Part shown: one piece after another, positions 1 to 64,000 of the stretch
Numbering within the stretch: the stretch's first letter is position 1
Layout of the letters: each line of letters starts with the position of its first letter
The notes under the pieces: generated by a model
What the model saw: only the letters and a program-made list of their open reading frames with translations
Databases searched by the model: none
What the model was told of the DNA's origin: nothing
Assembly (NCBI GenBank): GCA_963760795.1
Contig: CAVXEP010000021.1
Coordinates: 1-64,000, forward strand
DNA from: an uncultured delta proteobacterium
GTDB taxonomy: Bacteria; Desulfobacterota; Binatia; UBA9968
Length of the DNA stretch: 64,000 nt
Reading direction: 5' to 3'
Translations under genes and position numbers: made by a program

Positions 1-1188
1 GCCGTCCCGCCAAATTGACGGGCCGATAAATTCGTCGGGAATCTTGAGAGCGCTGGCGCCGAGCACCGGTGCGCCACGCGCGATACGCCAGGGACTCGCG
101 GAAAACTTATAGGGATCGCCGGGAAAGCGATGCTTGCCCAACTCGGGGTGATCGACTTCGGTAAAATAGTTGCGATGTTTGGTCTGGTCATCGTTAACGT
201 AACCGCTCGGCGGATTGATCGGCGCCGCGGCTAAACGATTGGACTGAAACTCCTCGAAGAATTTCTTGACCGGATAGTTGATCGTGCGCGCCTCGACCAG
301 ACGATCGATCATCGAGCGCAGCGCGAAGCGGCTCTGAACATTCTCCAGTTTCGGATCGAGGAGTTCCGCCGGTTTGCCCAACCACTCGACGAAGCGGCGC
401 CAATGCTCCGGCTGGTTGACGAAGATGCGCGCGTAGCCGTCCTGGCACTGGTAGGTTTCCGCCACGGTAGTCGACTGGCTATGGCCGCTGCGTTCCGGCA
501 CTTCCCCGGTAACGCTGTATCTGGAAATAATGCGCAAAAACGGATCGGCGGCCAAGACATCTTGCAGCGATATATCGACATGATCGCCGACACCCGTGGC
601 GCGCTGGTTGAACAGCGCGGCCATGGTGCCGAAGGCTGCATGCACCGATCCCAAATGATAGGCCACATCGCATGGACCCATGAGCGGTGGGCGGCCCGGA
701 TGGCCGCACAGATTCATCAGTCCACCCATGGCGAAGGCGACGATGCTCGGCGCCTTGAATTCTCGATAGGGTCCGGTGCGGCCAAAGCCGCTGATCGAAG
801 TCAGCACCAGCGCTGGGTTGAGCTTTTGCAGCTCAGCGTAGCCGAGCCGTAAATGATCGAGATAGCCAAACGGTTTGTCTTCGATCACCACATCGGCATG
901 GGCCGCCAGTTCACGAAATATTTGGCTGCCGTTGGCATCTTCAAGATTCAAAACTACGCCATGCTTGTTGGTGTGATAGGCGGCGAAGGACAAGCTCCGT
1001 TCGCGATGAGGCGTATCATTCTTGAACGGCCCTTCGCGGCGCATGGGATCGCCGCCCGGCGCTTCGATGAGCAACACTTGGGCGCCGAGATTGGCGAGCA
1101 GTAAGCCGCAATAGCCGCCCATGCGACCGGTCAGATCGAGAACGCGCAAGCCGGCCAAGGCGCCGGTCGCCTGGTTTGAATCAGACAT
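1..1188 (-). CDS. Family III (CaiB/BaiF) CoA-transferase, 3' end runs off the window
   Basis: Not in the ORF track (no stop in the window). Hand translation from ATG 1188 gives MSDSNQATGALAGLRVLDLTGRMGGYCGLLLANLGAQVLLIEAPGGDPMR..HTNKHGVVLNL, and the same frame near base 1 gives EVDHPELGKHRFPGDPYKFSASPWRIARGAPVLG. Confidence 0.9.
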   Translation of the reverse strand, partial: MSDSNQATGALAGLRVLDLTGRMGGYCGLLLANLGAQVLLIEAPGGDPMRREGPFKNDTPHRERSLSFAAYHTNKHGVVLNLEDANGSQIFRELAAHADVVIEDKPFGYLDHLRLGYAELQKLNPALVLTSISGFGRTGPYREFKAPSIVAFAMGGLMNLCGHPGRPPLMGPCDVAYHLGSVHAAFGTMAALFNQRATGVGDHVDISLQDVLAADPFLRIISRYSVTGEVPERSGHSQSTTVAETYQCQDGYARIFVNQPEHWRRFVEWLGKPAELLDPKLENVQSRFALRSMIDRLVEARTINYPVKKFFEEFQSNRLAAAPINPPSGYVNDDQTKHRNYFTEVDHPELGKHRFPGDPYKFSASPWRIARGAPVLGASALKIPDEFIGPSIWRDG

Positions 1189-1329
1189 CGAGAAACTCCA
1201 TTCCAGAGCACAGTCTTCGCTCAAGCTTTCGGAGTATATTTAAATCTACCGGCAGGAAACAAGCTGCCAGCGGATTCAAAATCGGCAATTCGATGGCGCT
1301 GCTAACAAAGATAGGACGAGGTGGGCGGG

Positions 1330-2833
1330 TTAAAAGTTGCCAGGCGGCACGAGCGCACCGTTGCTGTCGTAAACTTCCACCGCGCCGTATTTCTCCAACA
1401 CCGCTTTGATCTTGCCGGCGTCGCCCACCGCGGCGATCTGAAACTTGTCGGGATCGAGATACTTGCGCGCCACCCGCTGCACATCCGCCCCGGTCACCGC
1501 GGCGATCTTGGCGGCATAACCATCCCAATAATCGGCCGGCAAGCCGTATAGCTTACGCGTGATGGCAAAGCCCAGCGCGCGCGACGGTTGCTCCAATGAC
1601 AGCGCGAAGTTCGCGATGATCGAGCGCTGACTCTCCGCCAATTCGCCGGGCGGGACTTTTTCATCGCGAATGCGTCCAATCTCGTTGAAAAACTCGACCA
1701 TCGCGCCCGCGGTGACTTCCGTGCGCATGTTGCCGCCGGCGCGCCAGGGCCCCGGGTACCGCACTGCGGTAAAGTCGCTGTAAACCCCGTAGGTGTAGCC
1801 TTTTTCCTCGCGCAGGTTGAGAAACAATCGCGCCGACGCGCCGCCGCCGATGACATCGTTCATCACCACCATCGGCATGTAGTCGGGGCTGCGCCGGTCG
1901 ATGGCGATGTTGCCCAAGGAAACCGTCGTCTGCACCGAGTTAGGGCGGTGGACGAGATACACTTTGCGCGCGCTGGCGGCCTGTGGATCGCGCGGCAGGA
2001 TCGGCTTTAGTTCGGTCTTTTTCCAACCGGCGAGCAGCTTTTCTAATTTGGCGATGAGATCCTTGGCGCGGACATCGCCGGCGATGCCGAGGATCGAATT
2101 CTGCGGCGCATAGCGCTCGCGGTGCCATTGGCGCAGCCCGTCCTGGGTGAGCCGGTCCAGAGACTCCGCCGTCACCGAGACATTGGCCGCCGGATGGTCG
2201 CCGTAGACGGCGCGGTTGAAACGTTCGCTCAAGAGGAAATTGGCGTTGGAGCGCTGCTCGCGCAGCTGCGCCCGCATCCGCTGTTTGAGCTTCTCCAACT
2301 CATCGGCGGCAAAACTCGGTTGCAGCAGGATCTCGAAAGCGATGCCGAGCCAGCTGTCAAAGTTGTCGCTTAGCCCGGCAGCGCTCAGCACCGTGTCCGA
2401 CGAACCGAACGACGAGCTGGCGCCGATCGACGCGCCCAGCCGGTCGATATATTCCGCGAGCTGAATGCTGTTTTTGGTTTTCGTCCCCTCGCGCAGCATT
2501 TGCGCCGTGACACTGGCCAAGCCGGTCATCGCCGTGGGTTCGAACAAGCCCCCCGCGCCGCCGACATGCAGCTGCACGCTGACATAGGGAGCGCGGCGAT
2601 CTTCGACAATTAGCACCGTCAGGCCATTTTTGAGCTTGGCTTCCACCGGCTCTGGGAAGTTTCAAGGTGAGAATATCCCGGGCCACCGGCGCGCGGTTTT
2701 TGCGCTCGACTTTGGCCGGCGGCGTCGCCGCGCCCTCTTGGCCGCGCACCGCTGCCGGCGCCAGGGTTAAGCCAATCGCGAGGGCCAATACGGTGCAAAA
2801 AATCGGCAAAAATTTCGCCATCGATTTACTCAT
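1330..2833 (-). CDS. M16B (pitrilysin-like) peptidase, non-catalytic subunit, secreted; frameshift near 2655
   Basis: ORF 1330..2646 has LKNGLTV, LREEKGYTYG and M16 C-domain motifs but no HXXEH (reads SVTAQML). The signal peptide lies in ORF 2357..2833 and joins if one base is removed at CTTCCCAGAG. Confidence 0.85.
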
Positions 2834-2842
2834 GTGAGCCGT

Positions 2843-4332
2843 TCAACCGCCGCTCGGCGCCGCGGCCGCCTTAGGCAGGGTGGTGACTACCGTGCGGTTG
2901 GAGTCAATGAAATATTTTTGCGCAACGCGTTGAATATCGGCTTTGGTGATCTGCTCGTAGCGCGCCCAAACTTTGTTGATCAAACCGGGATCGTTGTAGT
3001 AAACGGCGAAATGGCCCAGCGAGTTAGCCCGCGACCGCGTGCTGTAGAGCTGCTGCGCCCGTTGGCGGCGCAGCTGCATGCGGACTTTATTCAACTCGGA
3101 ATCTTCCACCGGGCTTTTTTGAATGCGCAGGATCTCTTCGTAGAGCAGTTTTTCCAGGGCGCCCAAGTCGGTGGTCGGCCGCGCCATCAGGCTGAACCAG
3201 AACAGCGACGGCCCGCGCTTCTCCTCGGCGTCGGCATAGACACTCAAGGCCATTTCTTTTTCCTTGACGAACTTCTGATACAGCCGCGAGGACACGCCGC
3301 TGGCCAGAACCTGTCCGAGCATTTCCAAAGCGTACCAATCCGGCGTATTGGCTGGGGGAATTTTGAACACGATATCGAGGCGCGGCGTTTGCGCGAAACC
3401 GTCTTCGACAGTCTTGCGTCGCTCGGCCTTCTGCTCGGGCTCATTCATGTCCGCCGGCGCCGGCGCCGTCTGCGCCGGAATATTCTCGAAATATTTCTTG
3501 ATCAATGCCAAGGCGACTTCGGTTTTGAAATCGCCGACCATCGACAGCACCGCATTGTTGGGCGCGTAGTAAGTGCGAAAAAAACCCATGGCATCGTCCA
3601 GCGTCGCGGCGTTCAAATCTTCCATGGAACCGATGGTCGAATGTTTGTAGGGGAAATTGTCGTAGACCAGATCGAGCACCGCTTCATAGGTCTTGCCGTA
3701 GGCGCGGTTATCGTAGTTCTGCCGGCGCTCCTCTTGCACCGTCGAGCGTTGATTGTCGAAGTTCGCCTGGTTGATCGCCGGCGCGCGCATGCGGTCGGCC
3801 TCGAGAAAGATCCCCAACTCCAACTGATTCGCCGGTAATGTTTCAAAATAGTTGGTGCGATCGGCGTTGGTGGTGCCGTTGGCGCTGCCGCCGTTGTTTT
3901 GCACCAGGATGAAATGCTCGCCCTTGCCGACATTTTCCGAGCCTTGAAACAGCATATGCTCGAACAGATGGGCAAAGCCGGTGCGCCCCGGGCGCTCATC
4001 GCGAGAGCCGACATTATACGTCATGGCGATGGAAAAGGTCGGCGCGCGATGATCCTCGGCGAGCAGCACGCGCAGACCGTTTTTGAGTATGAACTCGTCA
4101 AAAACTATATCGTAAGATTTTGCCGCGGCGCTGGACTTCGTCCAGCGCTCTCTGCTTTTACCGCCGATTTGGTTTGCATGGCTGCGGCGGCTTTGGCGTT
4201 GGACGCCCGGCGCTTGTTCGGCTTAGACTCGACCGCTTCGGCATTTAGAGCGGCGGCGAAAAACAGCAGCGCGAACCAAAGCGCCGCCCAGGCTCTGCAT
4301 ACGGAAATAGAACTTCGGGGTTGGGCGTTCAT
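2843..4332 (-). CDS. M16B zinc peptidase, catalytic subunit, secreted; frameshift near 4107
   Basis: GFAHLFEHMLFQGS (HXXEH), NGTTNADRTNY and VQEERR. The N-terminal signal peptide is in ORF 4105..4332 and joins via TIVFDEFILKNGLRVLL. Confidence 0.9.
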
Positions 4333-4510
4333 CGCGAAAACTCTCGCGTAACCACTCTTGTCATGGTCCTAGTAGTAACATCATTCTCGGCGACAAGGAA
4401 CTTATCCTAGTAGACGGCGCGCATGGATGACTCGCGCAGCGTTTGACAGCTCGCCCATGGGGAGCATAAATGAAGACAAATTCCAATTGAGAGGCTAAGT
4501 CAAAAAATCT

Positions 4511-5248
4511 ATGAAAACATCCTGGGAAAAAGTCACTGTCGACAATAGCCCCATGGGCATGTACCTCGCCCAACCCGAAGTCGCTGGCGCCGTGCCGGCG
4601 ATCATCGTCGTGCAAAATCAAGACGGCGTCGCCGAGTTTACCCAAGAGATGACCCGGCGGGTCGCCGCGGCCGGCTATGTCGGCATCGCGCCGCAGTTTT
4701 ATCATCGCGAGGGCGAACCCAGGACCCCTGAGGCAACGGCGACCATTAAAAGTAGCCGCAATGACGCCAACGTCATGAGCGACATCCATGCGACGATTAA
4801 TTTTCTCAAAGGCTGCGCCACGGCGGACACGTCACGGTTGGGCATCGTCGGCTTCTGCATGGGCGGGCGCATCGCTTTTCTCGGCGCGGCGGCGACCACG
4901 CTATTCAAAGCCGCGGTCGATTTTTACGGCGGCGGCTGTTACTCGCAATGGGGCGACCGCCCGGCGCCGGCAACCATGGCGGCGAATGTTTGCTGCCCGG
5001 TCCAAGGCCACTTCGGCGAGCTCGACAAGAATCCACCACCGGACGAAATGCGCCGGCTCGACGCCGAGCTCACCCGCCTGGGCAAGACCCATGAATTTTT
5101 CTTTTATCCCGACACGCACCATGGCTTTAATCGCAGCGGTGCGAAGACATATAAGCCCGACCATGACGCGACCTCTTGGGCCCGAACGGTGGAATTTTTC
5201 GCCAGACATCTCGCCGCAACGGATCAAAAGAAGGCCGTCGCCGGTTAG
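4511..5248 (+). CDS. Dienelactone hydrolase family protein
   Basis: Nucleophile motif GIVGFCMGG, plus HFGELD and HHGF. Confidence 0.9.
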   Translation: MKTSWEKVTVDNSPMGMYLAQPEVAGAVPAIIVVQNQDGVAEFTQEMTRRVAAAGYVGIAPQFYHREGEPRTPEATATIKSSRNDANVMSDIHATINFLKGCATADTSRLGIVGFCMGGRIAFLGAAATTLFKAAVDFYGGGCYSQWGDRPAPATMAANVCCPVQGHFGELDKNPPPDEMRRLDAELTRLGKTHEFFFYPDTHHGFNRSGAKTYKPDHDATSWARTVEFFARHLAATDQKKAVAG

Positions 5249-5256
5249 GCGAAAAA

Positions 5257-6232
5257 ATGAACGCCAAACATCTGTTCATCGTCATCCTAGCCCTGATCTT
5301 GGCGCTTGATTGGGCACAACCCGCTGCAAGCGCCGAGCCCAAGCTGCTCAACGTCGGCTGGACCGGCGGTACCGCCTGGACCGCGCTGCCGGACCGGGTC
5401 GCCATCGAGCGCGGTTTTTTCGACAAAGAAGGGCTTGCGGGTTCGCTACGTCCAGTTTCAAGGCACCAACCTGATGCTCAGCGCCTTGATGGCCAACGAG
5501 CTCGACTACGTGACGATCCTGCCGTTCATCGCCGGCGCGGCCACCCGCGGTCTGCCGGTGAAAATTGTCGCCACCACCGTCAAGACCAGCGGTTATGCGA
5601 TCATTTCCCGGCCCGATATCGACAGCGTCAAAGCGCTCAAGGGCAAGAGAATAGCCATCAACACATTTGGCAGCTCGGCAGACTTCGCGATCTATCAACT
5701 GCTCAGCCGCAACGGCCTCGATCCCAACAAGGACGTCACTTTGCAGGCCATCGCCGGCAGCCCTGACGCCCGTTTCGCCGCGCTGCTGAGCGGCGCCGTC
5801 GACGCCACCGTGGTCAACAGTCCATTCGAATACCGCGCCGAGCAAAGAGGCTTTAAGACGCTTTTATCGGTGAAGGAAACCGCCGAGTTCGTCAAGATCC
5901 CGATCGTCGGCTTGAGCACCACGCAGAGAAAAATCGACAGAGAACCGGACGAGATCGTCCGTTATCTGCGCGCCCTGCGCAACGCCATCCTGTTCTTGCA
6001 AAGCCAGCGCGAAGCCGGTGTCAGCTTGATCGAAAAATTGCTCAAGCTCGACCGGCCCGTCGCCGAGCGCTTCTACGGCATCTATCGTGACCAGTTTAAC
6101 CCCGACCTCTCGGTGCCCGACTCGGTCGTCGAAGAATGGATCGCCGTCGGCACCTTTCGCGCCAAGGAAAAAATCACCGCCAAACCTTCGGTGGTCGTCG
6201 ATTGGAGCTTCGCTGAAAAGGCGAGACGTTAG
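5257..6232 (+). CDS. NitT/TauT/SsuA-type ABC substrate-binding protein; frameshift near 5433
   Basis: Signal peptide and AIERGFFDKEGL in frame 5176 continue as RVRYVQF..LKGKRIAINTFGSS..ALLSGAVDA in frame 5306. Confidence 0.85.
6024..6223 (+). repeat. 200-bp direct repeat, copy 1 (3' end of the SBP gene)
   Basis: Aligns ungapped with 8451..8650, 12 mismatches counted by hand. Confidence 0.95.
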
Positions 6233-6260
6233 CGGCACAGGCTCTTGAAGGCGGTTTGCC

Positions 6261-8456
6261 ATGAAACTCGAACTCACGCGCCGGGAATTTTTGCAGTCCG
6301 CCGGCGCTCTGGTGGTTGCCTTCGGGTTACCCGTGGAAGCGGCTGGGCAACCGGCGGCAACATTGCGTCAATTCGGCGGCCCTTTACCAGCCAATCAGCT
6401 CGACTCCTGGCTGATCATTCACAAAGACGGCATGGTCACCGTGCGCACCGGCAAAGTCGAACTCGGTACCGGCGTGTCCACGTCGCTGCGCCAGATCGTC
6501 GCCGACGAGCTCGATTGCGCTTTTGAAAAAATCACCTGGGTGCAGGGCGATACGGCGAACACCGTCGACCAAGCGCCAACCTTCGGCAGCCAAACCATCA
6601 AGCGCGGCGGCAGTCAGTTGCGCCAAGCCGCGGCGGAAGCGAAGGCCACGTTATTATCCTTAGCAGCGGTGCGCTTAGGCGTGGCGGTGGAGATGCTCAC
6701 GGCCAGCCAAGGACTCATCAGCGGCGGCAAAAAATCGGTGACCTACAGCGATCTGCTGGGCGGCTTGTCCTTCAACGGCGAGATCGCCGGCAAGATCAAA
6801 CCGAAGAGCGCCAGCGATTATAAACTCGTTGGTCGATCGGTGCCGCGCGTCGATATTCCGGCGAAGGCAAGCGGTGAGTATATTTATCTGCACAACCTAC
6901 GGCTTCCCGGCATGTTGCATGGACGAGCGATCCGGCCCCCATCGGTCGGGGCAAAGTTGCTCAGCGTCGATGAGACGTCGGTAAAAGAGATTGCCGGCCT
7001 GGTAAAAATTGTCGTTAAACAAAACTTCGTCGGCGTGGTCGCGGCACGCGAAGAGCAGGCGATCCGCGCGGCGCGCGAACTAAAAATCACTTGGCAGGAA
7101 AGCCCAAGCCTGCCGGCGATGGAGCAACTCGCTGACATGCTGCGGAAAATTCCCAGCAACGACAAGCCACCGGCAAATAGCGGCGATGTCACCGCCGCCC
7201 TGAGCGCGTCGGTAAAGACTTTAACCGCGACTTATCACTGGCCCTATCAATTGCACGCGTCCATGGGGCCATCCTGCGCCGTCGCCGATATCAGCAATAG
7301 CCAAGCGACAATCTGGTCGGCGACTCAGGGCGCCCATCAGCTGCGCCCAACCATCGCGAACTTGACGGGAATCACCACCGCTAACGTGCGCGTCATCTAC
7401 GTAGAGGCCGCCGGCTGCTATGGCCACAACGCCGCCGATGACGCCGCCGCCGATGCGGCGCTCTTGTCGCAAGCGGTGGGCAAGCCGGTGCGCGTCCAAT
7501 GGATGCGTCACGACGAACACGCCTGGGAACCCCTCGGCCCGGCAATGGTCATGGAAGTGCGCGGCGGTTTAGATCAGCAGGGAAACGTGACGGCATGGGA
7601 TTATCAGGTCTGGACACCGACCCATTCGAGCCGGCCCAATGGCAGCGCCGGCAGTTTGCTCGCCGGCGCGAATACGGGAATGTCCGCCGGCACGCCCAAT
7701 CAATCCGGCGCCGACCGCAACGCCAATCACACTTATGATTTTAAGAATAATCGCGTGATGGTGCACTGGCTCAACTCCAGTCCGCTGCGTGCCTCCGCGT
7801 TGCGCGGACTCGGTTCGCCGCAGAACACTTTCGCCAACGAATCGTTCATCGACGAACTGGCCAACGCCGCCGGCGCCGATTCGGTGGAGTTTCGTCTTCG
7901 TTACATGAGCGACCCACGCGCCAAAGCCGTGCTCGAAGCCGCGGCAAAGAAGTCCGGCTGGCCCAATCGCCCGGCGCCGTCGCAAGCGGGCTTCAAAAGC
8001 GGTCGAGGCGTGGCCTACGTGCGCTACGATCGAACTGAGGCTTACGTTGCCGCGGTGGTCGATGTCGAAGTCAATCCGGCCGACGGGCAAATTCGAGTTT
8101 CGCGGGTGGTGGTCGCCCATGACTGTGGCCTGATCATCAATCCCGACGGTTTAAGAAATCAGATCGAAGGCAACGTCATCCAAGCGATCAGCCGCACGCT
8201 CAAAGAAGAAGTGACATTCGATCGCTCACGGGTAACCAGCCTTGATTGGCGACTCTATCCAATTTTGCGCTTCCCAGAAATTCCCGAAGTCATTATCGAA
8301 TTGATCGACCGACCCGAACAACCGTCCGTGGGCGCGGGCGAAGCGACGACCAGCGCGATACCGGCGGCCATCGCCAACGCGATTTTCAATGCGACTAACG
8401 TAAGGCTGCGCACCATCCCATTCACGCCGGAGCGCGTGAAGGCGGAGTTGGCTTGA
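6261..8456 (+). CDS. Xanthine dehydrogenase family molybdopterin-binding large subunit (IorB/isoquinoline oxidoreductase beta-like), Tat signal
   Basis: TRREFLQ twin-arginine motif, GKVELGTG, AHDCGLIINPDG, QIEGNVIQ, GAGEA and AIANAIFNAT. Confidence 0.9.
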   Translation: MKLELTRREFLQSAGALVVAFGLPVEAAGQPAATLRQFGGPLPANQLDSWLIIHKDGMVTVRTGKVELGTGVSTSLRQIVADELDCAFEKITWVQGDTANTVDQAPTFGSQTIKRGGSQLRQAAAEAKATLLSLAAVRLGVAVEMLTASQGLISGGKKSVTYSDLLGGLSFNGEIAGKIKPKSASDYKLVGRSVPRVDIPAKASGEYIYLHNLRLPGMLHGRAIRPPSVGAKLLSVDETSVKEIAGLVKIVVKQNFVGVVAAREEQAIRAARELKITWQESPSLPAMEQLADMLRKIPSNDKPPANSGDVTAALSASVKTLTATYHWPYQLHASMGPSCAVADISNSQATIWSATQGAHQLRPTIANLTGITTANVRVIYVEAAGCYGHNAADDAAADAALLSQAVGKPVRVQWMRHDEHAWEPLGPAMVMEVRGGLDQQGNVTAWDYQVWTPTHSSRPNGSAGSLLAGANTGMSAGTPNQSGADRNANHTYDFKNNRVMVHWLNSSPLRASALRGLGSPQNTFANESFIDELANAAGADSVEFRLRYMSDPRAKAVLEAAAKKSGWPNRPAPSQAGFKSGRGVAYVRYDRTEAYVAAVVDVEVNPADGQIRVSRVVVAHDCGLIINPDGLRNQIEGNVIQAISRTLKEEVTFDRSRVTSLDWRLYPILRFPEIPEVIIELIDRPEQPSVGAGEATTSAIPAAIANAIFNATNVRLRTIPFTPERVKAELA

Positions 8457-8668
8457 TCGAAAAATTGCTTAAACTTGACCGGCCCGTCGCCGAGCGCTTC
8501 TACGGCATCTATCGCGACCAGTACAACCCCGACCTCTCCGTGCCCGAATCGGTCGTCGAAGAATGGATCGCCGTCGGCACCTTTCGCGCCAAAGAAAAAA
8601 TCACCGCCAAACCTTCGGTGGTTGTCGATTGGAGATTCGCCGAAAAGGCGCGCACTAGCCAGCGTTAA
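8451..8668 (+). pseudogene. Orphan 3' fragment of the upstream SBP gene (direct repeat copy 2 = 8451..8650)
   Basis: IEKLLKLDRPVAERFYGIYRDQYNPDLSVPESVVEEWIAVG is nearly identical to the C-terminus of 5257..6232. Confidence 0.9.
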
Positions 8669-8678
8669 CGGATAGAAC

Positions 8679-9758
8679 TCAATTCTCCAAAATCTTCTTC
8701 ACCCGCTCGATGACTTCGCGCTTCTGATCCAGCAAGTCTCTGTGCAACGCTTGGATCTCTTCGCCGCTGGAAGGCTCCATGTCCAACCTCTGCCGGTCGA
8801 CTTCGGCTAACAGATCGGGATCTTTGAGCGCTCGCGCATAGGCCTCGCGAAGAATTTTTACCCGATCCGCCGGCACGCCCGGCGGCGCGGTCATCGGCCG
8901 TCCCAACTCATCGCCGGATAGAAATATCTGCGCCAGTCGGCGGCCGATGTCAGGCGTCTTGTACTTGTCCATGAGCTCGTAGATCGTCGGCACGTCAGGC
9001 AACCGAGAATCGCGTTTCTTACCGGCTTGCAGCAAATGGCGGTCGAAACCCTTTTTCTCCCAAGATAAAAACGGCTCGCGGCTGAAATGAACCGTGATCC
9101 GGGTCGCCCGGCAGACCACTTCGTTGCGCTCCATGGCTAAATCAACCTCGCTGCCGCTCTTGTAACCGAGTATCCGGTGGAATTTGCCGCCGACGGTTTC
9201 TTCGATCAGACGCGTCAATAACGCCGTCTGATCGGCACTGCCGGAGCCGCCGCACTTGGGCGTATCATTGGATTTGATGATCTCGTCGATCGACCTAAAC
9301 GGCGAGTCGGCGCGGATGTAGAGCATCATCTGGCCTTTTTCCTGGGAGCCGAGCCAGTTGAACTTGCGCACGTCGTACTTGACCTGAGGCCGGCCGATCA
9401 TTTGCTCAAGATACATATGGGTCTGGAACATGCCGAAGGTGAGACCATCCGGTTTGGCGATGCCGTAAAGATAATTGGCCGCGATCATCGAACCGGCGCC
9501 AGGCATGTTTTGCACCAACATGGTCGGATTGCCGGGAATATACTTCCCCATGTTCCGAGCCAGTAGCCGCCCCCAGATATCGTAAAGTCCGCCCGGCGCC
9601 GACCCGACGACCACGGTGACCGTCTTGCCTGCATAAAAGTTCGCTTGCGCAAATGCCCGTTCAAGATTCAAGGGGAAGGGTTCAAGCGTAAAGAAAAGTA
9701 AGCCAAACACGATCCGATTGAACCCTTGAACCCTTGAATTTTTGAACAAATTTTCCAT
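8679..9758 (-). CDS. Bug/TctC-type tripartite tricarboxylate transporter substrate-binding protein
   Basis: VVGSAPGGLYD, VQNMPGAGSMIAANY, AKPDGLT, LPDVPT and APPGVPADRV. Start placed at ATG 9758. Confidence 0.88.
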   Translation of the reverse strand: MENLFKNSRVQGFNRIVFGLLFFTLEPFPLNLERAFAQANFYAGKTVTVVVGSAPGGLYDIWGRLLARNMGKYIPGNPTMLVQNMPGAGSMIAANYLYGIAKPDGLTFGMFQTHMYLEQMIGRPQVKYDVRKFNWLGSQEKGQMMLYIRADSPFRSIDEIIKSNDTPKCGGSGSADQTALLTRLIEETVGGKFHRILGYKSGSEVDLAMERNEVVCRATRITVHFSREPFLSWEKKGFDRHLLQAGKKRDSRLPDVPTIYELMDKYKTPDIGRRLAQIFLSGDELGRPMTAPPGVPADRVKILREAYARALKDPDLLAEVDRQRLDMEPSSGEEIQALHRDLLDQKREVIERVKKILEN

Positions 9759-9791
9759 CACTCCATTATTCCACCACTCCATGTCACTCCA
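9659..9791. repeat. Short-period (7-8 nt) tandem repeat arrays
   Basis: GTTCAAG-type units at 9659-9686, inverted TTGAACCC-type units at 9718-9747, and (T/C)TCCA(T/C)(C/T)A-type 8-mers at 9753-9791. Confidence 0.7.
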
Positions 9792-9808
9792 AAACCCTCT
9801 TGCAGCTG

Positions 9809-11497
9809 CTAATTCTTCCACGCCGTCGGCCGCAGCACTTTCCCCGGCAGCGCGCCGGTGGGTGCGCCGTGCTCAATCACCACCGTGCCGTTCACCACGG
9901 TAAACGGCACACCGGTGGCTTTTTGAATCATCCGCGTTTCGTTGCCAGGCAAGTCTTGGACGTACTCCGGCTCCTGCGTGTTGATCGTCGCCGGATCGAA
10001 AACCGCGATGTCGGCGACCATGCCGGGCCGCAGCAAGCCGCGGTCGTTGAGACCGAAGATCGAGGCGACGCGGAAAGTCAGTTTCGAGACCGCCTCTTCC
10101 AAGCTCATAATGCCGTAATCGCGCACCCAGCGGCCGAGGAAAGCGGTGCAGTAACCGAAGCGCGCGTCGTATCCCATATGAGCGCCGGCATCCGACTGGC
10201 CGACCACCACCGATGGATGTTTAAGAATTTCGCACACCGCCTTGGGATCGCCCTGGGTGGTGATATGGGAGAAGCGGGTTTCGAGATTCTCTTCGAGCGA
10301 CAAGTCCAAGAAACAATCCAAGCCGTCCTTGCCTTGAAGCTTGGCAACCGCTTCCACCGATTGTCGTTCAAAGGATTTGTTCTTCGCCAGCTTCACCTGG
10401 TCGACGTTGACCACATCCCAGCGCCGCGGGAACACCGACGCCGACTTGTCTTCAATCGCCTCGGCGCGCAGCTTTTTACGGCAATCGGCATCGCCGAACA
10501 TCTGCTTGCGCACTTCCACCGAGCTAAACATCGCGGTTTTCCAGGTGGAAAATTCATCGAAGCACTGAGCGTCGAGCAAACTGTAGCGCATCTCGAACGG
10601 CTTGGCCTGGGTCATGGCGTAAATCGGCAACCCTTCTTCCTGAAAAACTTTCGCCGTCGCTTCGAGCATGCCGCGCCAATGATCGGGCCGCGTCCAACTA
10701 TGAGAAATGCTTTGCCAAAGCACCGGTCGGCCGGTGCGCCGCGCCAACCCGGCGGCATACTCGATGCGCCCGCGCGCGTCGGTGCCGCCGCCGCTCAACT
10801 GCACCACGCCGGCATTCATCTCGCCCAGCACGTCAAGTAAAGCTCCCAGCTCTTCATCGCTAGCAAGCCGGCTCGCCACCGGCTTTAAATCTTCGCGGAT
10901 ATGACGCGGATTCTGATTGGTGGAAAAGCCGACGGCGCCGGCTTCCATGCCTTGGCGCACCAGCTGTTTCATTTTGATGATTTCTTCCGGCGTCGCCGCG
11001 CGCTCGACGGCGTCTTCGCCCATAACGTAGTGGCGCACGGCGATATGGCCGACCAAGGCGCCGACGTTGATCCCCAACCGCGTGCCCAGGGCCCGCAAAT
11101 ATTCCGCCGTCGAAGTCCATTGCCATTCAAAGCCTTGTTCGAGCACGCGCCGGCTAATCGCTTCGACGCGGACAAAACTCTTCACTACGGAATCGCGGTT
11201 CTCCGGTTTCGCCGGCGCCAAGCTCAGGCCGCAATTGCCGACGACGACGGAAGTCACGCCATGGAAACAAGACGAAGTGCCCATCGGGTCCCAGAACAGC
11301 TGTGCGTCCATATGCGTATGTGGATCGATGAAACCCGGCGCCACCGCTAGTCCATCAACGTTCAGCGTGCGCTTGGCGCTACCGTTGATACGTCCGGTCT
11401 CGATGATCTTGCCGTCGGCGATGGCAACATCGCCATGGTGACTCGGCAGCCCCGAGCCGTCGTAAATCCGCCCGCCCTTGATCAAAAGATCGTACAT
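9809..11497 (-). CDS. N-acyl-D-amino-acid deacylase (D-aminoacylase)-like amidohydrolase
   Basis: MYDLLIKGGRIYDGSG, APGFIDPHTHMD, GNCG, SDAGAH and DRGLLRPGMVADIAVFDP. Confidence 0.9.
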   Translation of the reverse strand: MYDLLIKGGRIYDGSGLPSHHGDVAIADGKIIETGRINGSAKRTLNVDGLAVAPGFIDPHTHMDAQLFWDPMGTSSCFHGVTSVVVGNCGLSLAPAKPENRDSVVKSFVRVEAISRRVLEQGFEWQWTSTAEYLRALGTRLGINVGALVGHIAVRHYVMGEDAVERAATPEEIIKMKQLVRQGMEAGAVGFSTNQNPRHIREDLKPVASRLASDEELGALLDVLGEMNAGVVQLSGGGTDARGRIEYAAGLARRTGRPVLWQSISHSWTRPDHWRGMLEATAKVFQEEGLPIYAMTQAKPFEMRYSLLDAQCFDEFSTWKTAMFSSVEVRKQMFGDADCRKKLRAEAIEDKSASVFPRRWDVVNVDQVKLAKNKSFERQSVEAVAKLQGKDGLDCFLDLSLEENLETRFSHITTQGDPKAVCEILKHPSVVVGQSDAGAHMGYDARFGYCTAFLGRWVRDYGIMSLEEAVSKLTFRVASIFGLNDRGLLRPGMVADIAVFDPATINTQEPEYVQDLPGNETRMIQKATGVPFTVVNGTVVIEHGAPTGALPGKVLRPTAWKN

Positions 11498-11770
11498 GGT
11501 TTTCCCTTTTTGTGTTTTTGGCGAGATATGTTGAGTTTCCGAAACACCTCGCGCGTGAACCAAGCCTTCGACCGAACTTAGTCGAAATCGTAACAAGCGG
11601 TCAAGGCTGGTTCAGTACGCAGGCTTCCGATGCAGACTTCTCTTCGCAGAAGATCTTTATCGGCGCGGCACAAATCTTCCGGCTACAGCGGGGGCCGTTG
11701 AAGCGGTTCCGACACCGTCCATTCCGCGCGGTTACTTTTTAGTCTGCTTAAAGTCTGCTAATTAATATCG

Positions 11771-13777
11771 GTGGAATTTCGCCAGGATATCAACGGACTG
11801 CGCGCTTTAGCCGTCGCGGCTGTAGTGCTCTACCACTTCGGCATGCCGGGCTTCACGGGAGGATTCATCGGCGTCGACGTGTTCTTCGTCATCTCCGGTT
11901 TTTTGATGACGGGAATTATCTTGACAGCCATGGCCGAGAACAGGTTCTCCATCGCATCGTTCTACTGGTCACGGGCAAAGCGCATCGTTCCCGCCTTAAC
12001 TTTCCTGTGCGCTACCCTCCTCGCTCTTGGCTGGTTCTGGTTATCCCCGGTCGATTACGCTCAATTGGGCAAACACGCCGCAAGTGCCGTTATTTTTGTT
12101 TCTAACTTCGTCTTCAAAGCGGAGGATGGCTACTTTGATACTTCCTCGCAGGATAAATTTCTCCTGCACACCTGGTCCTTATCGGTCGAATGGCAGTTCT
12201 ATCTGATTTTCCCCATCCTGTTGGCCATGATCTGCCATCGGCGTCGTTCAGATGGAACCCTGGCGGTGCAACGTCTGGCAATAGTTCTCACTCTAATCGC
12301 GCTAGTTTCGTTCGGGTTCACCGTTGCCCTCACGCAATCGTGGGAAGCCTTTGCCTTCTACCTGCTACCGACTCGGATATGGGAACTTTTGGCCGGCGCG
12401 TTGGTTTTCCTTTGTTCCAAGCGATTTCTCCCTAATCGAACCAGTTCTATCGTCGCCCATGGCGTCGGCCTTTCACTGATCGGGCTGGCAATTTTTGCCT
12501 TTGACACCTCGACCGAATGGCCCGGCTATGCCGCACTGGCCCCGGTTATCGGAACTGGATTACTGATCTGGAGTCCACAAAAAAATGACCGCATCTTTAG
12601 CAACAAACTTTCGCAAAACCTCGGCGCATGGTCCTACTCGATTTATCTTTGGCACTGGCCAGTACATGTTGTGCTTCGCCACGCGCGTTTGCACGAATCA
12701 CTCGTCTGGCTTGGAGTCGGCATTCTGCTATCTGTCGCTCTAGGAGCTCTATCCTTTCTTTTTGTCGAAACCCCGCTGCGACGATCAAAACTAATTCTCA
12801 AAGCAAGTCCACGGCTTGTCGTCACTGTCACCGCGGGCTTTGTGCTCTGCGTCGCTCTGGCCGGTCATGTGGTATATCGACAAAAAGGTGTGCCCGGACG
12901 AGTGTCGGCCTCCATTCAAAACATCGAGAACGTCATCCACCAAGGCGGTAGGCGCACCCTTATCATCTGCGGTTCCGCTGGGAAACCAACCACGGATCCC
13001 ACCTGCAAGGACATACAGCCTCATTACGCGGTTTGGGGCGATAGCCACGCGGGGGTTATTTATACTGCCGTGCAGCAGGCTTCCGGCGCGGTTCGTGGTA
13101 TCCTTTACACAAATCGCTGCCCCCCCCTGATCGGAGGTTACATCGATTCCAAAAAATTGAAGGGCTCGTGCATTAAATTCACAGCCGAAACCCTGGACAA
13201 AATCGCTCGGCTCCCCCGAGAAATTCCGCTAGTCGTGGCATTTCGTTTCTCCTACTACATAAACGGTTATATCGAGCGCCAAAAAAAACTGATCAAACTC
13301 CGCTATGCGGACATCCCGGACTCTACCGTCGAGAAAAATCGTGAAGGCGTCTTCACCGATAGGTTGGTCGAAACTCTCTGCAGCGCGACGCAAGCGAAAC
13401 GATCTGTTTATGTAGTGCAGCCGGTCCCAGAAATTGGCGTCGCGGTGCCGCATACCTTATCCCGACAACTCATGATTTACGGCGAAGCCCAAGACATCAC
13501 CATTTCGCTAGCCGAGTACGAAAAACGTCATCGCACTGTGCTCAACGCCTTACAAAAAGCGCGTGACCATTGCGGGATAAAACTGCTCGACCCGCTACCC
13601 CACCTCTGTAAAGCGGGGCGCTGCGAGGGATCAATAAACCAGAGGCCCCTCTACTTCGACGATGATCACCTCAGCCAGGAAGGAGTTATGAGACTTGTTC
13701 CGATGTTCCAGGGAGTCTTCGGGAGGAGCAAGGTTAGCGAATCACAGCAACCAACTACCCTGCCTCAAATTAATTAG
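11771..13777 (+). CDS. Acyltransferase-3 plus SGNH domain O-acetyltransferase (OafA/YrhL type)
   Basis: DINGLRALAV, GGFIGVDVFFVISGFL, LLHTWSLSVEWQFY, SYSIYLWHWP; C-terminal GDSHA and DDDH. Confidence 0.92.
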   Translation: MEFRQDINGLRALAVAAVVLYHFGMPGFTGGFIGVDVFFVISGFLMTGIILTAMAENRFSIASFYWSRAKRIVPALTFLCATLLALGWFWLSPVDYAQLGKHAASAVIFVSNFVFKAEDGYFDTSSQDKFLLHTWSLSVEWQFYLIFPILLAMICHRRRSDGTLAVQRLAIVLTLIALVSFGFTVALTQSWEAFAFYLLPTRIWELLAGALVFLCSKRFLPNRTSSIVAHGVGLSLIGLAIFAFDTSTEWPGYAALAPVIGTGLLIWSPQKNDRIFSNKLSQNLGAWSYSIYLWHWPVHVVLRHARLHESLVWLGVGILLSVALGALSFLFVETPLRRSKLILKASPRLVVTVTAGFVLCVALAGHVVYRQKGVPGRVSASIQNIENVIHQGGRRTLIICGSAGKPTTDPTCKDIQPHYAVWGDSHAGVIYTAVQQASGAVRGILYTNRCPPLIGGYIDSKKLKGSCIKFTAETLDKIARLPREIPLVVAFRFSYYINGYIERQKKLIKLRYADIPDSTVEKNREGVFTDRLVETLCSATQAKRSVYVVQPVPEIGVAVPHTLSRQLMIYGEAQDITISLAEYEKRHRTVLNALQKARDHCGIKLLDPLPHLCKAGRCEGSINQRPLYFDDDHLSQEGVMRLVPMFQGVFGRSKVSESQQPTTLPQIN

Positions 13778-14154
13778 ATTTATTAATAACAGCGCTTCTA
13801 TGGTCTCACCGTCGGATTCACCAACACCCGGCGATTGTGAGTAAGGACGGCCCGCCAAGACCGTCGATGTGAATATCAACTTCACTTTACCTTACTCCAT
13901 GTCGGAGGCCTCTTTGAATTCTATTTTGGACAAGACTGCCCCTAACCCCTCTTTTCCAAAAGGGGTAACGGAATACTTGTCGCGTATTGAGTGGTTGACC
14001 AGAATTTATTGCCTATTCCACACCCACTCTGTCCAGCAGAAACTTATGGGTAATATCAACAAGTAGACAGAGGGTAATCGTTTGAGGTAAACAGAACGAT
14101 AAGCATCACGCAACTCTTTTCGCGCCTCTCGCTCTGATTACGGAGGAACCGATC

Positions 14155-14895
14155 ATGTTTGAAGAACATGTTCCCAAGCGAAAAATCGGCGTCCTCTCGC
14201 CGCTGCCGATCATCGATAACGCCGCCTATGAATTTTATCGGCTGGTGCCCGACGGCGTCATGATGGTGGCGATCTCGGTCGGGTTAGAGGAATTCAGCCG
14301 CGCCGATGTCGAACGCGTGTTTGAACCGATAGACCAGCTCGTCGCCATGCTCACCGAGCGCGGCGTCGACATTATTATCCAATCGGGCGTGCCGCTGCCG
14401 ATCCTGGCCGGTCAGGAATTCTTACAACGCCTGCTCGCGCGCATCGCCGCGAAAGGCAAAGTGCCGGCGACCTCCACGGTGCTCGACGTGGTGGCGGCGG
14501 CAAAACACCTCGGCATCACAAAAATCGCCGCGGCGAATAAATGGACCGAGCCCATGAATGCGACGCTCGGCGCATTCTTCGCCGCCGGCGGCGTCTCGAT
14601 GATCGGTGTCAACAGCCGCGCCATGATCCCCGCCGACTTCGTCAAGATCAACAGCCAGGATAATCTCGCCCTCGCCTACGAGCTCGGCCGCGGCGCGCTG
14701 GAACAGTTTCCCGACGCCGACGGCATCTACATCGGCGGCGGTGCTTGGCTGACGTTGCCGGTCATCACCAAGCTCGAAGCCGAATTCGGCAAGCCGGTGC
14801 TGACCAACCAGGTGTCGACCGCTTGGCATGTTTTGCATTTGTTGAATTGCTGGCAGGCCAAGCCGCAATACGGCCGCTTGATGGCGAGCACATAA
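14155..14895 (+). CDS. Maleate isomerase/arylmalonate decarboxylase (Asp/Glu racemase superfamily) homolog
   Basis: [25 protein letters not shown] and [12 protein letters not shown] follow the family pattern. Confidence 0.75.
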
Positions 14896-14930
14896 TTTGC
14901 AGCGCAAGCGATGCAAAAGGAATACTAACC

Positions 14931-16292
14931 ATGGGCCCGACTGAAACTCTCGCGCAATTCGTCGTCGACACCCGGCTGCAAGACATGCCGACCAAGGCGG
15001 TGGAAATTTCCAAGCTGGTTATCCTCGACGTCCTGGGCGTCACCCTCGCCGCATCGCGGCAAGCGGTGGCGCGGATTCTGACTGAATACTTGCGCGAAGC
15101 GGCGGCGGCGCCGAGAGCGGGTGTCATCGGCAGTTCAATCCGCACCGAGCCGGCGCTCGCGGCCTGGGCCAATGGCGCGCTCGCGTTCGCCCTCGACTTC
15201 GACGATAACATCCACGGCAGCACCCACACCGTACCGGCGGCATTGGCCATCGGCGAAGGCAACGGCGCCAGCGGCGCGACGCTCTTGGAAGCCTACATCC
15301 TCGGGCGCGATATCTGTTTTCGCCTCGACGCCGCGCTCGACGCCGGCCGGCGCAAAAACCAGGGTGGCCCGACGTCGCGTGGCTGGTTCGCCGGGGGCAC
15401 CACCGGCAGCTTGGCCGCAGCTGCCGCCGCGGGAAAAGTTTTGCGCTTGAACGCCAAACAGATGGCGACCGCGTTCGGCATCGCCGTGGCCGGCGCCGGC
15501 GGCGTCAGGCGCAACTTCGGCACCATGGCCAAGGCGCTGCAAACCGGCAATGCCGCGCGCAACGGCGTCACCGCGGCGCTGCTGGCGCAAAAAGGCTTCA
15601 GCGCCGATCAGACCATTCTCGAAGCGCCGATGGGTTTTGCCAGCGCGCTCTGTCTCGACGGCGAGTGCGACTGGGACGCGCTGACCAAAGACGTGGGCAA
15701 ATTTTTTTACATGGAACAAATGCCGCCGATCAAGCGCTTTCCCACCTGCACCCCGGCGCACAAGCCGATTGAAGGGCTGTTGGCGTTGCGCCAACAACAT
15801 GGCTTCACGGTGGATGATGTCGAAAGCGTCGAGAGCGACTTTCATCAGCGCTCGCTGGCGCGCACCGATCCCCAGGAAGCGATCGCCGGCCCTAATAGCA
15901 TGCCGTTCATTCTCGCCATCGCGTTGCTTGACGGCAAGGTCACGCTTGATCAATTCACTGACGAAAACATTCACGATCCGCGCGTGCGTGGCGCCATGGC
16001 AAAAATTCGCCATCGCGCCAACCCACGGCAGGCGGGCCAAGCCGAACCGCCCGACCGCATCACGGTGACACTCAAGAACGGCGCGGTTCATAACATCGAA
16101 GTGGCCGAGCGCACGACGCTGCACTCCAAAGCGGAGATTCACGGGAAATTCTTCGACTGCGCAACCTTAGTGTTAAGTCGCGGCCGCGCCGAACAGCTGG
16201 CCGGATTGATTGACCGGCTTGAAAACGTCGACAACAGTCGCGCATTGATGAGTTGTATGAACGGTAACGATCTCAAGATTTCTAATGATTAG
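14931..16292 (+). CDS. MmgE/PrpD family protein
   Basis: ILDVLGVTLA, AAWANGALAFALDFDD, NFGTMAKALQTGNAARNGVTAALLA and KFFDCA. Confidence 0.88.
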   Translation: MGPTETLAQFVVDTRLQDMPTKAVEISKLVILDVLGVTLAASRQAVARILTEYLREAAAAPRAGVIGSSIRTEPALAAWANGALAFALDFDDNIHGSTHTVPAALAIGEGNGASGATLLEAYILGRDICFRLDAALDAGRRKNQGGPTSRGWFAGGTTGSLAAAAAAGKVLRLNAKQMATAFGIAVAGAGGVRRNFGTMAKALQTGNAARNGVTAALLAQKGFSADQTILEAPMGFASALCLDGECDWDALTKDVGKFFYMEQMPPIKRFPTCTPAHKPIEGLLALRQQHGFTVDDVESVESDFHQRSLARTDPQEAIAGPNSMPFILAIALLDGKVTLDQFTDENIHDPRVRGAMAKIRHRANPRQAGQAEPPDRITVTLKNGAVHNIEVAERTTLHSKAEIHGKFFDCATLVLSRGRAEQLAGLIDRLENVDNSRALMSCMNGNDLKISND

Positions 16293-16305
16293 CCGGAGCG
16301 ATACC

Positions 16306-17979
16306 ATGAAGATTGTAATGAACAGAAAATTGCCGGAAAAACGACGCTGCTCATTGCTCGCTGGTTTTTTGGCACCGCTGCTCGCCCTTCTGCTCGCCCT
16401 TGCTCACGGCGTCGCGTGGGCCGGTCCGGTCGAGGGTAACCCGCGCCGCGGCGGAACCTTGATCCTGGGCATGGCCGCCGATCCGTCGACGCTCAACTGC
16501 GGCATCGAGAGCAGTCAGATCGTCGCCATGGTGACGTCCAACATTTACAACGGCCTGCTGCACATGGATGAAGAGTCGAATCCTCATCCCGACCTGGCCC
16601 AGTCGTGGGACATTTCTCCGGACGGCTTGGTCTATACGTTTCAGCTGCGCGACAACGTCAAATGGCACGATGGCCAGCCGCTCACCTCGGCCGACGTAAA
16701 ATTCAGCTTCGAAAATCTCGTCGGCAAATACAACGCGCGCGGCCGCGAAGCGTACCGAAACATCAAAGCCATCGAGACCCCCAACGCGACCACGGTGAAG
16801 ATCAGTCTCAAAAAAGTTTATTCGCCGTTTCTTGAAATCCTCACCGCCCACGACGGCTGCATCATGCCCAAGCATATCTATGAAGGCGGCGACGTGTTTA
16901 AAAATCCACGCAACAATGACCAGCCCGTCGGCAGCGGGCCGTTTAAATTCAAGGAATGGAACAAAGGCAGCCACGTCACGCTGGTGCGCAACGAAAATTA
17001 TTTCAAAAAAGGCCGGCCGTTCTTGGACAGCGTGATTTATCGCATCATTCCCAACCCGGCGACCCGCGCCATCGCCTTTGAAACGGGTGAGATCAATGCG
17101 ATCTTCGCAAGCAATAATTTTCCCTATCAGCATGTCGACCGGCTCAAGAAACTAAAAAACGCCGTCATCAAAGACATCGGCTCACCGTCGCTGATCGGCG
17201 TGAATTTTAATTTAAAGGGCAATCCGATTTTGGCCAAGAAAGAAGTTCGCGTCGCCATCGCCCATGCGATCGACAAGAAATTCGTGGTCGAAAAAGGTTT
17301 GCGCGCGGTCGGCAAAGTCATCGACAGCGTGATCCCGCCGGGCATTCCCTGGGCCTACAATGCCAACGTGCCCAAGTATCCCTTCGATTTGAAAAAGGCC
17401 AACGCCCTGCTCGATGAAGCGGGCCAGCCGAGAGGCGCCGGCGGCACACGCTTCGCTCTCAAGCTCAGCTTCGAGGCGGGCAACGATAACTCCGAGAGGC
17501 CGGTGCAAATCTTGCGCGAGCAATTAAAAGCCGCCGGCATCGACATTAAACTCGAACGGCTCGAGCGCTCGGTGATGTTGGAGAAGATTTTTCAAAAATA
17601 CGATTTCGATCTGTGGTTCGGCCCGCTCACCACCCGCGGCCATCCCGCCCTCGGCACAGCGCGCCTGTATGCGACCTCGTCGATCACCGGCCAGCCGTTC
17701 ACCAACTTCACGCGCTACAGTAATCCCAAGGTCGACCAACTGTTCGAACAAGCGGTGGCGGCGACCAAGAAAGCCGACATGGTCAAAGCCTACTTTGAGG
17801 TTCAAGATGTTTTAATGCGCGATTTGCCGACCATCCCGGTGGCCGACCGGTTGCAACTGAATATCATCAAAGACCAGTTCCGCGGCGCCCTCACCAGCAC
17901 CGAGACCTACGAGCGCATGGACGAGATCTGGTGGGTCAAAGGCGCGGCGCTCAAAGACGGTGACTTCGAGCGCGATTAA
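16306..17979 (+). CDS. ABC peptide/nickel-type (family 5) substrate-binding protein
   Basis: PDLAQSWDISPDGLVYTFQLRDNVKWHDG and PVGSGPFKF. Confidence 0.92.
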   Translation: MKIVMNRKLPEKRRCSLLAGFLAPLLALLLALAHGVAWAGPVEGNPRRGGTLILGMAADPSTLNCGIESSQIVAMVTSNIYNGLLHMDEESNPHPDLAQSWDISPDGLVYTFQLRDNVKWHDGQPLTSADVKFSFENLVGKYNARGREAYRNIKAIETPNATTVKISLKKVYSPFLEILTAHDGCIMPKHIYEGGDVFKNPRNNDQPVGSGPFKFKEWNKGSHVTLVRNENYFKKGRPFLDSVIYRIIPNPATRAIAFETGEINAIFASNNFPYQHVDRLKKLKNAVIKDIGSPSLIGVNFNLKGNPILAKKEVRVAIAHAIDKKFVVEKGLRAVGKVIDSVIPPGIPWAYNANVPKYPFDLKKANALLDEAGQPRGAGGTRFALKLSFEAGNDNSERPVQILREQLKAAGIDIKLERLERSVMLEKIFQKYDFDLWFGPLTTRGHPALGTARLYATSSITGQPFTNFTRYSNPKVDQLFEQAVAATKKADMVKAYFEVQDVLMRDLPTIPVADRLQLNIIKDQFRGALTSTETYERMDEIWWVKGAALKDGDFERD

Positions 17980-18007
17980 TTGTTCAATTAACGGCGAGTT
18001 CGAGTCT

Positions 18008-18042
18008 TGCAATTTGAAATCTGCAATTTGAAATCTGCAATC
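18008..18042. repeat. Five tandem heptamers TG(C/A)AAT(T/C)
   Basis: tgcaatt tgaaatc tgcaatt tgaaatc tgcaatc. Confidence 0.85.
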
Positions 18043-18064
18043 GTGAGCGTTTAGGGAAGCGCCC

Positions 18065-19039
18065 ATGCCGATTCTCACTTTCGTCCTGCGCCGTTTGCTC
18101 CATGCCCTACCGCTGCTGGTTTGCGTCATCGTCTTTAATTTCTTCCTGATTCACCTGGCCCCCGGCGATCCGATTCAAGCGTTGGTCGGCGAATTTCCCG
18201 CGCCGGCGGCCTATCTGGCCGAGATGCGGAAACTGTTCGGTCTCGACCAGCCGCTTTATATTCAACTGCTGCTCTATATCAAAAATATCCTCTCCGGCGA
18301 TTTAGGTTTTTCCTTTTACTATCGCCAGCCGGTGCTGAGCGTCATCATGGACCGCGTGCCGGCGACGCTGCAATTGATGCTGCCGGCACTCGTCTTTTCC
18401 GCCGCCGTGGGAATTCTCTTGGGTATTCTATCCGCGCGTAAACCCTACTCGTTAGCCGATAATGCCATCAGCGCTTTTTCGCTCTTCGGCTATTGCGTGC
18501 CCGCGTTCTGGTTCGGCCAAATGCTCATGGCGGTCTTTGCGATCGAGCTCGGCTGGCTGCCGTCGCAAGGCCTCAAAACCGTCGGCGTCGATCTGAGCGG
18601 CACGGCGCTCGTGCTCGACCGCGCCGCTCACATCGCCCTGCCGTTCACCGCGTTGGCGATCCGCCATCTGGCCGTGAATGCGCGCATGATGCGCAGCAGC
18701 ATGCTGGAAGTGGCTTACGAAGATTTCGTAACTGTCGCGCGCGCCAAAGGTTTGCATGAAAAACACGTGATCGCGCGCCACATGGTGCCCAACGCCTTGA
18801 TGCCGGTGGTGACCATCATCGGTGTCGATGTCGGTTTTCTTTTTACCGGCTCTGTCCTTGTCGAAACCGTTTTCGGCTGGCCCGGCATCGGCCGGCTGAT
18901 GTACGAGTCCATCGTCAAGCGCGACTATCCGGTCTTGATGGGAAATTTTCTAATGACTACCGCGCTGGTGGTTCTGGTGAATCTGCTCGTCGACTTGATC
19001 TACCTCTGGCTCGATCCGCGGGTGAAATACCAGAAGTGA
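18065..19039 (+). CDS. ABC transporter permease, DppB/OppB type
   Basis: APGDP, GDLGFS, DFVTVARAKGL, VETVFGWPGIG and LDPRV. Confidence 0.93.
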   Translation: MPILTFVLRRLLHALPLLVCVIVFNFFLIHLAPGDPIQALVGEFPAPAAYLAEMRKLFGLDQPLYIQLLLYIKNILSGDLGFSFYYRQPVLSVIMDRVPATLQLMLPALVFSAAVGILLGILSARKPYSLADNAISAFSLFGYCVPAFWFGQMLMAVFAIELGWLPSQGLKTVGVDLSGTALVLDRAAHIALPFTALAIRHLAVNARMMRSSMLEVAYEDFVTVARAKGLHEKHVIARHMVPNALMPVVTIIGVDVGFLFTGSVLVETVFGWPGIGRLMYESIVKRDYPVLMGNFLMTTALVVLVNLLVDLIYLWLDPRVKYQK

Positions 19040-19084
19040 GATCAGCCCATATAATGTTACGAGGAAACCAAACGACAGTCTGTC

Positions 19085-19221
19085 GATCGAGGTGTGGCTC
19101 CGTATTCTCGCTGGCGCTCGAAATATCAAATCGCAGATTTCAGATTTCAAATCTGGGATTTGAGATTTGCTATCTGCAATCCAGAAGGCGTGCCTTCGTT
19201 CCGGAAGGGCACACCTCGATC
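19085..19221. repeat. TIR-bounded dispersed element, copy A (MITE/REP-like), with an internal heptamer array
   Basis: 12-bp perfect inverted ends GATCGAGGTGTG / CACACCTCGATC; shares TGCCTTCGTTCCGGAAGGG with 31818-31836. Confidence 0.7.
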
Positions 19222-19255
19222 TCTGCTTCACCTGATTGAGCCAGGCTAACCCACC

Positions 19256-20089
19256 ATGTCCTGGCGTCAACTCTGGCATCAGTTTCGCAGAAACCGCGCA
19301 GCGGAGTGGAGCCTTTATCTAATCATCGGTTTCGTTCTTGCCGCGACGCTGGCGTATCAGCTTTCACCCTACGATCCCTTCGCCCTCGGCGATGAGACGC
19401 TGATCGCGCCGCGCGGCGATCACTGGATGGGCACTGACGATCTCGGCCGCGACACCTTGAGCCGGGTGATCCATGGCAGCAGAGTGCCGCTGCTGGTTGG
19501 TTTTCTCGCCACCGCTGCGTCGATGGCGCTCGGCATCCTGATCGGGTCGCTGTCCGGCTATTTTGGCGGGCGTACCGATATCATCCTGATGCGCGTGACT
19601 GAGTACGTTTTGGTCGTGCCGCGATTTTTTCTCGCCCTGTTAGTCGTCGCCATGCTCGGCACCGGCATCGAAAAGATTATCCTCGTCATCGGCATCCTGG
19701 GCTGGCCGGAAGTCGCCCGCGTCGTGCGCGCGCAATTTCTCACCTTTCGCGAGCGCGAATTCGTTGTCGCCGCCCGCGCCATCGGCGCCAGCCATGCTAA
19801 AGTTATTTTTCGGGAAATTCTCCCCAATGCGATTCCGCCGGCGGTGGTGGTGGCGTCAATTTTAGTCGCGCGGGCGATTCTCTTGGAGGCGGGATTAAGT
19901 TTTCTCGGTTTAGGCGATCCCAACCTGATCAGCTGGGGCTCGCTGTTGAGCGAAGCTCAGGAACGGATCAGCGCATCGGTCTGGCTGGCGCTGTTTCCCG
20001 GCTTGGCGATTTCACTACTCGTGCTCTGCATCAATCTGTTCGGCGACGGCATTAACGACGTGCTCAATCCCAAGCTCAGAAAAAAATAG
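19256..20089 (+). CDS. ABC transporter permease, DppC/OppC type
   Basis: HWMGTDDLGRD, EFVVAARAIGAS and EAGLSFLGLG. Confidence 0.93.
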   Translation: MSWRQLWHQFRRNRAAEWSLYLIIGFVLAATLAYQLSPYDPFALGDETLIAPRGDHWMGTDDLGRDTLSRVIHGSRVPLLVGFLATAASMALGILIGSLSGYFGGRTDIILMRVTEYVLVVPRFFLALLVVAMLGTGIEKIILVIGILGWPEVARVVRAQFLTFREREFVVAARAIGASHAKVIFREILPNAIPPAVVVASILVARAILLEAGLSFLGLGDPNLISWGSLLSEAQERISASVWLALFPGLAISLLVLCINLFGDGINDVLNPKLRKK

Positions 20090-20114
20090 CCGGTATTTTT
20101 TTTCTACGTCCAGC

Positions 20115-21479
20115 TTAATCAAACAAGATCACGCCGCAGCCGTCCTGCCACTTGACCTCCGTGCCATGGCGCCGTGACAAGCCGACGACTTTATCGATGA
20201 TTTCTCGTCCTAGTTTTTCATCCGCCAACAGCGGCCGGCCGCGCTGCCAGCGCGGTTTGCCGAAACCGAGATCCAACGGATAGAGATGGACGCGCGCGAG
20301 TTTTCGTGCCTTGAATTGGCACTGGGCAACCACCTGCTTCCAGTAGTTCGCATCGGCGGGATGGCCGACGCGGTCGCTTTGATAGCGCACGTCGGCGAAG
20401 TCGGCCGGGCCCGCGTCGCCGCCGAGGCCATAGCGCGCGTAGGCTTCTTCCGCGAGATATCGCGGTGTTTCGAGCTCGAAAATCGTCGTCCCCAAGCTGT
20501 GGAAAATCGGCCGGCCTTGATAAATCTCGACGCCAAAAGGCTCCTGCGGTCCGTGCCCGACAAAAATATCCGCGCCCGCCTCGATCGCGCGATGGGCGAA
20601 GTCGACGGCGAAATCGGCCAGCTGGTCAATCTCGCTCCGATGCGCCGCGGTCAACAATTTATCCCCGCCCACCTCGTGGCAATGTAAACTCACCACCACC
20701 CAATCGGACATGCGCCGTGCTTCTTTGATCTGCTGGAGATTTTCCTCGACATCGCGCTTATGGCCGACCGTGCGTAGGCCGAAGCTTTCGCCTTTTTCAA
20801 AGCGCATATTGCCAAAATTGTATTCGCTCGCGCTCTCCACACCGACGCGCGAGCGAGCGTCGCCGAGATTTTCACGCCGCTTGCGCGCCGCGTCATAACC
20901 CAGCGCCGTGCCCAATCGGCGTAGTTCATCAAAGCCGCGCTGGTCGACGACATGAGTCAGGCTATGGCGCAGAGGGTTGACGCCGGCTCGTCCCGGCGTG
21001 TCGGCCCGCTGATCGCCGGCGATGGAATGAGCGGGCAGAGTCGCCGTCATGCCGATCAGGGCGACCCGGCCGCGTTTGGTATCGAGGTAGGCCGGCGCGC
21101 GCGCCTCGCGTAAATGTCGGCCGGTACCCGCGTGCACGATGCCCGCGGCGTCTAAATAACCGCAGGTGGCCATGATTCCCTCTTCGCCGTAATCGAAGGC
21201 ATGATTGTTGGCGGTCGAAACCAGACTGACGCCCAACCACTTTAAGTCTTCAAGCAGCTGCGGCTCCGTCGTCATATAAGTGCCGCCGCTGATGTTCTGG
21301 TGCCCTTCGAGGTAGCGATGCACGGCGGTTTCCAAGTTGGCGAAAGTCGCGTCGGCGCCGGCGCAAATTTCGCGCAGTTTTAAGTAACGCTCCTCGCCGA
21401 ATACCGCCAGGCGCCGCGTCGGCATGACATCGCCCAACAACATCAGCGAAAAATCGCCCCGTTCAGATTCGTAGAGCAT
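20115..21479 (-). CDS. CapA (PGA_cap) family metallophosphoesterase
   Basis: GDVM, ANLE, STANNHAFDYG, VVSLHCHE, GHGP and HSLG. Confidence 0.88.
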   Translation of the reverse strand: MLYESERGDFSLMLLGDVMPTRRLAVFGEERYLKLREICAGADATFANLETAVHRYLEGHQNISGGTYMTTEPQLLEDLKWLGVSLVSTANNHAFDYGEEGIMATCGYLDAAGIVHAGTGRHLREARAPAYLDTKRGRVALIGMTATLPAHSIAGDQRADTPGRAGVNPLRHSLTHVVDQRGFDELRRLGTALGYDAARKRRENLGDARSRVGVESASEYNFGNMRFEKGESFGLRTVGHKRDVEENLQQIKEARRMSDWVVVSLHCHEVGGDKLLTAAHRSEIDQLADFAVDFAHRAIEAGADIFVGHGPQEPFGVEIYQGRPIFHSLGTTIFELETPRYLAEEAYARYGLGGDAGPADFADVRYQSDRVGHPADANYWKQVVAQCQFKARKLARVHLYPLDLGFGKPRWQRGRPLLADEKLGREIIDKVVGLSRRHGTEVKWQDGCGVILFD

Positions 21480-21486
21480 AAGACCC

Positions 21487-21897
21487 TCAGCTAATATTTT
21501 GTGAACTCAAGGTAGGCTCATAAAGCATTTGAATGACGATACCGTCGGGATCGGCGCAGTAAAACGACGCGCTACCGTCGCGGTGGATCTTGAACGGATG
21601 GACGATAAGCACGCCTTGGCGCAAAAACTCTTGCTCCAATTCTCGCACTCGGTCGATGCTTTCGACAATAAAGCCAAGATGATCGAGCTGTCTTTCCTCA
21701 GCCGACTTGGCCAAGCTCGCGGAGACCTCATGGATCGCCAGGTTGTCGCAACCGGAAGACAGATAAACGTTCTTGTCATCCGGCTCCCAGACCACTGTCA
21801 TGCCGAGCACTTCTTGGTAAAAACTTTTCGCCCGCGCCAGGTCGCGTACTTTGAGGGCAATGTGGCGCATGCCCCGTAATCCGGCAATCTGACTCAT
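21487..21897 (-). CDS. VOC/glyoxalase family protein
   Basis: HIALKVRDL, LDHLGF and FYCADPDG. Confidence 0.85.
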   Translation of the reverse strand: MSQIAGLRGMRHIALKVRDLARAKSFYQEVLGMTVVWEPDDKNVYLSSGCDNLAIHEVSASLAKSAEERQLDHLGFIVESIDRVRELEQEFLRQGVLIVHPFKIHRDGSASFYCADPDGIVIQMLYEPTLSSQNIS

Positions 21898-22041
21898 GAC
21901 GGCAATATAGCACAGTCGCGGGAAAATGTAGTTTCGCCTGTCAATCGGCGCACGATGCGTTTGTAATGCGTTGGACTGCCTAGCGAATCCGTGAAATTTA
22001 TGATTTATAGAAATGTCCGTCTTCATCTATAAACTCCACCC

Positions 22042-24441
22042 ATGGCCCAGAACACTAAGATCGCCCGCACCACCTATCCCCACTTGGGCATACTCGCGGA
22101 CATCAGCACGCTGATCACCCATTCCCACGACCTGCAAGACACCTTGGACCAGCTGGTCGCCACGGTCGCCGAACGCATGCAGACCGAAGTATGTTCGCTA
22201 TATATTTTCGATGCCAAAAAAAATCGCTTGTTCCTGGTCGCGACCATGGGCCTCGATCCCGAGTCCGTCGGCAAAGTGTCCATGGCCACGGGCGAAGGGT
22301 TGACCGGCTTGGTCATCGAGCAGATGAAGCCGGTGATGGTGGTCGATGCCCTCGCCCATAAGCGTTACAAATATTTTCCGGAAACCCACGAAGAACACTT
22401 CCACTCGTTCCTCGGCGTGCCGCTACTAGAGAAGAAAAACCCTTTAGGGGTGCTGGTCGTGCAAACTTCGCGCCGGCGCGAGTTTTCGCGCGATGAAATC
22501 CGTCTACTGACGACCATATCGGGGCAAGCGGCCAGTATCATTCTCCAGGCTCGGCTCAGCGACAACCTCCGCTCCAAAGAAGAGGAGCGCAAGCAATACC
22601 AAAAGCGCATGAATGACGCCATGCGCAAGCTGCGCTCCTATGAAGGCACGCCGTCAGAGACATCGGCAAAAACCAAGCAGAAATGGCGCGGCCGATTGTC
22701 GGGATTGGCGGCGTCGCCCGGCTTCGGCCGCGGCCAAGCGTTCGTCCTCGAGCCACGCATGGAGCTGAACGCGATTAAAAAGAAAAAATCGCGTAATCCA
22801 AAGCATGAAATCGAGCGCTTCCGTGGCGCCGTGGAGCGCGGCATCGACCAGATCAGTGTGATTAAGCGGCGCATGAGCGAACTCATTTCCGCCGAAGAGG
22901 GAGCGATTTTCGACGTCTATCGGTTGATCCTCGAAGACCCGCAGATCATTCACCAGATCGAGCAACAGATTCGCAAAGGCGGCTTCGTCGCGGAGTATGC
23001 CGTGCGGGTGGTCTTCGAGCGCTACATGGAATCCATCGCCAAGCTCGACAATAACTATCTGCGTGAACGGACCGGCGATGTCAAAGATGCCGCGCAGCGC
23101 TTACTCGAAACCCTTTCCGGAGGTGATGGGCAACAATACGACGTGCCGGACGACGCGATACTGGTCGCCCAGGATCTCTCGCCCGCCGATTTGAGCATGC
23201 TCGAAGGTGACAAATTCCGAGGTATCGTCCTGGCTACCGGCGGTGTCACTTCCCATGCATCGATATTGGCCAAGTCCTTTGAAATCCCTAGCGTGGTTGC
23301 AGTCGAAGACGTGATGCAACGGGTGCGCCAGGGCGATCAATTGATCATCGACGGCAACGCCGGTAGCTTGCACGTCAATCCGACTGCCGAGGTCATCAAC
23401 GAATACGATCGGTTAAAAAGCGACTATGCGGAGCTCAACCGCGAACTAGGCGAACTCAAGGACTTGCCGGCGGAAACCACCGACGGTCATCGGGTGTCGC
23501 TGTGCGCTAACGTCGGTCTGCTGAGCGACGTCGCCTTCGCCCATTTCCACGGCGCCCAGGGCATCGGCCTCTATAGAACCGAAATTCCGTTTTTGTCGCA
23601 CCGGGATTTCCCCAGCGAAGAAGAACAATACGCTCTCTATAAGCGGGTTGTCGAAGGCATGACGGACAAGCCCGTCACGATTCGGACCCTCGACATCGGT
23701 GCCGACAAATATCCCAGCTACATGCGCAGCGTCGCCATCGAGCCCAATCCATTTTTAGGCTGGCGGTCGATTCGTATCTCGCTAGAGGTCGAAGAGATCT
23801 TCAAAACCCAGCTGCGCGCTATTTTGCGCGTTGGCGATCTCGGCTCGGTGCGCATGTTGGTGCCGATGATTTCCAGTCTCGAAGAGATTCAAAAGGTCAA
23901 AGAGCTTTTGGCCGAGGCCAAGGTTGAATTAGAGCGAGAGGGCACACCGTTCGACCGGGAGATGGAACTGGGGATCATGGTCGAAGTCCCGTCAGCCGTG
24001 CAGTTGGCTGAGCGTTTCCTACGCGAAGTCGACTTTTTGAGCATCGGTACCAATGATCTTATCCAATACCTTTTGGCCGTTGACCGTAGCAACCGTAAAG
24101 TCGCCAACCTTTATGAACCGTTACACCCCGCCGTCCTCTCAGCGCTCAATGCCACTATCAATGCCGGCAGGAAAGCGGGCAAGCGGGTGAGCATGTGTGG
24201 CGAGATGGCGGGCGACCCCCTTTGCGCCCTTGTGCTGCTTGGCATGGGTCTGGAAGAGTTCAGCATGGGGGCGCTTTATCTTCCCGTGATTAAAAAAGCC
24301 ATTCGTTCGATCAGTTATCAAACGGCGAAAACCACCGCACATGAGGTTCTCAAAATGGACACTGTCGGCGAGATCAAGCGTTATCTTTTTGAGCAAATAA
24401 GGCAACTTGGAATGGTCGAGCTACTGGAAATGTACCGCTAG
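22042..24441 (+). CDS. ptsP: GAF-domain phosphoenolpyruvate-protein phosphotransferase (EI-Ntr)
   Basis: N-terminal GAF domain (EVCSLY, GEGLTGLV, SFLGVPL); TSHASILA phospho-His, GIGLYRTE, RTLDIGADK, DFLSIGTNDLIQY and MCGEMAG. Confidence 0.95.
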   Translation: MAQNTKIARTTYPHLGILADISTLITHSHDLQDTLDQLVATVAERMQTEVCSLYIFDAKKNRLFLVATMGLDPESVGKVSMATGEGLTGLVIEQMKPVMVVDALAHKRYKYFPETHEEHFHSFLGVPLLEKKNPLGVLVVQTSRRREFSRDEIRLLTTISGQAASIILQARLSDNLRSKEEERKQYQKRMNDAMRKLRSYEGTPSETSAKTKQKWRGRLSGLAASPGFGRGQAFVLEPRMELNAIKKKKSRNPKHEIERFRGAVERGIDQISVIKRRMSELISAEEGAIFDVYRLILEDPQIIHQIEQQIRKGGFVAEYAVRVVFERYMESIAKLDNNYLRERTGDVKDAAQRLLETLSGGDGQQYDVPDDAILVAQDLSPADLSMLEGDKFRGIVLATGGVTSHASILAKSFEIPSVVAVEDVMQRVRQGDQLIIDGNAGSLHVNPTAEVINEYDRLKSDYAELNRELGELKDLPAETTDGHRVSLCANVGLLSDVAFAHFHGAQGIGLYRTEIPFLSHRDFPSEEEQYALYKRVVEGMTDKPVTIRTLDIGADKYPSYMRSVAIEPNPFLGWRSIRISLEVEEIFKTQLRAILRVGDLGSVRMLVPMISSLEEIQKVKELLAEAKVELEREGTPFDREMELGIMVEVPSAVQLAERFLREVDFLSIGTNDLIQYLLAVDRSNRKVANLYEPLHPAVLSALNATINAGRKAGKRVSMCGEMAGDPLCALVLLGMGLEEFSMGALYLPVIKKAIRSISYQTAKTTAHEVLKMDTVGEIKRYLFEQIRQLGMVELLEMYR

Positions 24442-24494
24442 CTGGAGCTCTTAAAGTGCCAAATAACCAGGGTTAGTGCGCAGTGGTGGGGCAG

Positions 24495-24523
24495 TTGATT
24501 TCCGTTTATCGAAACGGTATAAG
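24495..24523 (+). promoter_or_regulatory. Sigma70-type promoter of the epoxidase unit
   Basis: TTGATT-N17-TATAAG; the spacer itself contains the inverted repeat CCGTTT-N4-AAACGG. Confidence 0.65.
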
Positions 24524-24531
24524 TAAATAAG

Positions 24532-24549
24532 TTCGAACGATCGTTCGAA
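24532..24549. promoter_or_regulatory. Perfect 18-bp palindromic operator (TetR/PaaR type)
   Basis: TTCGAACGATCGTTCGAA just downstream of the -10 box; its core fits CNAACGNNCGTTNG. Confidence 0.7.
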
Positions 24550-24576
24550 TAATATTTGCGACGAAAGGGCCCGGCC

Positions 24577-25683
24577 ATGACCAAAATCTCTACCTTCGAT
24601 GACTGGATCGACTATTTTCATCAGTGGCAAAAAGACATTGGTTACGATGCGGCGCTGCTCGGCGACTACAAGTTCGAAACCAAGCTGGGTGAGCTCCACT
24701 CGCCTGACATTGAATTTGGCGACTTCCAAGGTCAGCAGAAATGGCAGCGGGTCGGCCAGATTCCCAACCAATCGATCCGCGATGCCCTGATGAATCTGAT
24801 CGTCTACCAGGGCGATACCGAGTTTGCCTCGGTTGAACAGCAAAAGAATCTGCTCGATACCGCGCCCACTGAGTACGACCGCAAAGCACTCACACGGGTC
24901 AACAGCGAAGAGATGCGCCATGGCTGGCAGATGTGTTATCTGCTGGTGAATTACTTTGGCGATTCCGGCAAGCTTGAGGCGCGTAAGATGCTCGAGCGCC
25001 GCGCTTTCCGCGGCGACCGGCTGCTCGGCGCCTTTAACGCGCCGGTGAACAACTGGCTCGACTTTTTCACCTACACCGAATTTGTCGACCGCGACGGCAA
25101 GTATCAGTTGACCATGCTCAGCCACTCATCCTTCGCCCCGCTTGCCGAAAGCGTGACGGCGATGCTTAAGGAAGAGCATTTTCACATGTTCACCGGCCAC
25201 ACCGGCCTGACTCGGGTACTCAGAGCTCAAAAGATCCCCGTACCGATCGTGCAAAAATATTTTAATAAATGGCTCTCCACGGCCTACGATCTGTTCGGCA
25301 CCACCAATTCCTCGTCAGCGAATTGGGTCTACACATGGGGTATCAAAGGCCGCTACGACGAACATGCCGCGACCGCGCCGGCGGAGAAAGACAAGCTCAA
25401 CGATCTCGCCCGCGAACACTATATGCGCGAATCGCAACAGCTACTCGACCAGCTCAATCAACTGGTGCCGGAAGGTCAAGCCAAACTGACGGCGCCCGAT
25501 CTGAAATTTAACCGCTCCATCGGCGAGCATGTCGGCAAGAACTATAGCGTCACCGGTGAATTACTCAGCACGGAAGATTATCAGAAACACTTGTACGAAG
25601 TTCTGCCCAATGCCGAAGATGAAAAGATCCTCGCCGAAATCATCCAGGGCAAGGACTGGGTCTCGCAAATTCAGTTGAACTGA
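24577..25683 (+). CDS. BoxB-like diiron aryl-CoA epoxidase (PaaA/PaaC/BoxB ferritin-like family), short form
   Basis: IVYQGDTEFASVEQQ, APTEYD, VNSEEMRHGW, RLLGAFN, FTYTEFVDRDGKYQL, MLKEEHFH and DLFG are collinear with BoxB motifs and iron ligands. Confidence 0.88.
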   Translation: MTKISTFDDWIDYFHQWQKDIGYDAALLGDYKFETKLGELHSPDIEFGDFQGQQKWQRVGQIPNQSIRDALMNLIVYQGDTEFASVEQQKNLLDTAPTEYDRKALTRVNSEEMRHGWQMCYLLVNYFGDSGKLEARKMLERRAFRGDRLLGAFNAPVNNWLDFFTYTEFVDRDGKYQLTMLSHSSFAPLAESVTAMLKEEHFHMFTGHTGLTRVLRAQKIPVPIVQKYFNKWLSTAYDLFGTTNSSSANWVYTWGIKGRYDEHAATAPAEKDKLNDLAREHYMRESQQLLDQLNQLVPEGQAKLTAPDLKFNRSIGEHVGKNYSVTGELLSTEDYQKHLYEVLPNAEDEKILAEIIQGKDWVSQIQLN

Positions 25684-25756
25684 GTCGCCATATCAGCTGC
25701 TGGCCGTATCAACTGTTGCATATCGAATCGAGCGTTAGTAAGTAGAACCCAAGGAG

Positions 25757-26086
25757 ATGCGCGTGAGCCAAACCTGCCTGGTCTGTCAGAATATCGATTG
25801 TAAGTCCCGTGGATCGGAGCAGTTGGCTGCGGAACTGCAACAAAAAATTGCCGCCAAGGGGCTAACCGATGTCGACGTCAAACCCTACATGTGTTTTGGC
25901 GCCTGCCAAGAAGGCCCCAATGTTGTAATTTACCCTGAAAAAAATTGGTACGCTCACGTCAAGAGCGAAGATCTCGACGACATCGTCGCCCATCTCGCCG
26001 GCGCACCCCATGTGCAACGCTTGGACACCATCGATTCGTCGTTGAAGGAATTGATCTACCAACTACTCGACACGGGAATATTCTAA
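25757..26086 (+). CDS. Thioredoxin-like [2Fe-2S] ferredoxin (NuoE C-domain type)
   Basis: C10-x4-C15-x30-C46-x3-C50 followed by GPNVVIYPE..WY. Confidence 0.9.
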   Translation: MRVSQTCLVCQNIDCKSRGSEQLAAELQQKIAAKGLTDVDVKPYMCFGACQEGPNVVIYPEKNWYAHVKSEDLDDIVAHLAGAPHVQRLDTIDSSLKELIYQLLDTGIF

Positions 26087-26090
26087 GCCA

Positions 26091-27341
26091 ATGGAAGGCA
26101 TACTTTTCCCCAAGGGCGTGATCGAGGGGCACGAAGGGCTGAAAGAATATCAGGGCCGCGGCGGCTATGAAGCGTTGACCAAGGCCCTGAAGGGAAGCCC
26201 CGACGATGTTATCAAAATAATCTCCGACGCCGGACTGCGCGGCCATGGCGGGGCGGGGTTCCCCACCGGCAAGAAGTGGCAGTTTACCCGCGAAGCTGCC
26301 GAACTGCCGCGTTATTTGGTGATGAATGGCGGCGAGGATGAACCGGGCAGCCACAAAGACCGCGTGCTGTTGGAAAACCTGCCCCATCTGGTCATCGAAG
26401 GCGCAGTCCTTGGCGCTTATGCCATCGGCGCGGCGAAGGCTTATCTTTACATCAACGCCAAGTACGAAGCGGCGATCAAAAGCGTCAACGACGCTTTGGA
26501 CGAAGCCAGAACAGCGGGCTACTGGGGCGAAAAAGTTCTTGGCAGCAGCTACGACCTCGATATCGAGATCATCGCCGCGCCGCATAACTATGTTGCCGGC
26601 GAAGACACCGCCGTGCTCGAAGTGATCGAAGGCAAGCAGCCTCTGCCGCGGCAAAAACCGCCCTTCCCCGTCACTGTCGGCCTGTTCGGCAAACCGACAT
26701 CGGTCAATAATGTCGAGACGCTGGCAAACGTACCGCGCATTTTATTGAAAGGCGCCGACTGGTATCGCGGCTTCGGCACCAAAGATTGTCCCGGCACCAT
26801 GTTGTTCGCACTCAACGAAACCGAAGAGGTAAAAACCCCCGGCATCTACGAGCTGCCCTTCGGCACGCCGCTACGCTATCTGATTGAAGAATGCGGCGGC
26901 GGCCTGAAAGATGGCAAGAAGATCAAAGCGATCATGCCAGGCTCGCCGTCATCCGCCTATTTGCCGGCGGACAAGATCGATACGCCATTGGAACCCAACG
27001 CCATGCGCGAAGCCGGCTCCATGCTCGGCTGCGGCGTCGTCCATATCGTCCGCGAAGGCGATTCCATCGTCGACGAGCTGGTGCGCATCACCGGCTTCTT
27101 TGCCGCCGAATCCTGTGGCCAATGCGCCGCCTGCCGTATGGAAACCAACACGCTTTCTCTGCTGATGAAGAAAGTTCAACAAGGCCAGGGTAGCCTGGCG
27201 ATCCTGGAACAGTTCGGCAAAGTGCTGGCTTTTAACAAAGGTAAAGGGTTCTGCAACTTGATCGCCATGCCCGGTCCGCCCATCGAAAGCGCCCTCAAAC
27301 TTTTCCCCGACGATTTCCAGGCGCTGCTCGCAACCGCCTAG
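26091..27341 (+). CDS. Stand-alone NuoF-like FMN/[4Fe-4S] NAD(P)H dehydrogenase subunit
   Basis: GLRGHGGAGFPTGKKW, EPGSHKDR, YVAGEDTA, GLFGKPTSVNNVETL, SLBB region and ESCGQCAAC...GFC. Confidence 0.9.
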   Translation: MEGILFPKGVIEGHEGLKEYQGRGGYEALTKALKGSPDDVIKIISDAGLRGHGGAGFPTGKKWQFTREAAELPRYLVMNGGEDEPGSHKDRVLLENLPHLVIEGAVLGAYAIGAAKAYLYINAKYEAAIKSVNDALDEARTAGYWGEKVLGSSYDLDIEIIAAPHNYVAGEDTAVLEVIEGKQPLPRQKPPFPVTVGLFGKPTSVNNVETLANVPRILLKGADWYRGFGTKDCPGTMLFALNETEEVKTPGIYELPFGTPLRYLIEECGGGLKDGKKIKAIMPGSPSSAYLPADKIDTPLEPNAMREAGSMLGCGVVHIVREGDSIVDELVRITGFFAAESCGQCAACRMETNTLSLLMKKVQQGQGSLAILEQFGKVLAFNKGKGFCNLIAMPGPPIESALKLFPDDFQALLATA

Positions 27342-27370
27342 TAATACCCGAATCCGCTAATTAATAATTA

Positions 27371-27399
27371 AAGGGATGCCCATCGGCATCCTTTTGTTT
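27371..27399 (+). terminator. Intrinsic terminator closing the epoxidase unit
   Basis: GGATGCC-CATC-GGCATCC hairpin followed by TTTTGTTT. Confidence 0.8.
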
Positions 27400-27428
27400 C
27401 CTACGAGGAAACTTCGCGGCAAACGCGG

Positions 27429-27458
27429 TTGACCCTCTCGCCAACGCCTTGATAGTAT
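27429..27458 (+). promoter_or_regulatory. Possible sigma70 promoter
   Basis: TTGACC-N18-TAGTAT with an extended -10 TGn, 30 bp before ATG 27489. Confidence 0.45.
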
Positions 27459-27488
27459 CCGGCACGAGTTAGGATCGAGGTTTTCATA

Positions 27489-28502
27489 ATGGTTAAAGGC
27501 ATTATTCTCACAGTCTGCGGTTTGTTAACTATTCTCCTCGCCGCGCCGCTGCGCGCCAACACTCACGAAGCGCTCATCGAGGGCGCCAAGAAAGAAGGAT
27601 CGCTGGTCCTCTACACCTCGATGACCGTCGAGCAAGCGCAGAAGCTCAACGATGCCTTTCGCGTTAAATATCCGTTCCTACAGGTCCATATGTTTCGCGC
27701 CGTCGGCGAACGGCTGCTCACCAAGATCATGACCGAGACTCAAGCCGGGCGTTTCGACTTCGATGTCGTCCAGTCCGCCGAGACCCAGGCCTATTTTCTC
27801 AAGAAGAGAAATCTGTTGGCCAGATATCTTTCACCCGAAACCAAACAGTTGCAGAAAGGTTTCTTCGATGCCGATGGCTTTTGGGCGGCGATTTACATGA
27901 TGCCCAATATCATCGCCTACAATACACGCATGGTGAAGCGCAGCGAAGTGCCGGTGAGCGATGAAGATTTACTCAACCCGAAATGGCGCGGCAAGATCGG
28001 CATGGATCACACCAAGCCCGAGTGGTTTTCCTGGAAACTCAAACGGCTAGGCCAGGACAAAGGCTTGGCCTACATGAAAAGACTCGGCGCTCAGGAGTTT
28101 AAACTTTATTCAGGACTGACGATTATCACCGGTCTGCTCGCCGCCGGTGAGTTTCCGCTAGTGCTCAACACCTACATTCACAATGCCGAGGACGCCAAGC
28201 GCAAAGGCGCGCCGGTGGATTGGCTGGCGCAGGATCCGGTCTTCACCAAGTTCCAACCGATCGGCGTCGCCGCCAAGGCGCCGCACCCGAATGCGGCGAA
28301 ACTCTTCGTCGACTTCATGCTGTCCGAAGAGGGACAAAGAATCATCGCATCCTTTGGCCGGGTACCGACTCGCCGCGCGGTGCCGACCACCGTGCAGGGT
28401 TTGGAAAAACTAACTTTCGTCATCGACGAATTCAGCGCCGGCGACGACTTTAATAAAAACTACGAACAGTTCCGCAGTATTTTCGGCGGGCCGAAGCAAT
28501 AG
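27489..28502 (+). CDS. Extracellular solute-binding protein (AfuA/FbpA-like, SBP_bac_6/8)
   Basis: GAKKEGSLVLYTS, YNTRMV, DLLNPKWRGK and APHPNAAKLFVDFMLSEEGQ. Confidence 0.9.
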   Translation: MVKGIILTVCGLLTILLAAPLRANTHEALIEGAKKEGSLVLYTSMTVEQAQKLNDAFRVKYPFLQVHMFRAVGERLLTKIMTETQAGRFDFDVVQSAETQAYFLKKRNLLARYLSPETKQLQKGFFDADGFWAAIYMMPNIIAYNTRMVKRSEVPVSDEDLLNPKWRGKIGMDHTKPEWFSWKLKRLGQDKGLAYMKRLGAQEFKLYSGLTIITGLLAAGEFPLVLNTYIHNAEDAKRKGAPVDWLAQDPVFTKFQPIGVAAKAPHPNAAKLFVDFMLSEEGQRIIASFGRVPTRRAVPTTVQGLEKLTFVIDEFSAGDDFNKNYEQFRSIFGGPKQ

Positions 28503-28515
28503 AAAGGAAACCATT

Positions 28516-29347
28516 ATGAGACTCGCACCGATCAAGTGGCCCAACAACGCCAAGATCGCCGTCAGCTTCTTCGTTGCCTTCGAAGCTTTCGAAAAATCTT
28601 CACAGTATCGTCACAGCGAGGGCAAACCGGATTACGCATCGCTCGCCTACGGCGAATACGGCGGCAAGGCCGGCATCTGGCGCATTATGGATGCGCTCGG
28701 CCGCAACGGCGTCAAAGGCACCATCGACACCAACGGCCGCATCGCCGAAGATTTTCCCGACGCTTTGAAAGAGCTCCATGCCGGCGGACATGAAATTGTT
28801 GGCCATGGTTGGGTCAATGACACGGCGCTGTCCAGCCTCGACGCCGCCAGTGAACGAGCGTTAATCAAACGAACACTAGACGCCATCGCGTCGGTGACGG
28901 GGAAACGCCCAGTGGGCTGGGTAAGTCCGGGCCATCGCGTCAACGATTTCACGTTCGGCAACTTTGTTGACGAAGGTATTTTTTGGACCGGCGATCTGCC
29001 GGGACCCGATATTCCGCAGCATCGCATGGTCAACGGCAAACCATTGATCATCATGCCGCGGCTCGATTACGCCAATGATTTGAGCCTCTTGTTCACCCAC
29101 AAAAACCCTGCGCGAGACTATTTCGATAGTTTCAAAGCCGCCTTCGATTGTCTCTACGCCGAAGGCCAAGCCGGGCGCCCCCAAGCTCATCGATTGCCTG
29201 GTCCATGCCCATATCGGCGGCCGGCCCAACATCATCGGCGTGTTCGAAGAATGCATTCGCTACGCCAAAGGGTTTCCCGATGTTTGGTTCGCCACCAAAG
29301 GCGAAATCGCCAAATACTATCTCGACAGCTACGCCAGCAAATCGTAA
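28516..29347 (+). CDS. Polysaccharide deacetylase/PuuE-like family protein; +1 frameshift in the C5 run at 29178-29182
   Basis: WPNNAKIAVSF, YGEYGGKAGIWRI, HEIVGHGW and GWVSPG. The shifted frame gives KLIDCLVHAHIGGRP..DVWFATKGEIAKYY and TAA at 29345-29347. Confidence 0.85.
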
Positions 29348-29361
29348 CCGGAGACACTGCC

Positions 29362-30540
29362 ATGGCCAGCGCTACCGAAAAATACTTAGATGGATTGAAA
29401 TCCAACGAGCTGTTATTGAAGTTCACTTGGGACGAATGGTTGGCCATCGCGCCACCCTATCCTGACGGAAAGTTTACCAGCACCGATGTAACCGCTCGTT
29501 ATCAGCGCAACGGTTACGACTGGGACATGCACGGCACGCTGTACACGCCGGAGAAGGAAACCGATCCGCGCCGCGCCTTTGTCTTTTTTCACGGCGGCGC
29601 GGGCAGTGAAAAGATCATGGACTTGACGCCGGACGGACGGCCGGGTCTGGCGCGGGTCGCGGCTGCCCAGGGGTTCAAAGTCCTCGCGCTCACCTATCCA
29701 GGACATTACCCGCCAGGAGGCGTGTGGAATGTTCCCATCCCCGAGCGCATGCCGATCTATCTCTTGGATCGAGCGCTGAGTCAGGAAGAAATTGCTGACC
29801 GCAATTTGAAATGCACCTTCAACGTCATTCTCCAGGGGGCGGGGGCGCTTACTGATCAACATCTGGCGGGACGTGAAATCATCGGCTTCGGCCATTCCAC
29901 CGGCGGTCCCATGGCTGCGCACCTGGCGCGTTTCAGCAAGAAAACCAAAGTGATCGGCCTGGTCGGATTTGGCAGCGGCGGCCCCGACGGCTGGCGCAAG
30001 GAGTGGCGCGACCAGACCGGCGCGGAAAAATACCGGGAGATTCCAGTGGACCATGTGTCGCGGCGCTCCCCGGACTCGTTCAAAAACTCAGGCTACGTCG
30101 ATCCGGAGGATCTAACGCCGTGGGGCGGCGCCGACGATTACATTCGTCTGGTCAGCCCGCTGCGTTCCCAAATGAAAACCAGTTTGTGCGATAACCAGCA
30201 CAACGCAGCCGTGGGAATCTTGGAAGAGTACCCCAAGCGCACCGGCCTGCCGCGCGAAGAGTACTTCGATCACTTACAGGAACCGGATGCGAATTGGCTG
30301 CAATCGATTCGTGTCTTACTTGTCGCCGGCGAAAACGACAAGGGCCACTGGGTCAACGGCGGCGCGCCGTTGGAAAACAAGCGCGAGATGTTCATGGCCC
30401 GAAAATATGCCGCGATCACACGCGGCGCCCATGTTGTTTTCATCCCACGCTATGGCCACGTTGGCTATTCCGAGCTTTACAATGAAAAAATTGCCTACTT
30501 GTGGCTGTGGGCTTATCGATCGGGGTACTTCGATGATTAA
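29362..30540 (+). CDS. Alpha/beta-fold hydrolase of unknown substrate
   Basis: Own RBS (GGAG) and ATG; FFHGGAG, GFGHSTGG nucleophile elbow, VAGEND and YGH. Confidence 0.75.
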   Translation: MASATEKYLDGLKSNELLLKFTWDEWLAIAPPYPDGKFTSTDVTARYQRNGYDWDMHGTLYTPEKETDPRRAFVFFHGGAGSEKIMDLTPDGRPGLARVAAAQGFKVLALTYPGHYPPGGVWNVPIPERMPIYLLDRALSQEEIADRNLKCTFNVILQGAGALTDQHLAGREIIGFGHSTGGPMAAHLARFSKKTKVIGLVGFGSGGPDGWRKEWRDQTGAEKYREIPVDHVSRRSPDSFKNSGYVDPEDLTPWGGADDYIRLVSPLRSQMKTSLCDNQHNAAVGILEEYPKRTGLPREEYFDHLQEPDANWLQSIRVLLVAGENDKGHWVNGGAPLENKREMFMARKYAAITRGAHVVFIPRYGHVGYSELYNEKIAYLWLWAYRSGYFDD

Positions 30541-30564
30541 CCCTGCGTCTAAGGAGAAGCTAAT

Positions 30565-31632
30565 ATGATTTTACGATTGTTGGTTTGCCTTCTCGTGTTG
30601 AATTTCTTGCCGGCCGGACGCGCCGACGGCGCCCAGACCAAGCCGCCGACTGCCGCTCAACTAGCCTTCTACCAAGGCAAGGACCGCGAAAAAGTTCTTC
30701 ACGACGGCGCCAAGAAAGAAGGCCAGGTCACGTTCTACACATCGAACACCTGGATGGCTACCCATGTGATCCAAGAGTTCGGTAAGAAATATCCCTTCAT
30801 CAAGCCTAATGTCTACCGCAGCGATTCCAAGGAATTGCTCAAGCGGGTCACCGAAGAAGCCACCGCCGGCCATCAAATCGCCGATGTCGTCGAGACCAGC
30901 CCCGACTATATGGCGCTGTTGCACAGCACCGGTTTGTTTCAGGAAATACTTTCGCCAGAACTCGCCGCCTACGACGACGATGCCAGGGCCAAAGGTAAAA
31001 AAGGCGTGCTCTACGGCACCAGCCGCGAGCTTTACATCAGCCTCGGTTACAATACCAAACTGATTGCCCCCGCCGATGTGCCGAAATCTATGAAGGATCT
31101 TCTCGATGCCAAATGGAAGGGCAAAATGTCCATCGCCGGCACCACCACCGGCACCCAATGGATCGGCGCGATCATCGAAACCTTTGGCATGGAGTTTCTC
31201 GAAAAACTCGCCGCCCAGGAGATCAACGTGCAAAATATTTCCGGCGCCGCGCTCGCCCAACTCGTGGCATCGGGAGAGGTACCGATCTCGCCGACGATTT
31301 TTAATTCCAACATCATCGTCGCCAAACAAAAAGGCGCGCCGGTGGAATGGAAACCCATCGATCCAGTGATCGGCACTACGGGCATGTCGGGACTGGTCGC
31401 CAAAGCGCCGCATCCCCATGCCGGGCTGCTATTTCTAGATTTTCTTTATTCAAAAGAGGGACAACTGGCAGTGGTCAAAGGCGGCTTAAGTTCGGCGCGC
31501 AACGATATCAACGATGCCGAGATGAAATTCAAGAAAGTCTATATCGAAAGCAAGTATCCTCCCGAAGTGATGGAGAAGAAGTTCGGCGAATGGGAAGGAT
31601 TGAAACGCAAGCTGTTCATCAGCAAGCGCTAG
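30565..31632 (+). CDS. Extracellular solute-binding protein (AfuA-like)
   Basis: YQGKDRE, GAKKEGQV, KWKGK and APHPHAG. Confidence 0.9.
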   Translation: MILRLLVCLLVLNFLPAGRADGAQTKPPTAAQLAFYQGKDREKVLHDGAKKEGQVTFYTSNTWMATHVIQEFGKKYPFIKPNVYRSDSKELLKRVTEEATAGHQIADVVETSPDYMALLHSTGLFQEILSPELAAYDDDARAKGKKGVLYGTSRELYISLGYNTKLIAPADVPKSMKDLLDAKWKGKMSIAGTTTGTQWIGAIIETFGMEFLEKLAAQEINVQNISGAALAQLVASGEVPISPTIFNSNIIVAKQKGAPVEWKPIDPVIGTTGMSGLVAKAPHPHAGLLFLDFLYSKEGQLAVVKGGLSSARNDINDAEMKFKKVYIESKYPPEVMEKKFGEWEGLKRKLFISKR

Positions 31633-31674
31633 CCCGGATCAACCATGACAGAAGGTAAGCTAGCGACACTCCGT

Positions 31675-31850
31675 TGATCGGGGTGTGACCCTGGAGGAAC
31701 GAAGGCACCGGGGCGAATGCTTCATTTTGTGCTCGGCGCTTGGCACAATGTTTGACCTTTTCACCACTGATCTCAGAAGCAACTCGCCCCACCGGCATCT
31801 TCAAGGCACAACTGCATTGCCTTCGTTCCGGAAGGGTTGCACCCTGATCA
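31675..31850. repeat. TIR-bounded foldable element, copy B (MITE/REP-like or structured RNA)
   Basis: 33-nt imperfect inverted ends (31675-31707 / 31818-31850) with nested inner stems GGGGCGA/TCGCCCC, TGCTTC/GAAGCA and TTGTGC/GCACAA. Confidence 0.72.
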
Positions 31851-31885
31851 CACATTTATCGCGAACCATCCGGGCTAGTCGGCGC

Positions 31886-32920
31886 ATGCGCACACCGCTG
31901 AGAAGCTTCCGGCTCTTGGCCATTGCGCTGTGCTGGTCGGCGACGTTGGCGGGGAATCTGCCGCAGGCCGCGGAGAGATCCGCGAAACCGGTAGTCAAAG
32001 TCCGCATCAGCCAGTCGGCGGTGAGCGCACGCTCAACGATTCTCTGGAGCGCCCAAGAACTCGGCCTGTTCGCCAAGCATGGCGTCGAAGCAGAGGTCGT
32101 CTATCTGCGCAGCAGTCCGATCCAGATGACCGCGCTCAGCACCGGCGAAGTGCAGTTCGCCGCCAGCGGCGGCTCGCCGGTACTCGGCGCCGCGGCAGCC
32201 GGTCAGGATATCAAAATCATCGCCAGTCCGAGCAACCGGCTAACCTACGATCTGGTGGTCCGGCCGGAAATCAAGGAAGCCAAGGACTTGCGCGGCAAGC
32301 GCTTCGGCATCACCAGCATCGGCGGCACGGTGTGGATGGCGGCTTATCTGGCCCTCGAACATCTTGGACTCGACGCCAACCGCGATCAGATTCGCATCAA
32401 CGCCATCGGCAACCAGACGATTCTCGCCCAAGCGGTGGAATCGGCGCAGATCGACGCCACGCTGCTCGATCCGTTTCTCAGCCGGCAAACCAAGTCCAAA
32501 GGGTTGCCGGTGCTGATCGAATTGCTGCGCGCCAAAATTCCCTTCACCAACACCGCCTGGGCGGTAAGCGGTAGTTTTTTAAGAGAACGACCGGAAACCG
32601 TCGAAGCGGTATTGAAAGCGATGTTCGAGGCGCAAGCGTTCATCACCGCACCGGCGAACCGAAACAGCGTGCTGCAAATCATGGCGCGCCATATGAAACT
32701 CAACGACTTGGCGCTTTTGGAAGACGGCTATCAGGATCTGCTCGTCGGCCTGGAGCGCAAACCCTACGCCGCCTTGGACGGCCTGCGCAACATTCAACGG
32801 ATCATGTCGACGATCAATCCCAAAGCTAGCCATGCCAAAGTCGACGAGATCATCGACAATAGAATCGTTCGCAAACTCGATGAATCCGGCTTCATCGATG
32901 GTCTTTATCGCAAAAACTAG
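31886..32920 (+). CDS. NitT/TauT-type ABC substrate-binding protein
   Basis: ELGLFAKHGVE, DLRGKRFGITSIGG and KLDESGFIDGLY. Start approximate. Confidence 0.88.
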   Translation: MRTPLRSFRLLAIALCWSATLAGNLPQAAERSAKPVVKVRISQSAVSARSTILWSAQELGLFAKHGVEAEVVYLRSSPIQMTALSTGEVQFAASGGSPVLGAAAAGQDIKIIASPSNRLTYDLVVRPEIKEAKDLRGKRFGITSIGGTVWMAAYLALEHLGLDANRDQIRINAIGNQTILAQAVESAQIDATLLDPFLSRQTKSKGLPVLIELLRAKIPFTNTAWAVSGSFLRERPETVEAVLKAMFEAQAFITAPANRNSVLQIMARHMKLNDLALLEDGYQDLLVGLERKPYAALDGLRNIQRIMSTINPKASHAKVDEIIDNRIVRKLDESGFIDGLYRKN

Positions 32921-32964
32921 GCTGCGATCGGGAGCAATCCACGCACGGCAACCAAGGAGGCATC

Positions 32965-33909
32965 ATGTCAGCAACCGTACTGATCACCGGCGCCAACGGC
33001 TTCATCGGCTCCCACTGCACCAAGCTGATGGAGTCGGCAGGCCACAAAGTCGTGGCCATCGATGTCCTCCCGCGCGCGCGGGATCTCACTCTGCTTGGCG
33101 TCAAAGCCACCAGCCACTTGATGAACGTCACCGACAGCGCCGCCTTCCGTGCCCTCTGTGAAAAGGAACGGCCGACCCATCTATTTCATGCCGCCCATCC
33201 GCCGCGTGACGAGACGCCGACCGTGTTGGACTACTGCTACAAAGCCATGACCAATATCCTGGAAGCGGCGAAGGACTTAAAAATCCAACGTGTCGTCTAT
33301 TCCAGCTCGGCATCGATCTACGGCCAGGTCAACAAACCCGATGGCGGTCTGGTCAAAGAAGACGACGCTGTAACCATCTATCCCACCTATTTCTACCGCG
33401 CCGCGAAAACCGTCTCCGAATGGATGGGTAATTTTTACCAGGAGAAACATGGCGTCGACTTCGTCGCGCTGAGATATTCTTCGGTCTATGGGCCGGGACT
33501 CTACCGCAGCATCCCGTTGGAATTGAAAAAAGGCATCCTCGGCCAGCCCTGCCGGCCCTTTCTCACCCGCCCGCTGGACGATTTAATTTTCGTCGACGAT
33601 GTCGTCGACGGCATCAGCCGCGCCCTTTTCACCGCCGGCCCGCTGAGTAAAGCGTACAACATCGGCCTCGACAAAGCCTATGTCAGTGAAGATTTGCAGC
33701 GCGCGATCCAAAAAGCCCTGCCGAACTTGGAATTTGAAATCGGCAGCCATCCCAACGCCGCCGAAGTCGCGCCGCACCGGCTGCGCAGTCCGCTCGACAT
33801 CTCACTGGCGAGAAAAGAACTCGGCTGGCAACCGAAGATTTATCTCGAAGAAGGAATCGCCAAACTAGCGGCGTGGTTGAAAGAGCACCAAGCAAAATTG
33901 ACTCTGTGA
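32965..33909 (+). CDS. NAD-dependent epimerase/dehydratase (extended SDR)
   Basis: TGANGFIG, YSSSASIYG, YRAAK and LRYSSVYGPG. Confidence 0.9.
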   Translation: MSATVLITGANGFIGSHCTKLMESAGHKVVAIDVLPRARDLTLLGVKATSHLMNVTDSAAFRALCEKERPTHLFHAAHPPRDETPTVLDYCYKAMTNILEAAKDLKIQRVVYSSSASIYGQVNKPDGGLVKEDDAVTIYPTYFYRAAKTVSEWMGNFYQEKHGVDFVALRYSSVYGPGLYRSIPLELKKGILGQPCRPFLTRPLDDLIFVDDVVDGISRALFTAGPLSKAYNIGLDKAYVSEDLQRAIQKALPNLEFEIGSHPNAAEVAPHRLRSPLDISLARKELGWQPKIYLEEGIAKLAAWLKEHQAKLTL

Positions 33910-33940
33910 AAACAATCCCGGCAACCACCGACCCGTTCCA

Positions 33941-33969
33941 TTGACAAGATAAGACGCCGCTCATAGCAT
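33941..33969 (+). promoter_or_regulatory. Sigma70-type promoter
   Basis: TTGACA-N17-TAGCAT; near copy at 37434-37462. Confidence 0.7.
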
Positions 33970-34004
33970 CAGCCAGCTAATTCTGCGACGAGGGGGATAC
34001 ACTC

Positions 34005-35062
34005 ATGCCGAGTCCAATTGTTTGCGCACTAGGGGTTCTCTTGCTGGCGACCAACAGTTTCGCCGCCAGTGCGCCAGTAAACGTCGGCCAGATCGCTCTC
34101 TACCAAGGCGCCGACCGGGAAAAAATCCTTATCGAAGGCGCCAAGCGCGAAGGGCAGTTCACGCTCTACACGTCGCACACCTGGTTCAAAACATTCGTCA
34201 AAGAGTTCGAAAAAAAATATCCGTTTGTCAGAGCCACCGAATGGCGCAACGACTCCAAGAACGTTATCCGAAAAGTGCTCGAGGAAGTGAAAGCGGGCCG
34301 GATGCTCGCCGATGTTGTCGAAACCACCGCCGACGGCATGGGTGTGATGAAGCGAGAAGGGATATTCCAGGAGTACTTTTCACCCGAGGCGCGCCACTAC
34401 CCGAATGAGCTCAAGCCGAGAGGCAAAAGCGGATTCTTCTATCTGCCGAACCGGGAGACCTACAACAGCCTGGGTTTCAACACTAAAGTCATTTCTCCGG
34501 CGAGCGCGCCGCGCAGCCTCAAAGACCTTCTCGATCCGAAATGGAAAGGCAAGATGGCGATCACCAACACCACCACCGGTGCGCGCTGGATCGGCAACTT
34601 CATCGAATCGACAGGGACGAGAGTTGCTCGACAAGTTGGCCGACCAGGAGATCAGCCTCCAGGATATGGCCCCGCGCGGCGCTCATCAATTTAGTGGTTT
34701 CCGGCGAGATCCCTCTGTCGCCGACGATTTTCGACGCCAACGTTACCCTAGCCAAGCAGAAAGGCGCGCCGGTGGAATGGCGCCCCCTTGAGCCCGTCGT
34801 GGCCACCGTCGGCTCAGCCGCGCTATTGGCCAAGGCGCCCAATCCGCACAGCGCCCTGCTATTCATCGACTACCTCCTTTCCAAGGAAGGACAGCAGCTC
34901 ATCATGAAGGGCGGACTGTGGTCACCGCGAGAGGATACCGGATCCCTCGACCAGAAATTTAAGAAAAGCTATCTCGACGAGAAGTACTCGTCCGAGGAAA
35001 TGGAAACCAAACTTGGCCAGTGGGAAACTCTGATGCGCCAACTGGTCATGCGCAAACGATAG
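34005..35062 (+). CDS. Extracellular solute-binding protein; two frameshifts (near 34615 and 34674)
   Basis: Three ORF pieces (34005, 34405, 34541) concatenate into a full paralog of 35141.. and 37495... Confidence 0.82.
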
Positions 35063-35140
35063 ATTGCGTTGTCCGCGCAACGCTTGGCGACTTGGAAACG
35101 TGGAATCCCTAGCTGGCTCACTCTGAATAGGAGAACAACA

Positions 35141-36221
35141 ATGGCTATCACATAGATTCGATTGCGTCGCGTCCGTACTCGCCTTTGTAACCGCCCAGGT
35201 GTTGAACTTCGGCATGGCCATAGCCGCCAGCGCGCCGACTTCGGTGGCGCAAGTCGCCCTCTACCAAGGCGCCGATCGGGAAAAACTTCTCATCGAGGGC
35301 GCCAAGAAGGAGGGTGCCTTCATGCTGTACGGTTCACATACCTGGTACCGTACCATGGCCAAGGAGTTCGAAAAAAAATATCCATTCCTTAAAGTGACGG
35401 AATATCGCACCGACGGTCGGACCCTGATCAAACGCGCGCTGGAAGAGATCCGCGCCGGTCAATACATCGCCGATGTCATCGCAACCACCGGCGAACAGAT
35501 TGACCTCATGAAACGGGAGGGAGTTTTTCAGGAATACCAGATTGCCGACGCGCGCCATTACCCGGACGAAGTTAAAGTGAAAGGCAAGAGCGGATATTAT
35601 CTCGTCGGCCATTATGAGACCTATGCAAGTTTGGGCTTTAACACTTCGGTCATAGCGCCGGCCGAAGCGCCGAAGACCACGGCCGATCTTTTGAACCCCA
35701 AGTGGAAAGGCAAAATGTCCGTCGTCAGCACCACCACGGGAACGCGCTGGATCGGTAACACACTGGAGACTATGGGCCGAGAATTTCTTGAGAAGCTGGC
35801 GGATCAAGAGGTGAAGGTGCAAAACATGTCGGGCGCGGCGTTAGCGGGACTGGTAGTATCGGGTGAAGTGCCGTTATCGCCGACCATCTTCGATGCCAAC
35901 ATCACTCAAGCCAAACAAAAAGGCGCCCCGGTGGAATGGCGCCCGCTGGAGCCGGTGGTGACCACGGTCGCCTATTCCGGTTTGACCTTGAAGGCGCCCC
36001 ATCCCCATGCGGCGCTGCTCTTCCTCGATTATATCCATTCCAAAGAAGGCCAGCAGATGATCATGAAGGGCGGCTTGTGGTCGCCGCGCGAGGACGTCGG
36101 GTCTTTGGCGCAAAAGTTCAAAAAATCCTACATCGACGAAAAATATGGCGTCGAGGAAGCCGAAAAGAAATACGCCGAATGGGATGGCTTGATGCAGAAG
36201 TTATTTATGAGACGAAAATAA
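35141..36221 (+). CDS. Extracellular solute-binding protein; probable +1 frameshift just after the start
   Basis: AGGAGA RBS and ATG at 35141. Removing one G gives the signal peptide MLSHRFDCVASVLAFVTAQVLNFG, which joins ORF 35199. Confidence 0.85.
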
Positions 36222-36269
36222 ATTGACGCGTACTAGCCCGATCTTCCGCGCTGATTTTTCGAGGATATC

Positions 36270-37280
36270 ATGCGTAACAAAACCTGCGGCCTGATTGTCG
36301 GTATTATCTGCCTACTGGCGGCGCCGCATACGTTACGCGCGGCCCAGGAAGTCATGCTCGGATACGCCAACATCAGCGCCAGGGTGAGCCCGCTCTGGCT
36401 CGCGCGTGAGAAAGGCTTCTTCGCGAAATACGGAGTGCAGTTGCAAGCCGTCTATATGCCCGGCGCGCCGGCGTTGTTCGCCACTCTCGCCACCGGGCAA
36501 ATCCAGCTCGCCAACAGCGGCGGCAGCACCGCCCTGGGCGCCGTGGTAGGGGGTTTGGATTTGAAGGTCATCGGCACGTTCACCAGCCGCATCCCCTTCG
36601 ATATCGTCGCCAGCTCGTCGATCAAAGACGGCAAAGACCTGCGCGGCAAACGACTGGGCATTCAGGCGATCGGCGGAACGATTTGGATGGCCGGACTGTT
36701 AGGCCTCGAATACTTGGGGCTCGACCCGCGCCGCGACTCGATTCAAGTCGTCGCCGCCGGCGAACAAACGCTGCTCACCCAAGCGCTAGAAAGGGGCACC
36801 GTCGATGCGATCGTTGTCGACAGCGCCTTTAGTAACACGCTCAAGGCGCGCGGCTTTTCCATCATCGTCGAGCTGTCCAAAGCCAATATTCCCTTCGTCA
36901 GCAACGGCATCGTCGCGCGCGGCAACTTTCTGCAACAGCAACCCGACGTCGCGCGCAACGTGGTGAAGGGATGGCTGGAAGGAGTCGCCTACGCCCTCAG
37001 TCCCAAAATGAAGCCTGCCGTGATCGCCGCCATCATGCGCTATTTGAAAATCACCGACCCGGACCTCGCCGAGCGCGGCTACCAAGACCTGCAACAAGCC
37101 ACCGACCGCAAACCCTTTCCCTCAACCGAGGGCCTGCGCAACGTCCAGCGCCTGATGGCGCAGCGCAACCCCGCCGTCGCCGGCCTCAAAACCGAAAGCC
37201 TGATCGACGGAAGAATCATGCGCGAACTCGATGAGAGCGGATTCATCGATCAGCTCTATGCTGCCTATGGGGTGAAGTAG
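36270..37280 (+). CDS. NitT/TauT-type ABC substrate-binding protein
   Basis: EKGFFAKYGV, DLRGKRLGIQAIGG and ELDESGFIDQLY. Confidence 0.9.
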   Translation: MRNKTCGLIVGIICLLAAPHTLRAAQEVMLGYANISARVSPLWLAREKGFFAKYGVQLQAVYMPGAPALFATLATGQIQLANSGGSTALGAVVGGLDLKVIGTFTSRIPFDIVASSSIKDGKDLRGKRLGIQAIGGTIWMAGLLGLEYLGLDPRRDSIQVVAAGEQTLLTQALERGTVDAIVVDSAFSNTLKARGFSIIVELSKANIPFVSNGIVARGNFLQQQPDVARNVVKGWLEGVAYALSPKMKPAVIAAIMRYLKITDPDLAERGYQDLQQATDRKPFPSTEGLRNVQRLMAQRNPAVAGLKTESLIDGRIMRELDESGFIDQLYAAYGVK

Positions 37281-37433
37281 GCTTACATCGTATAAAGCTC
37301 CCGCCCGTTCGCTAACTCCAGACTTGACCGGTTGGGTCTCCTCGTGCCGTGCCGCGGCGCTTTAATCATTTTCTACAGGCCTAAAACCTTTGAATATCGC
37401 TGACAAATGCAGAAGCAAGTCACACGAGCGCTA

Positions 37434-37462
37434 TTGACAAGACGAAGCTTCGCTCATAGCAT
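37434..37462 (+). promoter_or_regulatory. Sigma70-type promoter (paralog of 33941)
   Basis: TTGACA-N17-TAGCAT. Confidence 0.7.
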
Positions 37463-37494
37463 CGGTCACCGATTCGGTGAAGCGAGACATTTCC

Positions 37495-38550
37495 ATGGCG
37501 GGCAAGTTATTTCTGGCATTGATCGTTCTCCTATTGGCGATCGATAGCTTCGCCGCCAGCGTGCCATCTACGGTCGCGCAGATCGCCCTCTATCAAGGCG
37601 CCGACCGCGAAAAAATTCTTGTCGCAGGCGCCAAGCGCGAGGGACAGGTCACCTTCTACAACTCGCATACCTGGTTTCGCACCTTCGTCAAGGATTTCGA
37701 AAAGAAATACCCGTTCATCAAAGTTGCAGAGTGGCGCAACGATTCGAAAAATCTCTTGCAGCGCGTGACCGATGAGGCCAAAGCGAACCGAAGTCTCGTC
37801 GATGTCGTCGAAACCACGCCGGAAGCGATGGGCATTCTCAAGCGCGACGGCCTGCTGCAAGAATACTACTCGCCCGAGGCCCGTTTTTTTCCTGATGATG
37901 TGAAATCCAAAGGCAAGAGCGGCTTTCATTATATTGGCGACCGCGAGACTTACATCGGCTTGGGCTTCAACACCAATCTCATTGCCCAGGCCGAAGCACC
38001 CAAAACTCTGCGCGACCTGCTCAATCCCAAATGGAAAGGCAAGATGTCGCTGGTGACCAGCTCCTCGGGGACGCGCTGGATCGGCAACGCCCTGGACGTC
38101 ATGGGGCGTGAGTTCGTCGAAAAATTGGCCGAGCAGGATGTGCGCTTGCAAGACATGTCTGGGGCAGCGTTGTCCGGGCTCGTCGTTACCGGAGAGGTGC
38201 CGCTGTCACCAACGATTTTTGATGCCAACGTCAGCGTGCATAAACAGAAGGGCGCGCCCATCGACTGGCGCCCACTGGAACCGGTGGTCACCAACGTCGG
38301 CTACTCGAGCCTATCGATCAAATCGCCCAATCCCCATGGCGCCATGCTGCTGCTCGATTACATTCATTCCAAAGAAGGCCAGCAGGTGATTATGAAGGGC
38401 GGCCTGTGGTCGCCGCGCGACGATATTGGCACGGTGGAACAACGCTTCAAAAAGAGTTATCTCGACGAGAAATATTCCATCGAGGAGTTGGAAACTAAAT
38501 ACGGCCAATGGGAACAGTTGATCCGCCGACTGTTCGGACAAAGAAGATAG
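37495..38550 (+). CDS. Extracellular solute-binding protein (AfuA-like)
   Basis: YQGADREK, GAKREGQV, LLNPKWKGK and SKEGQ. Confidence 0.9.
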   Translation: MAGKLFLALIVLLLAIDSFAASVPSTVAQIALYQGADREKILVAGAKREGQVTFYNSHTWFRTFVKDFEKKYPFIKVAEWRNDSKNLLQRVTDEAKANRSLVDVVETTPEAMGILKRDGLLQEYYSPEARFFPDDVKSKGKSGFHYIGDRETYIGLGFNTNLIAQAEAPKTLRDLLNPKWKGKMSLVTSSSGTRWIGNALDVMGREFVEKLAEQDVRLQDMSGAALSGLVVTGEVPLSPTIFDANVSVHKQKGAPIDWRPLEPVVTNVGYSSLSIKSPNPHGAMLLLDYIHSKEGQQVIMKGGLWSPRDDIGTVEQRFKKSYLDEKYSIEELETKYGQWEQLIRRLFGQRR

Positions 38551-38590
38551 CCGCCATCAACGGCAAATAATTTGATTAAGGAGTCATCCA

Positions 38591-40234
38591 ATGAAATCCC
38601 GACCGCTGCCCTATCCCAATTCGATTCTTTTCAACGGCAAGATCCGCACTTTTGAGACAGATACATCGACCTGCGAAGCCCTCGCTTGCTCGGGATCGCG
38701 CATCGTCGCGGCGGGAAAATTCGAGGACATTCGCCGTTTCGCCGGTCCCGACACCGAGATGATCGATCTCAAGGGCTACACGGCGATTCCCGGCCTCACC
38801 GACACCCATGTGCATCTTTCCGAGAAAGGCACGGCGGAGATGGAGCTGGTCGACTGCCGCGACTTCTATGTCGACGTCAACTCGGTGTCGGACATCCTGC
38901 AACGCCTCGCCAATGCTGCCGCCAGCGCACCCAAGGGATCCTGGCTGGTTTCCCATGGCAGCCCGATGCAGGACTTCCGCATCAGTGACCATCGTTTCCC
39001 CGACAAGCATGACCTCGACCGCGCCGTGCCGAATCATCCGATGTCGATCTCCTTCGGCGCTCATGTGACAATTGGCAACTCCCTTGCCCTGGCAGCGGCG
39101 AAAATCACCCGTGACACGCCTGATCCCGCGGGTGGCCATATAAAACATGATCCGCAGACCGGCGAAATTACCGGCGAACTCCATGAGCGGGCGCAGTTGA
39201 TTCTCAAAAAGGTCGCGCCGGAATTTAACTACCTGCAGCTAAAAGAAGGCATCGTCTACGCCCTGAACCAATGTCTCGAACGCGGCGTCACCACGGTGCA
39301 TGACATCGTCCGCTACGCCGAACCGGTGCGCGCTTACCAAGAACTATATAAAGAAGGCCGCATGAACGCCCGGGTGAGCATCCTGCCGCGCGTCATCGAA
39401 TCGATGATCGAAAGTAAAAGCTTGACCGAGTTAGGCCTCATCACCGGCTTCGGCAACGAGTGGCTGCGCATCGGCGGCGTCAAGATGAGCATCGACGGCG
39501 GCATCACCGGGCGCAATGCCTGCTTCCACGAACCTTATGAAAACGACGAGCATAACCATGGGATAATCAGAATCCAGCAGGATGAATTGAACCACACGGT
39601 GCAAGTCTGCCATGACGCCGGTCTGCGCTGCTGCGTGCACGCCATCGGCGACAAAGCCTTCGATATGGCGCTCGACGCCTATGAGAACGCCATCGAGCAT
39701 TCGCCGCGAAAGGACCACCGCCATCGCATCGAGCATATGGGCAACTGGCTCGCCACACCCAAATTGATTGGTCGTATGGTCCGCTCAGGCATCGTCGCCG
39801 TGCCGAATATCGCCTTCGCCTATTACATCGGCGATGCGATTCTCGACTGCGTCGGCGAACGGCGCTTGACCAAAGCGTTTCCGTTCCACACGCTATTGAA
39901 AAACGGTGTCATCATGTCCGGCGGCTCCGACTCGCCGGGTTACTGGCCGGTGGACCCGCTGCGCGACATCGCCACTGCTGCGTCACGTAAAATGCGCTGG
40001 GGCGAAGTCTGGATTCCCGAAGAAAAGATTACCGTTGCCGAGGCGTTCGCCATGCATACGACCACGGCGTCATGGGTCGGCTTCGAAGAAAATGACAAGG
40101 GCACCCTCGAAGTCGGCAAACTCGCCGACATTGCGGTCTTGGCCGAAGACCCCTTCGGCGTACAACCCGAAAAGATTCGAGAACTGAAGGTCGCGATGAC
40201 TTTGGTCGGCGGTGAAGTGAAGTATCAGGCCTAA
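38591..40234 (+). CDS. Amidohydrolase 3 (YtcJ-like)
   Basis: PGLTDTHVH, KMSIDGG, VHAIGD, RHRIEH, GGSDSP and GKLADIAVL. Confidence 0.92.
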   Translation: MKSRPLPYPNSILFNGKIRTFETDTSTCEALACSGSRIVAAGKFEDIRRFAGPDTEMIDLKGYTAIPGLTDTHVHLSEKGTAEMELVDCRDFYVDVNSVSDILQRLANAAASAPKGSWLVSHGSPMQDFRISDHRFPDKHDLDRAVPNHPMSISFGAHVTIGNSLALAAAKITRDTPDPAGGHIKHDPQTGEITGELHERAQLILKKVAPEFNYLQLKEGIVYALNQCLERGVTTVHDIVRYAEPVRAYQELYKEGRMNARVSILPRVIESMIESKSLTELGLITGFGNEWLRIGGVKMSIDGGITGRNACFHEPYENDEHNHGIIRIQQDELNHTVQVCHDAGLRCCVHAIGDKAFDMALDAYENAIEHSPRKDHRHRIEHMGNWLATPKLIGRMVRSGIVAVPNIAFAYYIGDAILDCVGERRLTKAFPFHTLLKNGVIMSGGSDSPGYWPVDPLRDIATAASRKMRWGEVWIPEEKITVAEAFAMHTTTASWVGFEENDKGTLEVGKLADIAVLAEDPFGVQPEKIRELKVAMTLVGGEVKYQA

Positions 40235-40252
40235 GCAGCAGGCGTCGAACAT

Positions 40253-40285
40253 AAAAAGGGCGACCGAACGGTCGCCCTTTTTTTT
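40253..40285. terminator. Bidirectional intrinsic terminator
   Basis: AAAAAGGGCGACC-GAAC-GGTCGCCCTTTTTTTT between convergent genes. Confidence 0.9.
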
Positions 40286-40313
40286 AGTTCGCTAATTTTT
40301 ACACTCGTCCGCG

Positions 40314-40859
40314 TCAGTTATTCGCCTTTCCGACGCTGACAAAGGGCCGGTGGCCTTGCCGTTCAGATGCCAAATTGATTTTCTTGCGCTGCTTGTAGAT
40401 ATGAATGCACAACTCTTCGATCACCGACAATTGTGCGTCGCTTGATTCTCGGGCTGCCGGGCTCGCTTCCCACTGCACCGTGACCGACTGGATTTTATCC
40501 GACTGGTCTTGCCACGACACCCGTACCAGCCGGCCATGCTGGCGGTCGACATAGTTGCCAGCCAGCCGCAGCACCTGGGGTAGGCTCAACATGTTGGGCG
40601 GGCCGGAAAACGGCTTGCGCGTAGCGCGCCCGTCCACTTCGAGCTTTTGCACGTCGTCCGGCGTGAAAAACTTGTCCAGGTCCATCGTCATGGATGTCCC
40701 CTTGTTCCACGCTTGGAGAATGTAATCGTCGTTATGAGTTTTGATTTCCAGCGCCTTGAGTTCCATGCCTTCGAGAAGCTGGCCAAAACAGCGCAGAGTC
40801 GAAGCATAGCGCATCCTTGGCGCCGCCGGTTGTACCGCGTTGAGAACCCGTGTTGCCAT
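40314..40859 (-). CDS. Hypothetical protein with an apparent internal duplication
   Basis: Host-like codon usage; ends at the terminator; YASTLRCFGQLLE resembles LPQVLRLAGNYVD. Confidence 0.65.
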   Translation of the reverse strand: MATRVLNAVQPAAPRMRYASTLRCFGQLLEGMELKALEIKTHNDDYILQAWNKGTSMTMDLDKFFTPDDVQKLEVDGRATRKPFSGPPNMLSLPQVLRLAGNYVDRQHGRLVRVSWQDQSDKIQSVTVQWEASPAARESSDAQLSVIEELCIHIYKQRKKINLASERQGHRPFVSVGKANN

Positions 40860-41069
40860 GGGAGGAACAGGGGAGCAACGGGCATGCCAAGGAATGGTGC
40901 GAAGGTTTCGCAAACTTGCTGCGAATGTTGGTTATTAAAGTGGAGGATTAATCCGGTGGCAATTAAACGAGCGCGAACGCTCGCGGCCAAAACTTACGAC
41001 AATGTGCTAATGTTCACTTGCGTGCATGGGCAAGCGGAAACCAAACAACCCGACATTGGGCGAAAGCAA

Positions 41070-42605
41070 CTATAGGATCTTCATGCCGCCGGCGAGGATC
41101 TTCTCGTCCGGCCTGGCGTTCCAGCCGACGTTGCGCGCGGTGCCATAAATCTCCGCCAAGGTGTACAGCGGCACGAAGGGAACATCTTCCATCAAGATGC
41201 GCCCGGCTTGATGCAACAGCGCGATGCGCGTCTTAGCGTCGCCGGTGCGCTGCTCTTCGTCGATAATTTTATCGAACTCGGGATTTTTGTACTGAATGCG
41301 CGGGCTGACGCCGGAGCGATAGTATTGATCGTAAACGGTGTCGGCGTCGGTGGCTGGGCGGCCGACGTAGTAAAAGGGCGACTTGCCGCCATTGACCCAC
41401 TCCTTGCCCCAAAACACCGCGAACTCCTGCGATACCAGTTCGACCTTGACGCCGATCTTGGCCAGCTGGTCGGCGATCACTTGGCAGACTTCCTTGGCTT
41501 TCGGATAGCGATCCGGCGAAAAGTAGAGTTTCACATCCACGCCGTTGGGATATCCCGCCTTGTCGAGCAGCTCCTTGCCCTTCTTCACGTCCACTGGATA
41601 GCGTTTGATCTTGGGATCGAAGCCGATCACCTTCGAACCCATGGGTCCATTCATGACATAGCCGTTGCCTTCGTAGATATGCTTGACGATCGTCGACGCA
41701 TCGACCGCGTAGTTGATCGCTTGGCGGACTAACTTGTTGTCGAACGGCTTGTGCGTGACGTTCATGGCGAGAAAATACATGCGCTGGCCTTCGACCTTTT
41801 CCGCTCTGACTTTGGCATGCTTATCGAAGCGCGACAGTTCCTCCACCGGCACGTTGTTGATCACGTCGCCTTGGCCGGCGAGCAATCCGGCAACGCGGCC
41901 AGCGTCCTCCCGCACCCGGCGAATGACGATCTCTTTGACGGCTGGCTTCGTGCCCCAATAATTATCATGGCGCGTCATGACGAGATTACCTTCGCGCTGC
42001 CAGCTGACGAATCGATACGGTCCGGTGCCCACCGGCTTGTGCTCGCCGGGCTCGCCGCCCTGCGCTTCGGTGGCGCTCTTGCTGATGATGAAACGGTTCT
42101 CCAGCCGGTCGAGAAACACCGCGTTGGGCGCTTCGGTGACAAACGCCAGGGTATGATCGTCGAGCGCTTGCATCTCAACCAGATCGCGAAAGTTTTCTTT
42201 TTGCAGGCTCAGTTTGTCGTTCTTCACCCGGTTAAATGAGTAGATGACATCGGCGGCGGTAAACCGGCTGCCGTCATGGAAGCGCACGTTCTTGCGCAGC
42301 TTGAAGATCCATTTCTTGCCTTGAAACTCCCAGGACTCGGCGAGCACGCCGAAGTAACCGCGTTTGGCGAAATCGACATCGACCAAGGGCTCGATCATGT
42401 TGTACCAGATGCCGTACTGCGGCCCGGAGCTGTAAGCGTAGGGATGCAGATTATCGAGGGCGATGCTGCTGAGAATCGTCAAGCGCTCCTTCGACGCCGA
42501 CCAACTTGAACCGGGCCAGGCCGTACTGGCCAAACAACCGACACCGGCAAGCGCGCCATACTTAAGAAACCTGCGGCGATCGAGATCATTTGTATTTCTC
42601 TTCAT
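41070..42605 (-). CDS. Family 5 ABC substrate-binding protein, Tat signal
   Basis: DRRRFLK, LAESWE, LRKNVRFHDG and VGTGPY. Confidence 0.92.
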   Translation of the reverse strand: MKRNTNDLDRRRFLKYGALAGVGCLASTAWPGSSWSASKERLTILSSIALDNLHPYAYSSGPQYGIWYNMIEPLVDVDFAKRGYFGVLAESWEFQGKKWIFKLRKNVRFHDGSRFTAADVIYSFNRVKNDKLSLQKENFRDLVEMQALDDHTLAFVTEAPNAVFLDRLENRFIISKSATEAQGGEPGEHKPVGTGPYRFVSWQREGNLVMTRHDNYWGTKPAVKEIVIRRVREDAGRVAGLLAGQGDVINNVPVEELSRFDKHAKVRAEKVEGQRMYFLAMNVTHKPFDNKLVRQAINYAVDASTIVKHIYEGNGYVMNGPMGSKVIGFDPKIKRYPVDVKKGKELLDKAGYPNGVDVKLYFSPDRYPKAKEVCQVIADQLAKIGVKVELVSQEFAVFWGKEWVNGGKSPFYYVGRPATDADTVYDQYYRSGVSPRIQYKNPEFDKIIDEEQRTGDAKTRIALLHQAGRILMEDVPFVPLYTLAEIYGTARNVGWNARPDEKILAGGMKIL

Positions 42606-42640
42606 CGTGGATTCTCCTCGCTTCGAGACGCCGGACATCG

Positions 42641-44168
42641 TTAGCGAATCTTCATCTCCGAATACATTAATTTTTCGTCCGGCCGGGCTTTCCAGTTGAT
42701 GTTGCGCGCCACGCCATAAATTTCCGCCAGCGTATACAGCGGGCAGAACGGCACATCTTCCATCAGGATGCGACCCAGCTGATGCAGCATGGCGAGGCGC
42801 TTTTTCGCATCGCCGGTTTTCTGCTCTTCGTCGACCAGCTTGTCGAACTCCGGATTTTTATATTGTATGCGCGGGCTCACGCCGGAACGATAGTACTGGT
42901 CGTAGACCGTATCGGCGTCGGCTGCCGGACGACCGACGTAGTAGAAACCCAGTTTGCCGCCGTTGACGCCTTCCTTGCCCCAGAAGATGACAAACTCTTG
43001 GGAGACCAACTCGACCTTGATACCGACCTTGGACAACTGATCGGCGATCACTTGGCACACCTCTTTCGCTTTCGGATAGCGATCCGGCGAAAAGTACAGC
43101 TTCACGTCGACGCCGTTGGGATAACCGGCTTTAGTCAGCAGCTCCTTCGCCTTGTTGAGATCCAACGGGTAGCGTTTGATCTTGGGATCGAAGCCGATCA
43201 CGTTGGAACCCATCGGCCCGTTCATGATGTAGCCGTTGCCTTCGTAAATATGTTTGATGATCACCACCGGATCGACGGCGTAGTTGATCGCCTGGCGGAC
43301 TAGTTTATTATCGAAGGGCTTGTGCGTCACGTTCATGGCGAGGAAATACATGCGCACGCCTTCGACCTTCTCGGCGCGGATGCGTGGGTGATTGTCGAAA
43401 CGCGAAAGCTCTTCCACCGGAACATTGTTGGCGACATCGCCCTGGCCGGCCAAGAGACCGGCGACGCGCCCTGAGTCCTCGCGCACACGGCGCAAAACTA
43501 TTTCTCGAATCGACGGTTTCGCGCCCCAGTAGCTATCGTTGCGCACCATGATCAGGTTACCGTCGCGCTGCCAGCTTTGAAATTTGTATGGACCGGTGCC
43601 AACGGGTTTCAACTCCGCCTGATCGCCCTGGGCTTCCATGCCTGTCTTGCTGAGAATGAAACGGTTCTGCAAGCGGTCGAGCATCACCGCCACCGGCTGC
43701 TCGGTGGTGATGATGACGGTGTAATCGTCGGCCGCCTGGACCTCGGTAAAGTCGCGGAAGTTTTCCTTCTGCAGACTCAGCTTGTCGTTTTTCATTCGGT
43801 TGATCGAGTAGACGACATCCTTGGCGGTAAACGGGCTGCTGTCATGGAAACGGACGTTCTTGCGCAGCTTGATCACCCAACGCTTGCCCTGAAACTCCCA
43901 GGATTCGGCGAGGATGCCATAGTGAGTGCGCTTGGCGTAATCGACTTCGACCAACGGCTCGATCATGTTGTGCCAGATACCATATTGCGGGCTCGAGCTA
44001 TGGGCGTAGGGATGGAGCGTGTCGAGACCGATGCTGCTCAAAGCCGTCAGGCGGTCGCGGCTCGCGGCATAGCTCAGCTTGACGAGGGAGCCGCCCAACG
44101 AGTGCGCTGAACCCGCAACACCGCTGTGTTTGAGAAATGTCTCGCCGATTGATTCTTCCGTTGCTCAT
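42641..44168 (-). CDS. Family 5 ABC substrate-binding protein, Tat signal; frameshift near 44140
   Basis: ATG 44168 gives MSNGRINRR, then FLKHSGVAG..GGSLVKL in the shifted frame; close paralog of 41070. Confidence 0.88.
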
Positions 44169-44225
44169 CGCTCCCCCAATGCCGTGCGCGGAAATATTGT
44201 TAAGCTCAATCGCTTGCAAGCCACC

Positions 44226-45764
44226 CTATTTGATCTTCATGTCCCACGCCTTCACTTTTTCATCGGCGCGCTTTTTCCAATCGAGATTCCTGGCGACGCC
44301 GTAGATATCGGCGAGATTGTAGAGCGGGATAAACAGCGCCTCGTCCATGATGAACTTGCCGGCTCGCTGTAAGATCTGCACCCGCTTCTTGGTGTCCGGA
44401 GTGCGCTGCTGTTCCTCGATCAGCTTGTCAAACTCCGGATTGCTGTAGTTGGTGCGCTTGGTCGTGCCGGTGCGAAAGTATTGATCGTAAAGCGTGTCGG
44501 CGTCGGCCAAACTGCCGCGGCCGATATAGTAGAACGGCAACCTACCGCCGTTGACCCCCTGCTTGTCCCAGAATAGCGCCCATTCCTGAGAAATCAGTTC
44601 GACGCGGAAACCGCCTTTGACCATCTGCGCCGCGACCACTTGGCAAACCTCGCGGTCTTTGGCATAACGTCCGCTGGAATAATACAACTGAATGTCGCAG
44701 CCGTTGGGATAGCCCGCCTGCGCCAGCAGCTCCTTGGCCTTCTGCGGATTGTACGGGTAACGTTTATGTTTGGGGTCGGCGCCGAGAACGGTGGCGCCCA
44801 CCGGACCGTTGCAGGGATAGCCGATGCCATCGAAAATATTGCGAACGATCGCCGGGGCGTCGACCGCGTAGTTCGCCGCTTGCCGCACCAGTTTGTTGTC
44901 CCAGGGTTTGAACGAGAAGTTAATCGCCAGGAAAAACATCCGCAACCCCTCGACCTGGTCGATGCGCACACGCGGATGCTTCTTCAGGCGTGCCACTTCG
45001 TGATCGGGCACGTTGTTGATGAAATCCGCTTGTCCCGACTCCAGCGCCGCAAGCCGCGCGGCATCCTCGGTGACTTTCTTGAAAATGACTTCTTTGATCG
45101 CCGCCTTGCCGCCCCAGTAGTCGTCATTGCGGGTGAAAACCAAGTTGCCGCCACGCTGGTAGCTGACAAATTTATAGGGCCCGGTGCCAACGAGATTCTC
45201 ATAAATCTTATCGCCAAACTTGTCGCCGGCCTCTTTACTCAACATGAAACGGTTGTCGAGCCGATCGAGAAACACCGCGTTGGGCTGCTTGGTGACAAAG
45301 ACCACCGTGGAGTCGTCCGGAGTTTGAATCTCGCTGACATCCTTGAAGTTAGGCGATTGCAAGCTGCCGCCCTTTTCGTCGCGCATCTTGTCGATTGAAA
45401 AGGCGACATCCTTCGAGGTAAAGGTCGCGCCGTTGTGGAACTTGACACCCTTGCGCAGTTTGAAAACCCACTTATTGCCCTGGAATTGCCACGACTCGGC
45501 AAGCACTCCGATGAAATCTTTGCGCTCGACATCGTACTCCACCAACGGCTCGATAACATGCTGCCAGTTGCCGTAAATCGGGCTCGAGCTATGGTTGAAT
45601 GGGTGAAGCGAATCGGCGACGCTCGAGTGAAAAATCGTCACGCGATCGCGTGATGCAGCATTAGAGTTCCGCAAAAAATACGGCCCAATCGCCGTCCCAG
45701 CTGCCAGTGCTGCGCCCTGTTTAAGAAACTGTCGCCGACTATACACCGATCGCTTTTTAACCAT
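44226..45764 (-). CDS. Family 5 ABC substrate-binding protein, Tat signal
   Basis: SRRQFLK, LRKGVKFHNG and VGTGPYKF. Confidence 0.92.
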   Translation of the reverse strand: MVKKRSVYSRRQFLKQGAALAAGTAIGPYFLRNSNAASRDRVTIFHSSVADSLHPFNHSSSPIYGNWQHVIEPLVEYDVERKDFIGVLAESWQFQGNKWVFKLRKGVKFHNGATFTSKDVAFSIDKMRDEKGGSLQSPNFKDVSEIQTPDDSTVVFVTKQPNAVFLDRLDNRFMLSKEAGDKFGDKIYENLVGTGPYKFVSYQRGGNLVFTRNDDYWGGKAAIKEVIFKKVTEDAARLAALESGQADFINNVPDHEVARLKKHPRVRIDQVEGLRMFFLAINFSFKPWDNKLVRQAANYAVDAPAIVRNIFDGIGYPCNGPVGATVLGADPKHKRYPYNPQKAKELLAQAGYPNGCDIQLYYSSGRYAKDREVCQVVAAQMVKGGFRVELISQEWALFWDKQGVNGGRLPFYYIGRGSLADADTLYDQYFRTGTTKRTNYSNPEFDKLIEEQQRTPDTKKRVQILQRAGKFIMDEALFIPLYNLADIYGVARNLDWKKRADEKVKAWDMKIK

Positions 45765-45791
45765 AAAATCTTTCCTCTCTGTCTCTGTCTC

Positions 45792-46631
45792 TTATCTCTG
45801 TCGCCGCAGTTTGGGATCGAAAATATCCCTCAAGCCATCACCGAGTAAATTGATGCCGAATACAGTAATAAAAATCGCCAGCCCAGGGAAGATCGTCAGC
45901 CACGGCGCGCGATTGATGTAACTGCGTCCTTCCGCGAGCATCGAACCCCAGGTCGGGATATGCACCGGCACACCGAGACCGAGGAAACTCAGGCTCGCTT
46001 CAGTGATGATGACGATGGCCATGCCAAAAGTGGCGATAACCGTGACGCTCGCCAAAGTATTGGGAACCACATGGTGAAAGATCACGTAAGCATCTTTGGC
46101 ACCTAGCGCTTTGGCCGCGGTGACGAAGTCGCGCTCCTTTAACGATAGCACTTCGCCGCGCACCACCCGGCAATACTGTACCCAGCGGCTGAGCATCAGC
46201 GCCATGATGAGATTGCCGACGCCTTGGCCGAGAAATGCCATGATCGCAATGGCGATCAAGAGAAACGGAAAGGCGAGAAATATTTCTGAAATCTTGCTGA
46301 CAATTTCATCGGCCGTGCTGCCGAAATATCCAGCGATGGCGCCGAGCGTACAGCCGACCAGGCCGGCGAAGATCACGGTAGCCGCGCCGACCATCAATGA
46401 AATACGCGAACCGTAGACGATCCGGCTCAACATGTCGCGCCCCAGGTTATCGGTGCCGAGCAGATAGGCCCGCATGCCATTCTCGGTCCAGCGCGGCGGG
46501 CGCAGCCGGTCTTCCAAGGTTTGCGCTTGCGGATCCCGCGGCGCGATCAGCGGCGCGGCGACGCCGCAGACCACCAGCAGCGCTAGGATAGCGCCGCCCA
46601 CCCAAATTTTTAGATAACGAAAAGAAACCAT
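45792..46631 (-). CDS. ABC transporter permease, DppC type
   Basis: LGTDNLGRD, DFVTAAKALGA and EASLSFLGLG. Confidence 0.93.
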   Translation of the reverse strand: MVSFRYLKIWVGGAILALLVVCGVAAPLIAPRDPQAQTLEDRLRPPRWTENGMRAYLLGTDNLGRDMLSRIVYGSRISLMVGAATVIFAGLVGCTLGAIAGYFGSTADEIVSKISEIFLAFPFLLIAIAIMAFLGQGVGNLIMALMLSRWVQYCRVVRGEVLSLKERDFVTAAKALGAKDAYVIFHHVVPNTLASVTVIATFGMAIVIITEASLSFLGLGVPVHIPTWGSMLAEGRSYINRAPWLTIFPGLAIFITVFGINLLGDGLRDIFDPKLRRQR

Positions 46632-47629
46632 CAGAACTTGATCCTTGGATCGATCCAACTATAGAGAAAGTCCACCAGCAAATTGACCACGAAGTAAGTT
46701 AGCGCGAACATCAGAATCAAGACTTGGGTAAGTTTATAGTCGCGCGCCGAAATCGACTGAATCAATAGATCGCCGATGCCGGGGAACGAAAATACCGTTT
46801 CTGTAACCACGGAACCGCTGAGCAAAGCACCCAACTGAAGGCCCAGAATCGTCACGATGGTGATTAAGGCATTACGCACGATATGCCGCCAGATCACGGT
46901 CTTTTCGCTCAGCCCCTTCGCCCGGGCGGTGGTCACATAATCCTGGCGCATCACTTCAAGCACGCTCGAACGGGATATCCGCGTGACGATCGCCGCGAGC
47001 GCGGCCCCGAGGGTGAACGCCGGCATCAATAAATGCTTAGCGACGCTGGCCATCGCCGCAAAGTTTCCTGTTATTAAACTATCGAGGAGGTAGAGGCCGG
47101 TAATCGGCTGGATCTCGATGCCGTACTCGATGCGGCCTGCGACCGGCAAAAGATTGAGCTGGCCGCCGAGAAAATAGATCAGCATGATGCCCAGCCAAAA
47201 GTTCGGTAACGACACACCGATCAACGCCACGCTCATGCCGGCATGGTCGACCAGCGAATTATGGCGAATCGCCGAGTAGACGCCCACCGGCACCGCGATG
47301 CTAATCGCGACGAACAAACTCGCGAAGGCGAGTTCCAAGGTCGCCGGCAGCCGCTCCGCGACCAACTTGATCACCGGTTCGCCGAACTTTAGCGACCGGC
47401 CAAAGTCGCCGCGCACGGCGCGGGAAAGAAAATCCCAGTACTGAACCATTAACGGCTTATCCAAGCCCAACTCGTTGCGCAGCCTGGCGACATCCTCCGG
47501 CGTGGCATTGTCGCCAAGCATCAAAGTGACCGGATCTCCCGGCGCGATATGCATTAAGAGAAAAATCAGAAAAGAGATCGCCAGCAAAACTGGAATCGCA
47601 CCGAGGACTCTGCGAATGAGCTTGTTCAT
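46631..47629 (-). CDS. ABC transporter permease, DppB type
   Basis: APGDP, GDFGRS, QDYVTTARAKGL and IDPRI. Confidence 0.93.
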   Translation of the reverse strand: MNKLIRRVLGAIPVLLAISFLIFLLMHIAPGDPVTLMLGDNATPEDVARLRNELGLDKPLMVQYWDFLSRAVRGDFGRSLKFGEPVIKLVAERLPATLELAFASLFVAISIAVPVGVYSAIRHNSLVDHAGMSVALIGVSLPNFWLGIMLIYFLGGQLNLLPVAGRIEYGIEIQPITGLYLLDSLITGNFAAMASVAKHLLMPAFTLGAALAAIVTRISRSSVLEVMRQDYVTTARAKGLSEKTVIWRHIVRNALITIVTILGLQLGALLSGSVVTETVFSFPGIGDLLIQSISARDYKLTQVLILMFALTYFVVNLLVDFLYSWIDPRIKF

Positions 47630-47694
47630 GTCGGGCGAACGCTTAGCAATAAATCAATTTAGCAAACCTAGTTTCTTGATGTTAACCGATACCA

Positions 47695-48981
47695 CTACTG
47701 ACCCAACTGGCCAAAGGACTGATCCAAAACCCGGAGCGCGTGATCGACTTCGTCCTGGTTGACGTTCAATGACGGCGCGACGCGAATGACATTGCTGTAG
47801 GTACCGCCCTTGCCGAGCAATAGACCATTGTTTTTGGTCAGCTCCATCAAACGCTTGGTGCTGTCGACATCGGGCTTTTTCTGTTCGCCGACCAGCTCCA
47901 TGCCTTGCATCAAGCCCATGCCGCGGACATCGCCGATCACCGGATACTTGGCCTTAAGTCCGTCCAAACCCTCGCGCAACCGGTTGCCCATCACCCGCGC
48001 GTTCTCGACCAGGTTTTCCTCTTCGATGACGTTGATCGTCGCATGCGCCGCGGTGCAGGTCACCGGATTGCCGCCGAAGGTCGAGATCGTATTGCCCTGC
48101 ATGCTGTCGGCCACTTCCGGTGTCGCGATGGTCGCGCCGATGGGCACGCCGTTGGCCATGCCCTTGGCGAAAGTCATGATGTCAGGGTCGACGCCCCAAT
48201 GCTCGATGCCGAACATCTTGCCGCCGGTGCGCCCCCAGCCGGTCTGCACCTCGTCGGCGATGAACAGGCCGCCGTATTTGCGAATGATGCCGACGATCTC
48301 TTTGAAATATTCTTTCGGCGGCACGATGAAACCGCCGACGCCCTGAATCGGTTCGGCGAGAAATGCCGCCACCCGCCCTTGGGAGGTCATAGTTTGAATC
48401 GCCTCTTCGGCGTCCTTGGCGCACTTCAGATCACAGCTCGGATAAGTCAGACCGAACGGACAGCGGTAGCAGTAAGCGTTGGCGATATGATGCACGCCGG
48501 GAACCACGTTGGGCATCAAGCGCCAGCTCGACTGCGCCGACAAACTCAAGGCCAAATACGATCGGCCGCTATAGCTGTGACGCAGCGTGATGACGTCCTG
48601 GCACTTGGTATAGATCTGCGCCAGCAATACCGCGGTCTCGTTGGCCTCGGTGCCGCTGTTGGTGAAAAAGGATTTCTCCAATCGCCCCGGCGTGATTTGC
48701 GCCAGCTTCTCGGCCAAGTTGACCTGCGGCTCGTTGGCGTAGAGCGTCGACATATGCTGGACCTTATGGGTTTGCGCGTCGATCGCCTGGGTCACTTTGT
48801 CGTTGCAATGGCCGACACTGACCGTGAGGATGCCGCCGAAAAAATCGAGATATTCCTTGCCATCGGCATCGAACACAGAGTGACCCTTGGCGTGGTCGAT
48901 GACCAAGGGCTCGTCGTAGTAAGTCGCGACGCAGGAGAATAAATATTTGTTCTGCTTGTCGAGAATGTCTTTTTTATCCAT
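47695..48981 (-). CDS. Class III PLP-dependent aminotransferase (AGXT2/GabT-like)
   Basis: YLDFFGG, NSGTEANE, AEPIQGVGG, IADEVQTGWGRTG, FAKGMANG and TFGGNP. Confidence 0.93.
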   Translation of the reverse strand: MDKKDILDKQNKYLFSCVATYYDEPLVIDHAKGHSVFDADGKEYLDFFGGILTVSVGHCNDKVTQAIDAQTHKVQHMSTLYANEPQVNLAEKLAQITPGRLEKSFFTNSGTEANETAVLLAQIYTKCQDVITLRHSYSGRSYLALSLSAQSSWRLMPNVVPGVHHIANAYCYRCPFGLTYPSCDLKCAKDAEEAIQTMTSQGRVAAFLAEPIQGVGGFIVPPKEYFKEIVGIIRKYGGLFIADEVQTGWGRTGGKMFGIEHWGVDPDIMTFAKGMANGVPIGATIATPEVADSMQGNTISTFGGNPVTCTAAHATINVIEEENLVENARVMGNRLREGLDGLKAKYPVIGDVRGMGLMQGMELVGEQKKPDVDSTKRLMELTKNNGLLLGKGGTYSNVIRVAPSLNVNQDEVDHALRVLDQSFGQLGQ

Positions 48982-49128
48982 AGAAGCCTTTGTGCAAACT
49001 ATTGTTGCGCACCCGGCAGAGGACGACCAGCCGGTCGCCCCTACAACTGCGAATCTTTTTTGAGCCCATTGCGTTCTTTGTGGCTAATCATCCGATTTCG
49101 ACCGAGCCCTACTCGGTGAATTCCAGGA

Positions 49129-49980
49129 TTAATGACGTTTCAGAAATTCCAAGATCGGCGGATGGCCCTTCTCCGGCATCTCCCGCAAGTAGCCATGCCG
49201 GCCGCCTTCGACTAGATGCAATTGGGCGCCGGGAATCTTCGCCGCCAGCACCCGCGCCGACGCGACATGATCGCCCGTGCCGCCTTCGTGGGTATCTTTG
49301 CTGCCGACGATGACCAGCGTCGGCGCCTTGATGTTGTGAATCAGGTGCGTGGTCTCATGGCATTGGCGCGCCACCACATGGCGCAGATAGCATTTTAACG
49401 GCGGCACTTCATCGACGATCAAGTCCTGGTATTGCTTCACCACATCCGGGTGCTCTTTCATGAAACTCTCGCTGAACATGAAACCCGGTCCCCAGTGATC
49501 GCTCTGGTATTTTTCATAACCCTTTTCGATCATCTCCAGCGCCGCATCCATCGGCACACCGCGCGGATAGTCGAGAGACTCGTCATATTTCCCCGAGCCC
49601 GGCCCGGAAAGCACCAGGCTGCGGACTTTTTCCGGATACTTGAGAGCCACCCACTGCAGCACCCGCGCGCCCATGGAGTGCCCCAACATATGCGCCCGCG
49701 GGATGCCGAGGGCGTCCATCAATCCGGCACAGTCCTTGGCGAATAATTCAGTGGAATACGGCATATCCGGCTTGTCGCTGCGGCCCAGACCGCGATGATC
49801 GTAAATCACCACTTGATAATGCTTGGCGAACTCCGGCACCTGCGACACCCGCCAGGGCGCGCAGCTGATCCCGGTGCCGGCGACAAACACCAAGGGATCG
49901 CCCTGGCCATAAATCTCGTAGTAGAGATTGACATCGTCGACCTTGACCTTGCCGCTCTTGACTGGTTTCAACTGCTCCAT
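49129..49980 (-). CDS. Alpha/beta hydrolase
   Basis: YDHRGLGRS, LGHSMG, GSKD and GGRHG. Confidence 0.9.
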   Translation of the reverse strand: MEQLKPVKSGKVKVDDVNLYYEIYGQGDPLVFVAGTGISCAPWRVSQVPEFAKHYQVVIYDHRGLGRSDKPDMPYSTELFAKDCAGLMDALGIPRAHMLGHSMGARVLQWVALKYPEKVRSLVLSGPGSGKYDESLDYPRGVPMDAALEMIEKGYEKYQSDHWGPGFMFSESFMKEHPDVVKQYQDLIVDEVPPLKCYLRHVVARQCHETTHLIHNIKAPTLVIVGSKDTHEGGTGDHVASARVLAAKIPGAQLHLVEGGRHGYLREMPEKGHPPILEFLKRH

Positions 49981-50159
49981 CCCGGCCTCCAAACTACGTC
50001 ATTTAGTCGCCGTGACGCTATCGAATCAGCTAGTTAGAGTCAATATGATTTGCCCGTGAAAGCGTAATAAGAATCCTCACTTGACAGATTCACAGCGCGC
50101 TGGGATAAGGATGGCGCGGAGTCCAATCGGCAGGCGAGAAAAACCTCGGAGGGTCAGTG

Positions 50160-51230
50160 ATGCAATGCTATTTTGCGGTTTTGTTCGCCATGGCGGTATT
50201 GAGCAGCTCAGCTCCAGCAGCTTATTCGGGCGCTGCCCCGGAAAGCGCCGGACAGATCCTCGCCCGTTTGAACAAGTTGCCCGCCGAGCAGCGCCAGAAG
50301 CAACTCATCGAGAAGGCCAAAGCCGAGGGCGAAGTCGCTTTCTATAGCTCGCTTCAAGCGCAACAGATCGAGCCGTTTATCCGGGTTTTTCAAAAACGCT
50401 ATCCATTCATCAAGGTCAATCCCTACCGCGTCTCCGGCAACCGCCAGGTGATCAAGATCCAGACCGAGATGAACGGCGGCAATCACCTATTCGACGTCAC
50501 CAATGGCTCCGCCGAGCAGGCTTCGGCAATCAAAAAGATCGGCGCCATCGATCCCTATTTCTCGCCGCAGCGCGATTTCTACAATCCACCCAATCGCGAC
50601 AAAGACGGTTTCTTCGCTTCGCTCTACGTCATTCCCATCGTACTCGGCTATAACACCAACATGGTCAAGCGCCAGGACGTCCCCAAGTCCTACGACGAGC
50701 TGCTCCAGCCCAAGTGGAAAAGCAACATGTTTCTCGACGACGAAGCCTACGAGTGGTCCGCAGTGTTGCAAAAACATATGGGCCGGGACAAGGCGATGCA
50801 ATATATGCGCGCGCTGGCCAAGCAGGATTTAAGACTCATGCGCGGGCGCACCGCGCAGAGCCAACTCCTGGGCGCCGGGGAGCGCCCCATCGCCATCGTG
50901 CTGTCGGGCCACACGGTGCTCGACATGAAGGCACGCGGCGCGCCCATCGACCAAGTGATTCTCGATCCCTACTTCGCCCAGGCCAATAAACTCATGCTGG
51001 CGCGCCACGCGCCCCATCCCCACGCCGCCGCGCTGTTCTACGACTGGGCGCTTTCGGAAGAGGGCCAATCGATGATCACCAGCTTTGGCCGCGTGATCGC
51101 GCGCAAAGGCGTCAAGCAAAGATTTCCCGAGTTGGTGGAAAAAGAATCCTTTCTCGTCGACGTCGACTTCATCGGGCCGATCATGGAGCAGACCGGCAAG
51201 GAGTTCAGCCAAATTTTCCTGGGCCGATAA
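50160..51230 (+). CDS. Extracellular solute-binding protein (AfuA-like)
   Basis: AKAEGEV, LGYNT and APHPHAAALFYDWALSEEGQ. Confidence 0.9.
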   Translation: MQCYFAVLFAMAVLSSSAPAAYSGAAPESAGQILARLNKLPAEQRQKQLIEKAKAEGEVAFYSSLQAQQIEPFIRVFQKRYPFIKVNPYRVSGNRQVIKIQTEMNGGNHLFDVTNGSAEQASAIKKIGAIDPYFSPQRDFYNPPNRDKDGFFASLYVIPIVLGYNTNMVKRQDVPKSYDELLQPKWKSNMFLDDEAYEWSAVLQKHMGRDKAMQYMRALAKQDLRLMRGRTAQSQLLGAGERPIAIVLSGHTVLDMKARGAPIDQVILDPYFAQANKLMLARHAPHPHAAALFYDWALSEEGQSMITSFGRVIARKGVKQRFPELVEKESFLVDVDFIGPIMEQTGKEFSQIFLGR

Positions 51231-51261
51231 TCTCTCACGCATAGCTAAGGGGCTAGCGATA

Positions 51262-52332
51262 ATGAATAGACTGTTTTTAGTATTACTCGCGCTGTTACCG
51301 ATCGCTATCCACACGACAGCGCCATTCGCCGGCGCAGCTGTTGAAACCGCCGGTCAGATTCTCGCCCGGCTCAGCAAACTTGCACCGGAGCAACGACAGG
51401 CGCTGCTCATGGAAAAGGCCAAAGCCGAAGGCGAAGTTAATTTTTACAGCACGCTGCAAGCCCAACAGATCGAACCGTTCTTGCAGGTCTTCCGCAAGCG
51501 TTACCCGTTCGTCAAACCGGTGCCCACAAGGGTGTCCGGCAACCGCCAGTTGGTGCGAATCCAAAGCGAATTCAACTCAGGCGCGCATATCGTCGATGTC
51601 GCCAACGGCTCGCCCGAGTTGGCGGCGGGACTGAGAAAACTTGGCATCATCGATCCCTACCATTCGCCGCAGCGCGACTTCTATGTCGCGCCGAGCAAAG
51701 ACAAAGACGGCTACTTCACGTCGTTCTACGTCATGCCCATCGTCCTCGGTTACAATTCCCAGCAGGTCAAGCGCGCCGACGCGCCGAAGAATTACGAAGA
51801 GCTGGCCCAACCAAAATGGAAAGGCAACGTCATGCTCGACGACGAAGCCTACGAATGGTTCGCCGTCATGCTTAGACACTTGGGGCGAGAAAAAGGCTTG
51901 CAATACATGCGCGCCATGGCCAAACAAGACCTGCGCATGGTGCGGGGAAGAACCGCACAAAGCCAACTGCTCGCCGCCGGTGAACGGGCCATCGCCATCA
52001 ACGTCTCCGGCCCGACGACGTTGGATCTCAAAGCCCGCGGCGCACCGGTGGACCAAGTGATCGTCGATCCCTATTTCTCCCAGCCCAACAAAATGGTCTT
52101 GGCGCGCCACGCGCCCCATCCCCACGCCGCGGCACTGTTCATCGATTGGGCGCTGTCCGAAGAAGGCCAATCCACCGTTACAACCTTCGGCCGCGTCTCC
52201 GCCCGCAAAGGCGTCAAACAGCGCTTCCCCGAGTTGATGGAAAAGGAAATCTTTCACGCCGACGTCGAGTTCATCGGCCCGATCATGGAGCAGACCACCA
52301 AAGAGTTCGGCCAAATCTTCTTGGGACGGTGA
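51262..52332 (+). CDS. Extracellular solute-binding protein, tandem paralog of 50160
   Basis: Collinear with and highly similar to the preceding ORF. Confidence 0.9.
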   Translation: MNRLFLVLLALLPIAIHTTAPFAGAAVETAGQILARLSKLAPEQRQALLMEKAKAEGEVNFYSTLQAQQIEPFLQVFRKRYPFVKPVPTRVSGNRQLVRIQSEFNSGAHIVDVANGSPELAAGLRKLGIIDPYHSPQRDFYVAPSKDKDGYFTSFYVMPIVLGYNSQQVKRADAPKNYEELAQPKWKGNVMLDDEAYEWFAVMLRHLGREKGLQYMRAMAKQDLRMVRGRTAQSQLLAAGERAIAINVSGPTTLDLKARGAPVDQVIVDPYFSQPNKMVLARHAPHPHAAALFIDWALSEEGQSTVTTFGRVSARKGVKQRFPELMEKEIFHADVEFIGPIMEQTTKEFGQIFLGR

Positions 52333-52340
52333 ACTAGCTT

Positions 52341-53045
52341 CTAGAATTCAGAGCAGAAAACGCCCAGTTTCACCCGTTGCTGGAACCACAGCAGGCAAGG
52401 ATACGCCGCAATCCAGATCCAGAGAAAACGATTCAGACCGAAGACGCAACCATTGACCAGGTGAAAGAGCGCCGCGACAGCCAATGCTCCTTGCAGATAC
52501 GTCGCATCGAGCAGAGCGAGCGGGAAAAGCATTTCAAACAGCATCAGTATCCATGATAGTCCAAGCAGAAGTGCCGGTCTCTTGGCCAAGGAACGGATGC
52601 TCTCGCTGACTGGATACACCGAGAATTCAAAAACGTCTTTCAGTGCTTGCCCACTGCGCCAATCCGGGTTGGACAATTTAATCCCACCGGAGATGGCATA
52701 GGACAACACGAGTTGAACCGATAGATATCCCAGTGCGATTTCTTGCCACTGCCGAGTCGGCGCGAGATGCGACATCAACAAACAGAACAGCAGCAGTAGG
52801 CTCATGCGGTCGCTGCCGCCGTTATACGGCCCCTGAAAGCGATATAGGATTGCCATACCGAACAGCAGGAGTAACGCTTCGATGATGGGTGGTTGGACGC
52901 CGGCGATCAGCAAGAGCGCCAGCACGATACGCGGTATATACAGCCATCGTTCGTTCGCCGGCGCGATCAGATGCTCGGCGCCTTGCTGGAGAAAAGCGCA
53001 ACCCATGAGGATTTCACTCCAGCGCAGCGCAACGTCAAAATTCAT
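52341..53045 (-). CDS. HTTM-domain membrane protein
   Basis: YNGGSDRM, QLVLSYAISGGIKLSNPDWRSG, FEMLFPL and FHLVNGCVFGLNRF. Confidence 0.8.
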   Translation of the reverse strand: MNFDVALRWSEILMGCAFLQQGAEHLIAPANERWLYIPRIVLALLLIAGVQPPIIEALLLLFGMAILYRFQGPYNGGSDRMSLLLLFCLLMSHLAPTRQWQEIALGYLSVQLVLSYAISGGIKLSNPDWRSGQALKDVFEFSVYPVSESIRSLAKRPALLLGLSWILMLFEMLFPLALLDATYLQGALAVAALFHLVNGCVFGLNRFLWIWIAAYPCLLWFQQRVKLGVFCSEF

Positions 53046-53491
53046 ACCGCGTCGTTCCTGCCGGTGGCGTCGAGCCGACGCGCCGAGGAGACAAAGCCGA
53101 CGCGCCGGGAGATCTGCCCGTCTTCCCGCTTGAGCACCACGATGCGGAACCTCAGATAAGTCGAACCTGTGACTTTGTCGCCTGTTTCACCGCGTGCAAC
53201 CGTGGCGGCGATCCGCGTCAGCAACTCAACTTCGCGCCGGATGGACGGGTCATCGAGCAGCTTCTCCGCACAGCTCACCATAAATAAAGATTCGTTCCAG
53301 ATGGGATTCCACAGCAATCTTCGCAGCATGGCAGCGACCGGCAAATGAACCGGCCGCGGACGAAACTCTTGCCACCGCATGGCCGGATCGTCCACTCGAG
53401 CGAAGACGGCGAACTCGATGCGTGGCGAAGGAGCGATATAATCGAAAAACCGCCAGGAGGGAATCAATGCCGGGAGCAAGTGACGGAACAT
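53042..53491 (-). CDS. Hypothetical protein coupled to the HTTM gene
   Basis: ATGA overlap with the HTTM start; LIPSWRFFD and RLLWNP motifs. Confidence 0.65.
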   Translation of the reverse strand: MFRHLLPALIPSWRFFDYIAPSPRIEFAVFARVDDPAMRWQEFRPRPVHLPVAAMLRRLLWNPIWNESLFMVSCAEKLLDDPSIRREVELLTRIAATVARGETGDKVTGSTYLRFRIVVLKREDGQISRRVGFVSSARRLDATGRNDAV

Positions 53492-53505
53492 GAGCCAAAC
53501 CGGTG

Positions 53506-54459
53506 TCAACGGGCTCCTTTGAGCATGCGAAAAACTCTTGCAGCGGCGGATACCCCAAGCAAAACCAGCAACCCGGCAAGCACGCCGCACATGATATCCA
53601 GCAGGTACGGCAGAATCGTTTCAAGTATTGCGCCTACCGCCGGAACCCCGCCGGCGCCATGGGCTACATGTTCTATCCACTCATGGGCGCCGGGGATGCC
53701 ATGGGTGAGGATGCCGCCGCCGACCATGAACATGGCGATGGTGCCGACGATCGATAGACTCTTCAGCAAGTAAGGCGCTAGCTGCACCAATAGTTCGCCA
53801 GCACCGCGCTGGAATTCGCGCCAGGGGCTATTGCCGATCTTCCGGCTCAAGTGCAGCCCGGCGTCGTCTAGCTTAACGATACCGGCGACGATGCCGTAGA
53901 CACCGACGGTCATGAGGATGGCGATGGCGCATAACACCGCGACTTGCTTGCCGAACGCCGCGGTCGCTACGGTGCCCAACGCGATCACAACGATCTCAGC
54001 GGACAGGATAAAGTCGGTGCGGATGGCGCCCTGGATTTTTTCTTTCTCGATGGCAACCATATCGACGGCTGGGTTGACCAGCGCATGCAAATGTTCTTTG
54101 TGATGCGCTTCTGCCGACGGGTCATGAATAAACTGGTGAGCGATCTTTTCGAATCCTTCGTAACACAGATAAGCGCCGCCGATCATCAACAGCGGCGTGA
54201 TCGCCCAGGGTATCAACGCGCTGATCGCCAGTGCCGCCGGCACGAGAATCACCTTATTCTTGAGCGATCCCTTGGCCACCGCCCAGACAACGGGCAGTTC
54301 GCGGTCGGTGCGCACACCCGCTACTTGATGGGCGTTGAGCGCCAGATCGTCGCCCAACACCCCGGCAGTCTTTTTCACGGCGACTTTGCTCATCACCGCG
54401 ACGTCGTCGAGGATCGACGCGATGTCGTCGATCAGAGCTAATAAACTACTTCCCGCCAC
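53506..54459 (-). CDS. DUF808 (YedI-like) inner membrane protein
   Basis: AGSSLLALIDDIA, KKTAGVLGDDLALNA, RELPVVWAVAKGS and AIRTDFILSAEI; GTG start with RBS. Confidence 0.9.
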   Translation of the reverse strand: MAGSSLLALIDDIASILDDVAVMSKVAVKKTAGVLGDDLALNAHQVAGVRTDRELPVVWAVAKGSLKNKVILVPAALAISALIPWAITPLLMIGGAYLCYEGFEKIAHQFIHDPSAEAHHKEHLHALVNPAVDMVAIEKEKIQGAIRTDFILSAEIVVIALGTVATAAFGKQVAVLCAIAILMTVGVYGIVAGIVKLDDAGLHLSRKIGNSPWREFQRGAGELLVQLAPYLLKSLSIVGTIAMFMVGGGILTHGIPGAHEWIEHVAHGAGGVPAVGAILETILPYLLDIMCGVLAGLLVLLGVSAAARVFRMLKGAR

Positions 54460-54494
54460 AAGTAACTCCCAGACTTTTATCGGCACATAAAAAG

Positions 54495-54517
54495 AGGGCG
54501 GGTTTCAAACCCGCCCT
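54495..54517. repeat. REP-like palindrome / possible terminator
   Basis: AGGGCGGGTTT-C-AAACCCGCCCT inverted repeat. Confidence 0.65.
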
Positions 54518-54549
54518 TTGTAATTAGATTTTTTTGCGGTCTTTGCGTT

Positions 54550-54750
54550 CTATGCGGCCAATCCCCGCTCGTTCAGTTCGTCGTATTGGGGAATCTGTTC
54601 GACGCAGTGGCGTCCCATGTTCATCTGAATCACGCCGCTGTTTGACGCGCTGACCACTTCGCAAAGTGCGAACAGTTCGTCATCGTCGGCTAGCCGGCTC
54701 GGCACCGGCAGGCCGTCTTCGCGCATATGCCGCTCGTTGCGGTTGGTCAA
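54550..54750 (-). pseudogene. Internal fragment of a D-aminoacylase-like amidohydrolase gene
   Basis: TNRNERHMREDGLPVPSRLADDDELFAL aligns with TNQNPRHIREDLKPVASRLASDEELGAL of 9809..11497. Confidence 0.75.
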
Positions 54751-54801
54751 GCGCTCTGATCGTCAATCTGGAATTTGTAGTCGGTAATGCACGGCGTACA
54801 A

Positions 54802-56394
54802 TCAAATGCCGCGCCATCCCGGTCCATACACCACTCGCCCCGGTCGTGCTCCAGTATGATGGCCATTATCTATAACAACTTGGCCGTTTACTAGCACGTA
54901 GGGAATCCCTTTCGGATACTGTTTGGGATTGTCGTAGGTCGCAGTGTCGGCCACCGTATCGGCATCGAACAGCACCACGTCGCCGCAAAATCCCTCGCGC
55001 AACAGGCCGCGATCCTTCAAGCCCAACACCTGCGCCGGTAACGAGGTCATCTTGCGCACCGCGTCTTCCAGCGTCAGGACGTTTTCATCCCGCATGTATT
55101 TTCCCAGGACCCGCGGATTGGTGCCGAAGCTGCGCGGGTGCGGCTTGCCGGGGAATTTTTGATTGAGCGCGCTCCCGTCCGAGCCGATCGACACCCAGGG
55201 CACGCGCATCACCGATTTGACATCGTCTTCGTTCATGGTGTGATGCACGCCGTGAATGAACACGCCCTCTTCGAAGATCAAATCGAAGCAGGCGCTGGTC
55301 GGATCTTGCTCGCGGATCTTGGCGATCTCGGCGATGGTCATGCCTTCGAATTTCTTTAACGGTTCAGTATCCAGACGCGCGGCAACGATGCCTTCCCACC
55401 CGCCATGCTCATCGACATACTGGTTGAACTCGCGGTCCTGCGTGACCCGTTCGCGAAACGCCGGACTTTTGAATTGGGAAATGGTCTCGCCCACCGGCCC
55501 ATCTTGCACCCAGCGCGGGAACAGCCGACGCCAAGGATGCTGCATCGCCGTGTAGGGATATTGATTGGCGGTAATTTCCAAACCTTCGCGGCGCGCCTCT
55601 TCGAGCTGGGCGATCACCTGGCGAATCCTACCCCAGTTCGCCTTGGCGCGCATTTTCAAGTGATAAACATGCACGGGAATCTGCGCGCCGCGCGCCACGC
55701 GAAGCATCTTGGCCAGCTCCTCCATCATGTCGTAGCCTTCGCTGCCGACATGGACGCCGTAGTAGCCGCCATAGCGCTTGGCGACCTTGGCCATCTCGAC
55801 CACTTCTTCGGTATTCTCCGGCCCCTTGGCATGCCATGCAGCGGTCAGACCCAACGCGCCTTCTTCCATCGCCTGGGCGACCAGGCGATTCATCTTTTCC
55901 TGTTCGACCACATTGGCCGGCCGTTCTTCAAAGCCGCAAACGACACGCTTTACCTGTTGTGGCGAGACACCGGATGCGACGTTGATCGAGATCCCACCGC
56001 GCAAGAGTTTTTCGAAATAGCCGGTGAAAGTCGTCCAGTCAGCTTCGATGCCATGCCGTTGGCGATGCTCGGCGCGGTACTCTTCGAGGATCGCGCCGTT
56101 TAGTGGCGCCACCGTTTGGCTTTCGCCGATAATATCCAGTGTCACGCCCTGGCGCACTTTACTCTCGGCGTTGCCGTCAGCGACCAGCGGCTGATCGCTG
56201 TGGGTATGCATGTCGATGTAGCCGGGCGTGACGACTAACCCTTTCGCCGAAATCGCCCGCGCGCCGGCTTCGGGGCTAATCTTGCCGATGCTGGCGATCT
56301 TGCCATCTTTGATCGCCACGTCGCCGTAAAACCATGGGTTGCCCGTGCCGTCGACGATTCTGCCACCGTGGATCACGATATCGAATGTAGCCAT
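54802..56394 (-). CDS. D-aminoacylase family amidohydrolase
   Basis: GGRIVDGTGNPW, PGYIDMHTHSD, YPYTA, SIGSDG, PHPRSFGT and AVRKMTSLPA. Confidence 0.92.
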   Translation of the reverse strand: MATFDIVIHGGRIVDGTGNPWFYGDVAIKDGKIASIGKISPEAGARAISAKGLVVTPGYIDMHTHSDQPLVADGNAESKVRQGVTLDIIGESQTVAPLNGAILEEYRAEHRQRHGIEADWTTFTGYFEKLLRGGISINVASGVSPQQVKRVVCGFEERPANVVEQEKMNRLVAQAMEEGALGLTAAWHAKGPENTEEVVEMAKVAKRYGGYYGVHVGSEGYDMMEELAKMLRVARGAQIPVHVYHLKMRAKANWGRIRQVIAQLEEARREGLEITANQYPYTAMQHPWRRLFPRWVQDGPVGETISQFKSPAFRERVTQDREFNQYVDEHGGWEGIVAARLDTEPLKKFEGMTIAEIAKIREQDPTSACFDLIFEEGVFIHGVHHTMNEDDVKSVMRVPWVSIGSDGSALNQKFPGKPHPRSFGTNPRVLGKYMRDENVLTLEDAVRKMTSLPAQVLGLKDRGLLREGFCGDVVLFDADTVADTATYDNPKQYPKGIPYVLVNGQVVIDNGHHTGARPGRVVYGPGWRGI

Positions 56395-56537
56395 AGGATC
56401 TCCTCACATCGCGTCTATGGGCGCCCTATATCACCGCGCTGCGAGGACAACAAGATCATTGGCGCCGATTCACAATGTTTTAAACGACGAGACATAGCCG
56501 GTTGCCATATGTTAATAGAAAGTCAGCAGGAGGATCG

Positions 56538-57071
56538 ATGATTCGCCCGGAATTCAGAAAAATCTTACTCGACCAACGCGGCGCCGCGGTCATACTGTGG
56601 AGCTTCTTTGCGATCTCGATTCCGATTTATCTGGTGATTGCGCGCCAGCTCCTCGGCAATCCAAGTCTCGGCACCAACCCAGCGATCGCCGAACCGTCGC
56701 GCATCATCTTTTGGATTTTGACTGTGGTGGATCTGGGATACTACGGCTATTGGCGCAAGAAAAATCTCACGCCTCAAGCGATCCGGCGCGATGCCCGCCA
56801 GACCAAACTGTTTCGCGCCGTGGCAGAATTCAACGGTGTCGACGAGCAGAACGCTGCATACATGGTATCGACTTACATCACGCGTAAAGTCGTCATCTTC
56901 GCGATTATCGAAGCGATCGCGGTCTATGGTTTTGTTCTAGCGTTTCTCGGCCGCTACATTGGCGACCAGATCGCCTTGTCGCTCTTGAGTTTGCTCCTGC
57001 TCGCCGTGGAATTCCCTGGGCAAAAATCTCTCGATGGTTTGATCGACGCCGTGGAAAAGCCGGCGAGTTAA
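56538..57071 (+). CDS. Hypothetical 4-TM membrane protein
   Basis: AGGAGG RBS; four hydrophobic stretches. Confidence 0.7.
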   Translation: MIRPEFRKILLDQRGAAVILWSFFAISIPIYLVIARQLLGNPSLGTNPAIAEPSRIIFWILTVVDLGYYGYWRKKNLTPQAIRRDARQTKLFRAVAEFNGVDEQNAAYMVSTYITRKVVIFAIIEAIAVYGFVLAFLGRYIGDQIALSLLSLLLLAVEFPGQKSLDGLIDAVEKPAS

Positions 57072-57078
57072 GCGTTCT

Positions 57079-57765
57079 TCACTCGTCGATGCGCCATTTG
57101 CCGCGCTTGCTGGGATGGCGTAGCGCGGCTTGCAGCTGTTTCAGAAAGACGCGCCGGGACAGCTCCTTCGCACCTAGGCGCAGCATATGGTCGGTGGTCA
57201 TCTGCGAGTCGATGAACCGGAAGCCCCAGCTTTTCAATTTCTCGACCAACGTCGCCAACGCCACCTTCGAAGCATCGGTGTGGCGATGAAACATCGACTC
57301 GCCGAAAAACGCTTTACCCAAGGACACACCGTATAGCCCGCCGACCAATTCGCCGTCGAACCAGGTCTCCACGGAATGGGCGTAGCCCAGACCATGCAGT
57401 TGGACATAGGCGGCTTGCATCTCCGGTGTGATCCAAGTGCCCTTCTGGCCCTCTCGCGGCACGGCGGCGCAAGCGGCGATAACCTCTTCGAAAACCCGGT
57501 CCAGGGTTACTTTGAACACGGCCTTGCGCAGGGTCTTGGCCAAGCTGCGCGAAAGTTTGAAATCGTCCAGCTCTAATGTCAGACGCGGGTCCGGCGACCA
57601 CCAAAGGATCGGCTGATCCTCGGAGTACCAGGGGAAAATGCCCAGGCGGTAGGCCGCCAGCAGCCGGTCGCTGGACAGATCTCCACCCACCGCCAGCAAG
57701 CCGCTGGGATCGGCATAATCCGGCGGTGGGAAGACTAGGTCGTCAACAAGGCGAAATATCGGCAT
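57079..57765 (-). CDS. aat: Leucyl/phenylalanyl-tRNA--protein transferase
   Basis: GLLAVGGDL, AYRLGIFPW, ILWWSPDPR, AHSVE, GGLYGV, FFGESMF and DASKVA. Confidence 0.96.
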   Translation of the reverse strand: MPIFRLVDDLVFPPPDYADPSGLLAVGGDLSSDRLLAAYRLGIFPWYSEDQPILWWSPDPRLTLELDDFKLSRSLAKTLRKAVFKVTLDRVFEEVIAACAAVPREGQKGTWITPEMQAAYVQLHGLGYAHSVETWFDGELVGGLYGVSLGKAFFGESMFHRHTDASKVALATLVEKLKSWGFRFIDSQMTTDHMLRLGAKELSRRVFLKQLQAALRHPSKRGKWRIDE

Positions 57766-57881
57766 AAGCGTGACTCTGATTCGCTGCTATTGTAACTCGA
57801 AGCGGCTAATTTTTCACGTTGGCGCATTATCCTTGCTTTCACCGCGGCGAACAGCCTATGCTTCGGACCGAGGGTAAAGCC

Positions 57882-58250
57882 ATGTTCAAGCGCATCGACC
57901 ATGTTGCCATTCATGTCGCCGATCTTGACCGTTCGGTGGCATTCTACGAACGACATTTTGGTTTTAAACATTATTTTCGCCAGACCGGTAGCGGCGGCCT
58001 GCAGATTGGATATCTAAAATTGGGCGATACGGTGCTTGAACTGACGCACCACAGCGATGGGGTGATGGCCGGTTTCCATTTCTGCCTGGAGACCGACAGT
58101 TTTGATCAGACGGTCGAGCAGCTGCAGCGCGATGGCGTCAAACTCTTGCGCGCGCCCCATGATACCGCCGCCCGCGAACCGCGGGAAAACGGCTGGCGCC
58201 GGGTCGTCTTCGCCGGCCCGGACGGAGAACAGATCGAGTTGCGGGGATAA
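57882..58250 (+). CDS. VOC/glyoxalase family protein
   Basis: IDHVAIHVADL, FHFCLE and GPDGEQIEL. Confidence 0.88.
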   Translation: MFKRIDHVAIHVADLDRSVAFYERHFGFKHYFRQTGSGGLQIGYLKLGDTVLELTHHSDGVMAGFHFCLETDSFDQTVEQLQRDGVKLLRAPHDTAAREPRENGWRRVVFAGPDGEQIELRG

Positions 58251-58252
58251 AG

Positions 58253-58303
58253 AAGGCATGAGGCAAAAGGCACGAGAAACGAATCCAAATGCCTGCCTCA
58301 CGC
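58253..58303. repeat. Degenerate heptamer array with an inverted arm
   Basis: AGGCATG AGGCAAA AGGCACG ... TGCCTGCCTCA. Confidence 0.45.
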
Positions 58304-58316
58304 TTAGGAGTCGACG

Positions 58317-58622
58317 ATGTCCAACGAAAATAAAACCCTCCAAGTTACCTGCCCCTGCTGCGACGCGCTGTTGACCATTGACCCCATCCTCGTTGCGGTG
58401 CTCGATCATAAGACGCCGGTGCGGCCGCAGATGGCGGTGAATTTGAAAGACGCCGTGAACCAGGTCAAAGGAGAAGCCGGCCGGCGCGACGAAAAATTCA
58501 AACAGTTTGCCGAGGCCGAGAAAAACAAATCGAAAGTTTTAGAAGCAAAGTTTCAAGAACTGTTCAAAAAAGCCAAAGACGAACCGCTCACCAAACCGCT
58601 GAAAGATATCGATCTCGATTAG
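58317..58622 (+). CDS. Hypothetical protein, N-terminal CPCC knuckle plus charged helical C-terminus
   Basis: AGGAG RBS; VTCPCC; Lys/Glu-rich helix ending DIDLD. Confidence 0.75.
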   Translation: MSNENKTLQVTCPCCDALLTIDPILVAVLDHKTPVRPQMAVNLKDAVNQVKGEAGRRDEKFKQFAEAEKNKSKVLEAKFQELFKKAKDEPLTKPLKDIDLD

Positions 58623-58690
58623 TCGGATCGCTCACCCGCGCAAGTTCGAATTGGCAAATTGGCCAATCGAATTCATCGCATCATCGTCGG

Positions 58691-59818
58691 TTAGAGTCTG
58701 AAGCGGCGCGCAAAGATATCGGGCTTGCCCTCGCGGGTCGACACCCAGACCATCAAATACTCGCCGGATTGCCGGGTCGGCACGATCTTCGCCGAATAGT
58801 CGCTGGACTCCGATCGGGTTAACTGGAACACATGCGATGATGGCGAGGTGATGCTGCGCGCTAAGATGTCGCCACGCACGCCGGTGCGTCCGGAAGTCCA
58901 ACTGACAAAAACTTGCCCTTTGTCGGGGTCTTGGAAAACCGCCGGCAGGATGTCGACAAACTTATTGTCGGGATCGCCGAAGGACGACACCACCGGCGCC
59001 GACCAGACCACGGCGTCGCGCGAAGTAGACAGGACCACATCGGAGCTGCGGTCCTTGTGCAACTCGAGCATCGCCGAGCCGCGCCGATAACGGGTCCAGA
59101 CAAGGTAATGCTCGCCGCTCGGCGCTTGCAGAGCGTGGGGAAAGTCATCTTCCTCGGAGCTGCGCGTCACTTGGTCCGGCGACAGCCAGGTCTTACCGCC
59201 GTCAAGCGAGCGGGTCATCCAAATGTCGCGGCTGCCCGAACGGCGCGACGACCACAGGATCCGCAAGACACCCTTGGCGTCCTCATAAATCGTCGGTGCC
59301 CAATCGATGCCTCGGTTCGTGATCGACTGCGGCTTTTCCCACGTTCGCCCGTCGCGCGACGCGGTATACCAAACATCGGTGCGGCCTTCTTTTCGTTGTA
59401 GTTGGCACCAGACTAGGTGAAATCTACCATCGCGCGTCTGCATCAGCGACGGATAATAATCCTCGGCGGGAACATCATGGATGCGCCGCTCGTCGGACCA
59501 AGTGCGGCCGTCCGCCGAACTACTGATGTACAGATCCACCCGGCCGCGCTGTTTTGAAGACCAGACCACATAGAACCGTCCATCCCGCGCCAGAATCATG
59601 CTCGGGTCTTCGTTTTCCTCCGGGCTGCGGCTCACCCGCACCGGCGCGGACAATACCGGGTCGGCGATCGCCCCAGTATCGAAAACAATCTGCGGTTGGG
59701 ACTGCGGCAAATGCAGCAGCTGTGGTAGCTGTTCACAGCTGGCCAGCAAGAATCCGAGTAGCAGGGTGGTCGTGGCGAAAATTCGCTGAGGCAATTTGTC
59801 GGTTAATTCTTCGATCAA
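58691..59818 (-). CDS. BNR/Asp-box (sialidase-like beta-propeller) lipoprotein
   Basis: Lipobox LASC; Asp-boxes SADGRTW, SRDGRTW, SLDGGKTW and SRDAVVW. Confidence 0.8.
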   Translation of the reverse strand: MIEELTDKLPQRIFATTTLLLGFLLASCEQLPQLLHLPQSQPQIVFDTGAIADPVLSAPVRVSRSPEENEDPSMILARDGRFYVVWSSKQRGRVDLYISSSADGRTWSDERRIHDVPAEDYYPSLMQTRDGRFHLVWCQLQRKEGRTDVWYTASRDGRTWEKPQSITNRGIDWAPTIYEDAKGVLRILWSSRRSGSRDIWMTRSLDGGKTWLSPDQVTRSSEEDDFPHALQAPSGEHYLVWTRYRRGSAMLELHKDRSSDVVLSTSRDAVVWSAPVVSSFGDPDNKFVDILPAVFQDPDKGQVFVSWTSGRTGVRGDILARSITSPSSHVFQLTRSESSDYSAKIVPTRQSGEYLMVWVSTREGKPDIFARRFRL

Positions 59819-60381
59819 GGTTTTATCTCCTCAAAGTCCCGCTCGGCGCAGGTCGGCTCGACATCATAGCCAAGATAGAAATAGCGCGGCCAAATCTCTT
59901 GCTCCTTCAGTTGGGTCCCCGACCAGCCCTTCGGTACTCGTGCATGAGCGAAAAACAAGATCGCGATTGGCGAAACGAGTTTTCACTTCCGCGCCGGCCA
60001 CCCGCAACCCGATCGCTCGGCCGATCAGCGCGAAATAGATCCTGTCGATATCAAGCTTACCCGCGTCCAGCTGATAGACCGAATCGGTAACCTGCCGATT
60101 GGTTTCGTCACAAGGTGCCGCCAGCTTCGCCGTGATCTTGCCGCGGCGTATCTCCGGCTCACGCCGCTCACCTTCAACCGGAACCCAGATAAGCACGATC
60201 TCCTGGCCCAGCTTAAGCGCGCCGTTGGCGATCGACAGACAAAACTTGCCATGTGAATTGGCCGCAAACAAACCGATATGCCGCGACCAGTCGATGGTCG
60301 CATCTTGCCTTGGTTGCGCGGCAATCCCCTGGCTCAGGTCTACTGCCCAGAGCAAAGCCAGGCGGCGACCCGCGTAATCAT
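59815..60381 (-). pseudogene. Secreted hypothetical protein, frameshifted twice
   Basis: ATG 60381 is out of frame with ORF 59864..60355. After CTSTEGL another frame reads WSGTQLKEQEIWPRYFYLGYDVEPTC..KP, with its stop overlapping the next start (TTGA). Confidence 0.55.
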
Positions 60382-60489
60382 ACCAGTCCAGCGAGAGTTC
60401 AAATCACGCCTAATATATCATGACTTTCACAGAGTGGCGTATTCTGATCATAAGTTGGTTTCCGTCGCCGGTTTGGTTAAAAAGCAACT

Positions 60490-61497
60490 ATGTTAGCCAT
60501 GGTTCTCGACAATCCCGGCAAACCGCTACGCACAACGGCGGTCGTCACACCACATCCCGGCCCAGGCCAACTGTTGATCCATGTCCACGCCTGCGCCGTC
60601 TGCCGCACCGATCTGCACATTGTCGACGGCGAATTGACGCAAGCCAAACTGCCGCTCATCCCCGGCCATGAGATCGTCGGCAAAGTGGCGCAACTGGGCG
60701 ATGGCGTCAGTCAATTTAAAATCGGCGACCGCGTCGGCGTACCTTGGTTGGGCTGGACCTGCGGCACCTGTTCGTATTGCCGAAATGGCCAGGAAAATCT
60801 CTGCGACCATGGCAAATTCACCGGCTATACCATCGACGGCGGCTACGCTGAATACACCGTCGCCGATCAGCGCTTCTGCTTGCCAATGCCCGGCGGCTAT
60901 AGCGACACTGAAGCCGCGCCGTTGCTGTGCGCCGGACTGATCGGCTATCGCAGTCTGGTCAAAGCCGGCAACGGCAAACGCTTGGGCATCTATGGCTTCG
61001 GCGCCGCCGCACATATCATCGCCCAAGTGGCGCGCTATCAGCAACGCGAGATCTACGCCTTCACCCGGCCCGGCGATGAAGCAGGCCAGCAATTTGCCAT
61101 GAGTTTAGGCGCGGTTTGGGCCGGCGGTTCGAACCAAACACCGCCAGAGAAACTCGATGCCGCAGTCATCTTCGCCCCGGCAGGTGAATTAGTTCCTCAA
61201 GCTCTGCAAGCAGTCAACAAAGGCGGCATCGTCGTCTGCGGCGGCATCCACATGAGCGACATTCCGTCATTTCCATACTCCAACCTCTGGGAAGAACGCA
61301 CGGTAACATCCGTCGCCAACTTAACCCGCCGCGACGGTGCAGAGTTCATGGCGCTAGCGCCACAAGTGCCGGTGCGCACAGAAGTAGAGACTTTTCCGCT
61401 GGAAGCAGCCAACGAAGCGTTACATCGACTGCGTAGCGGAAAGATTACAGGCGCGGCGGTGCTGATGACGGCCGCAGGTATTGCTGAAGCGGTGTGA
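60490..61497 (+). CDS. Zinc-dependent alcohol dehydrogenase
   Basis: CAVCRTDLH, PGHEIVG, CGTCSYC..ENLC, APLLCAG and GIYGFGAA. Confidence 0.93.
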   Translation: MLAMVLDNPGKPLRTTAVVTPHPGPGQLLIHVHACAVCRTDLHIVDGELTQAKLPLIPGHEIVGKVAQLGDGVSQFKIGDRVGVPWLGWTCGTCSYCRNGQENLCDHGKFTGYTIDGGYAEYTVADQRFCLPMPGGYSDTEAAPLLCAGLIGYRSLVKAGNGKRLGIYGFGAAAHIIAQVARYQQREIYAFTRPGDEAGQQFAMSLGAVWAGGSNQTPPEKLDAAVIFAPAGELVPQALQAVNKGGIVVCGGIHMSDIPSFPYSNLWEERTVTSVANLTRRDGAEFMALAPQVPVRTEVETFPLEAANEALHRLRSGKITGAAVLMTAAGIAEAV

Positions 61498-61498
61498 C

Positions 61499-62428
61499 TC
61501 AGACTTCCGTCTGCAACGGCACGATCACTTCCCGCGCTAGGATTTTCACCTGTTCGCGCCAACTGTCGAACGGTCCACAGGGACGCATCACGAATTTGGT
61601 CGCGCCGGCGGCAATATAGGCTTGAACTCTGGCGCGGACTTGATCGGGTGTGCCAAAGGCGGTGAATTCACTTGTCGGCAAATCAGCGCGTGGGCGCATG
61701 GAACGGCCGCCGACCTCGGTGGCTTTCGCGCTATCGTCAGCGAAGTAAAAAGGAATCAGCACGCCATAGTGATCCTCTTCGACTTGTCGGCCTGCATCGG
61801 CAGCGTAGCGGCGAATCGATTCAATCCCTCGTTCCACTTCGCCAGCGGAAACTGACGAGACTAGCCAGCCGTCGCCCAATCTTCCCGTTCTTCTAAGCGC
61901 CGCTTCGCTGCGCCCGCCGATCCAGATCGGCGGCCCCTTTTTCTGCCAAGGCCGCGGCATGATCGTGACGTCTTGGAGTGAAAAGTATTTACCGGTGAAT
62001 GTGACGTTCTCTTCAGTCCACAAGCGCCGCATAAGTAGGATCATTTCGTCGGTTCGTCCTGCCCGCGTCTTATGATCGACGCCGACGGCTTGCAAGTCTT
62101 TGGATTCTTCGCCGCCGAGACCGATGGCTGGAAACAATCTTCCTTGGGAGAGAAAATCCAGCGTCGCGAGTTCTTTAGCGAGGACGATGGGATTGCGCGT
62201 CGGCAGCACCAGTGTGCTGGTGCCGAACTTCATCTTGCGCAGCCGGCCGGCGACATAGGAGAGAAACGTGATCGGTTCGAGGGTTAACGCCGACGAGACC
62301 AGCCGGTCGCTCACCCAGATGGAGTCGACGTCAAGCGCTTCGAAGTAGTCGACCAGATCGAGCACCGCCTCGGGCCGGATGTCGCGGCTCGGCCACTGGC
62401 CGAGCTGTATCCCGATGCGGACTTTCAT
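61499..62428 (-). CDS. LLM class flavin-dependent oxidoreductase
   Basis: SIWVSDR, RNPIVLAKELATLDFLSQGR, PPIWIGGRS and GDGW. Confidence 0.92.
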   Translation of the reverse strand: MKVRIGIQLGQWPSRDIRPEAVLDLVDYFEALDVDSIWVSDRLVSSALTLEPITFLSYVAGRLRKMKFGTSTLVLPTRNPIVLAKELATLDFLSQGRLFPAIGLGGEESKDLQAVGVDHKTRAGRTDEMILLMRRLWTEENVTFTGKYFSLQDVTIMPRPWQKKGPPIWIGGRSEAALRRTGRLGDGWLVSSVSAGEVERGIESIRRYAADAGRQVEEDHYGVLIPFYFADDSAKATEVGGRSMRPRADLPTSEFTAFGTPDQVRARVQAYIAAGATKFVMRPCGPFDSWREQVKILAREVIVPLQTEV

Positions 62429-62437
62429 AAAGTAAAA

Positions 62438-63436
62438 TTACTTTTCGTAGAGTTTTTTAATAAAGCCGCTCTTGTCCAGTTCTTCGACGAAACTGGCGTC
62501 GATAAACTCTTCGGGCTTGTGCTTATAAATATCCGGCCGGGTCGCCGCGACATACTCGTAGCTGGTCTTCATGCCTTTAATGTTTGGATAGGGCGCGGCT
62601 ATGCGGTGCTTGGCAAATAGCTCCCAGGATTCTTGGGCCATCGCATCGTCGTTCAAGCGCAGCATTTTTTTGATCACGCGTTTGCCCAACTCCGGTTCTT
62701 GCTTGAAGCGGGCGATGCCCTCGACGTGAGCGCGCATGTAACGCATCACCAAGTCACGGTCTTGCTTGATCTGCGTGCGCGTGGTGGCGATCTCGCTCCA
62801 CGGATAATCGACCTCCTTGAAAAAATCCCACAGGACGTGAAAGCCGGCGCGCTGGGCAAAGAAATAATTAGGATGCGACAAGGTCGCCATCGGAATTCGC
62901 CCCTGCTGCATGGCGATGAACCGGTCGCTGTCGGAACCGATCTGCAGCATGGCGAAGTCTTTGTCCGGATTGAGCCCCTTTTGTTTGGCCAGATACTTGA
63001 CGAGAAAATCCGTGAGCGAACCGAAGGTGGTCACGCCGATGGTCTTGCCCTTGATGTCTTCGGTGCGCTTGATGTCCGAGCGTGCCATCAAGTACTGAAT
63101 GACGCCTGGCATGGTGTGTGCCAAGATTACCATGTCGGAACCGGCGAGCACCGAGCTCATCACCGTCGGCGTGGCGATCGGCGAGATTTGCACGCTGCCG
63201 GAGATCAACGCCTTCGAAGCGATGCCCGAACCGGCCACCGCCACCGGCTCGACATCGAGGCCATACTTCTCGAAAATTTTCGCTTCTTTGGTGAAATAAA
63301 TGACGATGTTGCCCATGCTGATAGCGGGCACGCCGACTTGAACTTTCTTGAGCCCGCGGGACTGTGCGATGAGCGTGGATGGAAGGGTGAATAGACTCGC
63401 CAGCAAAAGCGCCGGCCACATACGCCGTAGATTCAT
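62438..63436 (-). CDS. NitT/TauT-type ABC substrate-binding protein
   Basis: FEKYGLDVE, IKGKTIGVTTFGS and ELDKSGFIKKLY. Confidence 0.9.
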   Translation of the reverse strand: MNLRRMWPALLLASLFTLPSTLIAQSRGLKKVQVGVPAISMGNIVIYFTKEAKIFEKYGLDVEPVAVAGSGIASKALISGSVQISPIATPTVMSSVLAGSDMVILAHTMPGVIQYLMARSDIKRTEDIKGKTIGVTTFGSLTDFLVKYLAKQKGLNPDKDFAMLQIGSDSDRFIAMQQGRIPMATLSHPNYFFAQRAGFHVLWDFFKEVDYPWSEIATTRTQIKQDRDLVMRYMRAHVEGIARFKQEPELGKRVIKKMLRLNDDAMAQESWELFAKHRIAAPYPNIKGMKTSYEYVAATRPDIYKHKPEEFIDASFVEELDKSGFIKKLYEK

Positions 63437-63496
63437 AATTCAAACCTCCGTCGAAATGGCTATCTTTAGTGGCATTTAGTCCCGCCTTGAATGGCT

Positions 63497-64000
63497 TGTC
63501 AATGTTCGTTCTCGGCGTGTTGTAGCAAAGTGATTCTGTCAGGGGTTAATGGCAACGTAATTATGTCAGGGTGTGGGGATGACAACCCTGACGATGAAAG
63601 ACGAGAAGCGGCTAGAGGTAATACAAAGAGTGTTTCGAGGCGAGCTGACGGTGGGCAAGCCGCACTGGTGATGGGAGTCAGCGAGCGGCAGTGTTACCGG
63701 ATCAAAGCACGGGTCGGAAAGCAGGAGCCAAGGGAGTGGTTCACGGCAATCGGGGACGGCCGTGTAAGCGCAAGATCAAGGAGAAGACGGTCAAGCGGGT
63801 AGTGGAGTTAGCCCGAGGGGAAGTACCGGGGCTTTAACGATCACCATCTGACCGAGAAGCTAAAGGAGCAAGAAAAGATCGAGCTCAGTCGAGAGAAAGT
63901 GCGGCGGATTCTTCGCTCTCAGGGGATCGCATCCCCCAAGAAAGAGACGAGGGCTCAAGCATCGAAGCCGCCGAGAGAGAAGGGCGGCCGAGGGGATGAT
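63497..64000 (+). mobile_element. Left end of an ISNCY/IS1202-like insertion sequence
   Basis: Begins TGT; subterminal repeats TGTCAGGG near 63537 and 63564; abrupt purine-rich composition; contains the transposase 5' end. Exact end inferred. Confidence 0.75.
63579..64000 (+). pseudogene. ISNCY/IS1202-type DDE transposase, N-terminal part, about 4 frameshifts, truncated by the window edge
   Basis: The joined frames read MTTLTMKDEKRLEVIQRV..AALVMGVSERQCYRIKAR..GVVHGNRGR..YRGFNDHHLTEKL..SREKVRRILR..KHRSRRERRAAEGM. Confidence 0.85.

Follow-up and report, generated by a model that had tools for sequence, protein, structure and literature searches.

Three adjacent genes encode a BoxB-like diiron protein of reduced length (short BoxB), a [2Fe-2S] ferredoxin of the thioredoxin-like type and a flavoprotein resembling NuoF. 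In our moderately confident judgement, they probably specify a ring oxygenase for aryl-CoA that depends on NAD(P)H and O2 and is served by a NuoF-type reductase. The proposal, which for the chain from NAD(P)H via FMN and Fe-S clusters to the diiron centre draws on gene linkage and cofactor motifs, is that the three products form a self-contained three-component oxygenase acting on an aromatic acyl-CoA. Hydride from NAD(P)H would be accepted by the FMN of the NuoF-like protein, and single electrons would then pass from its [4Fe-4S] cluster to the ferredoxin, which would in turn reduce the diiron site in short BoxB. Dioxygen activation at that site would be followed by oxygenation, probably epoxidation, of the CoA-ester ring, the reaction class being presumed to be that of the BoxAB benzoyl-CoA 2,3-epoxidase. 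No description of a system of this type was found in the literature, in keeping with the view of the initial annotation that the arrangement is not known from characterised systems; if the proposal is correct, the pairing of a NuoF-type reductase with a short BoxB represents an undescribed way of powering such oxygenases.

The window, i.e. the whole 64,000-nucleotide stretch analysed, comes from the genome (6.58 Mb, 88.9% complete, 6.15% contamination) of an uncultured soil bacterium of the class Binatia. The trio lies on one strand at 24495-27399, with the following features:

24495-24500 and 24518-24523, plus strand: promoter-like pair, -35 TTGATT and -10 TATAAG with a 17-nt spacer, identified by eye
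24532-24549, no strand assigned: candidate operator for a PaaR/PfmR-like TetR repressor, an 18-bp perfect palindrome
24577-25683, plus strand: short boxB-like coding sequence (368 aa, diiron protein)
25757-26086, plus strand: ferredoxin coding sequence (109 aa, thioredoxin-like [2Fe-2S])
26091-27341, plus strand: nuoF-like coding sequence (416 aa, FMN/[4Fe-4S] flavoprotein)
27374-27391, plus strand: intrinsic-terminator-like hairpin with a 7-bp G+C-rich stem, followed by a T-run to 27399

The promoter, operator, three tightly spaced genes and terminator described initially are all present, the promoter as judged by eye only. The TTGATT/TATAAG pair was not reported by a consensus promoter scan, because its -10 element ends in G; a TTGAyTT ... 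TATAAn-like pair is, again by eye, found at the equivalent position in most of 29 related loci. For the terminator hairpin the scanning tool gives a minus-strand reading only, the plus-strand T-run being read from the sequence. The boxB-like ATG is preceded by a GAAAGGG-type ribosome site, with the list of open reading frames placing the start further upstream, at a TTG (24556). The ferredoxin gene starts 73 bp after the boxB-like stop and, as first noted, the nuoF-like gene starts 4 bp after that of the ferredoxin. Among the 52 open reading frames scanned in the window, no nuo, hydrogenase, formate dehydrogenase, box or paa gene was found beyond the trio, also as proposed.

The available evidence supports the three genes being a conserved unit with one origin. 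Of 80 loci fetched, the 29 closest (71-93% identity) are here termed trio-related and the other 51 sister loci. The ferredoxin gene follows the short boxB in all 29, and the linkage, the conservation of which was raised as a check in the initial annotation, includes the nuoF-like gene in 28, the contig of the remaining one ending first. The trio persists while its flanks vary between two contexts, with ptsP upstream in 20/29 loci and, elsewhere, tctCBA upstream and aat downstream; the Binatia trio loci have no CoA-metabolic neighbour, being surrounded by housekeeping and transport genes. Within the class, the trio is conserved in 18/19 sampled genomes of its own order, a count that represents essentially one evolutionary event since the genomes are kin and not independent. 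In a tree, the trio-linked diiron proteins group together as a single clade (29 rows, SH-aLRT 97) nested within a large short-BoxB family (88 rows, SH-aLRT 92), apart from the long BoxB proteins (4 rows, SH-aLRT 99).

The assignment of the diiron protein as BoxB-like is well supported by its predicted fold, by retention of the full set of iron ligands and by a benzoyl pocket that is conserved for the most part. It matches PF05138 PaaA_PaaC (48.8 bits, cut-off 28.5), which is shared with PaaA, and TIGR03225 BoxB at 239.7 bits, below the cut-off of 499.1; the match to TIGR02156 PaaA is weaker (43 bits). A PDB comparison gives BoxB 3PER (E 3.8e-51), and in Foldseek the AF2 model (pLDDT 94.0) superimposes with a TM score of 0.89 and 30% identity on 3PM5_A, BoxB with bound benzoyl-CoA, compared with a TM score of 0.56 for PaaA. 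The BoxB structures are those of the Azoarcus/Aromatoleum evansii enzyme (3PER, 3PF7, 3PM5, 3Q1G). All six BoxB iron ligands are retained, the GDTE, EEMRH, DRDG and EEHFH motifs aligning with E120, E150/H153, D211 and E240/H243, respectively. Five of the seven second-shell residues contacting benzoyl are also kept (Q116, T119, S123, F193, F203), residues which, according to PMC5489048, contact or orient benzoyl-CoA in BoxB. By contrast, the protein is ~100 residues shorter than BoxB (~475 aa), as the N-terminal region, the C-terminal extension and the inserts that follow BoxB residues 256 and 322 are all missing, and two pocket positions differ throughout the family, F206 being Tyr in 32/39 and T210 being Val or Ile in 36/39 sequences; that DFT study makes the T210-D211 peptide responsible for regio- and stereoselectivity.

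The putative operator would link the trio to the regulation of acyl-CoA metabolism, for which the closest known regulators are the TetR-family acyl-CoA sensors PaaR and PfmR from Thermus thermophilus and AibR from Myxococcus xanthus. PaaR (TTHA0973) is the paa repressor, with an operator consensus of 5'-CNAACGNNCGTTNG-3' (quoted in PMC6651687), to which the 14-bp core of the palindrome conforms; the consensus has two promoters as its source, and REPSA yielded a different spacing (PMC6651687). The palindrome is present in 27/29 related loci, with variation at N positions, and the 6.58-Mb genome has a single copy of its strict 16-bp form. Among the sister loci, 23 share a TetR gene, and in 15 of them the palindrome recurs at the 5' end of that gene; operons headed by palindrome and TetR in Acidobacteriota carry a crotonase and a short boxB. 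In the trio's own genome, a single homologue of the sister-locus TetR was found (38-42% identity, contig 9; TetR_N and TetR_C_24 domains), with PfmR (3VPR) and AibR (5K7F), which senses isovaleryl-CoA, as its best solved relatives. It is divergent from four genes that are PaaF-like (NF007239, 314 bits, cut-off 371), PaaG-like (TIGR02280, 287 bits, cut-off 345), PaaH-like (TIGR02279, 360 bits, cut-off 669) and 3-oxoadipyl-CoA-thiolase-like (NF006551, 301 bits, cut-off 605), all thus under their equivalog cut-offs.

The contig-9 TetR may act on the 24532-24549 palindrome, although its gene lies apart from the trio. There is no copy of the palindrome in the intergenic region beside the TetR gene, hence the pairing of regulator and operator is by analogy only. 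An acyl- or aryl-CoA-sensing repressor of PaaR/PfmR type would then repress the operon from a site just 3' of its promoter, and the trio may be functionally tied to the contig-9 cluster, with the oxygenated product likely being processed by the PaaG-, PaaF-, PaaH- and thiolase-like enzymes rather than by BoxC. The fit to a PaaR-type operator, the palindrome-bearing operons of Acidobacteriota, the contig-9 TetR cluster and the ligase and BzdR-type links described below are new here.

The CoA-ester substrate, initially called unknown, now appears less open. The operator type, together with a ligase and a BzdR-type regulator at sister loci, favours benzoyl-CoA or a close analogue as the most likely substrate. 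In two Binatia genomes short boxB is preceded by a crotonase gene and followed by a gene of the benzoate-CoA ligase family (TIGR02262, 645 bits, cut-off 375), a neighbourhood in common with the ligase-boxC-boxB locus of a relative; at the nearest sister locus the adjoining gene encodes an HTH-XRE plus shikimate-kinase-like regulator, with the same domain layout as BzdR, a sensor of benzoyl-CoA (BzdR/BoxR-type). The genome with the trio has two benzoate-CoA-ligase-like genes. A crotonase gene is directly upstream of short boxB in 28/51 sister loci. It may be, however, that the same three-component enzyme hydroxylates or desaturates an aliphatic, branched or alicyclic acyl-CoA rather than an aromatic one, so feeding β-oxidation. 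In accord with this reading, which we regard as unlikely albeit the strongest of the alternatives, the crotonases, 3-hydroxyacyl-CoA dehydrogenase, thiolase and aldehyde dehydrogenase linked to sister genes are of generic β-oxidation types below Paa equivalog cut-offs, isovaleryl-CoA is sensed by AibR, one of the TetR's two top solved relatives, and the two altered pocket residues are unlike BoxB family-wide. An aromatic substrate is nevertheless indicated by retention of the five residues that pack against or hydrogen bond with benzoyl, three of them at aromatic positions, by the above-cut-off ligase and BzdR-type regulator genes flanking sister members, and by the use of aromatic CoA esters by both BoxB and PaaA, the nearest proteins by sequence and fold.

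The reductase genes distinguish the trio from the known epoxidases. BoxA is an FNR-type protein with FAD and 2x[4Fe-4S]. The trio, by contrast, is linked to a NuoF-type FMN/[4Fe-4S] protein and a thioredoxin-like [2Fe-2S] ferredoxin, with no BoxA or BoxC found over cut-off in its 88.9% complete genome. Compared with the phenylacetyl-CoA 1,2-epoxidase PaaABC(D)E, linked PaaB, PaaC and PaaD are missing, and neither PaaA over cut-off nor PaaE was found in that genome; the reported lack of boxA, boxC and paaE in the window extends to the genome as covered.

The NuoF-like protein matches PF01512 (149.5 bits, cut-off 31.2), PF10589 (56.2, cut-off 23.5), PF10531 (35.6, cut-off 27) and TIGR01959 (409.7 of 558.65 bits). 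It shares FMN-binding, SLBB and [4Fe-4S] domains with NuoF, HydB, formate dehydrogenases and the NfnABC enzyme (2FUG, 7Q4V, 7P5H, 9N5U). It was initially described as complex-I-like; the top solved match is a HydB/NfnB-type subunit (NfnB 9N5U_B, E 3e-101), only slightly ahead of complex I Nqo1 (2FUG_1, E 2.9e-96). The FMN loop and Cx2Cx2C...C motif are intact, while the loop preceding GEDTA deviates from the usual glycine-rich sequence in a manner invariant within the clade; C-terminal ferredoxin domains are absent. The locus has no NuoG-, hydrogenase- or formate-dehydrogenase-type partner. A second, canonical NuoF is encoded on contig 17.

The ferredoxin, termed NuoE-type initially, is indeed of the thioredoxin-like [2Fe-2S] kind (PF01257, 36.6 bits, cut-off 24.8), sharing the Cx4C...Cx3C pattern of NuoE/HydC-type modules, but is not NuoE proper (TIGR01958, 36.3 bits, below 142.4). 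It is a stand-alone protein, missing the N-terminal helical part of NuoE, its best solved matches being Fd4 from Aquifex (1F37) and, in HydB-type subunits, the N-terminal domain (7Q4V_B). C10, C15, C46 and C50 (Cx4Cx30Cx3C) are invariant in 28/28 sequences, among which residues 96-107 of a helix-like C-terminal tail are invariant or nearly so.

The two proteins might, alternatively, be co-regulated with short BoxB without being its reductase, e.g. as an NADH:ferredoxin module for another enzyme or the general pool, a possibility that we likewise consider unlikely and place second among the alternatives. In 50/51 sister loci short boxB has neither gene nearby, implying that another donor suffices for the family. 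True BoxB occurs in 41/151 sampled genomes of the class, all without detected BoxA (0/151, in a search without a positive control), hence lack of BoxA alone does not demand a new reductase; the short form is mutually exclusive with true BoxB and BoxC in the same sample. Further, the solved NuoF-type matches are all respiratory, hydrogenase, formate dehydrogenase or bifurcating enzymes. The distribution of the trio-type NuoF argues otherwise: within the sampled class it is found exclusively in trio-bearing genomes (18/19 of the order, 0/132 others), adjoining short boxB wherever both share a contig among the matches listed. The close gene spacing under a single promoter/operator and terminator, and the retention at the nearest sister locus of a short boxB and ferredoxin pair with the same C-terminal tail, are further points in favour of the NuoF-type reductase serving the oxygenase. 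A NuoE/F-like module, BamG/H, is similarly tied to attack on the benzoyl-CoA ring in the class II benzoyl-CoA reductase BamB-I of Geobacter. That system is anaerobic, reductive, tungsten-dependent and multi-subunit, with no diiron oxygenase, in which respect the trio differs.

The ferritin-like diiron fold, the housekeeping-like context in Binatia, the very high sequence conservation (80-96% among the best 120 matches) and a ferritin-like gene in one Acidobacterial cluster would fit an NADH-driven, rubrerythrin-like oxidase or peroxidase that consumes O2 or peroxide without an organic substrate, for protection or iron management. This is improbable, given that the (near-)invariant Q116, which binds the benzoyl thioester, and pocket-shaping residues, as well as an operator in common with TetR-led acyl-CoA operons, would have no role without a substrate. 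Reductive operation, in which the diiron protein uses electrons from the NuoF/ferredoxin pair to deoxygenate an epoxide or otherwise reduce a CoA ester under O2 limitation, appears highly improbable, as the NuoF-like protein is a bare core with no bifurcation partner or additional ferredoxin domains and the iron ligands are those of BoxB, which activates O2, even though the closest solved relatives of the NuoF-like protein include electron-bifurcating enzymes and the abstract of PMC5489048 mentions a suggestion that BoxB also deoxygenates the epoxide.

Weak support for the proposal comes from contigs of four RNA libraries (four studies), which cover parts of all three genes, with DNA carry-over being possible; one of them runs from the ferredoxin gene into nuoF, with 1 mismatch over 327 letters.

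The gene for the short BoxB-like protein, that for a thioredoxin-like [2Fe-2S] ferredoxin and the nuoF-like gene (together, the trio) are closely spaced and are bracketed by candidate control signals, as follows.

24495-24523, + strand: promoter-like pair TTGATT / 17 nt / TATAAG, read by eye
24532-24549: perfect 18-bp palindrome, upstream of the trio
24577-25683, + strand: short boxB-like CDS, 368 aa from ATG; the same frame can be extended to a TTG at 24556
25757-26086, + strand: ferredoxin CDS, 109 aa, 73 bp beyond the boxB-like CDS
26091-27341, + strand: nuoF-like CDS, 416 aa, 4 bp beyond the ferredoxin CDS
27374-27391: G+C-rich hairpin with a T-run, downstream of the trio

Of the signals assigned in the initial annotation, the palindrome and the hairpin with its T-run are borne out, whereas the promoter, though visible by eye, is not reported by a consensus scan because its -10 element ends in G; a similar pair, again read by eye, recurs in most related loci. 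As had been stated, no nuo, hydrogenase, formate dehydrogenase, box or paa gene besides the trio is present among the 52 window ORFs scanned. The flanking genes are unrelated to the trio, i.e. a GAF-EI(Ntr) ptsP gene upstream on the same strand, and genes for a solute-binding protein and a deacetylase/hydrolase fusion downstream. The fusion ORF (28516-30540, 674 aa), in which a polysaccharide-deacetylase/PuuE-like N-terminal domain is joined to an alpha/beta-hydrolase domain, recurs after the trio in several relatives. Elsewhere in Binatia the trio is directly followed by aat and a glyoxalase gene, so the ~30 kb separating it from this pair in the window (27489-52332 and 57079-58250), which is dense in genes for solute-binding proteins (SBP_bac_6/8, NMT1, SBP_bac_5 and TctC types, many without neighbouring permeases) and also carries amidohydrolase genes, resembles an expansion or insertion.

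The trio is a real, conserved three-gene unit. A scan of public genomes matched at least 600 stretches, at least 594 of them encoding a relative, of which 80 were kept as loci. Among these 80, the 29 closest (71-93% identity; trio loci) have the ferredoxin gene next in 29/29 cases and the nuoF-like gene in 28/29, upholding the proposed conservation of the neighbourhood; in the remaining locus the contig stops 23 bases past the ferredoxin match. The trio stays intact while its flanks change, with ptsP upstream in 20/29 loci and, elsewhere, tctCBA upstream and a Leu/Phe-tRNA protein transferase gene downstream. The other 51 loci of the 80 (56-63% identity; sister loci) have a nuoF-like gene in 0/51 cases and a ferredoxin gene in one (L056, an Acidobacterial contig). 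A ferredoxin-NuoF fusion in one locus (L045) is apparent only, being an upstream extension of the nuoF frame.

The short BoxB-like protein scores 48.8 bits against PF05138 (PaaA_PaaC; gathering threshold 28.5) and 239.7 bits against TIGR03225 (BoxB), i.e. below the cut-off of 499.1, with the strong match limited to profile positions 83-323 of 471; the PaaA model is far weaker, at 43 bits. The best solved structure is BoxB (3PER, E 3.8e-51), followed by a 235-aa Sulfolobus protein (4MUD) and then PaaA. An AlphaFold2 model (43-row alignment, mean pLDDT 94.0, pTM 0.91) superposes on BoxB with bound benzoyl-CoA (3PM5_A) with a TM score of 0.89 over the model and 0.70 over BoxB, at 30% identity, and on PaaA with a TM score of 0.56. 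The scores, structure matches and superposition on 3PM5_A thus identify the protein, as modelled, as a trimmed BoxB. The trimming relative to BoxB takes away ~40 residues at the N-terminus, the inserts that follow BoxB residues 256 and 322, and the extension at the C-terminus. By the curated test the protein falls outside BoxB, and it lies outside the box and paa pathways.

The six diiron ligands given for BoxB in PMC5489048 (E120, E150, H153, D211, E240 and H243, BoxB numbering) are all identical in the window protein, and at each position no more than one of the 39 short-family rows deviates in a protein alignment that also includes four long BoxB rows, the exceptions possibly all belonging to one row. 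At E120, E150, H153, D211 and E240 one of the 39 rows has H, N, S, N and H, respectively; the suspected single deviant (P0176) has a very long branch and, if it is indeed the only one, would be a non-catalytic offshoot. The same paper describes Q116, T119, S123, F193, F203, F206 and T210 as second-shell residues around the benzoyl group, Q116 making a hydrogen bond to the substrate. Five of these seven (Q116, T119, S123, F193 and F203) are retained in the window protein, which has Y in place of F206 and V in place of T210. Both changes mark the whole short family: in the alignment the former position is Y in 32/39 and the latter V or I in 36/39 short-family rows, compared with F and T in all four long BoxB rows. 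The three-gene unit as a whole most probably works like BoxB, with a class of reductase that oxygenases are not known to use.

The initial annotation had assigned a NuoE/NuoF-type reductase to the diiron protein; the FMN/[4Fe-4S] core of the NuoF-like protein stands, whereas the ferredoxin is not NuoE proper. The latter scores 36.6 bits against PF01257 (2Fe-2S_thioredx; threshold 24.8) and 36.3 bits against NuoE (TIGR01958; cut-off 142.4), matching only profile positions 72-147 of 148, i.e. the C-terminal half; compared with NuoE, it is without the N-terminal helical domain. Among solved structures it is closest to Aquifex Fd4 (1F37, E 9e-12) and HydB-type N-terminal domains (7Q4V_B residues 8-86; 7T2R_B), NuoE itself matching at E 0.002. 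The cysteines C10, C15, C46 and C50 (Cx4Cx30Cx3C) are invariant in 28/28 sequences and align with the ligand positions of HydB and Fd4, and the C-terminal tail (approximately residues 88-109) is nearly invariant, even in an Acidobacterial homologue at 46% identity.

The NuoF-like protein exceeds threshold for all three of its Pfam domains (PF01512 Complex1_51K, 149.5 bits; PF10531 SLBB, 35.6 bits; PF10589 NADH_4Fe-4S, 56.2 bits) and reaches 409.7 bits against TIGR01959 (NuoF), below the cut-off of 558.65. Its best solved match is NfnB (9N5U_B, E 3e-101), followed by HydB (7P5H_B) and Thermus Nqo1 (2FUG_1, E 2.9e-96); compared with HydB-type subunits, it is a bare core without their N- and C-terminal Fe-S domains. 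The FMN loop GLRGxGGAGFPTG and the four cysteines of CGQCxxCR...C (Cx2Cx2C...C) are retained and conserved across the 29 trio sequences. By contrast, the canonical glycine-rich loop ahead of GEETAL is absent in the trio clade, which has the mostly invariant AAPHNYVAGEDTAV, compared with GAGAYICGEETAL in the organism's own complex I NuoF; in this loop, which precedes GEDTA in the trio protein, AAPHNYVAG corresponds to the glycine-rich GAGAYICG of the complex I protein, the latter protein being a second, canonical NuoF encoded on contig 17 of the same genome. Complex prediction for the short BoxB with the ferredoxin gave 0.36, 0.01 and 0.00 in separate runs, against a mark of 0.32 and with controls not folded, and thus counts neither for nor against an interaction.

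The distribution of these proteins was surveyed in 151 genomes of the class, in which the counts stem from kin and represent few independent events.

Matches among 151 Binatia genomes: own order (19 genomes); rest of the class (132 genomes)
Short-type BoxB: 19/19; 3/3 in one further genus
BoxB over cut-off: 0/19; 41/132
BoxC at E 1e-60 or better: 0/19; 43, with 0/3 in the further short-type genus
Trio-type NuoF at E 1e-120 or better: 18/19, the one genome without it being 93% complete; 0/132
BoxA at E 1e-40 or better: 0; 0

Among the matches listed for these genomes, none combines an over-cut-off BoxB with a short-type match. BoxC is confined to BoxB-bearing families and is found in 0/22 short-type genomes sampled, the best score in the organism's own genome being 48.6 bits against 712.3. 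The best BoxA score there is 33.5 bits against 459.2, and BoxA is found in 0/151 class genomes, a search for which 14 control genomes gave no positive control. True BoxB is present in 41 of the 151, usually adjoining BoxC, yet BoxA is found in none; since this includes the genomes with true BoxB, loss of BoxA does not separate the short-type group from the BoxB group.

The suggested tree against BoxB and PaaA bears out the separateness of the family. In a quick maximum-likelihood tree of 97 rows, rooted on three 240-aa PaaA/C-like proteins of the organism's own genome, the long BoxB proteins form one group (4 rows, SH-aLRT 99) and the short family another (88 rows, 92), within which all trio-linked proteins are nested as a single clade (29 rows, 97). 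The frameshifted L047, with a match of only 267 aa, was left out of the tree, and L104:5765-7042, a wrong-frame ORF (18% identity), was excluded from both the alignment and the tree; several representative rows are on very long branches and their placement is unsure. The sister pair of the trio clade comprises the L056 protein and a Binatia paralogue encoded convergently to a gene for a GlpC-like CCG-domain Fe-S protein. We read this as capture of the NuoF-type partner once and late, possibly after the ferredoxin. Many genomes of the order carry such a second short-BoxB paralogue (L101:4958-6154, + strand; also L104), with the GlpC-like protein (L101:6173-7435, - strand) perhaps another redox partner; the genome of the window shows a single short boxB.

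With respect to regulation, PMC6651687 describes PaaR (TTHA0973), a TetR-family protein of Thermus thermophilus that represses paaABCD as well as the operon of phenylacetyl-CoA ligase, with the consensus 5'-CNAACGNNCGTTNG-3'. The core of the trio palindrome (24532-24549) matches this Thermus consensus at each of its 10 fixed positions. Among the trio loci the pattern recurs in 27/29, one of the others having a single mismatch and the other starting inside the site, and differences among the loci fall on N positions. The organism's own genome contains six matches to the pattern, the full palindrome being at the window site only; the match at contig 2:47164, inside a 334-aa ORF, is ascribed to chance. 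The same type of palindrome occurs in 17/51 sister loci. A TetR homologue (TetR_N + TetR_C_24) is encoded in 23 sister loci, with the palindrome at the 5' end of its gene in 15/23, and heads an operon in which crotonase genes, in some cases joined by aldehyde dehydrogenase, Mug/UDG-like and ferritin-like genes, precede the short boxB. The Mug/UDG-superfamily gene, between the crotonase genes of Acidobacterial operons (L054:4447-4974; L070:4157-4705), and the 139-aa ferritin-like gene, in one such operon (L070:4727-5146), have no obvious role in CoA-ester catabolism.

The trio palindrome also fits the Gram-positive LexA (Cheo) box. SOS control is, however, rejected: the strict 16-bp form occurs once in the organism's own genome, and CGAAC-N4-GTTCG 13 times against ~7.5 expected; upstream of lexA in that genome (contig 32) stands a different, 20-bp palindrome, of CTG-N10-CAG type; and the trio operators of relatives break the Cheo pattern but keep that of PaaR. 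The CTG-N10-CAG palindrome, ~30 bp upstream of lexA (contig 32, 399378) and just past a TTGAC-type hexamer, is likely the LexA box of this lineage.

No TetR homologue is encoded within 6 kb of the trio in any of the 29 trio loci. One is present elsewhere in the organism's own genome, where it is divergent from four paa-like genes, all below equivalog cut-offs and two looking split.

Contig 9:87613-88308, - strand: TetR homologue, 38-42% identity to the sister-locus TetR proteins
Contig 9: PaaF-like crotonase, NF007239, 314 of 371 bits
Contig 9: PaaG-like crotonase, TIGR02280, 287 of 345 bits
Contig 9: PaaH-like dehydrogenase, TIGR02279, 360 of 669 bits
Contig 9: 3-oxoadipyl-CoA-thiolase-like protein, NF006551, 301 of 605 bits

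Among solved structures, this candidate repressor is closest to PfmR of Thermus (3VPR) and to AibR (5K7F), a sensor of isovaleryl-CoA; the 470-bp intergenic region beside its gene contains neither the exact operator pattern nor an inverted repeat. At contig 9:90409-93118 (L109:6409-9118) the PaaH-like gene, in pieces of 288 aa and 176 aa, and the thiolase-like gene, matched in its N-terminal domain alone, look split or truncated through a frameshift or assembly error. In the same genome, which is 88.9% complete with 6.15% contamination, PaaA stays below cut-off (best 95 of 280 bits) and PaaE gives no match. A PaaK-like gene scores 226 of 646 bits, and there are two benzoate-CoA-ligase-like genes, one on contig 29 and one on contig 22, the latter (195957-197045; 362 aa, from profile position 155) also looking split or truncated.

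Related genes recur beside the short boxB elsewhere. A crotonase gene lies directly upstream in 28/51 sister loci, and a 3-hydroxyacyl-CoA dehydrogenase gene within 3 kb in 14/51. Two Binatia genomes of another family have a crotonase gene, the short boxB, a benzoate-CoA ligase family gene (645 bits, over the 375 cut-off) and a TPR gene, in that order; in a relative, ligase, boxC and boxB genes have the same TPR and decarboxylase genes next to them, which looks like an exchange of one set for the other. L056 has a different regulator.

L056:4787-5737, - strand: HTH_3 + shikimate-kinase-domain regulator, 316 aa, divergent from the short boxB and ferredoxin genes
L056:5986-7125, + strand: short boxB
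L056:7083-7517, + strand: Trx-like ferredoxin

The 1.2 kb after the ferredoxin gene contain no NuoF-like gene. The regulator shares the architecture of BzdR/BoxR (HTH-XRE + shikimate-kinase-like); in BzdR, according to PMC3602430, the kinase-like domain binds benzoyl-CoA.

The functional steps, all of which we infer from the observed sequence features, fold, linkage, distribution and operator pattern, would be as follows. NAD(P)H would reduce the FMN of the NuoF-like protein, from which electrons would pass singly via its [4Fe-4S] cluster to the [2Fe-2S] ferredoxin; this would dock on the short BoxB and reduce the diiron site, which would bind O2 and oxygenate the ring of an aroyl-CoA. Our best guess for the substrate is benzoyl-CoA or a close analogue, with regiochemistry possibly altered because of the changes at T210 and F206. 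A PaaR/PfmR-like TetR protein would repress the operon until the CoA ester builds up, and the product would pass to the PaaG/PaaF/PaaH/thiolase-like enzymes rather than to BoxC. We consider this proposal as a whole, i.e. a NuoF-type reductase, ferredoxin and diiron aroyl-CoA oxygenase under TetR control with paa-like enzymes downstream, slightly more probable than its being wrong. A broader reading, held tentatively and at a little less than an even chance, is that the short-BoxB family is the oxygenase of a third, undescribed aerobic 'CoA-epoxide' route in soil bacteria, with a captured NuoF-type reductase. Such a route for aromatic acids would rely on neither BoxA/BoxC nor PaaABCDE, and its product would go to PaaG/F/H/J-like enzymes, with a PaaR-like repressor in control, one Binatia order having captured a complex-I-type NADH dehydrogenase core and a Trx-like ferredoxin as dedicated reductase; if so, the oxygenase would be the first known to be driven by a NuoF-type flavoprotein.

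To our knowledge, the diiron oxygenases described so far receive electrons from FNR-type, glutathione-reductase-type or Rieske/plant-type ferredoxin chains. A NuoF-type FMN/[4Fe-4S] flavoprotein as oxygenase reductase would, if confirmed, be a new class of electron supply, and the complex I input module would be reusable outside respiration, hydrogenases and formate dehydrogenases. A literature search of openly available full texts found no paper on a short BoxB, nor on an oxygenase served by a NuoF-type reductase. Soil metagenomes encode many members of the short family, 4623 of the candidate proteins scored reaching E 0.001 or better. Thousands of metagenomic proteins now carry the name boxB or 'phenylacetic acid catabolic protein', and with the family routinely named boxB, surveys of pathways assign it to the box pathway; yet none of the 22 short-type genomes sampled yielded BoxC. 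A preprint counts benzoyl-CoA pathway genes in Binatota via automatic annotation. The operator, candidate repressor and paa-like lower pathway offer a testable entry to aromatic acid use by abundant uncultured Binatia and Acidobacteriota.

All three genes are matched in part, at 90-99% identity, by contigs of four RNA libraries, each from a different study (soil, rhizosphere and estuary by their records). One contig, at 26057-26383, has a single mismatch and crosses the ferredoxin/nuoF junction, and another, from a relative, spans 25615-26222; the shares of the stretch covered are small (0.05-0.16) and uncovered parts carry no meaning. These contigs are only a hint of expression, since RNA libraries may contain DNA and a contig is not a transcript.

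Five trio loci (L020, L026, L027, L031 and L035; 78-93% identity) are in MAGs labelled Limnocylindrales, Udaeobacter, Eisenbacteria or Verrucomicrobiia. Some share the Binatia ptsP-trio synteny, and they look like mis-binned Binatia contigs rather than cases of transfer.
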